From assembly GCF_963921235.1 (NCBI RefSeq), contig NC_086097.1, positions 55,368,001 through 55,432,000 on the forward strand: a stretch of DNA of 64,000 nt, read 5' to 3'. Under the pieces are notes generated by a model. The model was not told the DNA's origin, ran no database searches, and saw nothing but the letters and a program-made list of their open reading frames with translations. Every line of letters begins with the position of its first letter. Positions within the stretch are counted from its first letter, which is position 1. A program made the position numbers and the translations under genes. This stretch comes from Mobula hypostoma (lineage: Eukaryota). This document shows, one piece after another, positions 1-64,000 of this stretch.

Positions 1-193
1 TTCTTAACAAAACTGTCAACCTGTGCAGCAGCTTTGAGTGTCCTATTGACATGGACCCCAAGATCTCTCAGATCTCCACACTGCCAAGAGTTTTGCCATT
101 TATATTATATTCTGTCTTCAAATTGGACCTACGAAAATGAACCACTTCATGCATATCTGGGTTGAAGTTCATCTGCCACTTCTCAGCCCAGTT
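1..193 (-). mobile_element. CR1-clade LINE fragment (ORF2 C-terminal region), runs off window start
   Basis: Reverse complement reads AACTGGGCTGAGAAGTGGCAGATGAACTTCAACCCAGAT (NWAEKWQMNFNPD), matching the CR1 copy at ~53960-54150. Confidence 0.85.
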
Positions 194-883
194 CTAAGAA
201 AATTCCAGCTGTGCCGTAACAAAGGCTATGTTTGTGGGAGCATTTCAGTTACTCACATGGCTTAGAAAAAACAGTGTTCTCCGGTGACCATATAGACACT
301 GTGAGTTGCCCACTTTCATCACAGAACCTCTATTGACAACTCAGTGTCAGTAAGTGTGTTGGATGCAGGGTGGGTAATAAAGTGTGGATTGTGTAGCTAA
401 CAACATTAATTTGTACTAAAAAGGTCTAGGTGGGGGGGGGGAGCCTATCCTCATCCAAGCAAAGTATATTTTTCTAGGAACTCAGAGGGTGGAAGGTTCA
501 TACAGATGAATTATGTACGTCACTTCAACTTCAGTCATTTGTAAAATCTTGAACACCTAGTTTGATTGTCATATTACCCAAGCTTGCCTACTTTGATTTG
601 GAACAGCATTGTCACCATATGCAGCCCTGCCATTACTGATGACTTGGGAATGGTATTTTTCCTTGGTTACTGGTGCCAAATGCACAATGTAGAACCCTGT
701 GCACGCTGTACCCTATTTTCCAAAGTTCAGTTTTTTTTACTTCAGTAATGCAACAGAATTGACTGAAAATAAATTTCCATCCTTTCAACATCTTAATGGC
801 TTCTTTAATACTGGACTTTAGATAAAGTTCTTGATCTGTGTAGTCTTCTGTGGCGGTGTATTAGTTTGGGGCCTATACTTATA

Positions 884-1686
884 CAGTAGATTCTGGTTAA
901 TTCAGACACATCAGGACCAGTATATTTTGGCCCAATTAAGTGGCTGTCCTAATTAGCTGAAGTTTCATGTAAATAATTAAAGTATAAAAAAGACAAACTA
1001 CCATTTAACTGAGTAACAATTAATGTACTGTATTTAAATGAAATACAGAATCAATTAGAACACTACCAATTCTCCAGTACTATAAATCTGTGTTAGTCCT
1101 TAATAGTTATTGATAGAGGAATTCATCCAGTTTATGCTGCTGTGTTCTTAAGATTGATTGTAAATGAACAAAATCAGCATAGACACCTAGTGTAGATGAT
1201 GAGTGCATCCTCAAAATCTTCATTTTCATTGTAACGTTCAAGATGATGGTTGATACCTTTGGTAATTCCTAAGTTGTTGAAGTAGTGAGATTGTTTCATT
1301 CTCACTCCTTGCTGTTTCTGGTGTCTAAGCCTGAATGCTTGAAACAGTGGTGAACAAAACGGTTCTGAATTGTCTTGCTGCTTTTTTCTCACCAACTAAC
1401 AGTGACAATAATCGCTACTTTCTGAACACAAACACACACAACTGATGTTTTTTAAAAATTGTTTGCTCTAAGCATGTTGTGTTGTCTAACAGATACACAA
1501 GTGCATGTGACTTGATGCTAGTTAGAAACTCTTCGGCAAAAGTCTCCTGTCCCAATTAAGTGGCATAGTGCCCTGAAGAAACGAAGGGCCTGGCTATTTT
1601 CTTGATTTAACTTTTGTTCTTTAAGAGTTGTCCCGAATAAATGGCTGTGCCGATTTACTGATAGCCCAATTAACCAGAATCCACTG
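884..1686 (-). mobile_element. Non-autonomous Tigger/pogo-like (Tc1/mariner superfamily) DNA transposon
   Basis: TIRs CAGTAGATTCTGGTTAATT...AATTAACCAGAATCCACTG with TA on both sides. Internal YNENEDFED remnant is shared with copies at 58474 and 61302, which lie in the opposite orientation. Confidence 0.85.
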
Positions 1687-2986
1687 TATATGTATTGACC
1701 AGCAACAAATTTGAGTATTTAATTGGATTTTTCTGAATCGGAATCAATTTGGGTTTAGTCAGGAGTGATGTAAATGGTACTAATATAAATGGGATTAATA
1801 ACTCACTTTGTAAACAGTTGAAACCTAACCTGATTTGTTTTATTCTGACCCAAAAACAAACATATTCTAAATAGAATGGAAAGGAAATGAATAGTTTTTC
1901 ATCATTTTTGTCAACATGCATTATCTATTACTTGCACTATTTGAGCAATCATGTAAGCACTGTTACCCATATTCCCAGTGCTAATTGTGAAATTCTCAGA
2001 AGAAAATTCACATTTTATTTATTGGCTTTCTTTGAGAATAAAACCTTGTTGCTCACTTTAGTTCACATTGTACTCCGGCAAAGAGAACTTTTTGAGTAAT
2101 TTAAACCAGAGGAATGCCTGTAGGTCCTTTGGCTTCAAACACATGGTTGTCATTACAATCAAAGGCTTCTTTTAACTGTCTTTGGTGATTATTTCCTACA
2201 TTGTCAATACTTGACGGACACTGAAAAAACAAAGGAGTGTGATCAGTCTGAAAATAGATCAATCACATTGACCTCTATAGTCCTTTCCTCTGGAATAGCT
2301 GCCTTTTATTAACTAAGTCATGAACTTTTGCTCACCCTGTAACTTTAGTTTAGAAAAGGGATTAACAATTGCTTTGGAGAAACTGAATTTATTTTTTTAT
2401 TGATCCCATGGGTTTTAAAATTCTTGGTTGAAAGTGCAGCATTGTAGTCCACATTTTTTGCCAAAAAAAATTATTCCATAGATAATAGAATGTTTTAAAA
2501 GTAAGATGGAGAGAAATCTTTCAAAGTTCAATAAAATTCTGTTGTTGTGTTTCCAGAACAGCTAATTCCTCACTCAGGCCATTGTACCACTAACTTTAAT
2601 TGTCACCCACTTTAAAACAAATATTGAGATTGGTTTCTGATTTAACTTCACTTGTTGTCCAGCCTGAAAATAAATTATTGAAATGTTTAAATTACTAAAA
2701 ATAAACCCAAATGCTACAGAAAATTGATGGAAAACATTGCATTAAGAAGGTGATTAAAATTTGGATATGCTGGGCCGATTTTAATTTTCCTGCTTAGCGT
2801 AAATGCCATGGTAGGACCATACAAATGTCATCTGCTTTCTTAAGTGCCCTAAGTGCTAGATCTCCAGAAACCATGCAGTTTACAGAATGGAGGTATTTTT
2901 AATATGCAATTGGAACCCAATAACAACCATAGGAGGATGATATAACTGGTCTGAATTAATTATCTGCAGAAATTATTTTAATACCT

Positions 2987-3211
2987 TGCAGTATGCTGTC
3001 CCTGTGGCTGTATGGGTTTTCTCTGGGTGTTCCAGCTTCCTCCACATTCCAAAGAAGTACGGTTAGGCTTAGTGAGTTGTGGGCATGCTGTGTTGGCACT
3101 GGAAGCATGGTGACACTTGCGAGTTGCCCCAGCACAATCCTCGGACTGTTTTGTCATTGATGCAAAATGACACGTTTTGTTACATGTAACAAATAAAGCC
3201 AATCTTTCTTT
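2987..3211 (+). mobile_element. V-SINE (HE1-like) fragment
   Basis: V-domain-like GGGTTTTCTCTGGGTGTTCCAGCTTCCTCCACATTCCAAAGA followed by a tail ending AAATAAAGCCAATCTTTCTTT. Confidence 0.6.
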
Positions 3212-3469
3212 GAAACGGAATCCCTCCAAAACAGCTTGAAAATTTAAAAATTCTGTTATTTACATCAACCCAGTATGAAGTCAACCAATTGAATTAATGT
3301 TCCGTGGGCTGGAAATTCTGCCATCCACACTCTATTTGACATAATCATAACTCCGTATCTATATTGATGACCTTGACTCTTGCTGCCTACTTTCTGCAAG
3401 GGCTTAGTAAATCAGAACTCAAAGGCAATTAGGAATGCTGCTACTCCATAGGAAAGTCTACATGGGAAA

Positions 3470-4770
3470 CACCTCTGATCAAAAGTCAGATCAGACTGAT
3501 TTGCAAGGATGATAAGCATCTGCTTAATCTTTGAGGACCTGCAGGGAAATAAAACAGTGATTTCTGATGGATAGTTCTCAAGCAGAATGCTGAAGACATT
3601 TGACCAAATGTCTTATCACCAGAACTTTGCTCCCACTCCCATGCTTATGCATCAGATCAAGTATCATGTAGAATCCATCAGGAAAGATGTAGATGTGAGA
3701 GTGGAGGTACTTGGATCACTGTCTTCTGCAGAGATCAACTGATCTCTGCTCTTGGTGAGCATCGAAAACCAGTTCAGACTAGCCCTGGGTTTACAGTTAA
3801 GTGCAAGGTGTTTAAATTGGAAGTGGGGCTGGCTTTGTCTTCATTCCCATGTCCAACTACCATAAAGTGCAGGGAACGTGTATGAGCGAGGCCAGGCATG
3901 TGCCAACATATAGACAAAGTTAAGTAGAAACTAGGTTGGTGGGAGCAATGATCTCTCTCAAAGGTGCAAAAGTATTTGATTTTCCGGTACAGTCCTGCTG
4001 AGTGAGCGATGAGTTTGGCCTGTACCTGGATCCTGTACCCATCTGAGTCAGCTTATATTTTATCTGGAGATTGACGATGGATTGTGTCCACTGAGATGTG
4101 ACGTACATTTCTGTAGAGCAAGTTGGAGGACAAATTCACCCAACATGCTCTTCAGCCTGATGGTTACCTTTGGTGTTTTGCTGCATCATGCTGCATTTAG
4201 GCTCTGGGTATCCAAACAAAAGGTGTCCCCGCATGTTGCGGTTCCACCTGTTCCTGGTGTAGACAAAGATCGTTCTGGTTGTGTTGCTGTGGATGGTTTC
4301 ATTCAGTGAGCCATGTAGCTCCAACTTTCCCATGTAGAATTTTTTTTGTCAAAGAACATCTTTGACCACAAATCAATCACACAGTGGTCTCCACAAATTG
4401 TCTTCAGTCCCTGTGGGGGGTGGGAGGAAGTATTACAGCCTTGAGGGACTTGTAGATGTGATGAGACCACCATTCACTTCCTGGAATGGAAACTGCTAAA
4501 AGTGGTCAGGAAAAAGAGCAGCAGTCTTTGCTGAGATGCACCCCAAACAGCTGTGTAACAAGGGACCCTGTGCTCTACCATTCTCAACCAAGGTGTACAT
4601 GCAACAGCAACTATTCACTGCTGCTGGAAGATCATCCATTCACTGAAAGGCACCCTCTGGTTTGTGTAAAATTTGCTGATCTTCGAGTCCAGGACTAGCT
4701 CAAGATTGAATGTTTCGGACTGGCATACTTCCAGAGTCCAGGTTTTACATACTGAGAGAAGCTTAATATG
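3470..4770 (+). mobile_element. Highly degraded Tx1/L1-clade LINE ORF2 remnant (3' UTR may extend to the A-run at ~5300)
   Basis: Hand-translated pieces KTFDQMSY (RT KAFDR-like), KNIFDHKSITQWS, DETTIHFL, LRCTPNSCVTRDPVLY and IHCCWKIIHSLKGTLW resemble the Tx1-type ORF2 C-terminus. Many stops and frameshifts. Confidence 0.7.
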
Positions 4771-4976
4771 GACATTGTGATACAAGTTATGGGGAAAAGC
4801 CGTGGATTAAGAACATCTCACCATTGTACATTGTGGTGTTTGAATCCATGTAAAAATCCCTCTGGTTAATTACTCGTGAAATGTGTGTGGCATATAAGTT
4901 GGTGTCATTCTGATTAAAGTAAAATTTAAAGTACTGAAAATTGTGGTATATGAATGCTTGCAATTTTTTTAATATA

Positions 4977-5206
4977 AGCAACACACATCAAAGTTGCTGG
5001 TGAACGCAGCAGGCCAGGCAGCATCTATAGGAAGAGGCGCAGTCGACGTTTCAGGCCGAGACCCCTGTCCTGACAAAGGGTCTCGGCCTGAAACGTCGAC
5101 TGCGCCTCTTCCTATAGATGCTGCCTGGCCTGCTGCGTTCACCAGCAACTTTGATGTGTGTTGCTTGAATTTCCAGCATCTGCAGAATTCCTGTTGTTTG
5201 CGTTTA
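4977..5206 (+). mobile_element. Miniature Penelope-derived element: inverted pLTR fragment + pLTR with tail (palindrome)
   Basis: Perfect 89-bp inverted arms (4976-5064 / 5078-5166). Sequence matches the 3' end of the Penelope copy ending at 57421. 15-bp TSD AATTTTTTTAATATA (4962-4976, 5207-5221). Confidence 0.9.
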
Positions 5207-5954
5207 AATTTTTTTAATATAGTATTTTGGTTAATTTATTTGTTAGAAAACAAGTGTGCAATAATTACCTCATAAATAGATAACTTTTTTTAAAAAAAAA
5301 GGAGACTGCAACCTTAAGGTGAACGTGGGTAAATTGGCCTGATTGCTGGACTGTAGATATACAAGAGGAACTGCATGTGGTTCTTGTATATTTATGAGGT
5401 AATAAGAGCAGAAGCCTGTTTCTCGCTCCATAAAAGCACTTAGTCTCGCTTTGCCCACAGAGGATCTGTCCTCGAGATCGCTTCCCATTGTCCCAGGGCT
5501 AAGATTGCAAGCCACCTATACACTGAAGCCTTTAAATAAATAAATAGATATTTATTGCATAGATCTTGCCATTCGATTTACTATTTAAAAATATTTGACT
5601 TTTCAAACAGTTGGTAGAATATCTCTGGTGTGCTTCACGGGCATCTTCATTTAGAAGTATTATTTATGTAAAATTTTAGAAAATTGAAAATGCATATCTC
5701 TCACATTGTCATTTAAAACAGTAAATAAGCAGTAAAACTTTCCAAATTTTCAATGTTTTGCCACTTCCTGTCTCATTTTGTGTGTGGTTAGGAAAGAAAT
5801 TTTTTATGTAGGTTTTGAAACAGGTGGGCGTGTAGGGAGGGAGTGCTTCCTCTTGAAGGTGTGATGTACTTAATCAAATTTTGTAATCCCCTGTAGAGGA
5901 TTTTATTGTTGGAGTACTCATTTTCTTATATAATTATGATATAGAAATTAGAGG

Positions 5955-6500
5955 CATGGCAGTGCTTTGACTTTCTTAAAAGTTTGCATAGATTGAAGTG
6001 TCACCAAAAACTTTGACAAATTTATATAGATGCACAGTGGAGAGTATCCTACAGAGATACCAAAGCCCAGGAACAGAAAAGTCTACAGAAAGTGGTGGGT
6101 TCAGCTCAGTCCATCACAGGCAAAACCCTCCCCACTCTTCAGTACAGTGACGTGGAACACTGCCATAAGAAAGTAGTATCAAAGGCCCCTGCTATCCAGT
6201 CCATGCCCTCTTCTTGAACTGATGTGGATAACTTCTTTCACTATGGCTGTGAAAAGGTTTTATGACCTACAGGCTCACTTTCAAGGACTCCTTACAACTC
6301 ATGTTTTCAGTATTATTATTATTATTATTGGCACAATTTGTCTTTTGCACATTGGTTGTTTGTCCATCTTGGTTTATATATAGTTTTTCATAAAATTCTA
6401 TTGTATTTTTTTCTCTTGTAGATGCCTGCAAAAATTGAATTTCAAGGTAGTGGATGGTAACATGAACAAACCTTTGTTATAAATATTCATTGAACTTTGA
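5955..6500 (+). mobile_element. Rex1/Babar LINE 3' fragment
   Basis: PKTLTNLYRCTVESIL motif and a 3' UTR ending TTGAACTTTGA, shared with copies at 18690 and 29303. Confidence 0.75.
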
Positions 6501-7614
6501 AATACTATTACAATCCTCTTTCATTCTAAAAGAGAAATCCTATTTCCCCAAAGTTATTTTAAATTATTTTTTTCCCACAAGGCAGCTCACTAGTTTGCTC
6601 AGGTAAGATTTTTGAATAGAAAACAATTGACCAAAGCTTCATAATACAGCTCTTTAGTAGAAGGTTCCATAGAGATGAACATGAATAAACAAGTCATATA
6701 TAATGCCCATTATCTTGCCTTTATGAACAAGCAGTTTAATCAATAGCGGCATTTTGGTTGATTTAAATTGTGCAGTCAATCAGAAACATGGGTCAAAAGT
6801 TCCATCTAAGTACAGCTTTAATTTATGTGTGCTTTATCGTTAGGGGTTAATGGGTAGCATAACAGGATGCAGCTGCATGTAGTCATGACGAATCTGTGAA
6901 ATTGCCCCGTGATGGTTGGTGAAGGCAGAAAAAAGTATCACAGAAAAATTTCCCTGATCTGTGCTTTAACAAATCCCAATCACATTGCTTGCATGTGAAG
7001 TTCCTATTATTTTAAGAGGTTATTCTTTTCTGCAAAGTGCCTCTATTTAATTTTAACCAGTTCTTGATATGTTAAATTTTTTATCCTCTTCAATAAGAAT
7101 GAGGAGTTTATCATAAATAGCAATTCCCATTGAACCCAATGATCTTATCTGGCTTTAAATTGAATGCCAAAATACCCCTTTCATGTCCACATTCAAGTGG
7201 CATTTGAGTGGCTCTCTGTTCTCCTCAGTTGTTTAATAATAGACCATATTGCTACAAATATGAAACAATGTATTTGTCTCTTTTGCCAAAATGTCTCTTT
7301 TAAAATGTTTTAAACGTGGGCCTCAACCTTTTCCCTGTTCCCAAGTTGCTAGTTCCTTGCTGTTGCTCTTCTTACCTCTACTAATTCTCCAACCACATTT
7401 CACTCTCAGAGCCCTGGCAAGGCTTCTGTCTCCACCTTGACAGCTCTCTGTACACTGACTGACTCTCCACAGTTCGGCTGCATCCCCCTGTAGAAATGAA
7501 ACTTGAGCTCAGGGGCTGTAAGCTTGCACAATGAGCTTCAAAGGCAAATTTTTGTCTAAAAATAGAATAATTTCTGTGTTTATTTTCACATATAGTTATG
7601 GATGGCTCTATGTA

Positions 7615-7904
7615 TGAAAGGCATCTGTTAGTTTTGCAAGACCATGGATCTGCACCTGGAAAGTCTTCACTCTCCAGGGTGCAGACCAGCAGTTGCCCAT
7701 GCTGCAAGTCTCCCCTGTCCATGACACCAATATTGTCCAAGGGAAGGGCATTAGGACCCATACAGCTTGGCACCAGTGTCGTCGCAGAGCAATGTGTGAT
7801 TAAGTGCCTTGCTCAAGGACACAACACGTTCCCTCGGTTGGGGCTCGAACTCATGACCTTCAGGTCGCTAGTCCAATGCCTTAACCACTTGGCCACGTGC
7901 CCAC
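7615..7904 (-). mobile_element. tRNA-derived SINE, apparently full length
   Basis: Minus strand begins GTGGGCACGTGGCCAAGTGGTTAAGG (A box) ... GAGTTCGAGCC (B box), then CORE-like GTGTCCTTGAGCAAGGCACTTAA. TSD GGCTCTATGTA at 7604-7614 and 7907-7917. Confidence 0.85.
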
Positions 7905-9054
7905 ACGGCTCTATGTAACACACTCAATATATTAATATGCAAAAAGAAAATGTACTGTTACTTGAAATCGCAGTTTTAATATCAGGGTAGAGCAGATTTT
8001 AAAAGCCTATAATAATGGCTTTTATCTTCAATTTCCTATCCAATAAGTTACGTGGAATTTATCTTCAATCACATGAAACACAACTTTTGTTTCAGCGAGT
8101 AAGCTGTTTTGGTCAGGAGTCTATGATATAATTAGAGCCAGTATGAAATTCGCCTTGGATATGAAGTTGGTCCTGTACTTAAAATACCAGATCTGTAAAC
8201 ACGAGGCCTGGGCCAATAATCTAGAAATGTGATTCTACAAAACTGTAGAGTTTATAATTCAGTTAATTACGTAACCCACAATTAACTGGGGGGGGTGGGG
8301 GGAAGCCTTGCTTAGAATGAACATGAAACTTACTGGATTGTTAAAGATGTTTACTGATGACCTTCAGGGGAGGAAATCTATTGTCCTTCGCTGGTTCAGT
8401 TTATATGTAACTCCAGGCCCACCAGTGATGTTCCCTCTGAAATGACCCTTGGTTCAAAAGGATCTCTGATATTTTTAGTTGTGTTGCTGTTCAATGGGTT
8501 TTGAAAAACTAGGGAATTCTTTTGTAAGATATAGATGTTGTTGGTTAAGGGTATGTAGCATTAGTAGTAAGGGCTCTAAGTCATTTTGAAGAGTTCTCAT
8601 TGAAATAGTTTCCATGGATTGGTGTGTAGATTATGGATTTGGTGAAAAATAAAAACCAGGGTTTGTTGAGTTCCTTAGCTAGGACAAAGTATAATTTGTT
8701 GAAAGTTATTAGACAGCTCCAGTTTCCGGTAAAATTGAGCTGAAGAACACGTATAGGAAATGCATTTTTTTCCCCCAGAAAGAGCAATTTTTGCAAACCT
8801 ATTTAGATAATGCATCAGTAAAGTAAACAAATCAAGATGCATTGTGCATATTCCCCATTTTAAAATTGCATAACACATACAAGATGTGGAGCTTTTCCTC
8901 TGTGAAATCTGATCGTGTTTGTGGAGTAGTGAGTGATCTGATTTCAAGAGGTTTCACATTGTTCCATCTGTCAAACCTCAAAGTTCAGCTTGATGCACAG
9001 GAACAGAGTAAAACTACTACAAAAACATTCCATAAACCTAGATTACTCCATTAC

Positions 9055-9260
9055 CTGTGAGTTGGAATCTCTCCTCTCTTCCATCTCTCCTGCCTTTTTT
9101 TTTAAGATTCTTTAAAGCCACCTCTTTGACAAGTTTATACTTACTTGTCAATCTCCCTGCTTTGGCGCAGTCTGTTTTTATATGATTGTGTTTCATTGTA
9201 GATCCTAGGTATTTTTTTCTGCATGAAAGGCATTTTCATAGTGGGAAATGTTGGTGCTGA
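9055..9260 (+). mobile_element. Old L2-type LINE/SINE 3' tail
   Basis: TTAAAGCCACCTCTTTGACAAG ... TGAAAGGCATTTTCATAGTGGGAAATGTTGG resembles L2-family 3' ends; degenerate. Confidence 0.4.
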
Positions 9261-10639
9261 TCGAAATTGAAGAACAGTCTTTAAAATTTAGTGTAGTGTG
9301 ATTTAGTACTTGCTCAGAATCTGCAAAAATAGTTGCATAATACCTGTACATCAAAGAATTTTGAGAGCATTGAAACCCTTTGCTGTAAATTAACATTTTG
9401 TTTACCACTTTTAAACAATGGAGTGCATGATAGCTCCTTGAATGAATGGGTGTAATTTTACATGTCTTAAAGTTGAATTCATGATTCTTTTCAAGAACAG
9501 AACACATGTCTACAATGTATCTTTTCAATGTAACTTTGTCATCAGAATAACCCACAGTAAATATCAAAAACTGCAACTTCAAAAATAGGTTTTGACAATA
9601 GTGTTAAGTAGATGACAGCTTTACCTCTCCCAATTTCTACTTCTATTGACCTCAATTAGTTAAAAAAAATTGAAGAGAGTTAAGTTGCCACTTTGGTACC
9701 ACTCATTTCAGACTATTACACAACCTACCACTTCAAATTAGATGTGGTTGAAATGAGCATAAATGGGCACTTTAGCACTTGGACTGGGTTTCAGTTTTAA
9801 CATTGATTTCCATTTCGTTAACATGCATTATATCCAGACCATTTTACCCAACGGACGTCTGGATAGTGTCCAGCCTACTCATAAAACAGGTAATGGGCCG
9901 TATCTTAGCTATCAGATATCCAGGTGAGATTGTTTAATTTTAACTGTTCAGGTGCTTTCCTTGGGCTAGGAAAAAGCAGGAGTACAATTCTAGTTTTCTC
10001 AAAGGTACCTTAGTCCTCCCCATAATGGAGCTCACCCCTGCTCACTCCTGCCACAATCATACATTTTCCTGCTATCTGAGTTTGATTGAACTGTTGGGGG
10101 CTTTTCTCAGGAGGCTTGAGAGCAGTTTGATTTCCCCTCTTTCCCCTCACCCCCCACACACTGTTTCAACGTGCTTCAGCAGCAGATATTAATGAGAGGT
10201 AGGAATCAAAATTAGGCTTAATGCATTAGCATGATAACTCTTGCAACTTGCTGCACTATCAGCTTCCCATGTAGAATGAAATATTATTGGAACTGAACAG
10301 AACATGACTTGTTCCCATCTATTATTAGAGTTAGGCTTGCTCAATTAGACACTGTACCCGATTATACCTGATATACCTGCTGCTCAGAAGCGATTATCCA
10401 TAAATAATTGATGCTGAATTTTACACACTGAAAATGAGTTGTTCTTTCTGTATTGACATCCTACAGCCACTTTTTCTTTTATCAAGTGTCAATAGTCATG
10501 AATGTGGTCCAACATTTCTAACTTATGAATTGAAAAATGCCAAATGGAGAAGGAATATACTTTTATGTATTATTGTTGGCAATCTGTGGCATTCCAAAGT
10601 TCTTCACTGCCAACATGGTCACCATTATAATGCAAAATA

Positions 10640-13310
10640 TCCAGCTTCCAATCTACACTAATCAAGGGTTCACAAACTCCAGCTGTGTACATACATCTAC
10701 CGATGCCTCTGGACACATCTTCAGTGATGTTCCTGGAATTACCGGGTGTTTCGGGTCTTTCAACATCATACACCCTCCTCCAGGTGACCCAGCTGGGGCT
10801 GATCAGACCCCAGATTGTGTCCAAGTAGCTAGCTACTTATGACCGCATGGCTCCCCTCTTTTGAGCCACAGCCATCTTGAGGCCCTCTCTGCCGCATCGG
10901 TGGTACTGCGGATGGCTCTCCTCTTCCTCTCTCCCTCGATGCCCAAAATGCTGAAGGCTCTGGCTAAGGAACGGGCTGCGAATCCCCTACAACCAACCTC
11001 CACTGGGAGACACCTCGCTCTCCATCCAGCCTGCTGACAGTTGCTGACCAGTCCTGCATACTTGGAGAGCTTCCTTTCAAAGGCCTGTTCCAAGCTATCT
11101 TCCTATGGGTCTGTCAGCTCCAGCAGCACCACTTGCTTAGTCGACTCAGACACTAGGACAATGTCTGGTCGCAGGGTGGTGGCTGCGATATGGTTGGGGA
11201 ACTTCAGCTGCTGTTCGAGGTCCACCAACAGCTGCCAGTCCCTTGCAGAGGTCAGAATGCCTGCAGATGTTCTTTTGGCAGGTATTGGCTGCTCCCCAGC
11301 TCTGACAAAGGCAATGGTCTGCTTGGAGGGTTGGGACTGCTTCGCCCACTCAACTCCTGCGCCGATGGCTTCAGCGATGGTCTTCAGGACCTGATCATGC
11401 TTCCACCTGTACCGTCCCTCACCAAGTGCCCTTGCACAGCCGCTGAGGATGTGCTCCAGGGTTCCTCGCTTGGAGCACAGTGGGCACGCAGATGACTCTG
11501 CCAGTTTGATGGGCTTGGAAGCACATTGTACACTGTCTGGATGAGAAATTGGATGCAGTGTGGTTCGGCTTTCCAAAGATCAGCCCAGGTCACTTTCCTC
11601 TCAACCGCATTCTCCCACGTTGTCCAAGCTCCCTGTTGCTTCATTCCCAGGTTCTTGTCTCCTTCTCTACTGCTCTCACCTCCTCCTGAACTAGATGGTG
11701 CCTTTCCTTCCCTCTGGTGTCCATTTGGGGAGTTGGAAAGGATCCTAGCCCAGCTCAGCCTTGAGTGACCACTCCCACCAGCCTCCTGTGACGCAGCCTT
11801 GCCTCTGCTTCCTGAACAGCTTCCTCTGCCCTCCACTTCCTGCCAGTCCTCACTTGGATCCCTGCTCTAGCCACCTTCGGGTCACTTGAGTCCCTATACT
11901 GTAGCACTTCTCTGGCTCTTGTTACCTTGAATTCTTCCTCCAAGGATTTGAAGGGCAGTTGCAGTTTGTTGTGGTGTCCATAGAGTGCGATGCTGCTCAG
12001 GCTCTTTGGCAGCCCCAGCCATCTCCTGAAGTGGTTGCTAACCCTCCTCTCTAAGGTTTCGACTGTCGAGATCGGAACTGCATAGACGAGGAGGGGCCAC
12101 AGGATTCTGGGAAGAATTGCCATGCTGATACACCCAGGTTTTAAACTTCCCAGGTAGGCCAGACTTGTCCACAGATTTCAGCCAGCCATCCAACTCGGTG
12201 CAGGTCACCTGAGTGGATGTCGTGTCCCTTAAAGAGCTGTCAAAAACCTTGCCTAAGCTCTTGACTGGCTTTTCTGTAATGGATGGGATGGCTGTGCCTG
12301 GATGCTGAACCAGAACTTGTTCTCCACCTTCCCTTTCCTCAGCACCGTCAATTTTGATTTGGCTGGTTTGAAACGCATCCGGGCCCACTCCACCAGCTTT
12401 TCGAGCCCCTGCAGAATCCCCCGGCAGCCTGGGACTGATTCTGTGGTGACTGTGAGGTCATCCATGAATGCCGATAGGTGGTCGCCGTTGAGCGGAATTC
12501 ATTCTGGGCCCTCTGCACTCTGGTTCAGCAGACTTGGTGAGCATGTTCATGGCTAAGGAGAACAGTGTCACTGAGATAGTGCACCCTGTGATGATGCCAA
12601 TCTCCAGCTTGTGCCAGGTTGATGTAATTGCTCCTGAAGTGACCCTCATCCTGAAGTTGCTGTAGTAATCAGTGATAGGTCTCTGATTCTGCTGGGGACG
12701 TAATATTTGGTCAGTGTGAGCTGCACCAGCTTGTGCGGAATGGAGCCATATGCATTTGCCAGGTCGAGGCACAACACTGACAGGTTGCCCTTGTTTTCTC
12801 TGGCCTCCCTGATGATCTGTGTCACCACACCGATGTCTCCAGACAGCCCGGCATCCCTGAAATGCCACCCTTCTGGACTGATGTATCAATATAGGTGTTC
12901 TTTGCTAGGTAGGTGCACAACCGGTTGGAAACGGCACTGAAGAAGATCTTCGCCTCGACATACAGCAGGGAGATGATGCGAAACTGATCTATCTGGGTGG
13001 CATTTTCCTCCTTCGGGATCCACACTCCTTCAGCCACTCTCCACTGTTCTGGAATCTTCCCCCTTCTCCAGAAGGTTCTCAGGATCTTCCACAGACGCAG
13101 CAGGAGTTTGGGGCAGTTCTTGTACACTTTGTACGAGGTGCTGCTTGGTCCTGGAGCCGAGCTTGCCCTTGCTTTGTGGACGACCTCTCTGACTTGGTTT
13201 AGTTGCAGCTCTGACATGTTGAACTGCACACCCGGTTCAGGGGGGTCTATTAGGATGTTGCACTCTCCCAACTCCTGCTCTCTTTCAGGATCATTGTATA
13301 TCCTCAGATG
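10640..13310 (-). mobile_element. 5'-truncated HERO-like (R2/NeSL group) non-LTR retrotransposon with RT, CCHC and restriction-like endonuclease; frameshifted
   Basis: Overlapping minus-strand ORFs: APGPS..YKVYKNCP, FRIISLL, LDLANAYGSIPH, GIITGCTISVTLF, FMDDLT, CPLCSKRGTLEHILSGC, TLRPDIVLVSESTKQVVLLELT, RKLSKY, PVEVGCRGF. Stop near 10833, then a 3' UTR. Confidence 0.9.
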
Positions 13311-13339
13311 ATAAAGATAAATGACCAGGTGATCTTTAA

Positions 13340-13562
13340 CAATGTAGTTTGCAGCACTAATGTTGCCCAGGATACTAGGATAATATCCCTACCTTTCTTT
13401 AAAATATACCCCAGTGGGCCCTTTCCTGTCATTGGAGAGGGCAGCTGTTAATAACCGAGCACCCTGTCAGTACCTTGTTGAAGCACTAGCCTGAATTGCT
13501 GAAGTGGAGTTTGAAATTGTGAGCTGCAATTGGCAAAGTTAGAACGGAACCACTGAATGAGG
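13340..13562 (-). mobile_element. Ancient Deu-SINE (SacSINE/AmnSINE-like) remnant
   Basis: GCACCCTGTCAGTACC...AGCCTGAA...GAAGTGGAGTTTGAA loosely resembles the reverse complement of Deu-domain SINEs as I recall them; very degenerate. Confidence 0.35.
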
Positions 13563-13870
13563 AACTTATAATTGACTACTTGTGGAGAATTATGTCATTA
13601 CCTGCACATCTCCATGGGGTTTCATTTAGCTTTCTGTTTAGCCACATGCTGAGTTTCACCTGTATCTTTTTACAAGGATTGTCTCCTTCCATGTCTATGT
13701 TGTTATCTATCTCTACCCTCTCTGCTGAAGCCCTCATTCAGTCTATTTATTACCTTGAGACCTGAATGGTTCTGGATGTGCTTCCTGCACATCACCATGT
13801 CTCAGTCGTCCATCGTTCCAATATTTACTCACCTATTTCTGGTTCCCAAAAGCCTTACCTTTAAAATTCT

Positions 13871-14732
13871 GACACAGGAAAGACTTCAGATGCTGGAATG
13901 GAGCAATATGCAAGTAATACTGGGGGGACTATGGAGGGAAATGAACGTGTGATGCTTTAGGCCAAGACCATTTATCAGCACTGGAAAGAGAGAGGCCATA
14001 ACCTAGAATAAAAAGATGGTGGGAGGGGGAGCACGTCCTGGTGGGTGATTGATGAAACTAACCGAAAGGGGGAAAATGGGTAGGTGGGGGAGGGGAGAGA
14101 AGTGGGAATGATATAAGAAGCTAGTAGGTGAAAGATGGAAGGGGAAAAGGATGAAAAAGATGGAATCTGATAGGAGAGGACAGAAGACCATGGAACAAAG
14201 GGAGGAAGGTGTGGGTGATGGGCAGTTTATGGGGGTGGGGGAGAGGAAACAGAAGGAATGAGGAAAAGGAGGTTACTGAAGGGGGGTGGCTACTTGAAGT
14301 TGGAGAAATTGATGATATCATCAGGTTGGAGACTACAAAACAAAATACACGATGTTGTTCCTCTAATCTTAGTCTAGCCTCCACTTAGCAGTGGGGAAGC
14401 CATGCACAGACAAGTTGGGAAGTGCAACTAAAATGTCTGGCCACCAGGAGATCCTGGTTGTTACAGTGTACAGACGTAAGGTGCCCAATGAAGTAATCAA
14501 CCACTCGACATCAAATCTCACTAATGTAGAGGACGCTGCATCGGATGCAAGAAATGACATCAATGGGCTTGCATGTGAAGTGCTGGCTCACCTGGAAGAA
14601 CTGTTTAGAGCCCTTAGTGGCAGTGAGAGAGGAGGTGTAGGGGCAGGTGTAACACTTGGGGCAGTTGCAGGGATGAGTGCCAGTAGGGACGAGCAGGCAA
14701 GGGAGTTGTGGAGAGAGCAATCCCTGTGGAAT
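13871..14732 (-). mobile_element. Older Penelope (Neptune-type) 3' fragment with GIY-YIG remnant and pLTR
   Basis: ORF 14511-14756 contains KCYTCPYTSSLT..QHFTC..VISCIRCSVLYISE and ORF 14121-14384 contains EARLRLEEQH. Both are homologous to the young copy at 56676-57002. Degenerate hammerhead at ~13955-13978. Confidence 0.8.
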
Positions 14733-16384
14733 TAAAATTCTTATGCTTCCACACAAACCCCTTTATAACCATGCCCTTTTATTTCAAAACACATGGTCTC
14801 TCTGAGTTTTAATCCTGGCAGCAAAAATAGAGTAGCACTTTTTGTTCATGGTGACAGACTGTTAAAGGGGATTTGGGTATTCTTGTATAGGAGACCAGGA
14901 AAATTAACATCAGGTGCAGCAAACAATTAAAAAAATTATATGGGTCTTTATTGTAATGAAGTTGGCATATATGAGTAAGCCTTGATGTGTATATGTGTGT
15001 TGAATCCACTCCACGCAAACTGCTCGACACCATCTGACCTTGGTCAGTTATTACTGTGAGGACTGCAATTACTTTTCTTTTGTCCAAGTCCCAAGCTCTC
15101 TCTCTCTGTGCAGTACAGGAGTGCTTAAATGGACACTGGAAGGTTCTTTCATTTAAAACTAATGTTGAGGTAAATGCTGGAACTCAGTTTTTAGTTCTAC
15201 CATTACAGTAATAGAAAGAGAGTTGTATTACAATATATATTTTGGTTTGCTTGCATTATGGTTTATAAGAGCTGCTTAATGTAAAAATAGCAGCCTAATG
15301 AGTAAGATTTTCTTTGGATCTGTCAAATTTGAAACAATTCATTTTCTATGAATGAAATTGCTGAGAATATTTCTTGTCTTTGCAGAGCCATAAAGTTAGT
15401 CCTAAGATAAAACATGTTGTCGATGTAGGTCAGTGCTTGTCCAAAAATGAATATTCTGGAGCTACCATGACCATGTTTTATTAGAAGGTGCTTGTTAGTT
15501 TTCATTAGATGGGATTATGGAGATTCTAAAACTTTGCTAATGATAGGATTATAATGTGGAGGTCTGGCAATCATTAACCAACATTTGTGCTGTACACATC
15601 AATAATAATTCTATTCACAATATCATTCAATAGACTGCTGTATCTTATGTTACCTTAAAACCAAGAAAATTTATAAGGAGACTTGCATTAATTTTAAATT
15701 GCACCCTGTAAACCAAAAAAAAAATCCAATATCATTGATCATGGAACTATGTGGAAGAGTTGGTTGCAATTTAAATAGTGTTGCTTCATAGAATAAATGT
15801 AATACAGCTTTATATGAAGGGCTGTGATAAAGCTTTGTATTTTCAGACACATCCAGTGGTGAACTAATGGCGTTTTTGCTTGGTCCTGGTGGCTGGCTGT
15901 GCTTGATACTATTTGTCTTGTTCATTGTTAATGATTGTTCTGTCTGGAATGAATGGTACAAGATTGAACAGCACAACAGAGACAGTTCAAAACTGTAATG
16001 TATTGCCTAAATGGGGTTTTCAGAAACTATAAAATGTCTAACTTGAAATCAAAAGATCACATTGTGAAATTAGAAATGGCAGAAACCCACTCTGCCTCAA
16101 CTTGCTCATGTATGGTGAGAAAGCACTGTTTAAAAGGAATGCTTTCAGTATGTGGCATTGTGCTACAAATTGTGGTGAAGCAAGCAACTGGCAGTAATTC
16201 AAACTCCTTAGTCCAAAAATGTAGTACTAACTTCAAGAGCAGGTTAAAACTGAAGATAGTCAGACCCATATGGGATGTAATAAGGATCAGGAAGGATTAT
16301 TCCCAGCTGAATACTTAGTTGTGCAGTTTCCTCTAAGTTGGGAGGTTAAAATTGACTCCCCATAAGAGCTTACAGAATTGAAAA

Positions 16385-16648
16385 GCATTCCATTTATTCT
16401 CATTTCGAGATACAGTGTGTTAACAAGCCTGACTAACCCAATGAACCCATGTCACCCAATTATACCCATGTGACCAATTAACCTATTAACCGGGATGTTT
16501 TTGAAACGTGGGAGGAAACTGGAGCTCCCGGAGGAAACCCGTGTGGTCACGGCGAATTTACAAACTCCTTACAGACAGTGCTGGGAAATGATTCTGCGTT
16601 GCTGCCACCGTAATAGTGTTGCTAACCACTGGGCTACTGTGCCGCCCC
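16385..16648 (-). mobile_element. V-SINE (HE1-like)
   Basis: Plus strand shows GTGGGAGGAAACTGGAGCTCCCGGAGGAAACCC (reverse complement of the V-domain) and ends GCTAACCACTGGGCTACTGTGCCGCCC (reverse complement of a tRNA-like head with A box). Confidence 0.75.
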
Positions 16649-16974
16649 AAATATTTAAGTCTTTTCCATCCTTTAAGTTAAAGGTACTTCAAATTTTAAA
16701 GTTGTGCTTTTTTGCTAACTTTTTAAACTTGTCCATGTTAAAATTTACCCATGTAAACTACCAAACCACAGTTACTTTTTCTCATCTGTGTATGTGTCTT
16801 AGCGCTTCAATTTTGTAATTCTAGCTCCTTACCCTCTACTTAAGAGAACATATTTTGTTCCTGTAAATCTTCACCTCTTGCCAAGCTAATTTAAAATGTC
16901 TATTTAATTAATATCAATTTCTGGAATTCTCTGCCTTGGGGTTGGAAGTGGGATCACTAAAAATTGGTAGTGGA

Positions 16975-18050
16975 TAAATATTTGATAGATTAGAGAATAT
17001 GGAGAAATGGCGAGAGGAGTTGAGGCCAGTGTAGATCAGCCATGATCATACGAAACATCAAAACAGGCTTGGACAAGGGCCTGATCCTGATCCTTTTCTC
17101 GTGTTCTCATGTCCCTGACTGATTGTCATGGCAAATTGTTCCATGCGGAGAAATCTAGGAGACTAGATTCATATTCCCAAATTTACAGGACTGAGAGGCA
17201 ATCTCATTTAAAAAAAATGTTAAAGGCTCGCAGGGCAGGTAGAGGAAAGAGGTTTCCTCAGCTCTGGAATCTAGAATTCGGTTTAAAGCCTATAAAGAAT
17301 AGCTTGGTTACTTTACGATTGAGATGAAAGATGCACTTTCAGCTTAGAATTCTGGAATTCTCTAAGGCAGAGGGTGGAGAATGTGCATATTCAAGACAAG
17401 GCTGGGGGGTGGGGTGGGGGGAATCTGAGACTAGTGAAATCAAGAAGTAAGGGGGCAGTATAGAGTTCTAATACTAGGGATATCAAGGAATAAAGGTATT
17501 GGGGTTTCTAATATTAGGGAAATCAGGGAATAAAGGGACTGGGAGGGTTCTGATACTAGGGACATCAAGGAATAAAGGGACTGTGGGTTTCTGATACTAG
17601 GGAAATCAAGGAATAAAGGGACTGGGGGATTCTGATACCAGGGAAATCAAGAAATAAAGGGACTGGGGGATTCTGATACTAGAGAAATCAAGGAATAAAG
17701 GGACTGGGGGATTCTGATACCAGGGAATTCAATGAATAAAGGGACTGGGGGGGGGGGTGTTCTGATACTAGGGACATCAAGGAATTAAGGGACGGGGGGA
17801 TTCTGATTCCAGGGACATCAAGGAATAAAGGGATTGGGAGATTCTGATTCCACAGAAATCAAGGAATAAAGGGACTGGGGGATGCTGATTCCACAGAAAT
17901 CAAGGAATAAAGGGACTGAGGAGTTCTAATACTGGGGACATCAAGGAATAAAGTGACAATATGGGATAGTGGTGTTGAGATAAAAGGTCAGCTATGATCT
18001 TCATGGAAATTAAAGTGGATTGGAGGCTATTTTTGTTTTACGTTTTTCTC
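16975..18050 (+). mobile_element. Degraded CR1 3'-end fragments surrounding a minisatellite
   Basis: CR1-type 3' motifs AGATCAGCCATGATCAT, TCTGGAATTCTCTAAGGCAGAGGGTGGAG and GGTCAGCTATGATCTT. Confidence 0.55.
17424..17952 (+). repeat. Minisatellite, ~41-bp unit x ~13
   Basis: Unit TCTGATACTAGGGAAATCAAGGAATAAAGGGACTGGGGGAT; GGGA(A/C)ATC recurs at 17559, 17600 and 17641 (41-bp period). Confidence 0.95.
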
Positions 18051-18689
18051 TCCATAGCTATTCATACATCAGTTGAAGATGGGTTTAAGTTATCCCTGCA
18101 TACAGGGCTTCAACTACCCACCAACCCTTTTGCTCTAAGACTGCATGCTGTGAAGTTGTTCATGTTTATACTTTGAGAGCACAAATGAGTGATGTATGCT
18201 CAGTCATGTATTATACACACTGCATCATTTTCCTAAAACCGCGCAATATTTGATTGATTGTTAATTTCACATCCTACGATATTTTTGTTAACACAAGGAA
18301 TAAGTCCAACAGTGATGTGATAATGCCAGTTTTGAGCTTAACAAAATGAATTATTTTGGTAACTTTATCTCCAACGTGCCATGATAAAACCTGATTGTAC
18401 AGGATCCAACAAAACTAGAGAAAAATCACTAGCCGCAAATTTCTGAAAGGCAAGTCTTAATTTATAAAGAGAAGAAATTTACTAGAATTGCATTTGGGCT
18501 AAGAGCTTATTTTATGCCCCAGAGCATAGATCCTTGCATAGTGGAGTCAGGAGAAATACGGGTTGGTCCCCTTGGCGCAAAGTAGACTAAGAGTAAATTT
18601 GATAAATCTTTATCTAATTTATCTCGACAACATGAATTTAAAGCAAGATATTTCTTATAAAAATATAAGAAATACGTAAAGAAAAACTG

Positions 18690-19692
18690 TGCCACAATAA
18701 CAACCTCTCATCAATGTAGCAAAACCAAGGAATTGATCATTAACTTGAGCTGGAGGAGATCAAAGGTCCATGAGCCAGCCCTCATTGGAGGATCAAAGAT
18801 GGTGTGGGTCAGCAACTTTAAATACCTCAGTGCTATAATTTCACAGGACCTGTCCTGGGCCCAGCACTTAACTGTAATTATGAAGAAAGTACAACAGCGT
18901 CTCTACTTCCTTGGAGGTTTGCAAAGATTCGGCAGGACGTTTAATACTTTGACCAACTTCTATAGATGTGTGGTGGGGTATATATTTTTAAAAAATGTTT
19001 GCTTGGTCCGAGCCATTCTCCTTCAGCAGTCCGATTACAGCCTGAAATATCAGGATTGAAGTATGGTGGGGTGTATATTGACTGGTTGCATCACACCGTA
19101 GTATGGAATCACCAATGCTCTTAAACAGAAATTTCTACAAAAAGTATTGGATATGGCCCGATCCGTCTTGGGTAAAACCCTCCCCTCCGTTGAGCACATC
19201 TATATGGAGCACTGTCGCAGGAAAGCAGCATCCATCATCAGCGACCCCACCCCCACCCAACCACTCATGTCATGCTCCCTTCTCATTGTTGCCATCAGGA
19301 AGAAGGTACAGGAGTGTCAGGATCACACAACCAGGTTCAGGAACAGTTATTGCCCCTCAACCATCAGGCGCTTGAATAGGGATAATTTCATTCAACTTCA
19401 CTTGCTCCATCACTGAGTTGTTCTCACAGCCTAAGGACACACTTTGAAGAACTCCTTGTCTCATGTTCTCGATACTTATTGTTTTTTTAAATCTATTTTT
19501 ATTATTTTTTCTCTTCCGTATTTGTGCTGTTTATTGTCTTCTGCACATTGGTTGTTTATCTGCCCTGCTGGGCTGGTCTTTCATTGATTCTATTATGTTT
19601 CTTGAATTTATTGAGTATTCCCACAAGAAAATGAATCTCAGGATTGTATATGGTAATATATATGTAGTTTGATAATAAATTTACTTTGAACT
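18690..19692 (+). mobile_element. Rex1/Babar LINE 3' portion interrupted by a 74-bp insertion
   Basis: FKYLSAIISQDLSW..KKVQQRLYFL..LTNFYRCVV and FSLLPSGRRYRS motifs; 3' end GATAATAAATTTACTTTGAACTTT. Confidence 0.85.
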
Positions 19693-21538
19693 TTATCACT
19701 GATGGATTGGTAGCCGATGTGGGATGATTGGTAAAAATGGGTACAATGAGGATTAATTCTTGAATAAAACAAAGGATCACAAATGAAGTGCAGTAAAGTA
19801 ATGGATATGAGTTTAGATGTAGTCTTCAAAAGGGAATTGAATAAGTTCCCTAAAGCATCATTTTCACTAAAATTATCCAAATTCCATGGTGTGTGAAATA
19901 AAGGACCCTACTGCAGTTGAAGGAGGGAGACAGGAATTCAAAGCAGAACCATATGTCCTAGATTTCTGCTTTATTTCCTCTGTCAGAAATCTCATGGGGA
20001 GGGGAGGGAACATGTTTTCTGCCAAGCTGACCTCTCCCATAGCTTAGCAACAGCTTAGTGATGCTTAAATGATGATCCAAGACCACACCAGGAAATCAGT
20101 GCAATACCTTCCCATCAGGCTCAGTGAAACCTATATCTTCTGAGCATCATAATTCCCAAAGCTGGCAAAAAATAAAGGTCACGGAACCTGACACCAGCCC
20201 ATTTCTGTGGACGTATTTGTTTGCATACACTTGATGAAGCATTGTGGCTCTTTTGCCTGAAATAAATGTGTACTGTACTGCCTTTTTGATGGCAATACAG
20301 CGTAGACCCCTTGTAGTGCCACTGCAGTATCTGGTTCCCGTCCAAGAATCCAACAATACAATTTAGTACATGATCCTGTGATTCACACTGGCAGACCTAA
20401 GCAAATGTTTAATTTCGCACTTGGGTTTATTGTATATGTTTAAAACATAATAATTATGAAGGAATGATAAACAATTTAATTTTGAAAAACTCTGAGTTAA
20501 GTAGAATCCTATATGGCACAGTTTTACTTACTGGTATGAATTAGTGGTGCTTTGGCAATGAAAAGTAAAGGGTAAACCATAATGACCTTATTGGTGTGAC
20601 TATTGAATTTGTGTTTTATTCAACAACAAAGGAGTAGAGCAAAATAATTAATTAATTTATTCCTTTAACACACTCTGAGTTTGTATGAAATTCACACTGA
20701 CATGAAATATATTTAATGCACATTACCTGTCCATCACTGACAGCTGCCAAACAGAGCCTGGAAATGGTGGATTTATGGCAGATTTACTTTGTGTCAGCTT
20801 TAGTGTAACAGCTGGAGCTCAAACAAGTGACAGTGAATTTCTGTAGGGGTTCTTTTGGTCGGCTGCCAAAACTTCTTCATAATAGCCATGGAAATTCATG
20901 GTTTTAAAAAAAGGACATAAATGGGGTTTATGTTCCCTTACTTCTATTTCCATAACTTTTTCCTTTAGTTTTAGCTGATGAGGTGAAATCCTTGTGTAAA
21001 TTTGCACGTGTGCCCACATACATGCAGTGTAATAAACATTCATGCTAACTCACACAATTCATTCTCTCACATAAGGAAGTTAAATTCATATATAAGCTCT
21101 CATATTAATTTTTGTTATGCACCCTGCTCCTGTTCTGCCTGGATTTTGATAGGTTTTCATTAAATTTGAATTTAATATAGGAACTTTATGGGTTACTCTT
21201 TACTTGTTACTAAGAAGCAGGAATTCACATCAATTATGTAAAACTGTACCATATAGTGTTCTACTTGGATCAGAATTCAAATTTATTATGCTTATCATTC
21301 CTTAATAATTATAAAATAAACTGTATCTCAGAGAATCATGTAACCTATTTTTACTAACTTGAAAAATTCGTAGACCCTTTCTTGATCAGAGGAACCCTAG
21401 GGATGTCCTTAACACTTAGAATTGCTTTGTTCTGTGTATTGGTGTTTTTGTAATTCTACTGAAGAGACTTTTTACTTTGTTGGTTCATGTAATTAATGGT
21501 TTAGAAGTTAACCTTTGGTCGATTCTAATAATCCATTA

Positions 21539-21819
21539 CAGTAAATCTCATGACGATTCACTATCTGCATATTCAGATTTTGCAATGCTCAGGCATCTGG
21601 CTCACTGAGTAATGTTTTCTCACTCTCCCTTTAAATTTACCTGAATCTCTTTCCAACGCTGTCTTTAAGCACTATGATGCCACGTTACCCACATGTCCTT
21701 GAGTCTCACTGGACTGTTTCCTGTGCTCCCTTAATAGCAATAACATCCAATTGTCTGGAACACCTGCTGTTCCAGCATCACCAATAACTTGAGATTGCAG
21801 GATTAACAGAATTTTACTG
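21539..21819. mobile_element. Possible old Tigger-like MITE
   Basis: TA-CAGTAAA ... TTTACTG-TA termini; TIR match is poor beyond 7 bp. Confidence 0.3.
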
Positions 21820-22399
21820 TATTGTACCATGTCATTCTTCACTCATCACTAAATGGGCTGACTGTGATCCCAACTTGGGATGTCAAAGCTGCCCTGATGC
21901 ACGTCATTATGCTGCTTATACTATCAGCAATAGATAATATATCTACCTATAGAGATAGTGTGAGTAAATTCAGTAAATTTTGTGCATTATGTTAGAGATA
22001 TGTAAGTAAACGCAGAATAACAACAAAAATGGTACTGCAGGAGTATAATATAGCAATGAATGTGGAAAATACAGTACAAACAAAATCTTAATTGCTGCCT
22101 AACTTGCTCAATGTTTATAGTATTTTCTATTTGTTTCAGATTTCCAGCATCTGCAGTTTTAACAAAAAAAATTAATATAAATATTAAATGCAAGTTCAAA
22201 ATCATAAAAGGTAAATTTAGGATTGCTGCTCATCAACAATAAATCTCGAGATGCAGTGATCCAATACCAGAGGAAGGTGAAAATCCTAAACTTAATTAGG
22301 AGCTTTTGGATGTCACAATGGGCATTCCCTTTCATGATGTGTAGTCATCTATGTTCAAAATATGTAGTACCAGTTGTTATTACTCCTACCCACCATATG

Positions 22400-23125
22400 C
22401 ATAGAACCATAGAACACTACAGCACAGAAAACAGGCCATTTGGCCCTTCTAGTCTGTGCCAAAACTTTATTCTGCTAGTCCCATTGACCTGCACCCAGTC
22501 CATAACCCTCCAGACCTCTCCTGTGCGTGTATCTATCTAATTTGTTCTTAAAACTTAAGAGTGCTTCAGATGGCAGCTCGTTCCATACTCCCACCACTCT
22601 CTGAGTGAAGAAGTTCCCCCTAATGTTCCTCCTAAACCTTTCCCCTTTCACCCTAAAGCCATGTCCTCTCGTGCTTATCTCTCCTAATGTAAGTAGAAAG
22701 AGCCTACTTGCATTTACTCTGTCTATACCCTTCATTATTTTGTAAACTTCTATCAAATCTCCCCTCATTCTTCTACGCTCCAAGGAATAAAATCCTAACC
22801 TGTTCAATCTTTCCCTGCAACTCAACTTCTGAAGACCCGGCAACATCCTAGTATATCTTCTCTGCACTCTTTCAATCTTACTGATATCCTTCCTATAGTT
22901 AGGTGACCAGATCTGCACACAATACTCCAAATTTGGCCTCACCAATGTCTTATACAACTTCGCATAACATCCCAACTCCTATACTCAATACTTGGATTTA
23001 TGAATGCCAGGATGCCAAAAGCCTTCTTTACAACCCTGTCCACCTGTGACGCCACTTTCAGGGAATTATGTATCTGAACTTCCAGATCCTTTTGTTCCTC
23101 CGCACTCCTCAGTGACCTACCATTT
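22400..23125 (-). mobile_element. CR1 LINE 3' end (relatively young)
   Basis: ORF 22475-22975 LYKTLVRPNLEYCVQIWSP..LERRRMRGDLIEVYKI..FFTQRVVGVWNELP, followed by a CR1 tail (TTCTATGGTTCTATG). Confidence 0.92.
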
Positions 23126-23439
23126 ACTGGAGGGCACTCTTTCAGCTTGGCAACTGAAACTATATCATTTCATTTGGGTGTTTTTTAGAAACCTATTTAT
23201 CCTTCTGATTTAATGACTGATTCTAATATGCTGCTTTTCCATCCTTTGTTATCCATTCGAAATACTGTTTGCCTCTCTGTTTAACTTCCATCCATTATTT
23301 ATAATATTATTCATACTTTTGTAACCTCACAGTTTCATCATTTTGATGTCACAAACTCCTCTGATGTTGCTAATGTCAAGGATTTGATGAAAGAGATAGT
23401 AGTAGTAATGCAGTTTCACCCTCCTGGGAGTGCACATCA

Positions 23440-24085
23440 CACACAATCGCTCCTGGTCCTAGAACATGTCCTACACAGTCAGGAAAGCTTACGAATGCCT
23501 CGACTTTCTGAGGAGGCTGAACGGAGCTGGACTTCGCACAGCCGTACTCATGTCAATCTAGAGATGCATAGTAGAGAGCATCCTGAGAAGCTGCTTCACT
23601 GTTTGGTATTGAAACTGCACTATGGTGGACAGGAGGGCTCGACAACAGATGGTCAATACTGCCCAATGCAGCATCGGCACCAGCCTGCCTGCCTGCCTGC
23701 CATCAAGGGCATATGTACAAAAGGATGCTGGAAAAGGGCCAGTAACATCATGGAGGATCCCACCCACCCTGCTTGTGGACTATTTTGCCTCACTCCCATA
23801 AGAGAAGAGGCTACATAGCATCCACGCCAGTACCACCAGACTTTAAAACTGTTAGTTTTCTCAAGCAGTAAGGCTGATCAACACCTCTACCCACTAACTC
23901 CACCACTACTTTATTGTATCCTGCCAGTCACCCTATGTACAGCTCGGTGTCCCATTATGGACATACAATCAATCTATGTATATAAGCTAACCATATGTAT
24001 TTATTTATTGCATTTTTAAAATTATTACTGTTTTTCTTGTTTTTTTTTCTCTTGTGTACTGAAAATGACATTAAACAATTTTGAC
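23440..24085 (+). mobile_element. Rex1/Babar LINE 3' fragment
   Basis: CIVESILRSCFTVWY and RASNIMEDPTHP motifs. Confidence 0.75.
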
Positions 24086-24479
24086 TCGTGACTTGAATTT
24101 TGAATTGTTGTAATAGTTTATTATTTCTCGGAGCAGCTCACAAGCCACACATTTATGCCATTGGCAAAAGTCATGATCAGCAGGTCCGATTGATTGGCCG
24201 GGTGCTATCCAGGAATGATAACCAATCGTGGAAGCTGAAAACTTTCAGAGATCAGGTGGCTTGGCAGATAAAGTAAATGCAGAGGCAGGATGATTAGGGA
24301 ACTGAATGAAAGTTTGGAAGGAAATGATGACAGAGTACGCCATGTATCTAAATGATAAAGAACCACAACTGTTTGCACTTGTTTCTGAAGGTTAACGGTT
24401 GGGGGAAGGGGAGGGTTCACTTGTGAAGGAAAGGACATTTTGATTGTTCATGTCCTGCAGTGTGTAACCTTGGAGGAGT

Positions 24480-24630
24480 TGGCTAAGGAGAATGAGATGT
24501 GAAATGTGCAGCCAGGGTTGGTGGTGTTGGCAAATAGTATGGAGCAATTTAAAAGGCTCTTAGATGGGCACATGAACATGCAGAGAATGGAGGGATATGG
24601 ACCAGAGAGGATCAGTTTCATTAGTTTAAC
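24480..24630 (+). mobile_element. CR1 3' fragment
   Basis: FKRLLDGHMNMQRMEGYG, the typical CR1 ORF2 terminus. Confidence 0.65.
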
Positions 24631-25049
24631 TATTCCATTAAAGTATACTACTTCTGGACTACAATCTCTGCAATCCACAACCTGTAATTTCCATTTAAGA
24701 AATGTACTTTTCAACCGTCCAAATGATCTCTTGAAGGCATTTTTACAATCTCCTGAAGGATTTGGTGAACTGGGTTTTTGAGAATGCGGGTATGGCCATA
24801 ACCACAGCGGCCATTGCTGGAGTGGACTTCAGGCCAGATTAAGGTGTTAAAGCCTGAGAGTGGAAAACAAATTGATGTTTTGGCAATTTAAGCGTCAAGC
24901 CAGATTAAAAAGATTAAAGTGTCGAGGCCGAGAGCGGAAAATGAACCAGTGTTCAGTTCGCTACTCCATGACAGCCAAGATCCCTCACCTGAGTCTTCAC
25001 GTCTGCCTGGGTTTGACCTGTTTCCCACTCTTCTCACTACTACTATTGG

Positions 25050-25340
25050 GCGGGTGGTGTAAGAGTCTTGGGTCCCATGCCACCAGGTTCAGGTGTAGTT
25101 GTTGTCCTGTGGCCATTGGGCTCCTGGACCGGCTTCACTTTCCTCAGCACTGAATTGGCTGTGCAGCTGTGGACTCACTTTCGGGGACTCCGCAGTTCAT
25201 GCTCAATGTTTACCTTTTTTATTTTTGTATGTTTTTTTTTTGCACATTTGGATTGTGTGTGGTTTTTCATGGATTCTATTGTTTTTCTTTGTGTTGTGGC
25301 TGCCTGCAAGAAGGCGAACCTCAAGGTGGTATATGTAACT
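25050..25340 (+). mobile_element. Rex/Babar-type 3' tail
   Basis: CACCAGGTTCAGG and GCCTGCAAGAAGGCGAACCTCAAGGTGGTATATG match the tails of the other Rex copies. Confidence 0.6.
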
Positions 25341-26491
25341 TAGACCCACCATTGTGGGGCAAAGAGCTATTTTGGATGTCTTATGATCTGAATGTTGGTA
25401 TTTGAATCGGTCATGTCCTAGCCAAATGTGATGATGAACGATGAGATTAGCTGTTTACCACATTCCACAGTTTTTGGAGTGAATGAGTGAAATTTGGGAA
25501 CACTCTTGAAGCATCGACAATTGTAGATGCTGCCTGACCTGTTGAGTACCTCCTGCAGTTTGATTTTTGCTGAGTGAAGTATTGGATTTTGGTGGGAGAA
25601 GCATTGAGTGAGGAAGACAGTGAGAGATCTAGGAAGGAGAAATGGATTAAAAAGAGTAGTGAGGAAGTGTTAAAGTTTGACAACAGCCTTGCTGTTGTGG
25701 CCTGAAGAGTGGAGATTTGAGAGTAAAACTGTGAGAAAATTGTTAAAGGAAGTTAAAATATGAAATGATGGGTGACTGGTGGGTGCAATCCAGCCAGGTA
25801 TTCATTTACTCATATTCACTGGCTGGGCATTGGGAGTTAATGACAGTAGAGAGAATGAGTGTTCCTCTTCTTCCAAGGAAATGTGATTAATTGACTATGA
25901 TTTGCAGTGGAAAGCCATGGAGTCTTTGCTTTTAAGACTAGTCTTTTAGTAGATCTATATAGTTATAGATCTTAAGAAAAATTGGGGAAAATGGGATTGT
26001 GTAGTATCTTGGCCTAGTATTTCTCCCTGAATTGATGTACATAGAACAGTATACCACAGGAACAGGCCCTTTGGCTCATCATGTCCATGTCAACCATGTG
26101 GCCAATCCAAACTAATCCCTGCACAAGGTCTGATCCCTCTAATCTCTTTTCATTACGTTTATCTAAATGCCTCTTAAATGTTGCTATCATATCAGCTTGT
26201 ACTGCCTCCAGTGACAGCACCATCCAGGCCCTTAGAAAACTGAGTAAAACAAACCTTGTCTTACATGTCTTTAAACTTTCCTCTTCTCACCTTAAAATTG
26301 TGAGCTTTAGTATTTAATCTCTCCATTTTGGGGGGGGGGGAGTCTTTGACTATTTATCCCATATATGCCTCCCATAGTTTTATATATTATCAGGTCTCAT
26401 CTTCGCCTCCAACAATCTGGCAAAAACAATCCAGCCTTGTCTAATCTCATAACTAAAGATCTTGAACATCCTGGAAAATCTCATCTCATCT

Positions 26492-26634
<143 letters not shown>

Positions 26635-26913
26635 CTCCACATTTTTCCAGAATGGCATTGCATGCCAAACGTGGCCTAACAGTAGTTTGATATAACTGCA
26701 TTATGACTTCCCAACTTTTATACCCAACATCCTGACTGATGATGAGCATGCTATATGTAATCTTCACTACCTTTTCCACTTGAATTGTAACTTTCACTAA
26801 ACTATTGGCGTACACCCAAAATCCCTGTGTGCATGAAAGCTCTTGTATACATTCCTCTTGCACTTGACCTAATGCTATCTGCTGTTGCTCCATCCAGATT
26901 TCCAGATGATCTA

Positions 26914-28874
26914 AGGTGCCTATAAAAAGTATTCACCCCCCCCAAGAAGTTTTCATGTTTTATGGTTTTACAACAATGAATCACAGTGGATTTAATTTGG
27001 CTCTTTTTGACACTGATCAACAGAAAAAGACTCGTGTCAAATTGAAAAGAGATCTCTACAAAGTGATCTAAATTAAATACAAATATCAAACACAAAATAA
27101 TTGATTGCTTAAGTATTCACCACCCCCCCCCCCCTTTAATATGACACACCAAATCATCACTGGTGCAGCCAATTGGTTTCAGCAGTCACATAATGAGTTA
27201 ACTGGAGATCACCTGTGTGCAGACAAGGTGTTTCAATTGATTGTAGTAAAAATACATCTGAATCTGCAGGGTTCAACTGTAGGTGAATCAGTATCCTGGC
27301 AAAAACTACATCATGAAGACAAAAGAGCACTCCAAGCAACTCCATGAAAAGATTATTGAAACACACAAGTCATGAGATGGATACAAGGAAATTTCTAAGT
27401 CTGAATATTCCTTGGCGTACAGTGAAGTCAATCATATGGCAGAATATGATTGAATATGGCACAGCTGTAAGTTTGCCTGGAGCAAGAAACTGAGTGACCC
27501 TGCAAGAAGGGCACTTCTGAGGGGTGCCACCAAGAGACCTATGACAACTCTGGAGGAGTTACAAGCTTCAGTCGCTGAGATGGGAGAGACTGTGCATTCA
27601 ACTGTTGCCTGGGCACTTCAGCAGTCGCACCTGACTTGACAGGAAGCTCAGAGACCTCTGCTGCACCCCGCCTTGTGCAGCTGGATCCTAGTCTTCCTAA
27701 CTCATCGCCAACAGGTGGTAAGGATGTGCTCCCTCACCTCTGCCCCTCTGACCCTCTGACCCTCAACACAGGTGCACCTCAGGGTTGTGTCCTGAATCCA
27801 CTCTACTCACTTTACACACACGGCTCCAATCTGCTGATCAAATTTGCAGATGACAGTAACATTGATCAGCCTTATTTCTAGCAGTGATGAGGTAGTCTAT
27901 AGAGGAGAGGTTGACACCCCGATACAGTGGTGCCAAGATAACAACCTCTTCCTCAATGTCCAAAAAACAAACGAGCTGATTGTGGATTACAGAGAAACGG
28001 AGACAGACTCGCCCCGATCAACATCAATGGGTCTGCAGTTGAGAGGGTGAGTAGTTTCATGTTCCTCGGTATACACATCACCAAAAATCTCACCTGGACT
28101 GTACACACCGGCTTTGTGGCACAACAACGTCTCCTCCATCTCAGGCGACTGAAGAAGTTCGGTTTTGGCCCCCAAACCATTAAGACCTTCTACGGGGTCA
28201 CCATTGAAAGCATACTGACTGGCTGTATCGCTGCCTGTTATGGGAACTGCACCAACCTTGATCGCTGGGCGCTGCAGAGAGTGGTACGGACAGCCCAGTG
28301 CACCTGTAGATGAGAACTTCTCTCCATTAAGGACATTTATAGCAGCAGGTGCGGAAAGAAGGCCTGGAAGATCATTGGGGACACCAGTCACCCCAACCAT
28401 AAACTGTTTCAGCTGCTTCCATCTGGCAAACAGTACTGCAACATTAAAGCCAGGACCAACAGACTACGGGACAGTTTTTTTCTACAAGCCATTAGACGTA
28501 TAAATTTACATGTCTGTACATTGTGACAGTCATAATGCAAAGATTTTCACTCCCTCACATTGTGGGATGGATGTAAGATTTAAATAAGTTCAAATTCAAA
28601 TTGACACAGACTCGGGGTTGTAATTGCTGCCAAAGGTGCACCTATTAAATACTGACTTGAAGGGGGCGAGTAATTATGTGATCAATTATTTTGTGTTTAA
28701 TAATTGTAATACATTTAGGCCAATTTGTAGAAAATTTTTTCAATTTGACGTGAAAGAAACTTTTCTGTTGATCAATGTCAAAAAAGCCAAATTAAATCCA
28801 CTGTGATTCAATGTTGTACAGCAATAAAACATGAAAAATTCCAAGGGAAGGGTGAATACTTTTTATAGGCACTG
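26914..28874 (+). mobile_element. Internally deleted Tc1-like transposon with long IR/DR-type TIRs
   Basis: TA-(AG)GTGCCTATAAAAAGTATTCACCC ... GGGTGAATACTTTTTATAGGCACTG-TA, ~220-bp TIRs, transposase N-terminus MKTKEHSKQL and C-terminal AVIAAKG-like remnant. Same family as the copy at 62641. Confidence 0.9.
27642..28600 (+). mobile_element. Rex1/Babar LINE 3' portion inserted in the Tc1 element
   Basis: LNTGAPQGCVL, IKFADD and QQRLLHLRRLKKFG motifs; tail (TTCAAA)n; candidate TSD TTGACA at 27636-27641 and 28601-28606. Confidence 0.88.
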
Positions 28875-29302
28875 TACATCCTGTTGTATCCTTTGATAAC
28901 CTGCCCTGCTATCCACAACTCTACCAATTTCCATGTCATACGCAAACTTATCATTCTGCCAAAATTTTCATCCAAATCATTAATATGTATTACAGATAAG
29001 AGATGTCATAAATTGATACTTGCAGAATACTGCTGGCCACAGACCTGTAGTCAGAGAAACAGCCCTCTGCTTACTATGACTAAATTAGTTTTGTAAACTC
29101 ATGTAACTTAATTTTCTAGATGAGTCTATCATGAGGTTCTGTCAAAAGCATTACTGAAGTCTCTTAGATAACATTCACTGTCTTATCTTTGTCATTCCTT
29201 AAAAAACTCGGTCAACTGTGTGAGAAAGAACCTGTCCTGCACAAAACCATGTTGACTTTCCATAAGAAGTCCATGTTTTTTTTTACCTGGGTAGTTCTCC
29301 TC

Positions 29303-31722
29303 CATAATCCTGATTGCAGTTTACATATCACCAGCAGCTGACTGTGATCAAGTGCTTGAGATATTGCATGATGCCATCTCCAAACAAGAAACAGGAAATC
29401 CCAATGGATTTCATTCATAGTTGAGGTCTTTAACCAGGCTTGTTTGAAGAAAACTCTGCCCAATTACAATTACCATATAACCTGTAGCACCAGTGGTCCC
29501 AACACACTAGAGCACGGTTATTTGAAGATGAGGAATGTCTACCGTAATATGCCCGGACCGTATTTTGGTGAATCTGATCACCTGGATACCTGCATACAGG
29601 CAGAGGCAAAAGAGTAAAGTTCCAGAGGTTAGGACAACAAAGACGTGGTCATGGGAGGCAGAGGATTGCTTTGAGTCGGTGGACTGGGCCGAGCTTAAGG
29701 ACTCATCTGTGGGTCTGAATGAGTGCACCATGGTTGTCACGGACTTTATTAAACCAGTTGTAGATGAGTGTATCCCCAGAAAACAGTGTCTTCCCCAACC
29801 AGAAGCCTTAGATGAGATCTGCAAAATCTGGTGACCAAGGAAGTTACAAGAGGTCCAGGTACGATCTGTGGAAAGCCATCTCATAGATGAAGTGGCAATT
29901 CTGGACTAAACTTGAATCAGTGAAGTATGTTTGACAGTTGTGGCAGAGTTTAAATAATATCACCTCATATAAAGTTAAATCAAGGGGCACAGGTGACAAC
30001 AGGGCTTTGCTTCCAGTTGAGCTCACTGTCTTTTATGCTCACATCAACCATGGCGGTGCCATCATGAACTCCCACAGCCCCTGATGATCCTGTGATTTCA
30101 GTCTCTGAGGCTGATGTCCACGCTGCCTTCAGGGGAGTGAACCTACAAAAAACATCTAGCCGAGACGGGGTACCTGGCCAAGAACTAAAGACTTGTGTTG
30201 ATCATCCGGTAGCAGTGTTCACTGAGTCTTTAATCTCTCACTTTGGCAGTCTGAGGTACCCACCTGCTTCAAGCAGGCTTCAATTATACCGGTGCCTATG
30301 AAGAATATGATGATCTGCCTCAATGACTATCATCCAACAGCACTTACATTCACATTGATGAAGTATTTTTGAGAGGTTGGTGATGAAACATGTCAGCTCC
30401 TGCCTGAGATATGACTTGGACCCTCTTCAGTTTGCCTACTGGAGCCACAGGTCCATAGCAGGTGCCATCTCATTGGCTGTTCACTCAACTCAGCAAAGGT
30501 GCCGACATCAAGATGCACTTTATTGACTACAGCATCATCCCTTCTAAACTAATCAATAAGCTCCAAGACCTTGGCCTCAATACCTCCTTGTGCAATTGGA
30601 TCCTCAATTTCCATACTTGCGAGCCACAGTCGGTTCAGGTTGGCAACGACAGCTCCTCCACAATCTCCATCATCACAGGTGCACTATAAAACTGTGTACT
30701 TAGCCCCCTGCTGTAATTGCTTTACACTTGTGACTGTGTGGCTAAGCACAGCTCCAATGCCATATGCAAGTTTGCTGACAGCTCCACTGTCAAAGGAGGT
30801 GACGAATCAGCATATAGGAAGGGGACTGGAAATCTGGTTGAGTCATGCCATAATGACAACATCTTACTCCAGTGAAGCTAATTGCGGACTTGAAGAGGAA
30901 ACCAGAAATCCACTAGCCAGTCCGCATCTGAGAATCAGAGGAGATGAGGGTTAGCAACTGTAAATACCTAGGTGTTATTATTTTGGATGACCTGTCCTAG
31001 GCCCAGCACATAAGTGCAATTACAAAGAAAGCACAGCAATGCCTCGACTTGCTTAGGAGTTTGCGAAGATATGGCATGATATTTAAAACTTTGACAAACT
31101 TGTATAGATGTGTGGTGGAGAGACTGGCTACATCATGGCCTGGTATGAAAACAACAATGCCCTTGCATGGAAAATCATACAAAATGTAGTGGATACGGTC
31201 CAGTCCATCACTGGTAAAACCCTCCTCACCGTTGAGTACACCTACATGAAGTGATCTTGCAGGGGAGCAGCACCTATAATAGGGACCTTCAGCTCCCATG
31301 ACATGCTCGCTTCTCGCTGCTGCCATTAGGAAGAAGGTACAGGAGTCTCAGGACTCTCACCACTTGGTTCAGGATCAGTTATTACCCCTCAACCATCAAG
31401 GTCTTGAACCAAAGGGGATAACTTCACTCAATGTCACTTGCCTCATCAACAAAATGCTCCCACAACGTATGGACTCAGTTTCAAGGACTCTTCAACTCAT
31501 GTTATAGACATTTATAGCATATTCATTTTTTTCTCTATTTTCACAGTTTATTCTCTTTTGCATGCTGGTTGAACCTCCATGTTGGGGTGGCCTTTCATTG
31601 ATTCTACTATGGTTATTATTCTTTCAAGGATTTTATTGAGTATGCCTGCAAGAAAATGAATCTCTGGGTTATATGTGGTGACATGTATGTTCTTTGATAA
31701 TAAGTTCACCTTGAACTTTGAA
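29303..31722 (+). mobile_element. Long degraded Rex1/Babar LINE (endonuclease C-terminus through 3' UTR)
   Basis: LIAVYISP, FGESDH, DCFESVDW, DGVPG, LDPLQFAY, KLQDLGLNTSLCNWILNF and LTNLYRCVVE motifs; tail TTGAACTTTGAAC. Confidence 0.85.
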
Positions 31723-33139
31723 CTTTTCTCAATGTGAGTAAACCTGCCCTTACAAACCTTCAATAATTACCCTAGCTCTGATATAAATCTCACTGGCCTG
31801 CAATTTGTTCACGCTGCATTTTTTTAAAACAAAGGAACAACATTGGCTTTTCTCCAATCATTTGGGACCACCCCTGTGGCTAAAGAGGATACAAAGATCT
31901 CCATCAAGTTTCCAGCAATCTCCTCCTTTGCTTTCTTTAGTATTTTGGGATAGATTCCAACAAAAAAAAACAAGTCTAACTGGTTTTCATTTCATTGCTG
32001 TTTAATTGCTTATGAAGTATTTTGGAACACTTCTGAGAACTAGGATAAATCAGTGTAGATGTAAATATTTTCTCTGTATATGTTAAAATTGCCCTTTCTA
32101 ACATGGGGTAATTTTAACATGTACAGATTCCTGGTCTAAATCTCATTTCCAAATCGTTTCTGTTCAAACAAATTCCATTCTCTCTTTCTGCCAATGAACT
32201 GCTACTTTTGAACTAAGCTCTCTAATACTAAAGCTATAAGCTCACTAATACTAAAGCTATGATTGTTCTCTTTTCACTTATTCAGTTGTATTTTTACACA
32301 GATATCTGCTCTGGAGCATGGATGAAATGTCTTTTGAATAACCTGCATTGTTACAGGAATTTACAAAGAGATCCTTGTTTAGTAGGCTTTGAGTACCAGT
32401 ACTGTTTTTAAAAGTTTGAGGTGGAGAACTCTTCGCAAGAGTTTGAATTAATAATCCCACAGATGCTTATTTTTTCAATTCACATTACAATATCAGGACA
32501 ATATTCTTGAAGTTGCTGAGGCTGTGCAAGAAGAAATCCTTCTGAGAAAAAGAACATACATCTTTTCATCCATCGGTAGAACTTCAAAATACAGCAATAA
32601 TTTATGCAAAATGATCGGATAGATATTAATGTTACAGAACCCAACAATTAAAAAATGCCTTTCTTCATGATTACCTTCTGCCATAACAGCTCCCTGGGCT
32701 GTCTGTACGTTGCTATCTAGGGCTCTCCAGGTACTAATTTATAATGTCTTCTGAGCTCTTCCTACTGTGCATACATTTTTATAACCAACAACACATTTCT
32801 TTAATGGACAATAAATTACCAGCTCATACTTATTATACACGGTGTTAGCTGTCAACAACTTTGTGCTGGTGCTATGTTTTTGTTTAATGTAGCCCTTCCA
32901 CCCCCACTATCTGATTTAGTTTGTGCTCCCAATTCTTCTTCACTTCCTTTACACACCTCCTCTGGATCACTTGTCCTTTGGGGACAAGATAACCTGTCTG
33001 CTTTTTGCTTATCTGCTAGGTGACAAGTACATGAGGGATAGCTCATTTAATTTTCCTTCTCTCACAAGAGTTGTTGAAGCATTTGCTGCTGTACTTATGA
33101 AGACTGTCTGGAAAATGAATTAAATGAAGTTATTACATG

Positions 33140-33362
33140 CCGTCAGCCACTGGTGATCCAATTATACCATTGCTCACATCTTATCAGTTTTCTTTATCTG
33201 CTTTTGCTTGGCCTCTCTGTACCAGTCCAAACTGCTTCAGAAATGGTACTGTTGTACCTGCCTCAACCTCTTCCTCTGGCAGCTCATTCTACATAATTAT
33301 CACCCTCTGCATGAAAAACTTGCTGCTCGTGTCCCTCTTAAACCTTTCCTCACTTACCCTAA
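33140..33362 (-). mobile_element. CR1 3' fragment
   Basis: CCTGCCTCAACCTCTTCCTCTGGCAGCTCATTC..ACCCTCTGCATGAAAAACTT is homologous to 22560-22660. Confidence 0.6.
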
Positions 33363-33365
33363 CCT

Positions 33366-33660
33366 CCTCATAATCACCATCATTATGTACTGTGTCGTAC
33401 GACGAAGGCGATCATGGTCTCAGGACCATGATTGTTCTCGGCAAATTTTTCTACAGAAATGGTTTGCCATTGCCTTCTGGGCAGTGTCTTTACAAGACAG
33501 GTGACTCCAGCCATTATCAGTGATCTTCAGGTATTGTCTGCCTGGCATCAGTAGTCGCACAACCAGGATTTGTAATATGCACCACCTGCTCATGTGACCC
33601 TGATTTTGCGGGGCGGGGGGGGTTGCTAAGCAGGTGTTACACCTTGCTGAAGGGTGAAAA
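33366..33660 (-). mobile_element. RTE-related SINE or non-autonomous element
   Basis: Contains TGGTTTGCCATTGCCTTC (reverse complement GAAGGCAATGGCAAACCA), a motif typical of RTE/BovB-associated sequences, with an (ATC)-like tail. Confidence 0.5.
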
Positions 33661-36059
33661 CCCTGCCTCCCTTGCCACCTAACCCTAAGTCATTCAATTA
33701 ATTCAGAACAGAAGAGCAGTTAATCGCCATTTACCTGTCTGGTTCTGTATCTATTGATATCCTTATCTTAAAAAAAAACTTTAAATCATTGTCTCTCAGG
33801 TTCATAGCAATAGAACACCTCCTGGGTACAGGAGCTGTCAGTAATACCAGATAAAATTAGGGAAGGAAGTGCAGTGCGCAACTTCTCTAAGTGTGGTATT
33901 TTATAATTATTATATAAAATTTAAAGAACAGACGAGAACTTAAATAACTTTTCATTTGGAGAGATGAAACCCCTTGGGATTTTCCTCAGCCTCTTTATAA
34001 TGCATTAAGGAAGCAGACATTCAGGCATAGTTTGATTAGGGGAAAGCTACAATAACACTGGAACACATCCCAGCTAGGCAGAAAAGGAAAAGGGATGTTA
34101 AAGTGATACTGATGGTCAATGATGAAGCCAGCTGGAGAGACAAACAAAGCAAGGCTGCTATAAATGAATAGCTTGCATTGCTCCAGGTCATCGAATTGAG
34201 CGGCGTGTTAGTGAACAACTGGCCACTCGGGAGGTGGAAGTCATTTTCTATAAACAGAAGGGTAAATATTTTTGACATTTTCTAAACCAAGATGTTCCCC
34301 AAAGCTGTTTTTTTTTTAGACATGTCCTTGACAAAGTAGGGGCTATGGCTTCGCTTAAAATTATGTTATTTGGAGCTCTGCTAGAAAGAATGGCAAAATA
34401 TTACAAATTCACACTCCAGTATATTTTCTTTTCAAAGCCGTGCCTCACCCAGTGATATGCATAATCACTGAAATTTGAGTAGTTAGTGCTCAGCATGTCA
34501 GAACATCTTGCACTATCCCAGTTAACACAATTGCATAACGTTTTATAATTCACAAGCCCTTAATTCAAAGTATGAAATGGATAAAAATGTGCGAAATGGA
34601 TAAAAATGCAGGTTTCAGGTCGGATACAAACTGAAGAAAACAATTGAGGGAGAATTGACATTGAATATAAGAGCGACTAAAATAAATGCTGTTAGCTGAA
34701 CACAACAACGATCATTTTTATAATCCAAATATGAATGTAAATTAATTAAAGTATTTTCCATTACACTTCACTACTTAAGCATGTTCCAAAGCATTTTAAA
34801 GATAATGCAATACTATTGAAATGTCACTGCGGTAATGTGACAGTGAAGTAGCAAGCTCTAGACATGTGTCCTGCTTGTTTTAATATTTGTAGGCTTTGAA
34901 AAAATTCATATTTCATTTGATGTTGAAGTCAGTCTTTTCTGGATAACAGTTGACCTATCATTTCAGGAGTTCCCTGTGACTTTCATTTTTTGCCTAAACT
35001 AAAATTTTAAATTGTTGCTGCCAGAAAGTTGTTATTTCATTTTTACTGTATTATTTTTTTTGTTGAAGGATGTAAACAGATTTTTATCCAGTTAAAATTT
35101 CATCCATAAGTCATGGCTTGTACTTCAGATGCATGATTGATTGTTTTTTCATAGTTTAAGTCTAACCTTTTCAATTGTGAAATGGTGTTAATTTGGGGAA
35201 AAAATTCAAAGCTGAGATGTCTGATGATTTTGTATCAAAAATAACAAGCAATATTTAATGAAAACACAATTGTATTCTACCCAATAAAGTTCTCTGTCTT
35301 CACCTCAGATTTCATTTGATAACGGCATTTAAGATCTTCTAATGAACTCCAAAAGTAAGATGTCTCTGCTAACAAAATCTTGCAAATATTGCTCTACCTA
35401 ATGTTTGCTTAGTACAAAAGCATATAAAACCTAATGGAGTATGTACAAAAATTATCACTTTTGTGAAATGCTGAACCAACAGTTAAGAACTGTAGTGTGC
35501 TCTTCCTTTGAATAGGGACCATTAATTTCTGCATTTTACCTTCTGTGTAAGTTGAATGCAATTTAACAAGGTTTGGTTTTATTCATTCAGCTGATTGCAA
35601 TTAAGTCATTAGCTTTAATTTTGGTAAAAAACATTAACTGTAGGGTAAATCAAGTGCTTGCACGTTGTCTAATAAATAGTCCTTTTCTTCTTTAGCCCAC
35701 CATCCTTACTTGCACAGAGGCCACTGACAGCAGCTCACTAGAGTCCTCTTTCCTGAACCAGTCGCTCATGTTGTTCCAGGTGTAGCCCATCTTCTAGGAG
35801 GAAGATCCTCCTCCTTCCAAGGATGAGGCCCCTGGAGCCTCTATCCATGTTTCTGTAGCTCTGGGTTTTTATGGGATTGGGTTGCTAGCCATGCACAATC
35901 CTCCTCCTTTTGCATCCAGCTTGAGACCATCCATGGCAGAGTTAATACAGTGATGTAGAATTATTTTAAGACTTACTGCAACACTTGTGACTTATGGAAA
36001 CACAGACATAGTTGGTAAAGCTTCATTTTCTCTGACTAGAAGATAAACTCATCACCAAA

Positions 36060-37105
36060 CTCTCTGCACCCTGGGAGTCAATACCTCCCTCTACAACAGG
36101 ATCCTTGAATTCCTGACCATCAGACTGCAATCAGAAAGGATGGGCAGCAACACCTCTATCATATTTATTTCAAACACTGGTGTCCCCCCCCCCCCCCCCC
36201 AAGGTTATGTTTTCACCCTCCTAGTCTACTCAGTGTACACTTATGACTGTGTGGTCAAATTCTGCTCTAACTTCAAATTTATAGATAATACCACAGTAGT
36301 GGGTTGTATCTCAAATAACAGTGAGTTAGAGTACTGGAATGGAGATAGAGAGCCCAGTAAAATGTGTCATGACAACAACCTTTTTCCTCAATGTCAACAA
36401 AACAAGAGATGCCTATTGATTTCTGGAAGGGGATGTGAACAGACTTGTATCTACATCAACAGCGTTGAAGTTGAAAACTGCAAGTTCCTAGGAGTGAACA
36501 TCACCAATAGCCTGTCCTGGCCCAACTATGTAGATGCTATGGCCAAGAAATTTGACCAAAGGTTGTACTTCCTCAGGACACTGAAGGAACTTTACAGGTC
36601 CCTGTCGACCCTTACCAATTTTGATCAATGCACTATAGATAGAATTCTATATGAATGCATAAGGGCTTTGTATGGCAACTGCTCTGCATGTGACTGCAAG
36701 AAACAGCAGAGAGTTGGGGGACATGGCTCAGCACGTCACAGAAACTGACCTCCCCTCCATGGACTCTGTCTATACTCTTGCTGCCTCAGAAAAACAGCCA
36801 GGATAATCAAGGATTGCACCTATTCTCTTCCATCGTGCAAAAGATACAAAAGCGTGAAAGCGTGTACCATGAGGTTCCACCCTGCTGTTATAAGACTTGA
36901 CCTCACAATCTACCTCATTATGTTCTTGCACCTTAATGTTTACCTGCACTGCACTTTTTCTGTCGCTGTTGCACTTCATTCTGCATTAATAGTTTTAACT
37001 TGTTCTAGCTCAATGTCATATGTAATAATGTGATCTGTATGAACAGTATGCAAACAAACTTTTCACTACCTTGTGACAATAATAAACCAATTCCAGTTCC
37101 AAAAT
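36060..37105 (+). mobile_element. Rex1/Babar LINE 3' portion
   Basis: ORF 36140-36748: SNTGVP..QGYVF, KFIDNTTVVG, KFLGVNITNSLSW, QRLYFLR; tail GACAATAATAAACCAATTCCAG. Confidence 0.85.
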
Positions 37106-37430
37106 TAAATTCACAGTGAATATATCAAATGATAGGTCTGTGTAGGATTATTATACAGTAGAACTGCTATAATCCTGAACAATTTTCTGCTACAGGTCAA
37201 ACTCCAGAGCTTTCAAACGTGAATGAAACAATAAAGTCAGCATTTTTTGGTTAACTTGCTATTAACCACTTCCTATGAAGTTGAGCAGGGTCAGGTATGT
37301 TGGGAGTTGTTATTAAAACATTAGAATGACGAAATCCAACTCCATTCACAGTTAGTGTGATACTTACAATGGCGAGCCAGGCCCTGTAGAAGGATCCTGC
37401 TAAAAGCAGGAATAGGCTAACTTAACATGC

Positions 37431-37569
37431 AACACACATAAAAATTGCTGGTGAACACAGCAGGCCAGGCAGCATCTATAGGAAGAGATACAGTTGACGT
37501 TTCAGGCCAAGACCCTTCGTCAGGTGTGTTGCTTGAAATTCCAGCATCTACAGATTTCCTCGTGTTGCG
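37431..37569. mobile_element. Miniature Penelope-derived element (inverted pLTR fused directly to the sense tail)
   Basis: Minus-strand CTGACGAAGGGTCTTGGCCTGAAACGTC hammerhead core, then plus-strand tail GTGTGTTGCTTGAAATTCCAGCATCTACAG. Imperfect 13-bp TSD TAACTTAACATGC / TAACTTTATATGC. Confidence 0.8.
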
Positions 37570-38114
37570 TAACTTTATATGCGATTGTGATGCCACTGTA
37601 TTGTGTCCATTTTGTCCACACCAGGGGAGAACCATTATGCTGTTGCCCAACCCTGCTCCGTAGGGATAGGACACGAGGAACAAATTGATCACCAGGAGAA
37701 GTCCAGATACGTTTCAAAACTTTCCTGGACCTCCTCTTCAATTTGCTGTATAAAATTAACTTGTTTTCTCTATGTCCAGCCCTTATGAAGGGGTTTTGAC
37801 CTGAATTCTGTTTTTTTTCCATAGATATTTTCTGATTTGCTAAGTGTTTCCTGTATTTTGTTTTCTTTATTTCAGATTTCCAGCGTCTGCAGTTCTAATC
37901 TATTTTCAAGTTTAAAAACAATGTATTTTAAGTGTGTGCATCGGAAGGAACAGAAATGCCAGTTTTCTATTGCTAGTTTTTCCTGCCAACTAGGCAGTCA
38001 ATCTGGCTGGCAGTGGGATGGAATCAATATTGATTCATTTAAAGGAATCCTGTTGTAAAGATCAGCAAGGTCTCAAACATTACCTAGCTTTGCAGTGTTT
38101 TTTTTTTGCTGGCT

Positions 38115-38432
38115 TCTTATCAGGAAACACTTCAAAGATGGCATCAAAATCAGTCAAGAGGAATTCAATATTACCTCTGAAAACGGGGAAGACATAGCAC
38201 TCAATAGATGCACCTGGAGGAAATCTGTTCAAGAAGGAGCTGAGCTACATGAGAGTGATCTCCACTGTGCTGCAGAGAACAAGTCGCAGCAGTGAAAGGA
38301 GAGAATGAACAACCAAAAGACTCGACCACTAACCGCAGCTACCATTTACTCTTGACAGTACTGCACCAGAAATTATGGATCTCAGATTGGCCGCTACAGC
38401 TACCTGAGGACCCAGCAACAGACAACCGCTTA
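38115..38432 (+). mobile_element. RTE-clade LINE 3' end
   Basis: EDIALNRCTWRKSVQEG followed by a degenerate C2H2-like YCTRNYGSQIGRYSYLRT, typical of the RTE ORF C-terminus. Confidence 0.7.
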
Positions 38433-39440
38433 GGAGGCTTCTTGCCCTCTTCTTCCAAGTTACATGGAAGTAATCACTATCAGCAAATCCTGTTCGGCAA
38501 AAATTGTAAGGAAAATTTCAGATACTGGTTACATATTCTGCAAAAATAGTAAGGAAAATTCCAATACATTAGACTTTTATTATAAGCACTTCTCATTTAA
38601 TTTTGCATTTTGTAACTTTGGTCCTGTTGGAAAAATCACTAATTTAGTGATGTTTGTGCAATAGAGAAATGTTATATTTTATTTCAAATATATTCTACAT
38701 GTCATTCTTTTATGTTGTAACACTACCTGTCATGGTCTGGTCCGTGATGTCCACATTCCGGTTCACGGTCCGGTCCGAGGACTCAGGACTCCGGGTCTTC
38801 CACCTGTCCCTTGTTTGGTTGAGTTAATCATTGGCACCTGATTCCCATCTTTGGGCTTGGAATATAAGTAGCCTTGGGGTTGAGTGTGGGCTGCTGGTTT
38901 GTCTTGTCAGTCCCCCTTAGAGCAACCTGCTGATGGAAACCATTTGTGATGTCTAGGCCTGGTTGGAGGACCACAGCTTCATGGAGCCTTGTTGCCACTC
39001 GTCGGAGCAGTCATCGTGGTATGGATTCGGCCGTTTCTGTAGCCAGCCAAGGTTGCTGGCTGCCCCGAGACTCGGAGCCACCCTGTATTGAGCTCCTTTC
39101 CTGTCCTTGCCTCTGTTGGGTAAGCCAGGCCGTAATTGCTGTTACCCTGCGGTTGGTTCTGTCCCTCTCTGTCCTTGCCTCTGTGGGGTGAAGTTCCGCG
39201 TCCTGCCCAGGAGATCTGTGTCCTACCCAGGAGAAGCTCCAAGAACCCAAGCCTCGATGATCCCAAGCCAAGCTCCAAGAACACAAGCCTGAAGTCCCCA
39301 GCCTCCAAGCTCAGGACCCAAGGCCCCAACCTGCAGCCAAGCTCAGGACCCAAGGCCCCAGCCTCAATAGCAAAGACCCCAGCCTGTCTCCAAACTCAGG
39401 CCTCTAGACTCCAGTCACGTCCTGTCCTGAAGCCATGTCA

Positions 39441-40959
39441 CAGACATCCCACCCTGCAAAAACTCATTTCAGGGAGGTAGCATCATCAATTTGCGAGAGA
39501 CTTCTGGGAGGGGTGGGATGTCTGCAATAGAGTAGCTCCTTAGCAGCCAGCCAGCTAGTTTAAATAACGTTAGCTATGCCAATGAACGAATGACACCTGT
39601 TAAACTCACCTCAACATTTCTTTTACATTTTAACCCACCATGGGCAATAGAAAAGTCACTGTTGCAAACAGTGCAGTGGAAAACACTCATTATTTTGACC
39701 CCTATTAGGCAGGGGTACACTTTAGTGTAGTCTGGGGTGATGTACGTTTTATTTTTTTGGAACACTGCCACTCTGACTTTTTTTGGAACTCTGTCACTCT
39801 TGCTCTCACGCTCTCTTGCTCGCTCTCGCGCGCACTCTCGCTCTCTCTCATGGTCGCTCTCACTCTCTTTCTTTTTAAATCTTTTTATTGAGTAAGTATA
39901 CAAAAAAGGTAAGCCATATAAACATTAATACAATGTTAAAGTATAATAAAATTCCAAAAGATAACAATACCAAAAAGAAAATACTACAAACAATGTAATT
40001 TAAGCATAAGAAACCAAGATAACATAATAGTATACTAAATTTTATATATATCAATGGAAAAAAAAAGAAAAAAAAAAACCCCCAAAAAAAAACCCACCGT
40101 GCAACTAACTAAAAGCAAAGCAAAGCAATGGGCTAACTTGAAACCAAACAGAGTTAAACTTAAAATCACGTCCTCAATCCCGACCTCCATTAAAACAGTG
40201 AAGAAAAAACAAGAAGGGTAAATATTACATTAAATGAAAATATCGAATAAAAGGTCCCCAAATCTGTTCAAATTTAAATGAAGAATCATAAAGGTTACTT
40301 CTAATTTTCTCCAGATTCAAACATAAAATCGTCTGAGAAAACCAAAAAAAGGTAGTTGGAGCATTAAGCTCTTTCCAATGTTGTAAAATACATCTTTTCG
40401 CCATTAAAGTAAGAAATGCAATCATTCTACGGGCTGAAGGGGAAAGATTACTAGAAATTTTAGGTAGTCCAAAGATAGCAGTAATAGGGTGAGGAGAGAT
40501 ATCTATATTTAATACCTTAGAAATAATATTGAAAATATCTCTCCAAAAAGTTTCCAAAGTAGGGCAAGACCAAAACATATGAGTTAAAGAGGCTATCTGC
40601 CCCGAACATCTATCACAGAAAGGATTAATATGCGAGTAAAAACGCGCTAACTTATCTTTGGACATATGTGCTCTATGAACCACTTTAAATTGAATTAGGG
40701 AATGTTTAGCACAAATAGAGGAAGTATTAACTAATTGTAAAATCTGCCCCCAATCATCCACAGAAATGGTAAGCCCCAAGGTCGCTCTCACTCTCGCGCT
40801 CGCTTTCTTGCTCTTGCGCTCGCTCTCTCTCACGCATTCTCTCACACTCGCTCTCAAAAAAATCAATTTCCGGGACATTGTATATAATTTGTGGGCATCA
40901 GGGAGCCACTATTAATTTGCAGGACATTCCCGGAACTTCTGGGAGAGGTGGGATGTCTG
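39441..40959 (-). mobile_element. Non-autonomous hAT-like DNA transposon with 6-bp TSD
   Basis: TIRs CAGACATCCCACC / GGTGGGATGTCTG; TSD ATGTCA (39435-39440, 40960-40965); minus-strand BED-finger-like remnant HCTVCNSDFSIAHGG. Confidence 0.8.
39868..40779 (-). mobile_element. 5'-truncated L1-clade LINE (ORF2 C-terminus + 3' UTR), young
   Basis: Uninterrupted ORF with IQFKVVHR..CDRCSGQIASLTHMFWSC (zf-RVT-like) ending at 40225; AATAAA near the 3' end; 16-bp TSD GGTCGCTCTCACTCTC (39852-39867, 40780-40795). Confidence 0.92.
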
Positions 40960-41684
40960 ATGTCATGTCCTTGCCTGGTTCCGGGGTCCGAGCCCGAGGC
41001 AAGACCCAGGTTCTGGGTCCTTGTCCAGTCTTGGACTTGGAGTCGAAGCTTTGTCTCCTAGTCCATGGTTTCTAGTCCTGGTCCTGCTTTCCTTAGCCCA
41101 AGTCTGCGTTCTTGTCCCTGCTCCTGGTCTGAATCCAACAGTCCCTACTCTAGTTAGGTCCTGTTCCTTGTACTCCAGTGTCTGTGTCTTGCATTTGGGT
41201 CCATTACCAGCGCCCCCTTTCTGACACTACCATGATTTGTAGAAATAAAACCATTGAGCTTTATGAAACAAAACAAAGGCTGGCTTGCTGATATTTTTTA
41301 AAGAAAGCATTGTTACTAATTCTTCCCCGGTACAAAAATAGTTCTGTTGTATGATAATGTAATTACTATCATTTGTGTAATGCAAATGAAAGTACTGAAT
41401 TTTTAGATCAATTGCAACAACCAGGATAATAGTGTTCCTCTAGTCTAATTTTTACAGGCTATTTATAATTTCTACAAGTATGTTAAGTGGGTATTCCTTT
41501 TCTTATAGCTAATATAACATTCCCAGTCAGATGCACCAGTGGCTTATTTCTACATACTCAAGAATTCACTTTCACATTTAAAAGTACTCATCAATGTGAC
41601 ATTTCAGTGTTCTACTGTATCAGAGAAATAAATTCATTCATAAAGCTTCTGTGTCACAGTAATTTAATATTTCAATGATCCAGT

Positions 41685-42047
41685 ACTGCCATCAGGAAGA
41701 AAGTACAGGACCCTCAGGATCTCTACAACCAAGCTCAGGAACAGTTATTACCCCTCAACCATCAGGATCTTGAATAAGAGGGGATAACTTCACTTGCTCC
41801 ATCACCGAATTGGACTTAACTTCAAGGACTCTTCATCTCATGGTCCTTGTTTCTTGTTTATTTTCTCTTTCTTTTTGTATTTGCAGTTTGTGTTTGTTTT
41901 TTGCACATTGGTTGTTGTCCATGATGGTGGGCGTGGCCTTCAATTGATTCTATTGTGTTTCTGGTATTTACTGTGTCTGCAAGAAAATGAATCTCGGGGT
42001 TCTATATAGTGACTTATATGTACTTTGATAATAAATTTACTTTGAAC
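41685..42047 (+). mobile_element. Rex1/Babar 3' tail
   Basis: CTGCCATCAGGAAGAAAGTACAGG ... GATAATAAATTTACTTTGAAC, homologous to 19290-19692. Confidence 0.8.
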
Positions 42048-42399
42048 AATAATATAAAGAGGATAGGGCCAGATTGTGCTGATTGACAATACCGACCAAT
42101 ATGCCACCATTCCTCAGCAATTCCTACCTTGCTATGATTATAGAAGGAACGGCTCAGTGAGGAGACAGAATCAGAGATGTCTTCTTGCTACAAATAAATC
42201 AGCAACTAACGTGCATCTTAAGCAGTTGCATGCAGCTGTGCTTCTCTTCTCATCCTAACAATAAAGTTAGCAAATGATAATACCAGTCTTTTACAGCCAT
42301 CCTCTTCATTTTTCAAACAGCAATGAAGATATTAATCTAAACCTATCTGGCATGGGGGATTAGCATTCAATGTTGGTAATCTTTCTCACCTCCCTTTTA

Positions 42400-43350
42400 G
42401 AACTGAACATCAGGTACAATAATCAACCCTGTAAGCAGATGATCTGAAGGAGGACCTGCAAATGGCCATTAACTACTCCTCTACAGCTTACAGCAGCCTT
42501 GCACTAACCCTCAGCATTGACATAGCCATAAGCCATAGGAGCAGAATTAGGCCACTCGGCCCATGGAGTCTGTTCTGCCATTTCATCATGGCAAAGTTCT
42601 GTAGCAGCTTTCTTTGTAGTTAATCAAGGAAGATCTACATTGATTATAAAGAACTGGAAATTGTCTAACTTGGCAGAATAAAGAAGCAGGAGTACACTAT
42701 TCGACTAGTCATGCCATCTCTGATATTCAATAATATCATGGTTGAACATATATTTCAGTCCCAATTTGATGCACTAATTCAATATCCATCATGGCAGCCT
42801 TGTGTTTGGTAATCTGTTTCATACTGTGTTCAGTATCAATGACATTAGAATGCATTCCAGTCTTTTACTTTACAAAGCAATATTAATCCTAACTCTTCTC
42901 TACAGCTATGAGACTTGGGGATCTACAGAAAACAACTGGAACACTTTTCAAAGCATCATTGACATAATTTTGGATAGATTTTTTATCCAAATGAGACACT
43001 GTGGGGAATATTGCTACTGCTGTTTTATTTCCCATTTTCTTATTGCAACATTAATGTCAATGAATTCACAGACGGTAACTGTTTCAGTGCTAAAGTCCTG
43101 ATTAACTTGTATAAACTGAGTAGATACTGTGTGTATATGCCTGATATGAATGGAAAAAAAAGAACGAGGGAGTCCAAAAGAAATGTTTTAAAGATACAGG
43201 GCATCAGTTTCACATGTTGGAAGACAGCTCAATGAGGCTAGCTGGTGATGATTTTGCCTGAGGAAGTGTTGTATCTTGCTTACAGAGTAACACCATGAAA
43301 GAAAGGACAAGCAACTGTCTAGGGCAATCGTAAGGGCAATTATGGTTTAA
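42400..43350 (+). mobile_element. Highly degraded RTE LINE remnant with short CR1-tail insertions
   Basis: LLLYKAILILTLLYSYETW resembles the RTE YRAVV..LLYGSETW motif. CR1 tail (reverse complement) CATAAGCCATAGGAGCAGAATTAGGCCA at ~42527. Confidence 0.5.
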
Positions 43351-44329
43351 GTATGCCTTCTAACACCATCTGTAAGGGCTGCCAATTTGGCTTCAGAATT
43401 GGATGCAGTCCCAGGGCTACTGCTGATAGTACCAAATGGCACATAGCTCCTCTTCCAGCTCCTGCGGCACCTCTACTTCGGCAGATACGCAATTGTGAGC
43501 TGGTTACTAGATTGTTTCATCATCTTTCCGTAGATCTTTATCTCTAGATTGGATTTTCTTTCCTTCTCATAGCGCAGCATACTTTATTTCTAAAAGTCCA
43601 CAGTTTTAGATTTTATGTAAAACGCAGCCATACATTTTTGGCAATAATTACGCCAGAAGTCTTTAGGCTAGAACGCCAATGCCCCTTATTTCTTTCCGTC
43701 TTTCCTTCCCACTTTTGAAATCGGATAGCTCTGTCACTTAGTCACTAGTTCCTAAATTTCTGTCTTCCTTTTTTACTGGTTTCAACATCAGCTGCACAAT
43801 TTAAAAGGAAGTTAGGATTTGGCAACTAGTGCCTAACGTTATGTCTTTGCAGTTTGATGAACTTATTTGAAATTCACCCTCAAAATACATTAAAAGGACC
43901 ATTTAATATACGTGATAGGCAGTGGAGCATTTACAGTTTCAATGTTCGGCTCACATAAATTACGAAGTGAGCATTTTTTGTGTGGTTTGGCAACAGCTGA
44001 ACCTCAGGCTTTCACAGAATACAAAATGTCTACATTGTTTAACATTAATACCGTCTCTTTTAATCTCTGGCATATCCTTTGAAACGATAATTCCATGATG
44101 CCAGAAAAGATTTATTACCATATCATTTATGCGATCGTACTGAACCAATTAATCAGCATTGTGTATGTGGAGGATGCCTTTAACAAGTCCCAACCCCCCT
44201 AATATTAAGATTAAATAACAGTGAATAGAGTTTCGTGTGCCACAGCCGGTACATTGTGCTTTCTGTGGCTCTACTGACGTGCCTTGATGGGAGAGGACGA
44301 GAAGGAGAGGTTTTGAAACAGCGAAGTCC

Positions 44330-45450
44330 TTGTTTTCCCTGGGTCTGGCAGTGCCAGCATGGCTCCGGGACCGAGGTTCACTAAGCTTTGCCGTTAACAT
44401 ATAAATCTACGCTTCCTTTGACCATCAGCGACAGCAGCAGGCGACAGTCAGTGGCAGGGGATGGTAGGGCGCCGACATCTGCCGCGGCAAATCGGAGCGC
44501 ATGGAGCCGACAGCTGCCGACGCCCCCCCCCCCCGCAAAGGCTCCTGCTGAAGTCCCGAGGGACGCGGCCTCCCGCTGACCCAACCCCGGCCGCATCAAC
44601 ACTCGCGCCCGTTGTCCTAATTGACTCGTTCCGCCGCTCGCGCTCCAATCGCGGCCCGTGCCAGGCGCTCGCGCTTCACGCAGCGGCTCCGTCTGTTGTG
44701 TTTACATAACACCCTCAGACGGGGAACCAGGAATAAAAATAATCTGCGGGGAAGCGGCGTTTGACAGGAGGGATTGCATTCTGCTCGGTTTTTTTCTCTC
44801 TCTCTCTGCGAGCAGAGCACTCCTGAAAGAAAGTCATGACAAGCCGCGTTATTAACACTGCCTGGCTGTGATGGGGAAAGTCTTTGTGTGGCGCAAGTGG
44901 CCGCGGGCTTGCCTCCCGGCTCTGTGGGAGTTGATAGGCTCCGCCCAGCCCCAGCCCCGCCCCCTCCCCCTCCGCCCGCCCGCCCGCCCCAGCTGACTAA
45001 TCTGAATGTTGACGCTTTCTTTCTCGGCGCAGGAAACATTTGGCCGATCGGCGCTGACGAGCTCCGCGGATCGGAACCCGGAGAGGACGCGGAAAGTGGT
45101 GCGAGTGGAGCACAAACAAAATCAGAACAACTCCAAAGCAACAGCAACACCAGCAGAAATAAAACTAATGATCTGCCTGTGGATACTGTCAGCCAGTAGC
45201 GAACGGTGAACCTCGACGAGGAGAGGAAAATCGAGCGCCACTCATGTTTTCATCAAGTCAGGAAGATCACAGCGCGCCCACCAAGGATCCCGTGAAGTAC
45301 GGAGAACTCATCGTCCTGGGGTGAGCGAGGGGAGATCGGGGTCATGGCTTCAGCTGGAGTCTCCGTTTGTGACTGTTTCCTGGCTAGATCACTGCATCTT
45401 GCTCTTCCTTCTGCGTCTCCCTGTGTGCCTGCGCCCTCCCTGCGCCAACA
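44330..45450 (+). promoter_or_regulatory. CpG island / promoter and 5' UTR of PELI2
   Basis: Abrupt GC- and CpG-rich, repeat-free segment in an otherwise CpG-depleted window. GC boxes (CCCCGCCCC ~44954, (CCGC)n ~44972-44990), CCAAT at ~44644. Directly upstream of and overlapping the first coding exon. Confidence 0.85.
45244..45320 (+). CDS. PELI2: Pellino-2 E3 ubiquitin ligase, first coding exon (77 nt, phase-2 donor); later exons not found in the window
   Basis: ATG TTT TCA TCA AGT CAG GAA GAT CAC AGC GCG CCC ACC AAG GAT CCC GTG AAG TAC GGA GAA CTC ATC GTC CTG GG|GTGAGC = MFSSSQEDHSAPTKDPVKYGELIVLG. Aligns without gaps to the PELI2 N-terminus as I recall it (MFSPGQEEHCAPNKEPVKYGELVVLG); PELI1 is two residues shorter here. 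Too short for the ORF track. Confidence 0.92.
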
Positions 45451-45894
45451 CAGATCACTGTGCTCTCTTCCACTTTTCTAATGGGGGGGGGGGAATATTT
45501 GCTCTTCTGACTGCAGGTGCCTTCTACAGCACTTTTACTTTGTCCCCAGTATTTTATCTGTCTGTCTGCTTCCTGCACTTAGTGGAGCTTCATCCTCATC
45601 TCGGTCAGCTGGTGCTTCTCTGCTCAGTGTTTGCCGTTTGTGCCTGGCTGCGTGAGGGCTCTTTTTACGTCTGCAAGTGTTGAATGCTCTTTTCAAATGC
45701 TCTCACTAACTCCCATTACTTTTCTACTTGTCTGTCACTTTTCCATCACTTCAGCAGGTTCACTTGGTCTACATTCGCCCTCTTCCACTCAAGTACCAGT
45801 GGTGGGGGGTTGGTTTAGGGTCAAAATCCTGTCAGAGGTGAATGCCCCTCTTTAAATCGTTGAGCCCACTAGGGGAACAGCAATTCTGGATTGG

Positions 45895-48120
45895 GTGTTA
45901 TGTAGTGACCCAGAGAAGCTTATGGTAAAGGGGCCCTTAGGAGGAACTGATCCATAATATGATCGAATTCACCCTTAGTTTAAGAAGGAGAAGATAAAAT
46001 TGGATGTATCAGTATTGTAGTGGAGTAGAGGGAATTAGGCATGCAATTGGAAGTTGGCCAAAGTTGATTGGAAAGAGACACTAGCAGGGGTAACAGAGAA
46101 CAACAATGGCTTGTGTTTCTGGGGGAAATTCAGAATGTGCAGAAAAGGTACATCCCAGCAATGAAGAAATGCTTTAAAGGGAGCATGAAGCAGCTATGGC
46201 TGACAAGGGAAGTCAAAGACAACGTAAAGGCAAAAGAGAGGACAAATAATATAGCAAAAATTAGTGGGAAGGATTAGGATGTTTTCATAAACCAACAGAT
46301 GGCAACTAAAGAGCCATAAAGAGAGAAAAGAAGAAATATAAAGGGAAGCTAGCTAATAATATAAAAGAGGATACAAACACTTTTTTTCAGATATACTGTA
46401 TAAAGAGTGAAAGAGAGACGTGAGTTGATATCAGACCTCTTGAAAAAGACACTGGAGAGGAACAAAGAAATGGCAGAGGAACTTAATGAGTTTTTTCTGT
46501 TGTGGAAGACACTAGCAGAATGCCAGAAATTCTGGGGGCAGGAGTGAGTGTCATTGCTATTACTAAGGAGAAGGTGCTTGGGAAGCTGAAAACCTGAAGG
46601 TAGATAAGTCACTTGGACTAGATGGACTACACTGCAGGATACTGGAAGAGGTACCTGAAGAGATAGTGGAGGCATTAGTAATGATGATTCAAGAATTGCT
46701 AGACTCTGGATGGTTCTGGAGGTCTCGAAAATTGCAAATGTAACTCCACTCTTTCAGAAGAAAGAGGATTACAGTATAGGGCAGTTAGCTGGACTTCAGT
46801 GGTTGGAAAGATTATTAAGGATGAGGTTTTCGGTACTTGGAGGTGTAATGAAAAATAGGCCAAAGTCTGCAAGGTTTTCCAAAGGGGAAATCTTGCCTGA
46901 TAAGTCTATTGGAATTCTTTGATGAAGTCACAGGCTGGATAGACAAAGGCAAGTCAGTGGATGTTGTTTATTTGGATTTTCAGAAGACCTTTGACAAGGT
47001 TTTGCACATGAGGCTGCTTAACAAGATACGAACCCATGGTATTACAGGAAAAGTTCTAGCATGGATAGAAGATAGGCAAAGAGTGAGAATAAGGGGGTCA
47101 TGTTCTGGTTGGTTGCCGATGACTAGTGGTGTGCCGCAGAGGTCGGTGTTGGGACTACTTCTTTTCACTTTGTATGTCAGTGATTTCAATGATTTGTGGC
47201 CAATCTTGTGGATGATACAAAGATAGGTGGAGCAGCAGGTAGTGTTGAGGAAGCAGGGTGACTGCAGAAGGACTTAGATTAGGAAAATGGGCAAAGTGGC
47301 ACATGAATATAGTGTAGGGAAGCACATGATCGTGCACTTTGGCAGAAGGAATAAAGTCATGGAATATTTTCTAAATGGGAAGAAAATACAAAAATCAGAG
47401 ATGCGGAGGGACTTAGGGATCCTCATGTAGGATTCCCTAAAGGTTAACTTGCAGGTTGAGTTAGTGGTAAGACAGGCAAATGCAATGTTAACATTCTTTC
47501 AAGAGGACTAGAATATAAAAGTGAGGATGTAATGCTGAGGCTTTGTAAGCATTGGGCAGACTGCACTTGTATTGTGAGCAGTTTTTGGCCCCTTATCTTA
47601 AAAAAGATATGCTGGCATTGGAGAAGGTCATGAGGAGGTTCACGTGATTGATCCCAGGAATGAAACAGTTATATGAAACATATGAGGAACATTTGATGCC
47701 TCCGAGCCTGTACACACTGGAGTTTAGAAGAATGAAGTGGATCCCATTGCAACCTATTGAATATTGAAAGGTCAGAATAAAGTGGATATGGAGAGGATGT
47801 TTCTTATAGTGGGGGAGTCTAGAACCAGAGGGAACAGCCTCAAAACTGGGGGGCATCCATTTAGAACAGAGATGAGGAAAGGTTTCTTCAGCCAGAGGGT
47901 GCTGAATCTGTGGAATTTATTGCCACTGACAGCTCTGCATGTTATTGGGCATATTTAAAGTGGAGTTTCATAGGTTCTTGATTAATCAGGGAGTTAAAAG
48001 TTATGAGGAGAAGTCTGAAGAATGGGGTTAAGAGGTATAATAAATCAGCCATGATGGAATGGCGGGGCAGACTGGATACGCTGAATGGCCTAATTCTGCT
48101 CCTGTGTCTAATGGTCTTAA
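45895..48120 (+). mobile_element. Degraded CR1 LINE, ~2.2 kb
   Basis: KIANVTPLFQK, VDVVYLDFQKTFDKVLH, TSGVPQRSVLG and FFSQRVLNLWNLLP motifs; tail AATGGCCTAATTCTGCTCCTGTGTCTAATGGTCTT. Confidence 0.9.
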
Positions 48121-48158
48121 ACTGTCTGGATATATAAACGACTAACTCCTGTATTTTC

Positions 48159-50752
48159 ACACACCCAGCCTCCCCCCTCCCCCCTCTGATCCCAGCTCTC
48201 ATCCGTGCCGAGTCTTTACCATCCCCTCCGACCTTCAACTGTCGGAGGCAGAACGCTCTGTTCTCAGTAAGGGCCTCATGTTTGTCCCCCTTCGCCCACA
48301 CCTCAGCGAGTTCCGTGTTCGCCATGATGCGGAACTTTTCTTTCTCCGTCTCCGAGCCTACTTCTTCAGCAAGGACTCTTCCATCCCCACTGATGACCCC
48401 TTCTCCCGTCTTCAACCCTCCTCTTCTTCATGGACACCCCGCTCTGGTCTTCTGCCTGCTCTGGATCTCTTTATCGCTAATTGCCCGCGGGACATCAACC
48501 GTCTCGACTTCACCGCACCTTGTCCCCATTCCAACCTCACTCCTTCGGAACGCTCTGCTCTCCACTCCCTCCGCACTAATCCTAACCTTATTATTAAACC
48601 CGCCGATAAGGGGGGTGCTGTTGTAGTCTGGTGTACTGACCTCTACCTTGCCGAGGCACAGCGACAACTCGCGGATACCTCCTCTTATTTACCCCTCGAT
48701 TATGACCCCACTAAGGAGAACCAGGCCATTGTCTCCCACACCATCACCGACCTTATCCGCTCAGGGGATCTCCCATCCACTGCTACCAACCTTATAGTTC
48801 CCACACCCCGCACTTCCCATTTCTACCTCCTACCCAAGATCCACAAACCTGCCTGTCCTGGCCGACCTATTGTCTCAGCTTGCTCCTGCCCCACCGAACT
48901 CGTTTCTGCATACCTCGACACGGTTTTATCCCCCCTTGTTCAATCTCTTCCTACCTATGTTCGTGACACTTCTCACGCTCTTAAACTTTTCGATGATTTT
49001 AAGTTCCCTGGACCCAACGCTTTATTTTCACCATGGATGTCCAGTTCTTATATACTTCCATCCCCCATCAGGAAGGTCTCAAAGCTCTACGCTTTTTGGA
49101 TTCCAGACCTAATCAGTTCCCCTCTACCACCACTCTGCTCCGTCTAGCGGAATTAGTCCTTACTCTTAATAATTTCTCCTTTGGCTCCTCCCACTTCCTC
49201 CAAACTAAAGGTGTAGCTATGGGCACCCGTATGGGTCCTAGCTATGCCTGCCTTTTTGTTGGGTTTGTGGAACAATCTATGTTCCATGCCTATTCTGGTA
49301 TCTGTCCCCCACTTTTCCTTTGCTACATCGACGACTGCATTGGCGCTGCTTCCTGCACGCATGCAGAACTCGTTGACTTTATTAACTTTGCCTCCAACTT
49401 TCATCCTGCCCTCAAGTTTACCTGGTCCATTCCCGACACCTCCCTCCCCTTTCTAGATCTTTCTGTCTCTGTCTCTGGAGACAGCTTATCCACTGATGTC
49501 TACTATAAGCCTACTGACTCTCACAGCTATCTGGACTATTCTTCTTCTCACCCTGTCTCTTGCAAAAACGCCATCCCCTTCTCGCAATTCCTCCGTCTCC
49601 GCCACATCTGCTCTCAGGATGAGGCTTTTCATTCTAGGACGAGGGAGATGTCTTCCTTTTTTAAAGAAAGGGGCTTCCCTTCCTCCACTATCAACTCTGC
49701 TCTTAAACGCATCTCCCCCATTTCACGTACACCTGCTCTCACTCCATCCTCCCGCCACCCCACTAGGAATAGGGTTCCCCTGGTCCTAACCTACCACCCC
49801 ACCAGCCTCCGGGTCCAACATATTATTCTCCGTAACTTCCGCCACCTCCAACGGGATCCCACCACTAAGCACATCTTTCCTTCCCCCCCCTCTGCATTCC
49901 ACAGGGATCGCTCCCTACGCACCTCCCTTGTCCATTCGTCCCTCCCATCCCTCCCCACTGATCTCCCTCCTGGCACTTATCTGTGTAAGCGGAACAAGTG
50001 CTACACATGCCCTTACACTTCCTCCCTTACCACCATTCAGGGCCCCAAACAGTCCTTCCAGGTGAGGCAACACTTCACCTGTGAGTCGGCTGGGGTGAGT
50101 TGCGGGCTGTGTAAGAGGGAAGGGTTAGATTGATGGAGACCGCTTTGCTGAACACCTACGCTCTGTCTGCCAGAGAAAGCAGGATCTCCCAGTGGCCACA
50201 CATTTTAATTCCACATCCCATTCCCATTCTGACATGTTTATCCACGGCCTCCTCTACTGTAAAGATGAAGCCACACTCAGGTTGGAGGAACAACACCTTA
50301 TATTCCGTCTGGGTAGCCTCCAACCTGATGGCATGAACATCGACTTCTCTAACTTCCGCTAATGCCCCACCTCCCCCTTGTACCCCATCTGTTACTTATT
50401 TTTATGCACACATTCTTTCTCTCACTCTCCTTTTTCTCCCTCTGTCCCTCTGAATATACCTCTTGCCCATCCTCTGGGTCCCACCCCCCTGTCTTTCTTC
50501 CCGGACCTCCTGTCCCATGATCCTCTCGTATCCCCTTTTGCCTATCACCTGTCCAGCTCTTGGCTCCATCCCTCCCCCTCCTGTCTTCTCCTATCATTTT
50601 GGATCTCCCCCTCCCCCTCCAACTTTCAAATCCCTTACTCACTCTTCCTTCAGTTAGTCCTGACGAAGGATCTCGGCCTGAAATGTCGACTGCACCTCTT
50701 CCTACAGATGCTGCCTGGCCTGCTGTGTTCACCAGCAACTTTGATGTTTGTT
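48159..50752 (+). mobile_element. Penelope-like element (Neptune-type), 5'-truncated, RT nearly intact (frameshift ~49030), GIY-YIG motif deleted
   Basis: IIKPADKGGAVVV, FYLLPKIHKP..PGRPIVS, MDVQFLYTSIPH, GVAMGTRMGPSYA, YIDD and a CKRNKCYTC linker; pLTR with hammerhead; 12-bp TSD TCCTGTATTTTC (48147-48158, 50753-50764). Confidence 0.93.
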
Positions 50753-50769
50753 TCCTGTATTTTCCTTTT

Positions 50770-51840
50770 TGTTTATGCATGTCCTCATTTTTTTGTTTGA
50801 GCAGCTGGGCCTTTTTGGTTGTGGTTACCTTTTTTCCTTCAGAATTATTTTGTCCAGCTTCAATTGGTTGCTTTCTATCAGTTTCTTTGCCCCATTCTCA
50901 TTTCCCACTCTCTCTTCAATAAGATTCAATATTTTACAGTTCTCACTCTTTCAGCTCAACCCCTGCCACCTTCCCACTGTACCATCCTCTCTCTTTCTCA
51001 TGACCTCTCCTACCATCTTCTCTATCCTGCCCACCCTCCTGTTCTTCCTCTCATTCTTCCACCCTCATATTTTCCTTCTTTACTCTTCCATTCAGTCTCT
51101 CTCTTTCCTTTTTCCTATTTCTCTCTCTCCTTCCGTCTTTCTTCCTTATCTCTTATTCACTTTCCATTAATCACCCTAACAGCCAGCAGCCCACTCTTTC
51201 ACACTCATGTTACCCATTCTCCCTTCCTTTTTTCTGCTTTTTTGTCCGAACTATGACTTTGAAGGAGACCATTTGGCCTGTCATTTGTATTCCAGCTCTT
51301 GGAGCAGTCACATTGACCCCATTCCTTCCTCACCTGTTCTTTCCCTCTCTCTTGTATTATTGCTTCCCATCTATCCACCCACACTCTTGCTCTTACTCTT
51401 CCCTGCTCTTACTTTTTCTCTCTCTCTCCACCTGCTCTCGCTGTCTTTCTTCTGCCTGTCTTTCCCCTCTCTGCCCTGCTGCTGTTCCTCTCTCTTATCT
51501 ACTTGCCCATCACATCCTCTCTTTTTCCAGACCACACCATTCTCTTACCTTCCCATCTTCACATACTTGTCTCTTCCCTTCACTCTCCCTACAACCAGAA
51601 ACCTCTATCCTCCATCCCTTCTCTCTCCACCACCTGCCTTCACCTCTGACCCCTTTCCTCACTCCTTTCCTATAATCCCACCTCCCCCATTATTCCTCTG
51701 TATCACCCTTACAATACTGTATCCTCATTTCCTCACTTCCTCAAGGCATTCCTATACTCTCCCTCTTCTGTTCACTCTTTTCACACTCCTCCATGCCCTC
51801 GTTTTCCTACTGACACCTTGCCACAGCACCCTATGCCACA
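50770..51840 (+). repeat. ~1.1-kb pyrimidine-rich low-complexity tract
   Basis: Plus strand is overwhelmingly C/T with no clear period, which produces spurious L/S/F/P-rich ORFs. Confidence 0.85.
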
Positions 51841-53719
51841 TTTAAAATGTGCCTGGCTGTACTTGAAGAACTGGAGCTGCAGGGCAATGAACTGCTAGAA
51901 GCTGAGATTAGGAGGGTAGCCCCTTTACAACCAACTCTATGTGGTAAGCTGAATTGTCTCCTTCCATTTTTGAAATTTTCTGTGATTCACTCATCCATCC
52001 AATACTTGCTTCTCATCTTTCACCTTGCTACCCTTTTCCATCTCATTTTATACTCTATATCCCACTGTTTCTGATCCTCTTGCCCCCCCCGCCCCAATTT
52101 ACGTTTTTGCTAAACATGTTATCTTTCTTATTTTTGTTGTGGTAAGATCTTCTTCGTATTTTCTGCAGTATTGTCTAGTTAATCTGTATCTCTCCCTATC
52201 TATGAACTCTCCTCATGTCATTCTATCTATGGACATCTTAAACTATTTCAGCTTAATTTAAGCTTGTTTTGTTATTTCTCACTTAAGTGATTTGTAGTTT
52301 GAAAATAGACTAATTTATGTTGCAACATTTGGTCACTTTTAACAATGGCATTTTTTAAAGACATGTCTATTTATCATATACAAAATTCCAAGACAACAAC
52401 TTGTCTTAAAACAAACCTCCTTTCATGAGTGAATAGCTTTTAGGAATAGCAATAATTTTCACATTTAAAAGTGAAAAATAAGTAGTTGTATATATCAGAA
52501 ATTTTTTCTGTTTTTAAATTAAAACTGCATGTACTCTGCAGTTTTCTGCATGGATAGTATATTTTGTTATTTTATAGTTTGGGAACTTTCTCTTTATGAT
52601 GTTTATTTCCTCAGTTCTGTTGATCACTCATAAAACACTAGGGATTTATTTGTACTCTTTCAGAATGAACTAATTATTGAGTTTCAAATTATGGGTATCT
52701 GTTCTTGTTAACAGTTCTCCATCTTCTCCATCATATTTCTTCAATGACTCTTTATTCATAACTATATAGGAGTTACCATTGACAGTTTAATGTAAGAAGG
52801 TTTTTATAAAGTCAAGCTGTAATTGACTTGGATTTTTAAAAAAATTATGTATTTCACAAAAGGCCCCAGTTGAAAGGTAATTAAATTAATTGGGTCTTCT
52901 CAATATGATTTTAGATTTTCTTTAAAGTAAAATTATATACAGTGCAATTATTAACTAAATTCTCGCAGTGCAGAATAATTACCTATAGTTGTATTGTGCC
53001 TATGAACATACAACTTTATAATAGCAACTTTTTTCCTAGAATTAGATATTGAAATTGAAATGATTAACATTCTTTGATTTTAGAGAGTACGCAACATAAT
53101 AGATTGCATACATTACTTAAGAATTTGTTAATATTTTTCTTTGTAATGTGTAATATAGTTAGCATTAGTGAATTACCACATACGTGCAGAGATCTGTTTT
53201 AATATATTGCATTCCCATAGTTGTACTGCACTGAAAGAGGCCCTTCTGGTTACAAATTCATGCTTCCAGTTGCACCAATACACACTAATCCCATTTACCC
53301 ACATTAGGTCTGCTGCCTTCTATATCTTTATATCTGCTCTACTGTCTCCTTTGGGAGCACACTCCAGATTCCTGCCACACTGTGTGAAAAAAATTCCCCC
53401 TCATATCCCATCGAAACCTCCTACCTTTCACGTTAAAATAATACCTCTTATCTTAAGCACACCCAACAAAAGAAAAAGTTTATTGCCATTATCTCCTTAA
53501 TTCTTTCAGGCTGCTCCTCAGCTTCCTCGACTCCACAGAAAACAAATACAGCCAATCCAATTTCTTCCTTATAACTGAAATGCTGAAATCCAGGCAATTT
53601 CCTGGTGAATCTCTTCTGCATTCTCTCCATTCTTCCAGAACTGCAGACAAAGCTCCAAAGTATGACCTAATGTTATATAAGGTTTTAACATGATTCCCTG
53701 GCTCTTATTTTGTGTGCCA

Positions 53720-54784
53720 ATGCTCACAGAAGGCAAAGAGTAGTTGTAGCCAGGTCATATTCTGCATGGAGGTTGGTGACCAGTGGTGTGCCTCAAGGAT
53801 CTGTTCTGGGACCCTTTCTCTTCGTGATTTTTATAAATGACCTGGATGAGGAAGTGGAGGGATGGGTTAGTAAATTTGCTGATGAAACAAAGGTTGGGGG
53901 TGTTGTGGATAGTGTGGCGGGCTGTCAGAGGTTACAGCAGGACATTGATAGGATGCAAAACTGGGCTGAGAAGTGGCAGATGGAGTTCAACCCAGATAAG
54001 TGTGAGGTGGTTCATTTTGGTAGGTCAAATATGCTGGCAGAATATACTATTAATGGTAAGGCTGTTGGCAGTGTGGAGGATCGGAGGGATCTTGGCGTCC
54101 AAGTCCATAAGACACTCAAAGCTGCTGCATAGGTTGACTCTGTGGTTAAGAAGGCATACGGTGCATTGGCCTTTATCAATCATGGAATTGAGTTTAGGAG
54201 CCAAGAGGTAATGTTGCAGCTATATAGGACCCTGGTCAGACCCCATTTGGAGAACTGTGCTCAGTTCTGGTTGCCTCACTATAGGAAGGATGTGGAAACC
54301 ATAGAAAGGGTGCAGAGGAGATTTACAAGGATGTTGCCTGGATTGGGAAGCACGCCTTATGAGAATAGGTTGAGTGAACTTGGTCTTTTTTCCTTGGAAT
54401 GACAGAGGATGAGAGGTGACCTGATAGAGGTGTATAAGATGATAAGAGGCATTGATCATGTGGATAGTCAGAGGTTTTTTCCCAGGGCTGAAATGGCTAA
54501 CACGAAAGGGCACAGTTTTAAGGTGCTTGGAAGTAGGTACAGAGGAAATGTCAGGAGTAAGTTTTTAACGCAGAGAATGGTGAGTGCGTGGAATGGGCTG
54601 CTGGTGATGGTGGTGGAGGCGGAAACGATAGGGTTTTTTAATAGATTCCTAGATAGGTACATGGAGCTTAGAAGAATAGAGGGCTGTGGGTCACCCTAGT
54701 TAATTTCTAAGGTAAGTACATGTTCGGCACAGCATTGTGGGCTGAAGGGCCTGTATGGTGCTGTAGGTTTTCTATGTTTCTATG
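53720..54784 (+). mobile_element. Young CR1 LINE 3' portion
   Basis: SGVPQGSVLGPFLFVIFINDL, SKFADETK, LYRTLVRPHLE and RGDLIEVYK motifs; tail TTTCTATGTTTCTATG. Confidence 0.93.
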
Positions 54785-54899
54785 AAGGCAAACATCCTAT
54801 ATGCCTTCTACATCTGTTGCCAGTTTTTGGGATTTACAGACTTGTACCTGAAAGTCTCTCCATTTATGAAAACACCTCAGGGCCCACCCTTTTACTGTA

Positions 54900-55426
54900 C
54901 AGGTTTCCCCCGCTATCCAAAAGTAGAGCGTTCCTATGAAACCTTTCATAAGCCGAAATGGCGTAAAGTGAAGAAGCAATTACCATTAATTTATGTGGGA
55001 AAAATTTTTGAGCGTTCCCAAATCCAAAAAATAACCTACCAAATCATACCAAATAGCACATAAAACCTAAAATAACACTAGCATATAGTAAAAGAAGGAA
55101 TGATATGATAAATACACAGCCCATATAAAGTAGAAATAATCTATGTACAGTGTAGTTTCACTTACCAGAATCGGGAAGATTTAGCCAAAACCGATATGTA
55201 AAAAAAAATCGGCACGTACACGCATGCGTGCACACCTGCCCGCGCAAGGCTTCACTGTCATGGTAGTCTTTCTCAGGGTAAACACAAGTTTAAAGCGGCG
55301 CCTTTTTTCATAAAAGTGAAAATCCTCTTCGGATTTCTTTCGGTTTAGCGAAAACAGGTACTAATGTAGGTCTTTCCTAAAAGTGAAGCGGTGTAAGGCG
55401 AACTTTCATAAAACGGGGGACACCTG
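54900..55426. mobile_element. Tigger/pogo-like MITE
   Basis: TA-CAGGTTTCCCCCG ... CGGGGGACACCTG-TA; non-coding interior. Confidence 0.85.
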
Positions 55427-55717
55427 TATATGTGTGACCCTTGTTTACCCTCTCAAAATGCATCATTTCAGTCTCATCAGGATTGAAGTCCATTTGCTAT
55501 TGCTCCATCTAACTTTTCAGCTGATTGAAGTTAAATTATAGCCTTAGGCACCCTCCCCATTAGAGCGGGTGCAGAAGAAATTTACCAGGGTGCTGCTTGG
55601 ATTAGAGAACATGTATTATGAGGAGAGGTTGAGGGAGCTAAGAGTTTTTCTCCTTGGAGAGAGACAGGATCAGAGGCGACTTGATACAGGGAATAAAGTT
55701 ATGAAAGGTATAGATAG

Positions 55718-57421
55718 TGAACGCAGCAGGCCAGGCAGCATCTCTAGGAAGAGGTACCGAGGTTTCGGGCCGAGACCCTTCGTCAGGACTCACTGAAGGA
55801 AGAGTTAGTAAGAGATTTGAAAGTGGGAGGAGGAGGGGGAGATCCAAAATGATAGGAGAAGACAGGAGGGGGAGGGATGGAGCCAAGAGCTGGACAGGTG
55901 ATTGGCAAAGGGGATACGAGAGGATCATGGGACAGGAGGTCCGGGGAGAAAGACGGGGGGGGGGAACCAGAGGATGGGCAAGGGGTATAGTCAGAGGGAC
56001 AGAGGGAGAAAAAGGAGAGTGAGAGAAAGAATGTGTGTATAAAAATAAATAACAGATGGGGTATGAGGTGGAGGTGGGGCATTAGTGGAAGTTAGAGAAG
56101 TCGATGTTCATGCCATCAGGTTGGAGGCTACCCAGACGGAATATAAGGTGTTGTTCCTCCAACCTGAGTGTGGTTTCATCTTTACAGTAGAGGAGGCCGT
56201 GGATAGACATGTCAGAATGAGAATGGGATGTGGAATTAAAATGTGTGGCCACTGGGAGATCCTGCTTTCTCTGGCGGACAGAGCGTAGGTGTTCAGTAAA
56301 GCAGTCTCCCAGTCTGCGTCGGGTCTCGCCAATATATAGAAGGCCACATCGGGAGCACCGGACGCAGTATATCACCCCAGCCGACTCACAGGTGAAGTGT
56401 CCTCACCTACCACCCCACCAGCCTCCGGGTCCAACATATTATTCTCCGTAACTTCCGCCACCTCCAACGGGATCGCACCACTAAACACATCTTTCCCTTC
56501 CCCCCTCTGCTTTCTGCAGGGATCGCTCCCTACGTGACTCCCTTGTCCATTCGTCCTCCCATCCCTCCCCACTGATCTCCCTCCTGGCACTTATCCTTGT
56601 AAACAGAACAAGTGCTACACATACCCTTACACTTCCTCCCTTACCACCATTCAGGGCCCCGAACAGTCCTTCCAGGTGAGACGACACTTCACCTGTGAGT
56701 CGGCTGGGGTGATATACTGCGTCCGGTGCTCCCGATGTGGCCTTCTATATATTGGCGAGACCCGACGCAGACCGGGAGACCGCTTTACTGAATGCCTACG
56801 CTCTGTCCGCGAGAGAAAGCAGGATCTCCCAGTTGCCACACATTTTAATTCCATATCCCATTCCCATTCTGACATGTCTATCCACGGCCTCCTCTACTGT
56901 AAAGATGAAGCCACACTCAGGTTGGAGGAACAACACCTTATATTCCGTCTGGGTAGCCTCCAACCTGATGGCATGAACATCGACTTCTCTAACTTCCACT
57001 AATGCCCCACCTCCACCTCGTACCCCATCTGTTATTTATTTTTATACACACATTCTTTCTCTCACTCTCCTTTTTCTCCCTCTGTCCCTCTGACTATACC
57101 CCTTGCCCATCCTCTGGTTCCCCCCACCCCCGACTTTCTCCCCGGACCTCCTGTCCCATGATCCTCTTGTATCCCCTTTGCCAATCACCTGTCCAGCTCT
57201 TGGCTCCATCCCTCCCCCTCCTGTCTTCTCCTATCATTTTGGATCTCCCCCTCCCACTTCCAAATCTCTTACTAACTCTTCCTTCAGTTAGTCCTGACGA
57301 AGGGTCTCGGCCTGAAACGTCGACTGTACCGCTTCCTAGAGATGCTGCCTGGCCTGCTGCGTTCACCAGCAACTTTGATGTGTGTTGCTTGAATTTCCAG
57401 CATCTGCAGAATTCCTGTTGT
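55718..57421 (+). mobile_element. Penelope insertion with inverted 5' copy (minus 55718-~56407, plus ~56401-57421), encoding a GIY-YIG domain on both arms
   Basis: ORFs 56082-56375(-) and 56676-57002(+) contain IYCVRCSRCGLLYIGETRRR..EH/EC..LEEQHLIF..GMN. 14-bp TSD AAAGGTATAGATAG (55704-55717, 57422-57435). Junction microhomology CCTCACCT. Confidence 0.93.
57290..57325 (+). ncRNA. Minimal type I hammerhead ribozyme motif in a Penelope pLTR (best-preserved copy)
   Basis: AGTC-CTGACGA-AGGgtctcggCCT-GAAA-C-GTC-GACT: stem I AGTC/GACT, core CUGANGA and GAAA, GUC cleavage triplet, palindromic ACGU mini stem III. Activity not shown. Confidence 0.75.
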
Positions 57422-57699
57422 AAAGGTATAGATAGACTAGAAAACCAGCACCTTTTTCTCGGGTCAGCAGTGACCAATACCAGAGAACATCTATTTAAGG
57501 TGTGTAAGGGAATGTTTAAGTGAGGTGTCAAAAGGTAGATTTTTTGTTCACACGAAAGTGAAGTGAGGGAGCCTGGAACTCACTGTTGGGGGTGGTAGAG
57601 GCTGATCCAATAAGAATACTTAAAAGACTCTTAGATAGGCATATGAATGTAAGAAAATTGGAGAGTTGCGGGCTGTGTAGGAGGGAAGGGTCAGATTGA

Positions 57700-58280
57700 T
57701 GGAGACCGCTTTGCTGAACACCTACGCTCTGTCCGCCAGAGAAAGCAGGATCTCCCAGTGGCCACACATTTTAATTCCATATCCCATTCCCATTCTGACA
57801 TGTCTATCCACGGCCTCCTCTACTGTAAAGATGAAGCCACACTCAGGTTGGAGGAACAACACCTTATATTCCGTCTGGGTAGCCTCCAACCTGATGGCAT
57901 GAACATCGACTTCTCTAACTTCCGCTAATGCCCCACCTCCCCCTCGTACCCCATCTGTTATTTATTTTTATACACACATTCTTTCTCTCACTCTCTTTCT
58001 CCCTCTGTCCCTCTTAATATACCCCTTGCCCATCCTCTGGGTTCCCCCCCCCCATCTTTCTTCCCGGACCTCCTGTCCCATGATCCTCTCGTATCCCCTT
58101 TGCCAATCACCTGTCCAGCTCTTGGCTCCATCCCTCCCCCTCCCCCTCCAACTTTCAAATCTCTTACTAGCTCTTCCTTCAGTTAGTCCTGACGAAGGGT
58201 CTCGGCCTGAAACGCCGACTGTACCTCTTCCTAGAGATGCTGCCTGGCCTGCTGCGTTCCCAGCAACTTTGATGTGTGTT
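57700..58280 (+). mobile_element. Short 5'-truncated Penelope copy (end of GIY-YIG + pLTR)
   Basis: Highly similar to 50134-50752 and 56774-57386; possible TSD GATTGA. Confidence 0.9.
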
Positions 58281-58473
58281 GATTGAATTGGTTTATATTG
58301 GTTGGCAATAATTGAAACTCCTGTATGCCTAAGTCATTGATGTATGTCACAAACATCAAGGGTCCAGCATTCCAACATCCTTCATAAGGCTAAAATGCTC
58401 CATATTATCACTGTCTCTCTCCCTGAACTCTCCATCTATTGTCTCTTTCTGCTGGTGAGTGTTGATGTAAGTA

Positions 58474-59232
58474 CAGTGGATTCTGGTTAATTGGGATATC
58501 GGTTAAAAAACTAATCAAGAAAATAGCTGGGATTTCCTTTATTTATTTATCACTATGCCACTTAAATGGGGCAGTAGACTGTTGCCGAACACCAGTTGTG
58601 TGAATTGTGTGGACTTGTGTGGCTGTTAAACATTGCACCGTGCTTAGAGCAAACAGATTTTAAATAGTGTTAGTTACAGGTGTTTGTATTCAAAAAGCAG
58701 TTATTTTTGTCACTGATGGTTGGTGAGAAATAAGCTGAAGGCAATACAGAACTGTTCTGCTCACTGCACTTTCGAGCATCCAAGCTTGGTGAAGACAGAA
58801 ATGACCAGGAATGAAAATGAAACGCTTTCACTACTTCAACAAGTTAGAATCTACGAAGAATTTAAAGGTATTAACAATCATCCTGAATGTTACAATGAAA
58901 ATGAAGATTTGGAGGATACAGTCGTCGAAAGAATTGTACGAGGGCAGTCCATTATCTGCATTGATTTTGTTCATTTAGTCAAAAGAACATGGCAGCTTAC
59001 ACTGAATGAATTCCTCCATTAATAACTATTAAGAAGTAATAGTAGCATTGGTAGTTTTTAAATTTATTTTGTATTTTATTTAAATACATAATTTGTTTCT
59101 CAGTTAAATGGTAGTTTATCTTTTTTATACCTTTGTAACTATTTCCATAAAACTTTAGCTAATTGGGGCAGCCGCTTAATTGGGCTAAAATATACTTGGG
59201 CTCGATGTGTCCCAATTAACCTGAATCTGTTG
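58474..59232 (+). mobile_element. Non-autonomous Tigger/pogo-like element (same family as 884-1686)
   Basis: TA-CAGTGGATTCTGGTTAATTGGG ... CCCAATTAACCTGAATCTGTTG-TA; YNENEDLED remnant. Confidence 0.85.
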
Positions 59233-59669
59233 TATTTATTTAGGACTTTTATCCACTTTACCTGGCTCTAGGCAAAAATTGCCCCTCTGATCCATAAGAG
59301 GGCTTAATCTTTCCTGGTTACCCTTTTGCTTCCAATACACTTACAAATTCTGTAGGTTTATTCTTAATCTGTATGCCAATAATACTCCATAGCCCTTTTT
59401 GCTCTCATAATTTCTTTTATTTTAAGTACGCTCCTGCACTGTCTATATTCCTTAAGGAACTAACCTGTTTTTGGTTACCTGTATCTGTCATATGCTTCAT
59501 TTCTATTTATATTTTTCATCAATATCCTTAATCATTTAGGATTGCCTAAGTTTGCTGCCTTTACCTTTCAAACTTATAAGAGGTGTTGGCCCTGAACTCT
59601 CACTGTTCCCCTTTTAAAAGACTGTATTATATTGTTTTGCCCACAAGCAGCTACTTTCAATCTACTTTT

Positions 59670-59901
59670 TGCAAACAAGAGAAAATTGGCATATGCTGAA
59701 AATACGAGAAACACACACATAAAAAATGCTGAAGGAACTCAGCAGGCCAGGCAGCACCTATGGAAAAGAGTACAGTCGATGTTTCAGGCTGAGACCCTTC
59801 AGCAGTCCTGCTAAAGGGTCTCGGCCCGGAACATCAACTGTACCCTTTTCCATAGATGCTGCCTGGCCTGCTGAGTTCCTCCAGAATTTTGTGTGTGTTG
59901 C
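59670..59901 (-). mobile_element. Older miniature Penelope-derived palindromic element
   Basis: Imperfect inverted arms centred at ~59805 with two decayed hammerhead cores (CTGCTGAAGGGTCTCAGCCTGAAAC on minus). Tail on the left. TSD ATCTACTTTT (59660-59669, 59905-59914). Confidence 0.8.
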
Positions 59902-61301
59902 TTCATCTACTTTTCTCAGGTCTTGTCTTGTATTACCTGTATATTTTCGGCAGTACAATTTTTAGTTATGATTTACAAACAAGAACGTTTATTTCTCGAT
60001 GCTATGCTCAAATGAATTTATGAACTGTCAATATAGTTTTCAGTTGGAGAAATGATAAAGGATTGTATTTTGTTTTTCAATCAGGCAGCAATTTTCTGCA
60101 ATTACGTATGTACAATTAGAAATAGAAATGCAAGATGTTATATTCCTGCAAAAGGTTCACAAAAGTGACCTTCCTACTTGGTTTAATATTCAGATATTCA
60201 GAAGAAGTTAAGTTTCTGCACTTTTCATAGATGCAGACTTAGCTTGTAATTTTTTATAAACCTCTTTAACAGTAGTACGTCTTAGTAACTTTTTCATAAA
60301 TACAATGGTTTTGGCACTAATGTTTAACTTCTACAAGAGCAGAGTTACTTTACTCTTTGTGTTTTAGTTATCATTAGAAATGTTTTCTTTCCTTTAATTT
60401 ATTGTTAGTTGGTTTTTCTTTTCTCTATTTCTTTCTGTACCTGATTTATAATTGATATTCTAACAGGCAGTTCCTGATGTAGACACTGCATAATTATTTA
60501 ATAATTCTTGAATTTGATAAGTTGAGGAAATATGCAGTTTCTTGCCGTGTCATACTTGTCACTGCTGTCATGTCCTGTTAAGAATGTTGTATATATCAGA
60601 TGATTGTTTGACAGGAACACATTATGCAAAACCCCACAGAAAGTTTATGGGAAACCACAGGTCTGCTCGGACTCTTGATGTTTGTGGCTCAGAGCAAAGT
60701 CCAGCACACTGCAGTTCTTAAATGAAAATAGAACTAGAAACTGACAACATTTCTGAATTTTGTGATGTTACTGCCGAAGTATCCATTGAACAAAGTTGGA
60801 ACGGCAATATTAATCACTTCATATGTGATCTTTCAATAAATTGGGAGCTTTGTTTTAATTTAATTTCCTTCATTTATCATTACATGTTCAGCCTCTTTCT
60901 TCCTTTAAAGTTGGTACTGAACTGTCTCACAGCTCTGTGAAATTTAAAGGAACAATATGGAGATAATACAATTTACATGATAGGGGAAAAATGTTTGGAT
61001 GTGGGCCAAATACTGAAGGTTGCAGAACAAATTAATGAGGCGGTTAAGAAAATGCCTAGATATTTGCCGTGTAAAGGGGGTCACTGAATTAAAAAAAATA
61101 TTATATTATGTCTTTACAGTTTATTGTTTAGATCCCATTTGCAGTATTGAGCTGGATTTTGTGGTTGTAATGACAGTAAAAATACCAGTACCAGCAATCA
61201 TACAACCATGTAACTGGCAGTAATTATGTGTAGTTAAGCTAGAAGCTGAAAATTGGTAATGCCCTTTATTTCTTCCCTTCATTAGTCAAGATTATAGAAT
61301 A

Positions 61302-62124
61302 TAGAGGCTCCCAGTTAATTGGGCCATCAGTTAATTGGGGCAGCCGTATTTGGGCCAACTCGTCAAGAACAAAAACTAATCAAGAAAATAGCTGGGGTTC
61401 TCTTCATTTATTTGGGACACTATGCCACTTAATTGGGACAGGAGAGTGTTGCCGAACACTTTCCAACTAACATTAGTCGCGTGCTTTTGTATGCTTGTTA
61501 AACACTACATCATGCTTAGAGCAAACAGTTTCTAAATAGCACCAGTTGCGTGTGTTTGTGTTCAAAAAGCAGTGGTTTTTGTCATAGATACTTAGTGAGA
61601 AATAAGCATTGAGACAATTCAGAACTGTCTTGCTCACTGGGGTTTCAAGCATTCAGGCATAGAGATGCCAGAAATGGTTGGGAGTGAAAATGAAACAATT
61701 TTGCTACTTCATCGAGTTAGGAACTATGAAGAATTTGAAGAGTCGTCTTGAATGTTACAATGAAAATGAAGATTTACAAGATGCGACCATCGAAAGGATT
61801 GTATGAAAGCGGTCTATTATCTGCACGAGTGTCTGTGCTGATTTTGTTAATTTATAGTCAATCAAAGAACATGAATTAATTCCTCTGTTGATAGCTGTAA
61901 GGAACTAATACACAATTTTATAGTACTATGGTAGTATTGATGGTGTTCTAATTTGTTCTGTTTTAATTTAGTTACATAATTTGTTACTGTGTTAAACAGT
62001 GGTTTGTCTTTTTTATACCTTTTTAAGTATTTCCATGAAACTTCAGCAAATTTGAGCAGCTGCTTAATTAGGTCAAAATATACTAGTCTCGATGTGATGT
62101 GCCCCAGTTAACTGGAATCCACTG
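61302..62124 (+). mobile_element. Non-autonomous Tigger/pogo-like element (third copy)
   Basis: Decayed left TIR TAGAGGCTCCCAGTTAATTGGG, right TIR TTAACTGGAATCCACTG-TA; interior collinear with 58474-59232. Confidence 0.85.
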
Positions 62125-62189
62125 TATGAGACCAGGAAGTTGTACCAGAGAGGAATACAATACTAGCTGTATAGCTAGTATCTCTGGTC

Positions 62190-62530
62190 ATTTCTGCAGG
62201 GGAGATGTGGTTGCACAGGGTTGGTGCAGAAGAGATTTACAAGGGTGATACCGGATTGGTTAGGTTGGAATTGTTTTGTCTGGAATAGAAGCTGAGGGGA
62301 GACTGAATTTAGGTGAATTAAAATATGAAATACCTAGTGAGAGTAAATGGAAGGGTAATTAATATTCCCTAGCCCAGGGGTCAAAATTAGAAAGTATTCA
62401 TCCAATATAATTGGTAGGAGGATTAGAGGGAGAATGAAGAATCATGCAGGACACTTGACCAAATTCTGGAAGACAGTAATAGGGCTGGATAGCTTATGTT
62501 GGGTTAAATGCTTTCCATGTTTTAACTTTA
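62190..62530 (+). mobile_element. Degraded CR1 3' fragment
   Basis: GTGCAGAAGAGATTTACAAGGGTGATACCGG (VQKRFTRVIP) and GCTGAGGGGAGACTG (LRGD). Confidence 0.6.
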
Positions 62531-62640
62531 TATGAATCTGTGTTGGATATTTATTGGCAGAATTGTAAGATATTTATGTTGAAAACTAAGCATCTTATGT
62601 CTAAATTTACACCCTGTTGTAAGATTGTTCCTGAGACATA

Positions 62641-64000
62641 TAGTGGCTATAAAAAGTATTCACCTCCCCCCCACCCGAAGTTTTCATGTTTTATTGTTTT
62701 ACAACGTTGAATCACAGTGGATTTAATTTGGCCTTTTTGACACTGATCAACAGAAAAAGTCTCTTTCATGTCAAAGTGAAAATAGATCTCTACAAAGTGA
62801 TCTAAATTAATTATAAATATAAAACCAAAATAATTGATTGCATAAATATTCGCCCCCCCCCCTTTAATATGACACACCAAATAATCACTGGTGCAGGCAA
62901 CTGGTTTTAGAACTCACATAATTAGTTAAATGGAGATTTGTTCTTAGAGACCTATGTGCAGTCAAGGTGTTTCAATTGATTGTAGTAAAAATACACCTGT
63001 ATCTGGAAAGACCAACTGCTGGTGAGTCAGTATGCTGGCAATAACCATGAAAACAAAAGAACACTCAGTGCAACTCTGCGAAAAGGTTATTGAAAAGTAT
63101 AAGTCTGGAGATGGATACAAGAAAATTTCCAAGTCACCGACTATCCTTTTGAATACAGTTAAGTCAGCCATCAAGAAATGGAAAGAATGTGGCACAGCTG
63201 TAAATTTGTTTAGAACAGGCTATCCTCAAAAACTGAGTGACCATGCAAGAAGGGGACTAGTGAGGGTGGTCACCAAGTTACGTGTGCCAACTCTGGAAGA
63301 GTTACAAGCCTGAGTGGCTGATACGTGAGAGACTGTGCATACAACTGTTGCTCGGGCGCTTCACCAGTCGCAGTCTTATGGGAGAGTGGCAAAGGGAAAG
63401 CCATTGTTGAAAAAACTCACATGAATTCTCAGCTAGAGTTTGTCAAGAAGGCATGTGGGAGACTCTGAAGTCAGCTGGAAGAAAGTTCTTTAGTCTGATG
63501 AAACCAAAATCAAGCTTTTTGGCCATCAGACTGAATGCGTAAGCTAAATACCACACATCATCAAAAACTCACCATTCCTTCCGTGAAGTATGGTGGTGGC
63601 TGCATCATGCTGTGAGGATGCCTCACTGCAGCAGGCTGTGGAAGGCTTGTAAAGGTAGAGGCTAAAATAAATGCAGCAAAATACAGGAAAATGCTGGAGG
63701 AAAACCTGATGTAGTCTGCAAGGGAACTGTGATTTGGGAGATTTGTTTTCCAGCAAGACAATGACCACAAGCTTAAAGCCGAGATATGCAAGAATAGCTT
63801 ATAAACAACAAAGTTAATGTCCTGGAGTGGCCAAGTCAGAGCCCAGACCTCAATCCAATTGAGAATTTGTGGCTGGACTTGAAAAGAAGTGTTCACTCAT
63901 GATCCCCATACATCTGACTTGAATAGCTTGAACAGTTTTACAAATAAGAATGTGGAAAATTGCAATGCCCAGATGTGCAAAGTTGATGGAGACTTATCCA
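62641..64000 (+). mobile_element. Tc1-like transposon with inactivated DD34E transposase (ATG at 63047), runs off window end
   Basis: Left TIR (T)AGTGGCTATAAAAAGTATTCACC; MKTKEHS..GDGYKKISK HTH, *SDETK, VKYGGGCIML, FQQDND and [15 protein letters not shown]. There are 101 nt between the second D and the E (34 codons minus a 1-bp deletion). Multiple stops. Confidence 0.93.

What the first reader, a model, noticed from the sequence alone, without database searches (positions are those of the whole stretch)
50090..50140. Penelope GIY-YIG motif replaced by 37 bp copied from the flank of another Penelope 7.5 kb away
Seen: the 48159-50752 element follows the family sequence to ...GAGTCGGCTGGGGT. It then reads GAGTTGCGGGCTGTGTAAGAGGGAAGGGTTAGATTGAT|GGAGACCGC, which is the CR1-to-Penelope junction found at 57663-57708 (2 mismatches). 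About 70 nt encoding IYCVRCSRCGLLYIGET are lost. Just downstream the two copies share variants absent from the 55718-57421 pair (CGCTAA, CTCCCCCT, AATATACC, TCTTTCTTCCCGG), but they differ near the 3' end. The whole element keeps one 12-bp TSD. Inference: either a local ectopic gene conversion or break repair overshot the homology into CR1, or the RT switched template onto PELI2 intronic RNA carrying that junction. Either way one insertion's junction was written into a neighbouring copy and removed its nuclease motif.
Basis: partly seen in the sequence, partly recalled or inferred. Interest (0 to 1): 0.7.

Follow-up and report, generated by a model that had tools for sequence, protein, structure and literature searches.

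The report
Neighbour's junction patched over retroelement hairpin
In a fish genome, a dead Penelope-type jumping gene lost a 64-base hairpin-forming piece of its nuclease gene and carries instead 38 bases copied from beside a neighbouring copy 7.6 kb away, a one-off copying scar that may show a polymerase detouring around a hairpin.

Summary
Confirmed, with corrections. 38 nt (50097-50134; 2 mismatches to 57663-57700) replace 64 family nt in Penelope-like copy A, removing the GIY-YIG core and shifting the frame. A is already dead (5'-truncated, RT frameshift). Copy B is the donor: its LINE flank continues upstream.

A's last 360 nt differ from B's haplotype, so little beyond the junction was copied. 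A's 3' junction occurs in two organisms. No major chimeric subfamily is seen; the patch itself was not displayed in the contigs.

New here: the lost 64 nt form one of the element's two strongest RNA hairpins (-29.3 kcal/mol; rank 11 of 2586 windows). Both breakpoints and B's own 5' end lie 4-6 nt outside the stem.

Best reading: a polymerase copying the + strand stalled at the hairpin, detoured through B into the LINE, and rejoined past the stem at a 2-nt microhomology. RT on Pellino pre-mRNA at insertion (0.45) versus DNA-level repair or replication later (0.42) is unresolved. The scan noted other one-off patches in this genome, not this one. Single neutral scar; modest interest.

The parts
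45244..45320 (+). First coding exon of a Pellino gene (GT donor at 45321). A, C/D and B lie downstream, inferred to be in intron 1; A and B are sense to it.
   Evidence: MFSSSQEDHSAPTKDPVKYGELIVLG; no further exon motif found downstream; PDB 3egb Pellino-2, E 5e-5
48147..48158 (+). Left copy of A's 12-bp target-site duplication
48159..50752 (+). Copy A: 5'-truncated Penelope-like element (RT + GIY-YIG), with a frameshift in RT near 49010-49020; 3' end at the tail-less site
50097..50134 (+). 38-nt LINE (CR1-type) patch replacing 64 family nt. GA at 50097-50098 is shared with the family sequence (4 of 5 nt match at 50094-50098).
50135..50394 (+). Part of A closest to B (4 of 260 differences); possible copied tract, not proven
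50395..50752 (+). A's own 3' haplotype, different from B (19 of 320 differences; 6 of 11 family-polymorphic sites differ)
50753..50764 (+). Right copy of A's TSD. The 3' junction and flank are held by contigs of organism A (0 differences) and organism B (5 differences).
55561..57700 (+). 3' part of an old LINE (CR1 label recalled, not from a call) that hosts C/D and B: pieces 55561-55717 and 57422-57700
   Evidence: 74% and 61% identity to the 54302-54690 copy; RVT_1, E 1e-13, just upstream of that copy
55718..57421 (.). Inverted pair D (-) / C (+) of the same family with a 14-bp TSD (55704-55717 / 57422-57435); holds the intact nuclease segment
56717..56770 (+). Hairpin inside the 64-nt segment (56711-56774) whose counterpart A has lost
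57663..57700 (+). Donor of the patch: LINE flank directly 5' of copy B
57701..58280 (+). Copy B: Penelope-like 3' fragment, 5'-truncated 4 nt from the hairpin base; possible 6-bp TSD (57694 / 58281)

Best explanation
A local template detour around a hairpin, most likely made by the Penelope RT while A was being inserted. (1) B inserted first into an old LINE in Pellino intron 1 and was 5'-truncated at the 3' base of a strong RNA hairpin in the nuclease coding region (position shown; stalling inferred). (2) RT making A started at the usual internal site on a family RNA of another haplotype (haplotype shown) and stalled at the same stem (inferred). (3) The cDNA end moved to the nearest hairpin-free template with the same sequence: B in the sense, nascent Pellino pre-mRNA, or B's DNA. 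It ran 36-38 nt into the LINE flank (product shown; template type inferred). (4) It returned to the family RNA just past the other foot of the hairpin at a GA (GG-GA) microhomology and copied another 1.94 kb (junction shown). (5) Integration gave one 12-bp TSD (shown). The result is a neutral scar in an already dead copy. Local copying from B by either route has my probability of about 0.87; the RT version about 0.45.
For: The junction is duplicated to the nucleotide, and B's flank is continuous LINE. The lost 64 nt fold into one stem, 56717-56770: RNA -29.3 kcal/mol, 0 of 200 shuffles. It ranks 11 of 2586 windows, 10 of them the same stem; 22 of 2586 windows have a single comparably stable stem within 6 nt of both ends. 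As ssDNA it is weaker (-11.2; rank 46 of 2586). B's 5' end is 4 nt from the stem base. The donor is sense within the same Pellino transcription unit. A's distal haplotype differs from B, as expected if the main template was another RNA. L1 insertions with RT template switches, two-RNA inserts and locally templated DNA are reported (PMC11702581, passages; 10.1101/2025.02.02.635956, passages). PLEs can mobilise intron-containing sequence (PMC3846280, passages).
Against: It needs two switches, the second on only 2 nt (4 of 5) of microhomology. The hairpin was noticed after the fact; in a 91-nt window its z falls to -2.0 (9 of 200 shuffles). Given the right break, a left break within 6 nt of the stem foot has about 7% chance anyway. 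It needs B to be older than A, but their private changes are similar (11 vs 9, my tally, counted). A weak B-like tract next to the junction (Fisher p 0.04, change-point permutation p 0.065) fits DNA gap repair slightly better. A DNA polymerase on a single-stranded + strand gives the same geometry. The hairpin is not kept in the decayed copy at 14502-14556 (-11.8, different fold). No RNA holder of the junction was shown.
Confidence: 0.45

Rival explanations
1. DNA-level event after both copies existed. Either a break in A was repaired by one-sided invasion of B, synthesis ran past the homology into the LINE, and the strand rejoined the left end by microhomology (non-canonical HR termination); or a replicative polymerase stalled at the ssDNA hairpin and switched to B and back (FoSTeS/MMBIR).
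For: Long homology on one side and 2-nt microhomology on the other is the signature described in PMC5104497 (abstract, passages and section 7). Template switches over 7-32 kb with microhomology are described in PMC4888836 (passages). Conversion among Alus acts within about 10 kb (PMC8230782, passages). A-B differences are 6 of 298 next to the junction vs 19 of 320 distally (p 0.014), while A-C, A-D and B-C show no such step (p 0.26-0.49). It needs no order of insertion and has a long time window. The hairpin also folds as ssDNA (z -2.5 to -3.0).
Against: Plain break repair does not predict a left end at the other foot of the hairpin (about 7% by chance). The ssDNA stem is only -11.2 kcal/mol. 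No rare derived allele is shared by A and B: the three sites where A=B differ from C=D in 50135-50394 show no family alternative at 15% or more in the listed rows. The tract signal is post hoc (permutation p 0.065).
Confidence: 0.42
2. A small chimeric subfamily carrying the LINE patch exists, and A is one of its daughters or was converted by an unlinked member; closeness to B is coincidence.
For: The depth bound is loose: the bin over the patch holds 1.7-2.6% of its neighbour's depth, in a family with very high depth. No genome was available to count junction k-mers.
Against: The junction must have arisen where B sits, since the LINE continues upstream of it. A daughter landing 7.6 kb from the origin by chance needs a huge subfamily. 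Family contigs end loose at 50098 and 50135 with intact family letters in X1, X5 and X6, and the bin depth is below the 5.7% that a 2-nt overhang alone would give.
Confidence: 0.07
3. Assembly artefact: reads of B collapsed into A.
For: No contig or read spanning the left junction (50096/50099) was displayed; the table was cut.
Against: The patch differs from B at 2 of 38 sites and the next 260 nt at 4 sites; the distal haplotype is not B's. A collapse would not create the left microhomology junction. A's 3' junction and flank match an independent contig with 0 differences over 214 nt.
Confidence: 0.03
4. Reverse direction: B is a daughter of an A-like chimeric RNA that used its LINE piece to anneal into a LINE target.
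For: A and B end at the same family position.
Against: B's distal haplotype is not A's. The shared 3' end is a common family end seen in other copies in the window and is explained by fixed internal RT start sites (PMC11167929). This reading leaves the origin of A's patch unexplained.
Confidence: 0.02

Closest known systems
[quoted passage not shown] 2016, PMC5104497; abstract, passages, section 7 read)
   Same: Copying from a homologous donor runs into sequence that has no match at the second end, which is resected and rejoined by microhomology.
   Different: Shown there with I-SceI reporters in mouse ES cells, with sister-chromatid tracts of kilobases. Here it is a natural germline scar of 38 nt from a paralogous retroelement, with both ends at a hairpin.
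FoSTeS/MMBIR templated insertions (review PMC4888836, passages) and repair-associated template switches (10.1101/2025.02.28.640809, abstract)
   Same: A short templated insert from a nearby locus plus a deletion, with microhomology at a junction and flanking homology guiding the switch.
   Different: One junction here is 260-620 nt of true homology, and the donor is a truncated copy ending at the obstacle.
RT template-switch chimeric retro-insertions of L1 (U6/L1, two-RNA inserts, locally templated pieces; 10.1101/2025.02.02.635956 and PMC11702581, passages)
   Same: Foreign sequence in the same orientation inside one TSD-flanked insertion.
   Different: Here the foreign piece is internal, needs a switch out and back, comes from the host intron beside the target, and the element is Penelope-like, not L1.
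Gene conversion between neighbouring TE copies (Alu; PMC8230782, passages)
   Same: Non-reciprocal transfer between same-family copies less than 10 kb apart, with the recipient's flanks and TSD kept.
   Different: The transfer includes non-homologous flank and a deletion; no diagnostic converted allele was shown.
Canonical Penelope/Poseidon-type PLEs (PMC8557442, passages; PMC11167929, parts 1-2 of 4)
   Same: RT followed by C-terminal GIY-YIG with cysteines between GIY and YIG, 5' truncation, an inverted 5' arm, and two alternative 3' ends with an optional ~35-nt tail.
   Different: I found no description of a hairpin at the GIY-YIG codons as a truncation or switch site.

Membership tests
Penelope-like element (EN+) | RT followed by a C-terminal GIY-YIG endonuclease in one ORF | tested here: met
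   RVT_1 E 1e-4 and GIY-YIG E 0.013, both below Pfam gathering scores; Atlas GIY-YIG clusters at 0.96; domain order
Penelope-like element (EN+) | Two cysteines of the CCHH motif between GIY and YIG | tested here: met
   C and D read VIYCVRCSRCGLLYIG; feature defined in PMC8557442. This is the part lost from A.
Penelope-like element (EN+) | Inverted 5'-truncated arm and optional 30-40-bp tail | tested here: met
   D/C inverted pair; tail present in C and the 5066 copy, absent from A and most others
Penelope-like element (EN+) | Hammerhead ribozyme in the pLTR | tested here: inconclusive
No hammerhead family among Rfam matches up to E 5 in 48100-58400; a single fold was not supportive.
Penelope-like element (EN+) | RT phylogeny with the Penelope/Poseidon clade | not tested
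   No tree was built.
Classical ectopic gene conversion | Homology at both ends of the tract | tested here: not met
   The left end has only GA (4 of 5 nt) and 64 nt are lost
Classical ectopic gene conversion | Donor-specific alleles in the recipient | tested here: inconclusive
   No rare shared allele; identity step p 0.014-0.065 depending on the test
Non-canonical HR termination / MMBIR | Long homology at one junction, microhomology or added bases at the other, and loss at the second end | tested here: met
Non-canonical HR termination / MMBIR | Event post-dates insertion of the recipient | tested here: inconclusive
   A is present in organism B, but the junction state there was not displayed. 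Divergence intervals overlap: 6 of 298 vs 4 of 184.
RT template-switch chimera | One TSD around the chimeric insertion, with all parts in sense orientation | tested here: met
   (necessary, not sufficient)
RT template-switch chimera | Chimera present from the moment of insertion, and donor older than recipient | not testable with these tools
   Needs orthologous assemblies; private-change counts of 11 vs 9 give no order
Amplified chimeric subfamily | Junction at many unlinked loci | tested here: inconclusive
   A large subfamily is excluded and a small one is not; two copies in the window

The most novel reading that the evidence does not exclude
The Penelope RT bypassed a strong hairpin in its own RNA by a double template switch. 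It used the nascent host pre-mRNA of the intron it was inserting into as a bridge, at an older copy that had itself been truncated at that hairpin. The GIY-YIG-coding hairpin would then be a family-wide RT pause site that sets truncations and switches, and neighbouring transcribed copies would write their flanks into new insertions.
Probability: 0.4. Interest if true: 0.6.

Novelty: new member of a known kind. Interest (0 to 1): 0.35.

Why it matters
As a single event it is a neutral scar in a dead element. It matters only as a natural footprint of mechanism. The steps of PLE insertion after priming are still unvalidated (PMC11167929), so a hairpin that marks both a 5' truncation and a switch-out/switch-back junction gives a concrete prediction for a family with very many copies. 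It also shows that a retroelement 5' junction, usually treated as unique to a locus, can be duplicated into a neighbour, which can mislead insertion-marker and orthology work. If the event proves to be DNA-level, it is a tidy germline example of a repair outcome known mostly from reporter assays.

Tried and rejected
Own genome: none is held, so the genome-wide k-mer count could not be run.

Metagenome scan for the LINE 20-mer: 1 hit, a chance match in GC-rich bacterial-looking DNA.

Read laying (4 of the 24 runs listed; contigs only): no contig over the patch was displayed (382,064 pieces and 3,161 loose ends not shown). My bin started on the 2-nt microhomology, so its depth is only an upper bound. 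No row for B's two letters (50114, 50126) was listed; 8 rows were hidden and counting was flagged incomplete in X1, X5 and X6. One unlisted T>C place in X5 cannot be located and was not used. No RNA holder listed.

Whether the LINE continues to the right of B: none of 5 other LINE ends in the window aligned to 58282-58340 better than shuffles (37-287 of 300 shuffles scored as well). B's TSD is therefore unsettled: a 6-bp GATTGA, or none.

The shared 3' end of A and B as evidence of copying: rejected, because it is a common family end.

Hairpin conservation in the decayed copy at 14502-14556: not kept.

Rfam found nothing relevant.

Paper searches with no hit holding all terms: Penelope-like + template switch + microhomology + GIY-YIG; one-sided invasion + gene conversion + retrotransposon + flanking; Penelope + gene conversion + cartilaginous fish + CR1. 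Searches gave listings, none describing this event by title or abstract start. No supplements were read; Figs S9-S10 of PMC11702581 may bear on locally templated pieces.

Full report
Observation. The window holds four related Penelope-like pieces near the finding: A (48159-50752, +), the inverted pair D/C (55718-57421) and B (57701-58280, +). A follows the family to 50096, carries 38 nt (50097-50134) matching 57663-57700 with two mismatches, and resumes at the same nucleotide at which B begins. The match occurs twice in the window and never in 100 shuffles; chance is about 1e-14. The replaced family segment is 64 nt (C 56711-56774) and encodes the GIY-YIG core with its cysteines. The net loss of 26 nt shifts the frame, with a stop at 50131-50133. 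The first two letters of the patch, GA, equal the next two family letters, and 4 of 5 match over 50094-50098. A keeps an exact 12-bp TSD. A has no 5' repeat and has a frameshift in RT near 49010-49020, so it was not an active copy regardless of the patch.

Identity and context. RT and GIY-YIG are supported weakly by Pfam (E 1e-4 and 0.013, below the gathering scores) and clearly by the Atlas for the nuclease (0.96). The inverted arm and optional tail fit the PLE description in PMC8557442 (passages) and the two RT start sites in PMC11167929 (parts 1-2 of 4). B's left flank is part of a longer LINE 3' region (55561-55717 and 57422-57700) that aligns at 74% and 61% to another LINE copy in the window, whose upstream part has an RT hit (E 1e-13). 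The name CR1 is recalled. In A the same 38 nt stand alone, so B is the donor. A Pellino first exon lies at 45244-45320 on the + strand, and my motif search found no later exon in the window. A and B are therefore inferred to be sense within intron 1.

Independent data. No genome is held. Public runs of two coded organisms hold 0.66-0.80 of the words of 47700-51200. I laid contigs of 4 of the 24 listed runs on 49887-50936. One contig of organism A covers 50723-50936 with no difference; this run may be the assembled sample. One contig of organism B covers 50733-50936 with 5 differences, including 20 nt of the element end. A is thus present in both organisms and predates their split (4 of 184 flank differences). 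Family contigs end loose at 50098 and 50135 with the intact family letters in all three DNA runs. The bin over the patch has 1.7-2.6% of its left neighbour's depth, below the 5.7% expected from the 2-nt overhang alone. This excludes a major chimeric subfamily but not a small one. No contig across the patch itself was displayed, so its state in organism B is unknown.

Shared variants. At 50358, 50375 and 50478 no alternative letter is listed at 15% or more, so A and B carry the common state and C/D the derived one. At 50454 the family is split 43-49%, and at 50499 A's letter is 70-78% in the three DNA runs. Meanwhile A differs from B at six family-polymorphic sites from 50395 onward (50395, 50406, 50543, 50633, 50640, 50705). 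A's 3' 360 nt were therefore not copied from B. Next to the junction A and B differ at 6 of 298 sites, against 19 of 320 distally (p 0.014); the control pairs show no such step (p 0.26-0.49). But the change-point permutation gives p 0.065, no rare allele is shared, and B, C and D also agree at those polymorphic sites. A tract of up to 260 nt is suggested, not shown.

The hairpin. The 64 lost nucleotides fold as one stem-loop, 56717-56770 in C, and identically in D. As RNA it gives -29.3 kcal/mol, z -5.2, 0 of 200 shuffles; four neighbouring 64-nt windows gave z from +0.5 to -2.5. As ssDNA it gives -11.2 kcal/mol, z -2.5 to -3.0. Among 2586 windows of 64 nt over A's upstream part and C, it ranks 11th as RNA (ten of the eleven are the same stem) and 46th as DNA; 22 (RNA) and 41 (DNA) windows have a single comparably stable stem within 6 nt of both ends. 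The breakpoints lie 4-6 nt left and 4 nt right of the stem, and B's own 5' truncation is that right-hand point. Cautions: this was noticed after the fact; in a 91-nt window z is -2.0, although the stem stays in the centroid; given the right break, the left one would fall this close about 7% of the time; the decayed copy at 14502-14556 does not keep the fold.

Mechanism. Every workable model has a polymerase copying the + strand from right to left, leaving its template near the stem's 3' foot, following B into the LINE for 36-38 nt, and rejoining beyond the 5' foot at GA. In the RT version this happens during A's insertion, with the family RNA as main template and B in the sense pre-mRNA (or B's DNA) as bridge. 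It explains the hairpin-bounded loss, A's own distal haplotype and the single TSD. It needs two switches and B older than A, which private-change counts (11 vs 9) cannot show. L1 precedents for RT switches, two-RNA inserts and locally templated pieces exist (passages), and PLEs move intron-containing sequence (passages). In the DNA version, one-sided invasion with microhomology rejoining (PMC5104497) or fork template switching (PMC4888836) acts later. Proximity under 10 kb fits Alu conversion (PMC8230782), and the weak tract fits too, but the left break at the stem foot is less expected. I put local copying at about 0.87, split 0.45 RT and 0.42 DNA. These odds are judgement, not computation.

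Comparison and novelty. It works like a templated insertion with deletion, or a template-switch chimera. It fails the definition of classical gene conversion, because one end lacks homology. My ten counted paper searches listed no description of this event or of a GIY-YIG-coding hairpin as a PLE pause site; subscription journals are mostly absent from that library. Earlier scan notes on this genome report Penelope insertions carrying unspliced host sequence and a one-off host patch inside a Penelope copy. They are unchecked; they raised my prior for the RT route slightly and also show that such patches are not rare.

Verdict. A real, local, one-off copying scar of a known kind, with one testable twist. 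Interest 0.35; 0.6 if the RT detour and a family-wide pause site are confirmed.

Noticed in passing
window:50723-50936: A's 3' junction is held by contigs of two different coded organisms (0 and 5 differences), so the insertion is a shared, older marker.
   Followed up: partly
window:56910-56973 (A 50270-50333): A second strong stem (RNA -29.7 kcal/mol, the top 64-nt window) lies just downstream, near where A stops resembling B; it is another candidate switch point.
   Followed up: no
window:55718-57421: The arms C and D share one 14-bp TSD yet differ at 9 of 260 and 8 of 326 aligned sites, about as much as separate insertions do in the coding part.
   Followed up: no
window:58130-58150: B lacks 33 nt that lie between two CTCCCCCTCC repeats in A, C and D, a microhomology-bounded deletion.
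   Followed up: partly
window:4971-5197 and 59698-59915: Two short head-to-head inverted pairs of the Penelope-like terminal repeat, 13 and 2 nt apart; the second is more diverged.
   Followed up: no
window:14296-14735: Older, 66-72% identical copy of the nuclease region on the minus strand, without the hairpin.
   Followed up: partly
window:17418-17998: Tandem array with a 41-bp period.
   Followed up: no
window:11038-13388: Fragmented minus-strand ORFs that look, from recall, like a non-LTR retrotransposon with RT, a zinc knuckle and a restriction-like endonuclease.
   Followed up: no
window:44400-45320: GC-rich promoter-like region and first coding exon of the Pellino gene; the paralog label PELI2 rests on one PDB hit.
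   Followed up: partly
window:50765-52300: Long C/T-rich low-complexity stretch directly right of A.
   Followed up: no
L001:401-420: Chance 20-mer match in a GC-rich bacterial-looking metagenome contig; unrelated.
   Followed up: yes
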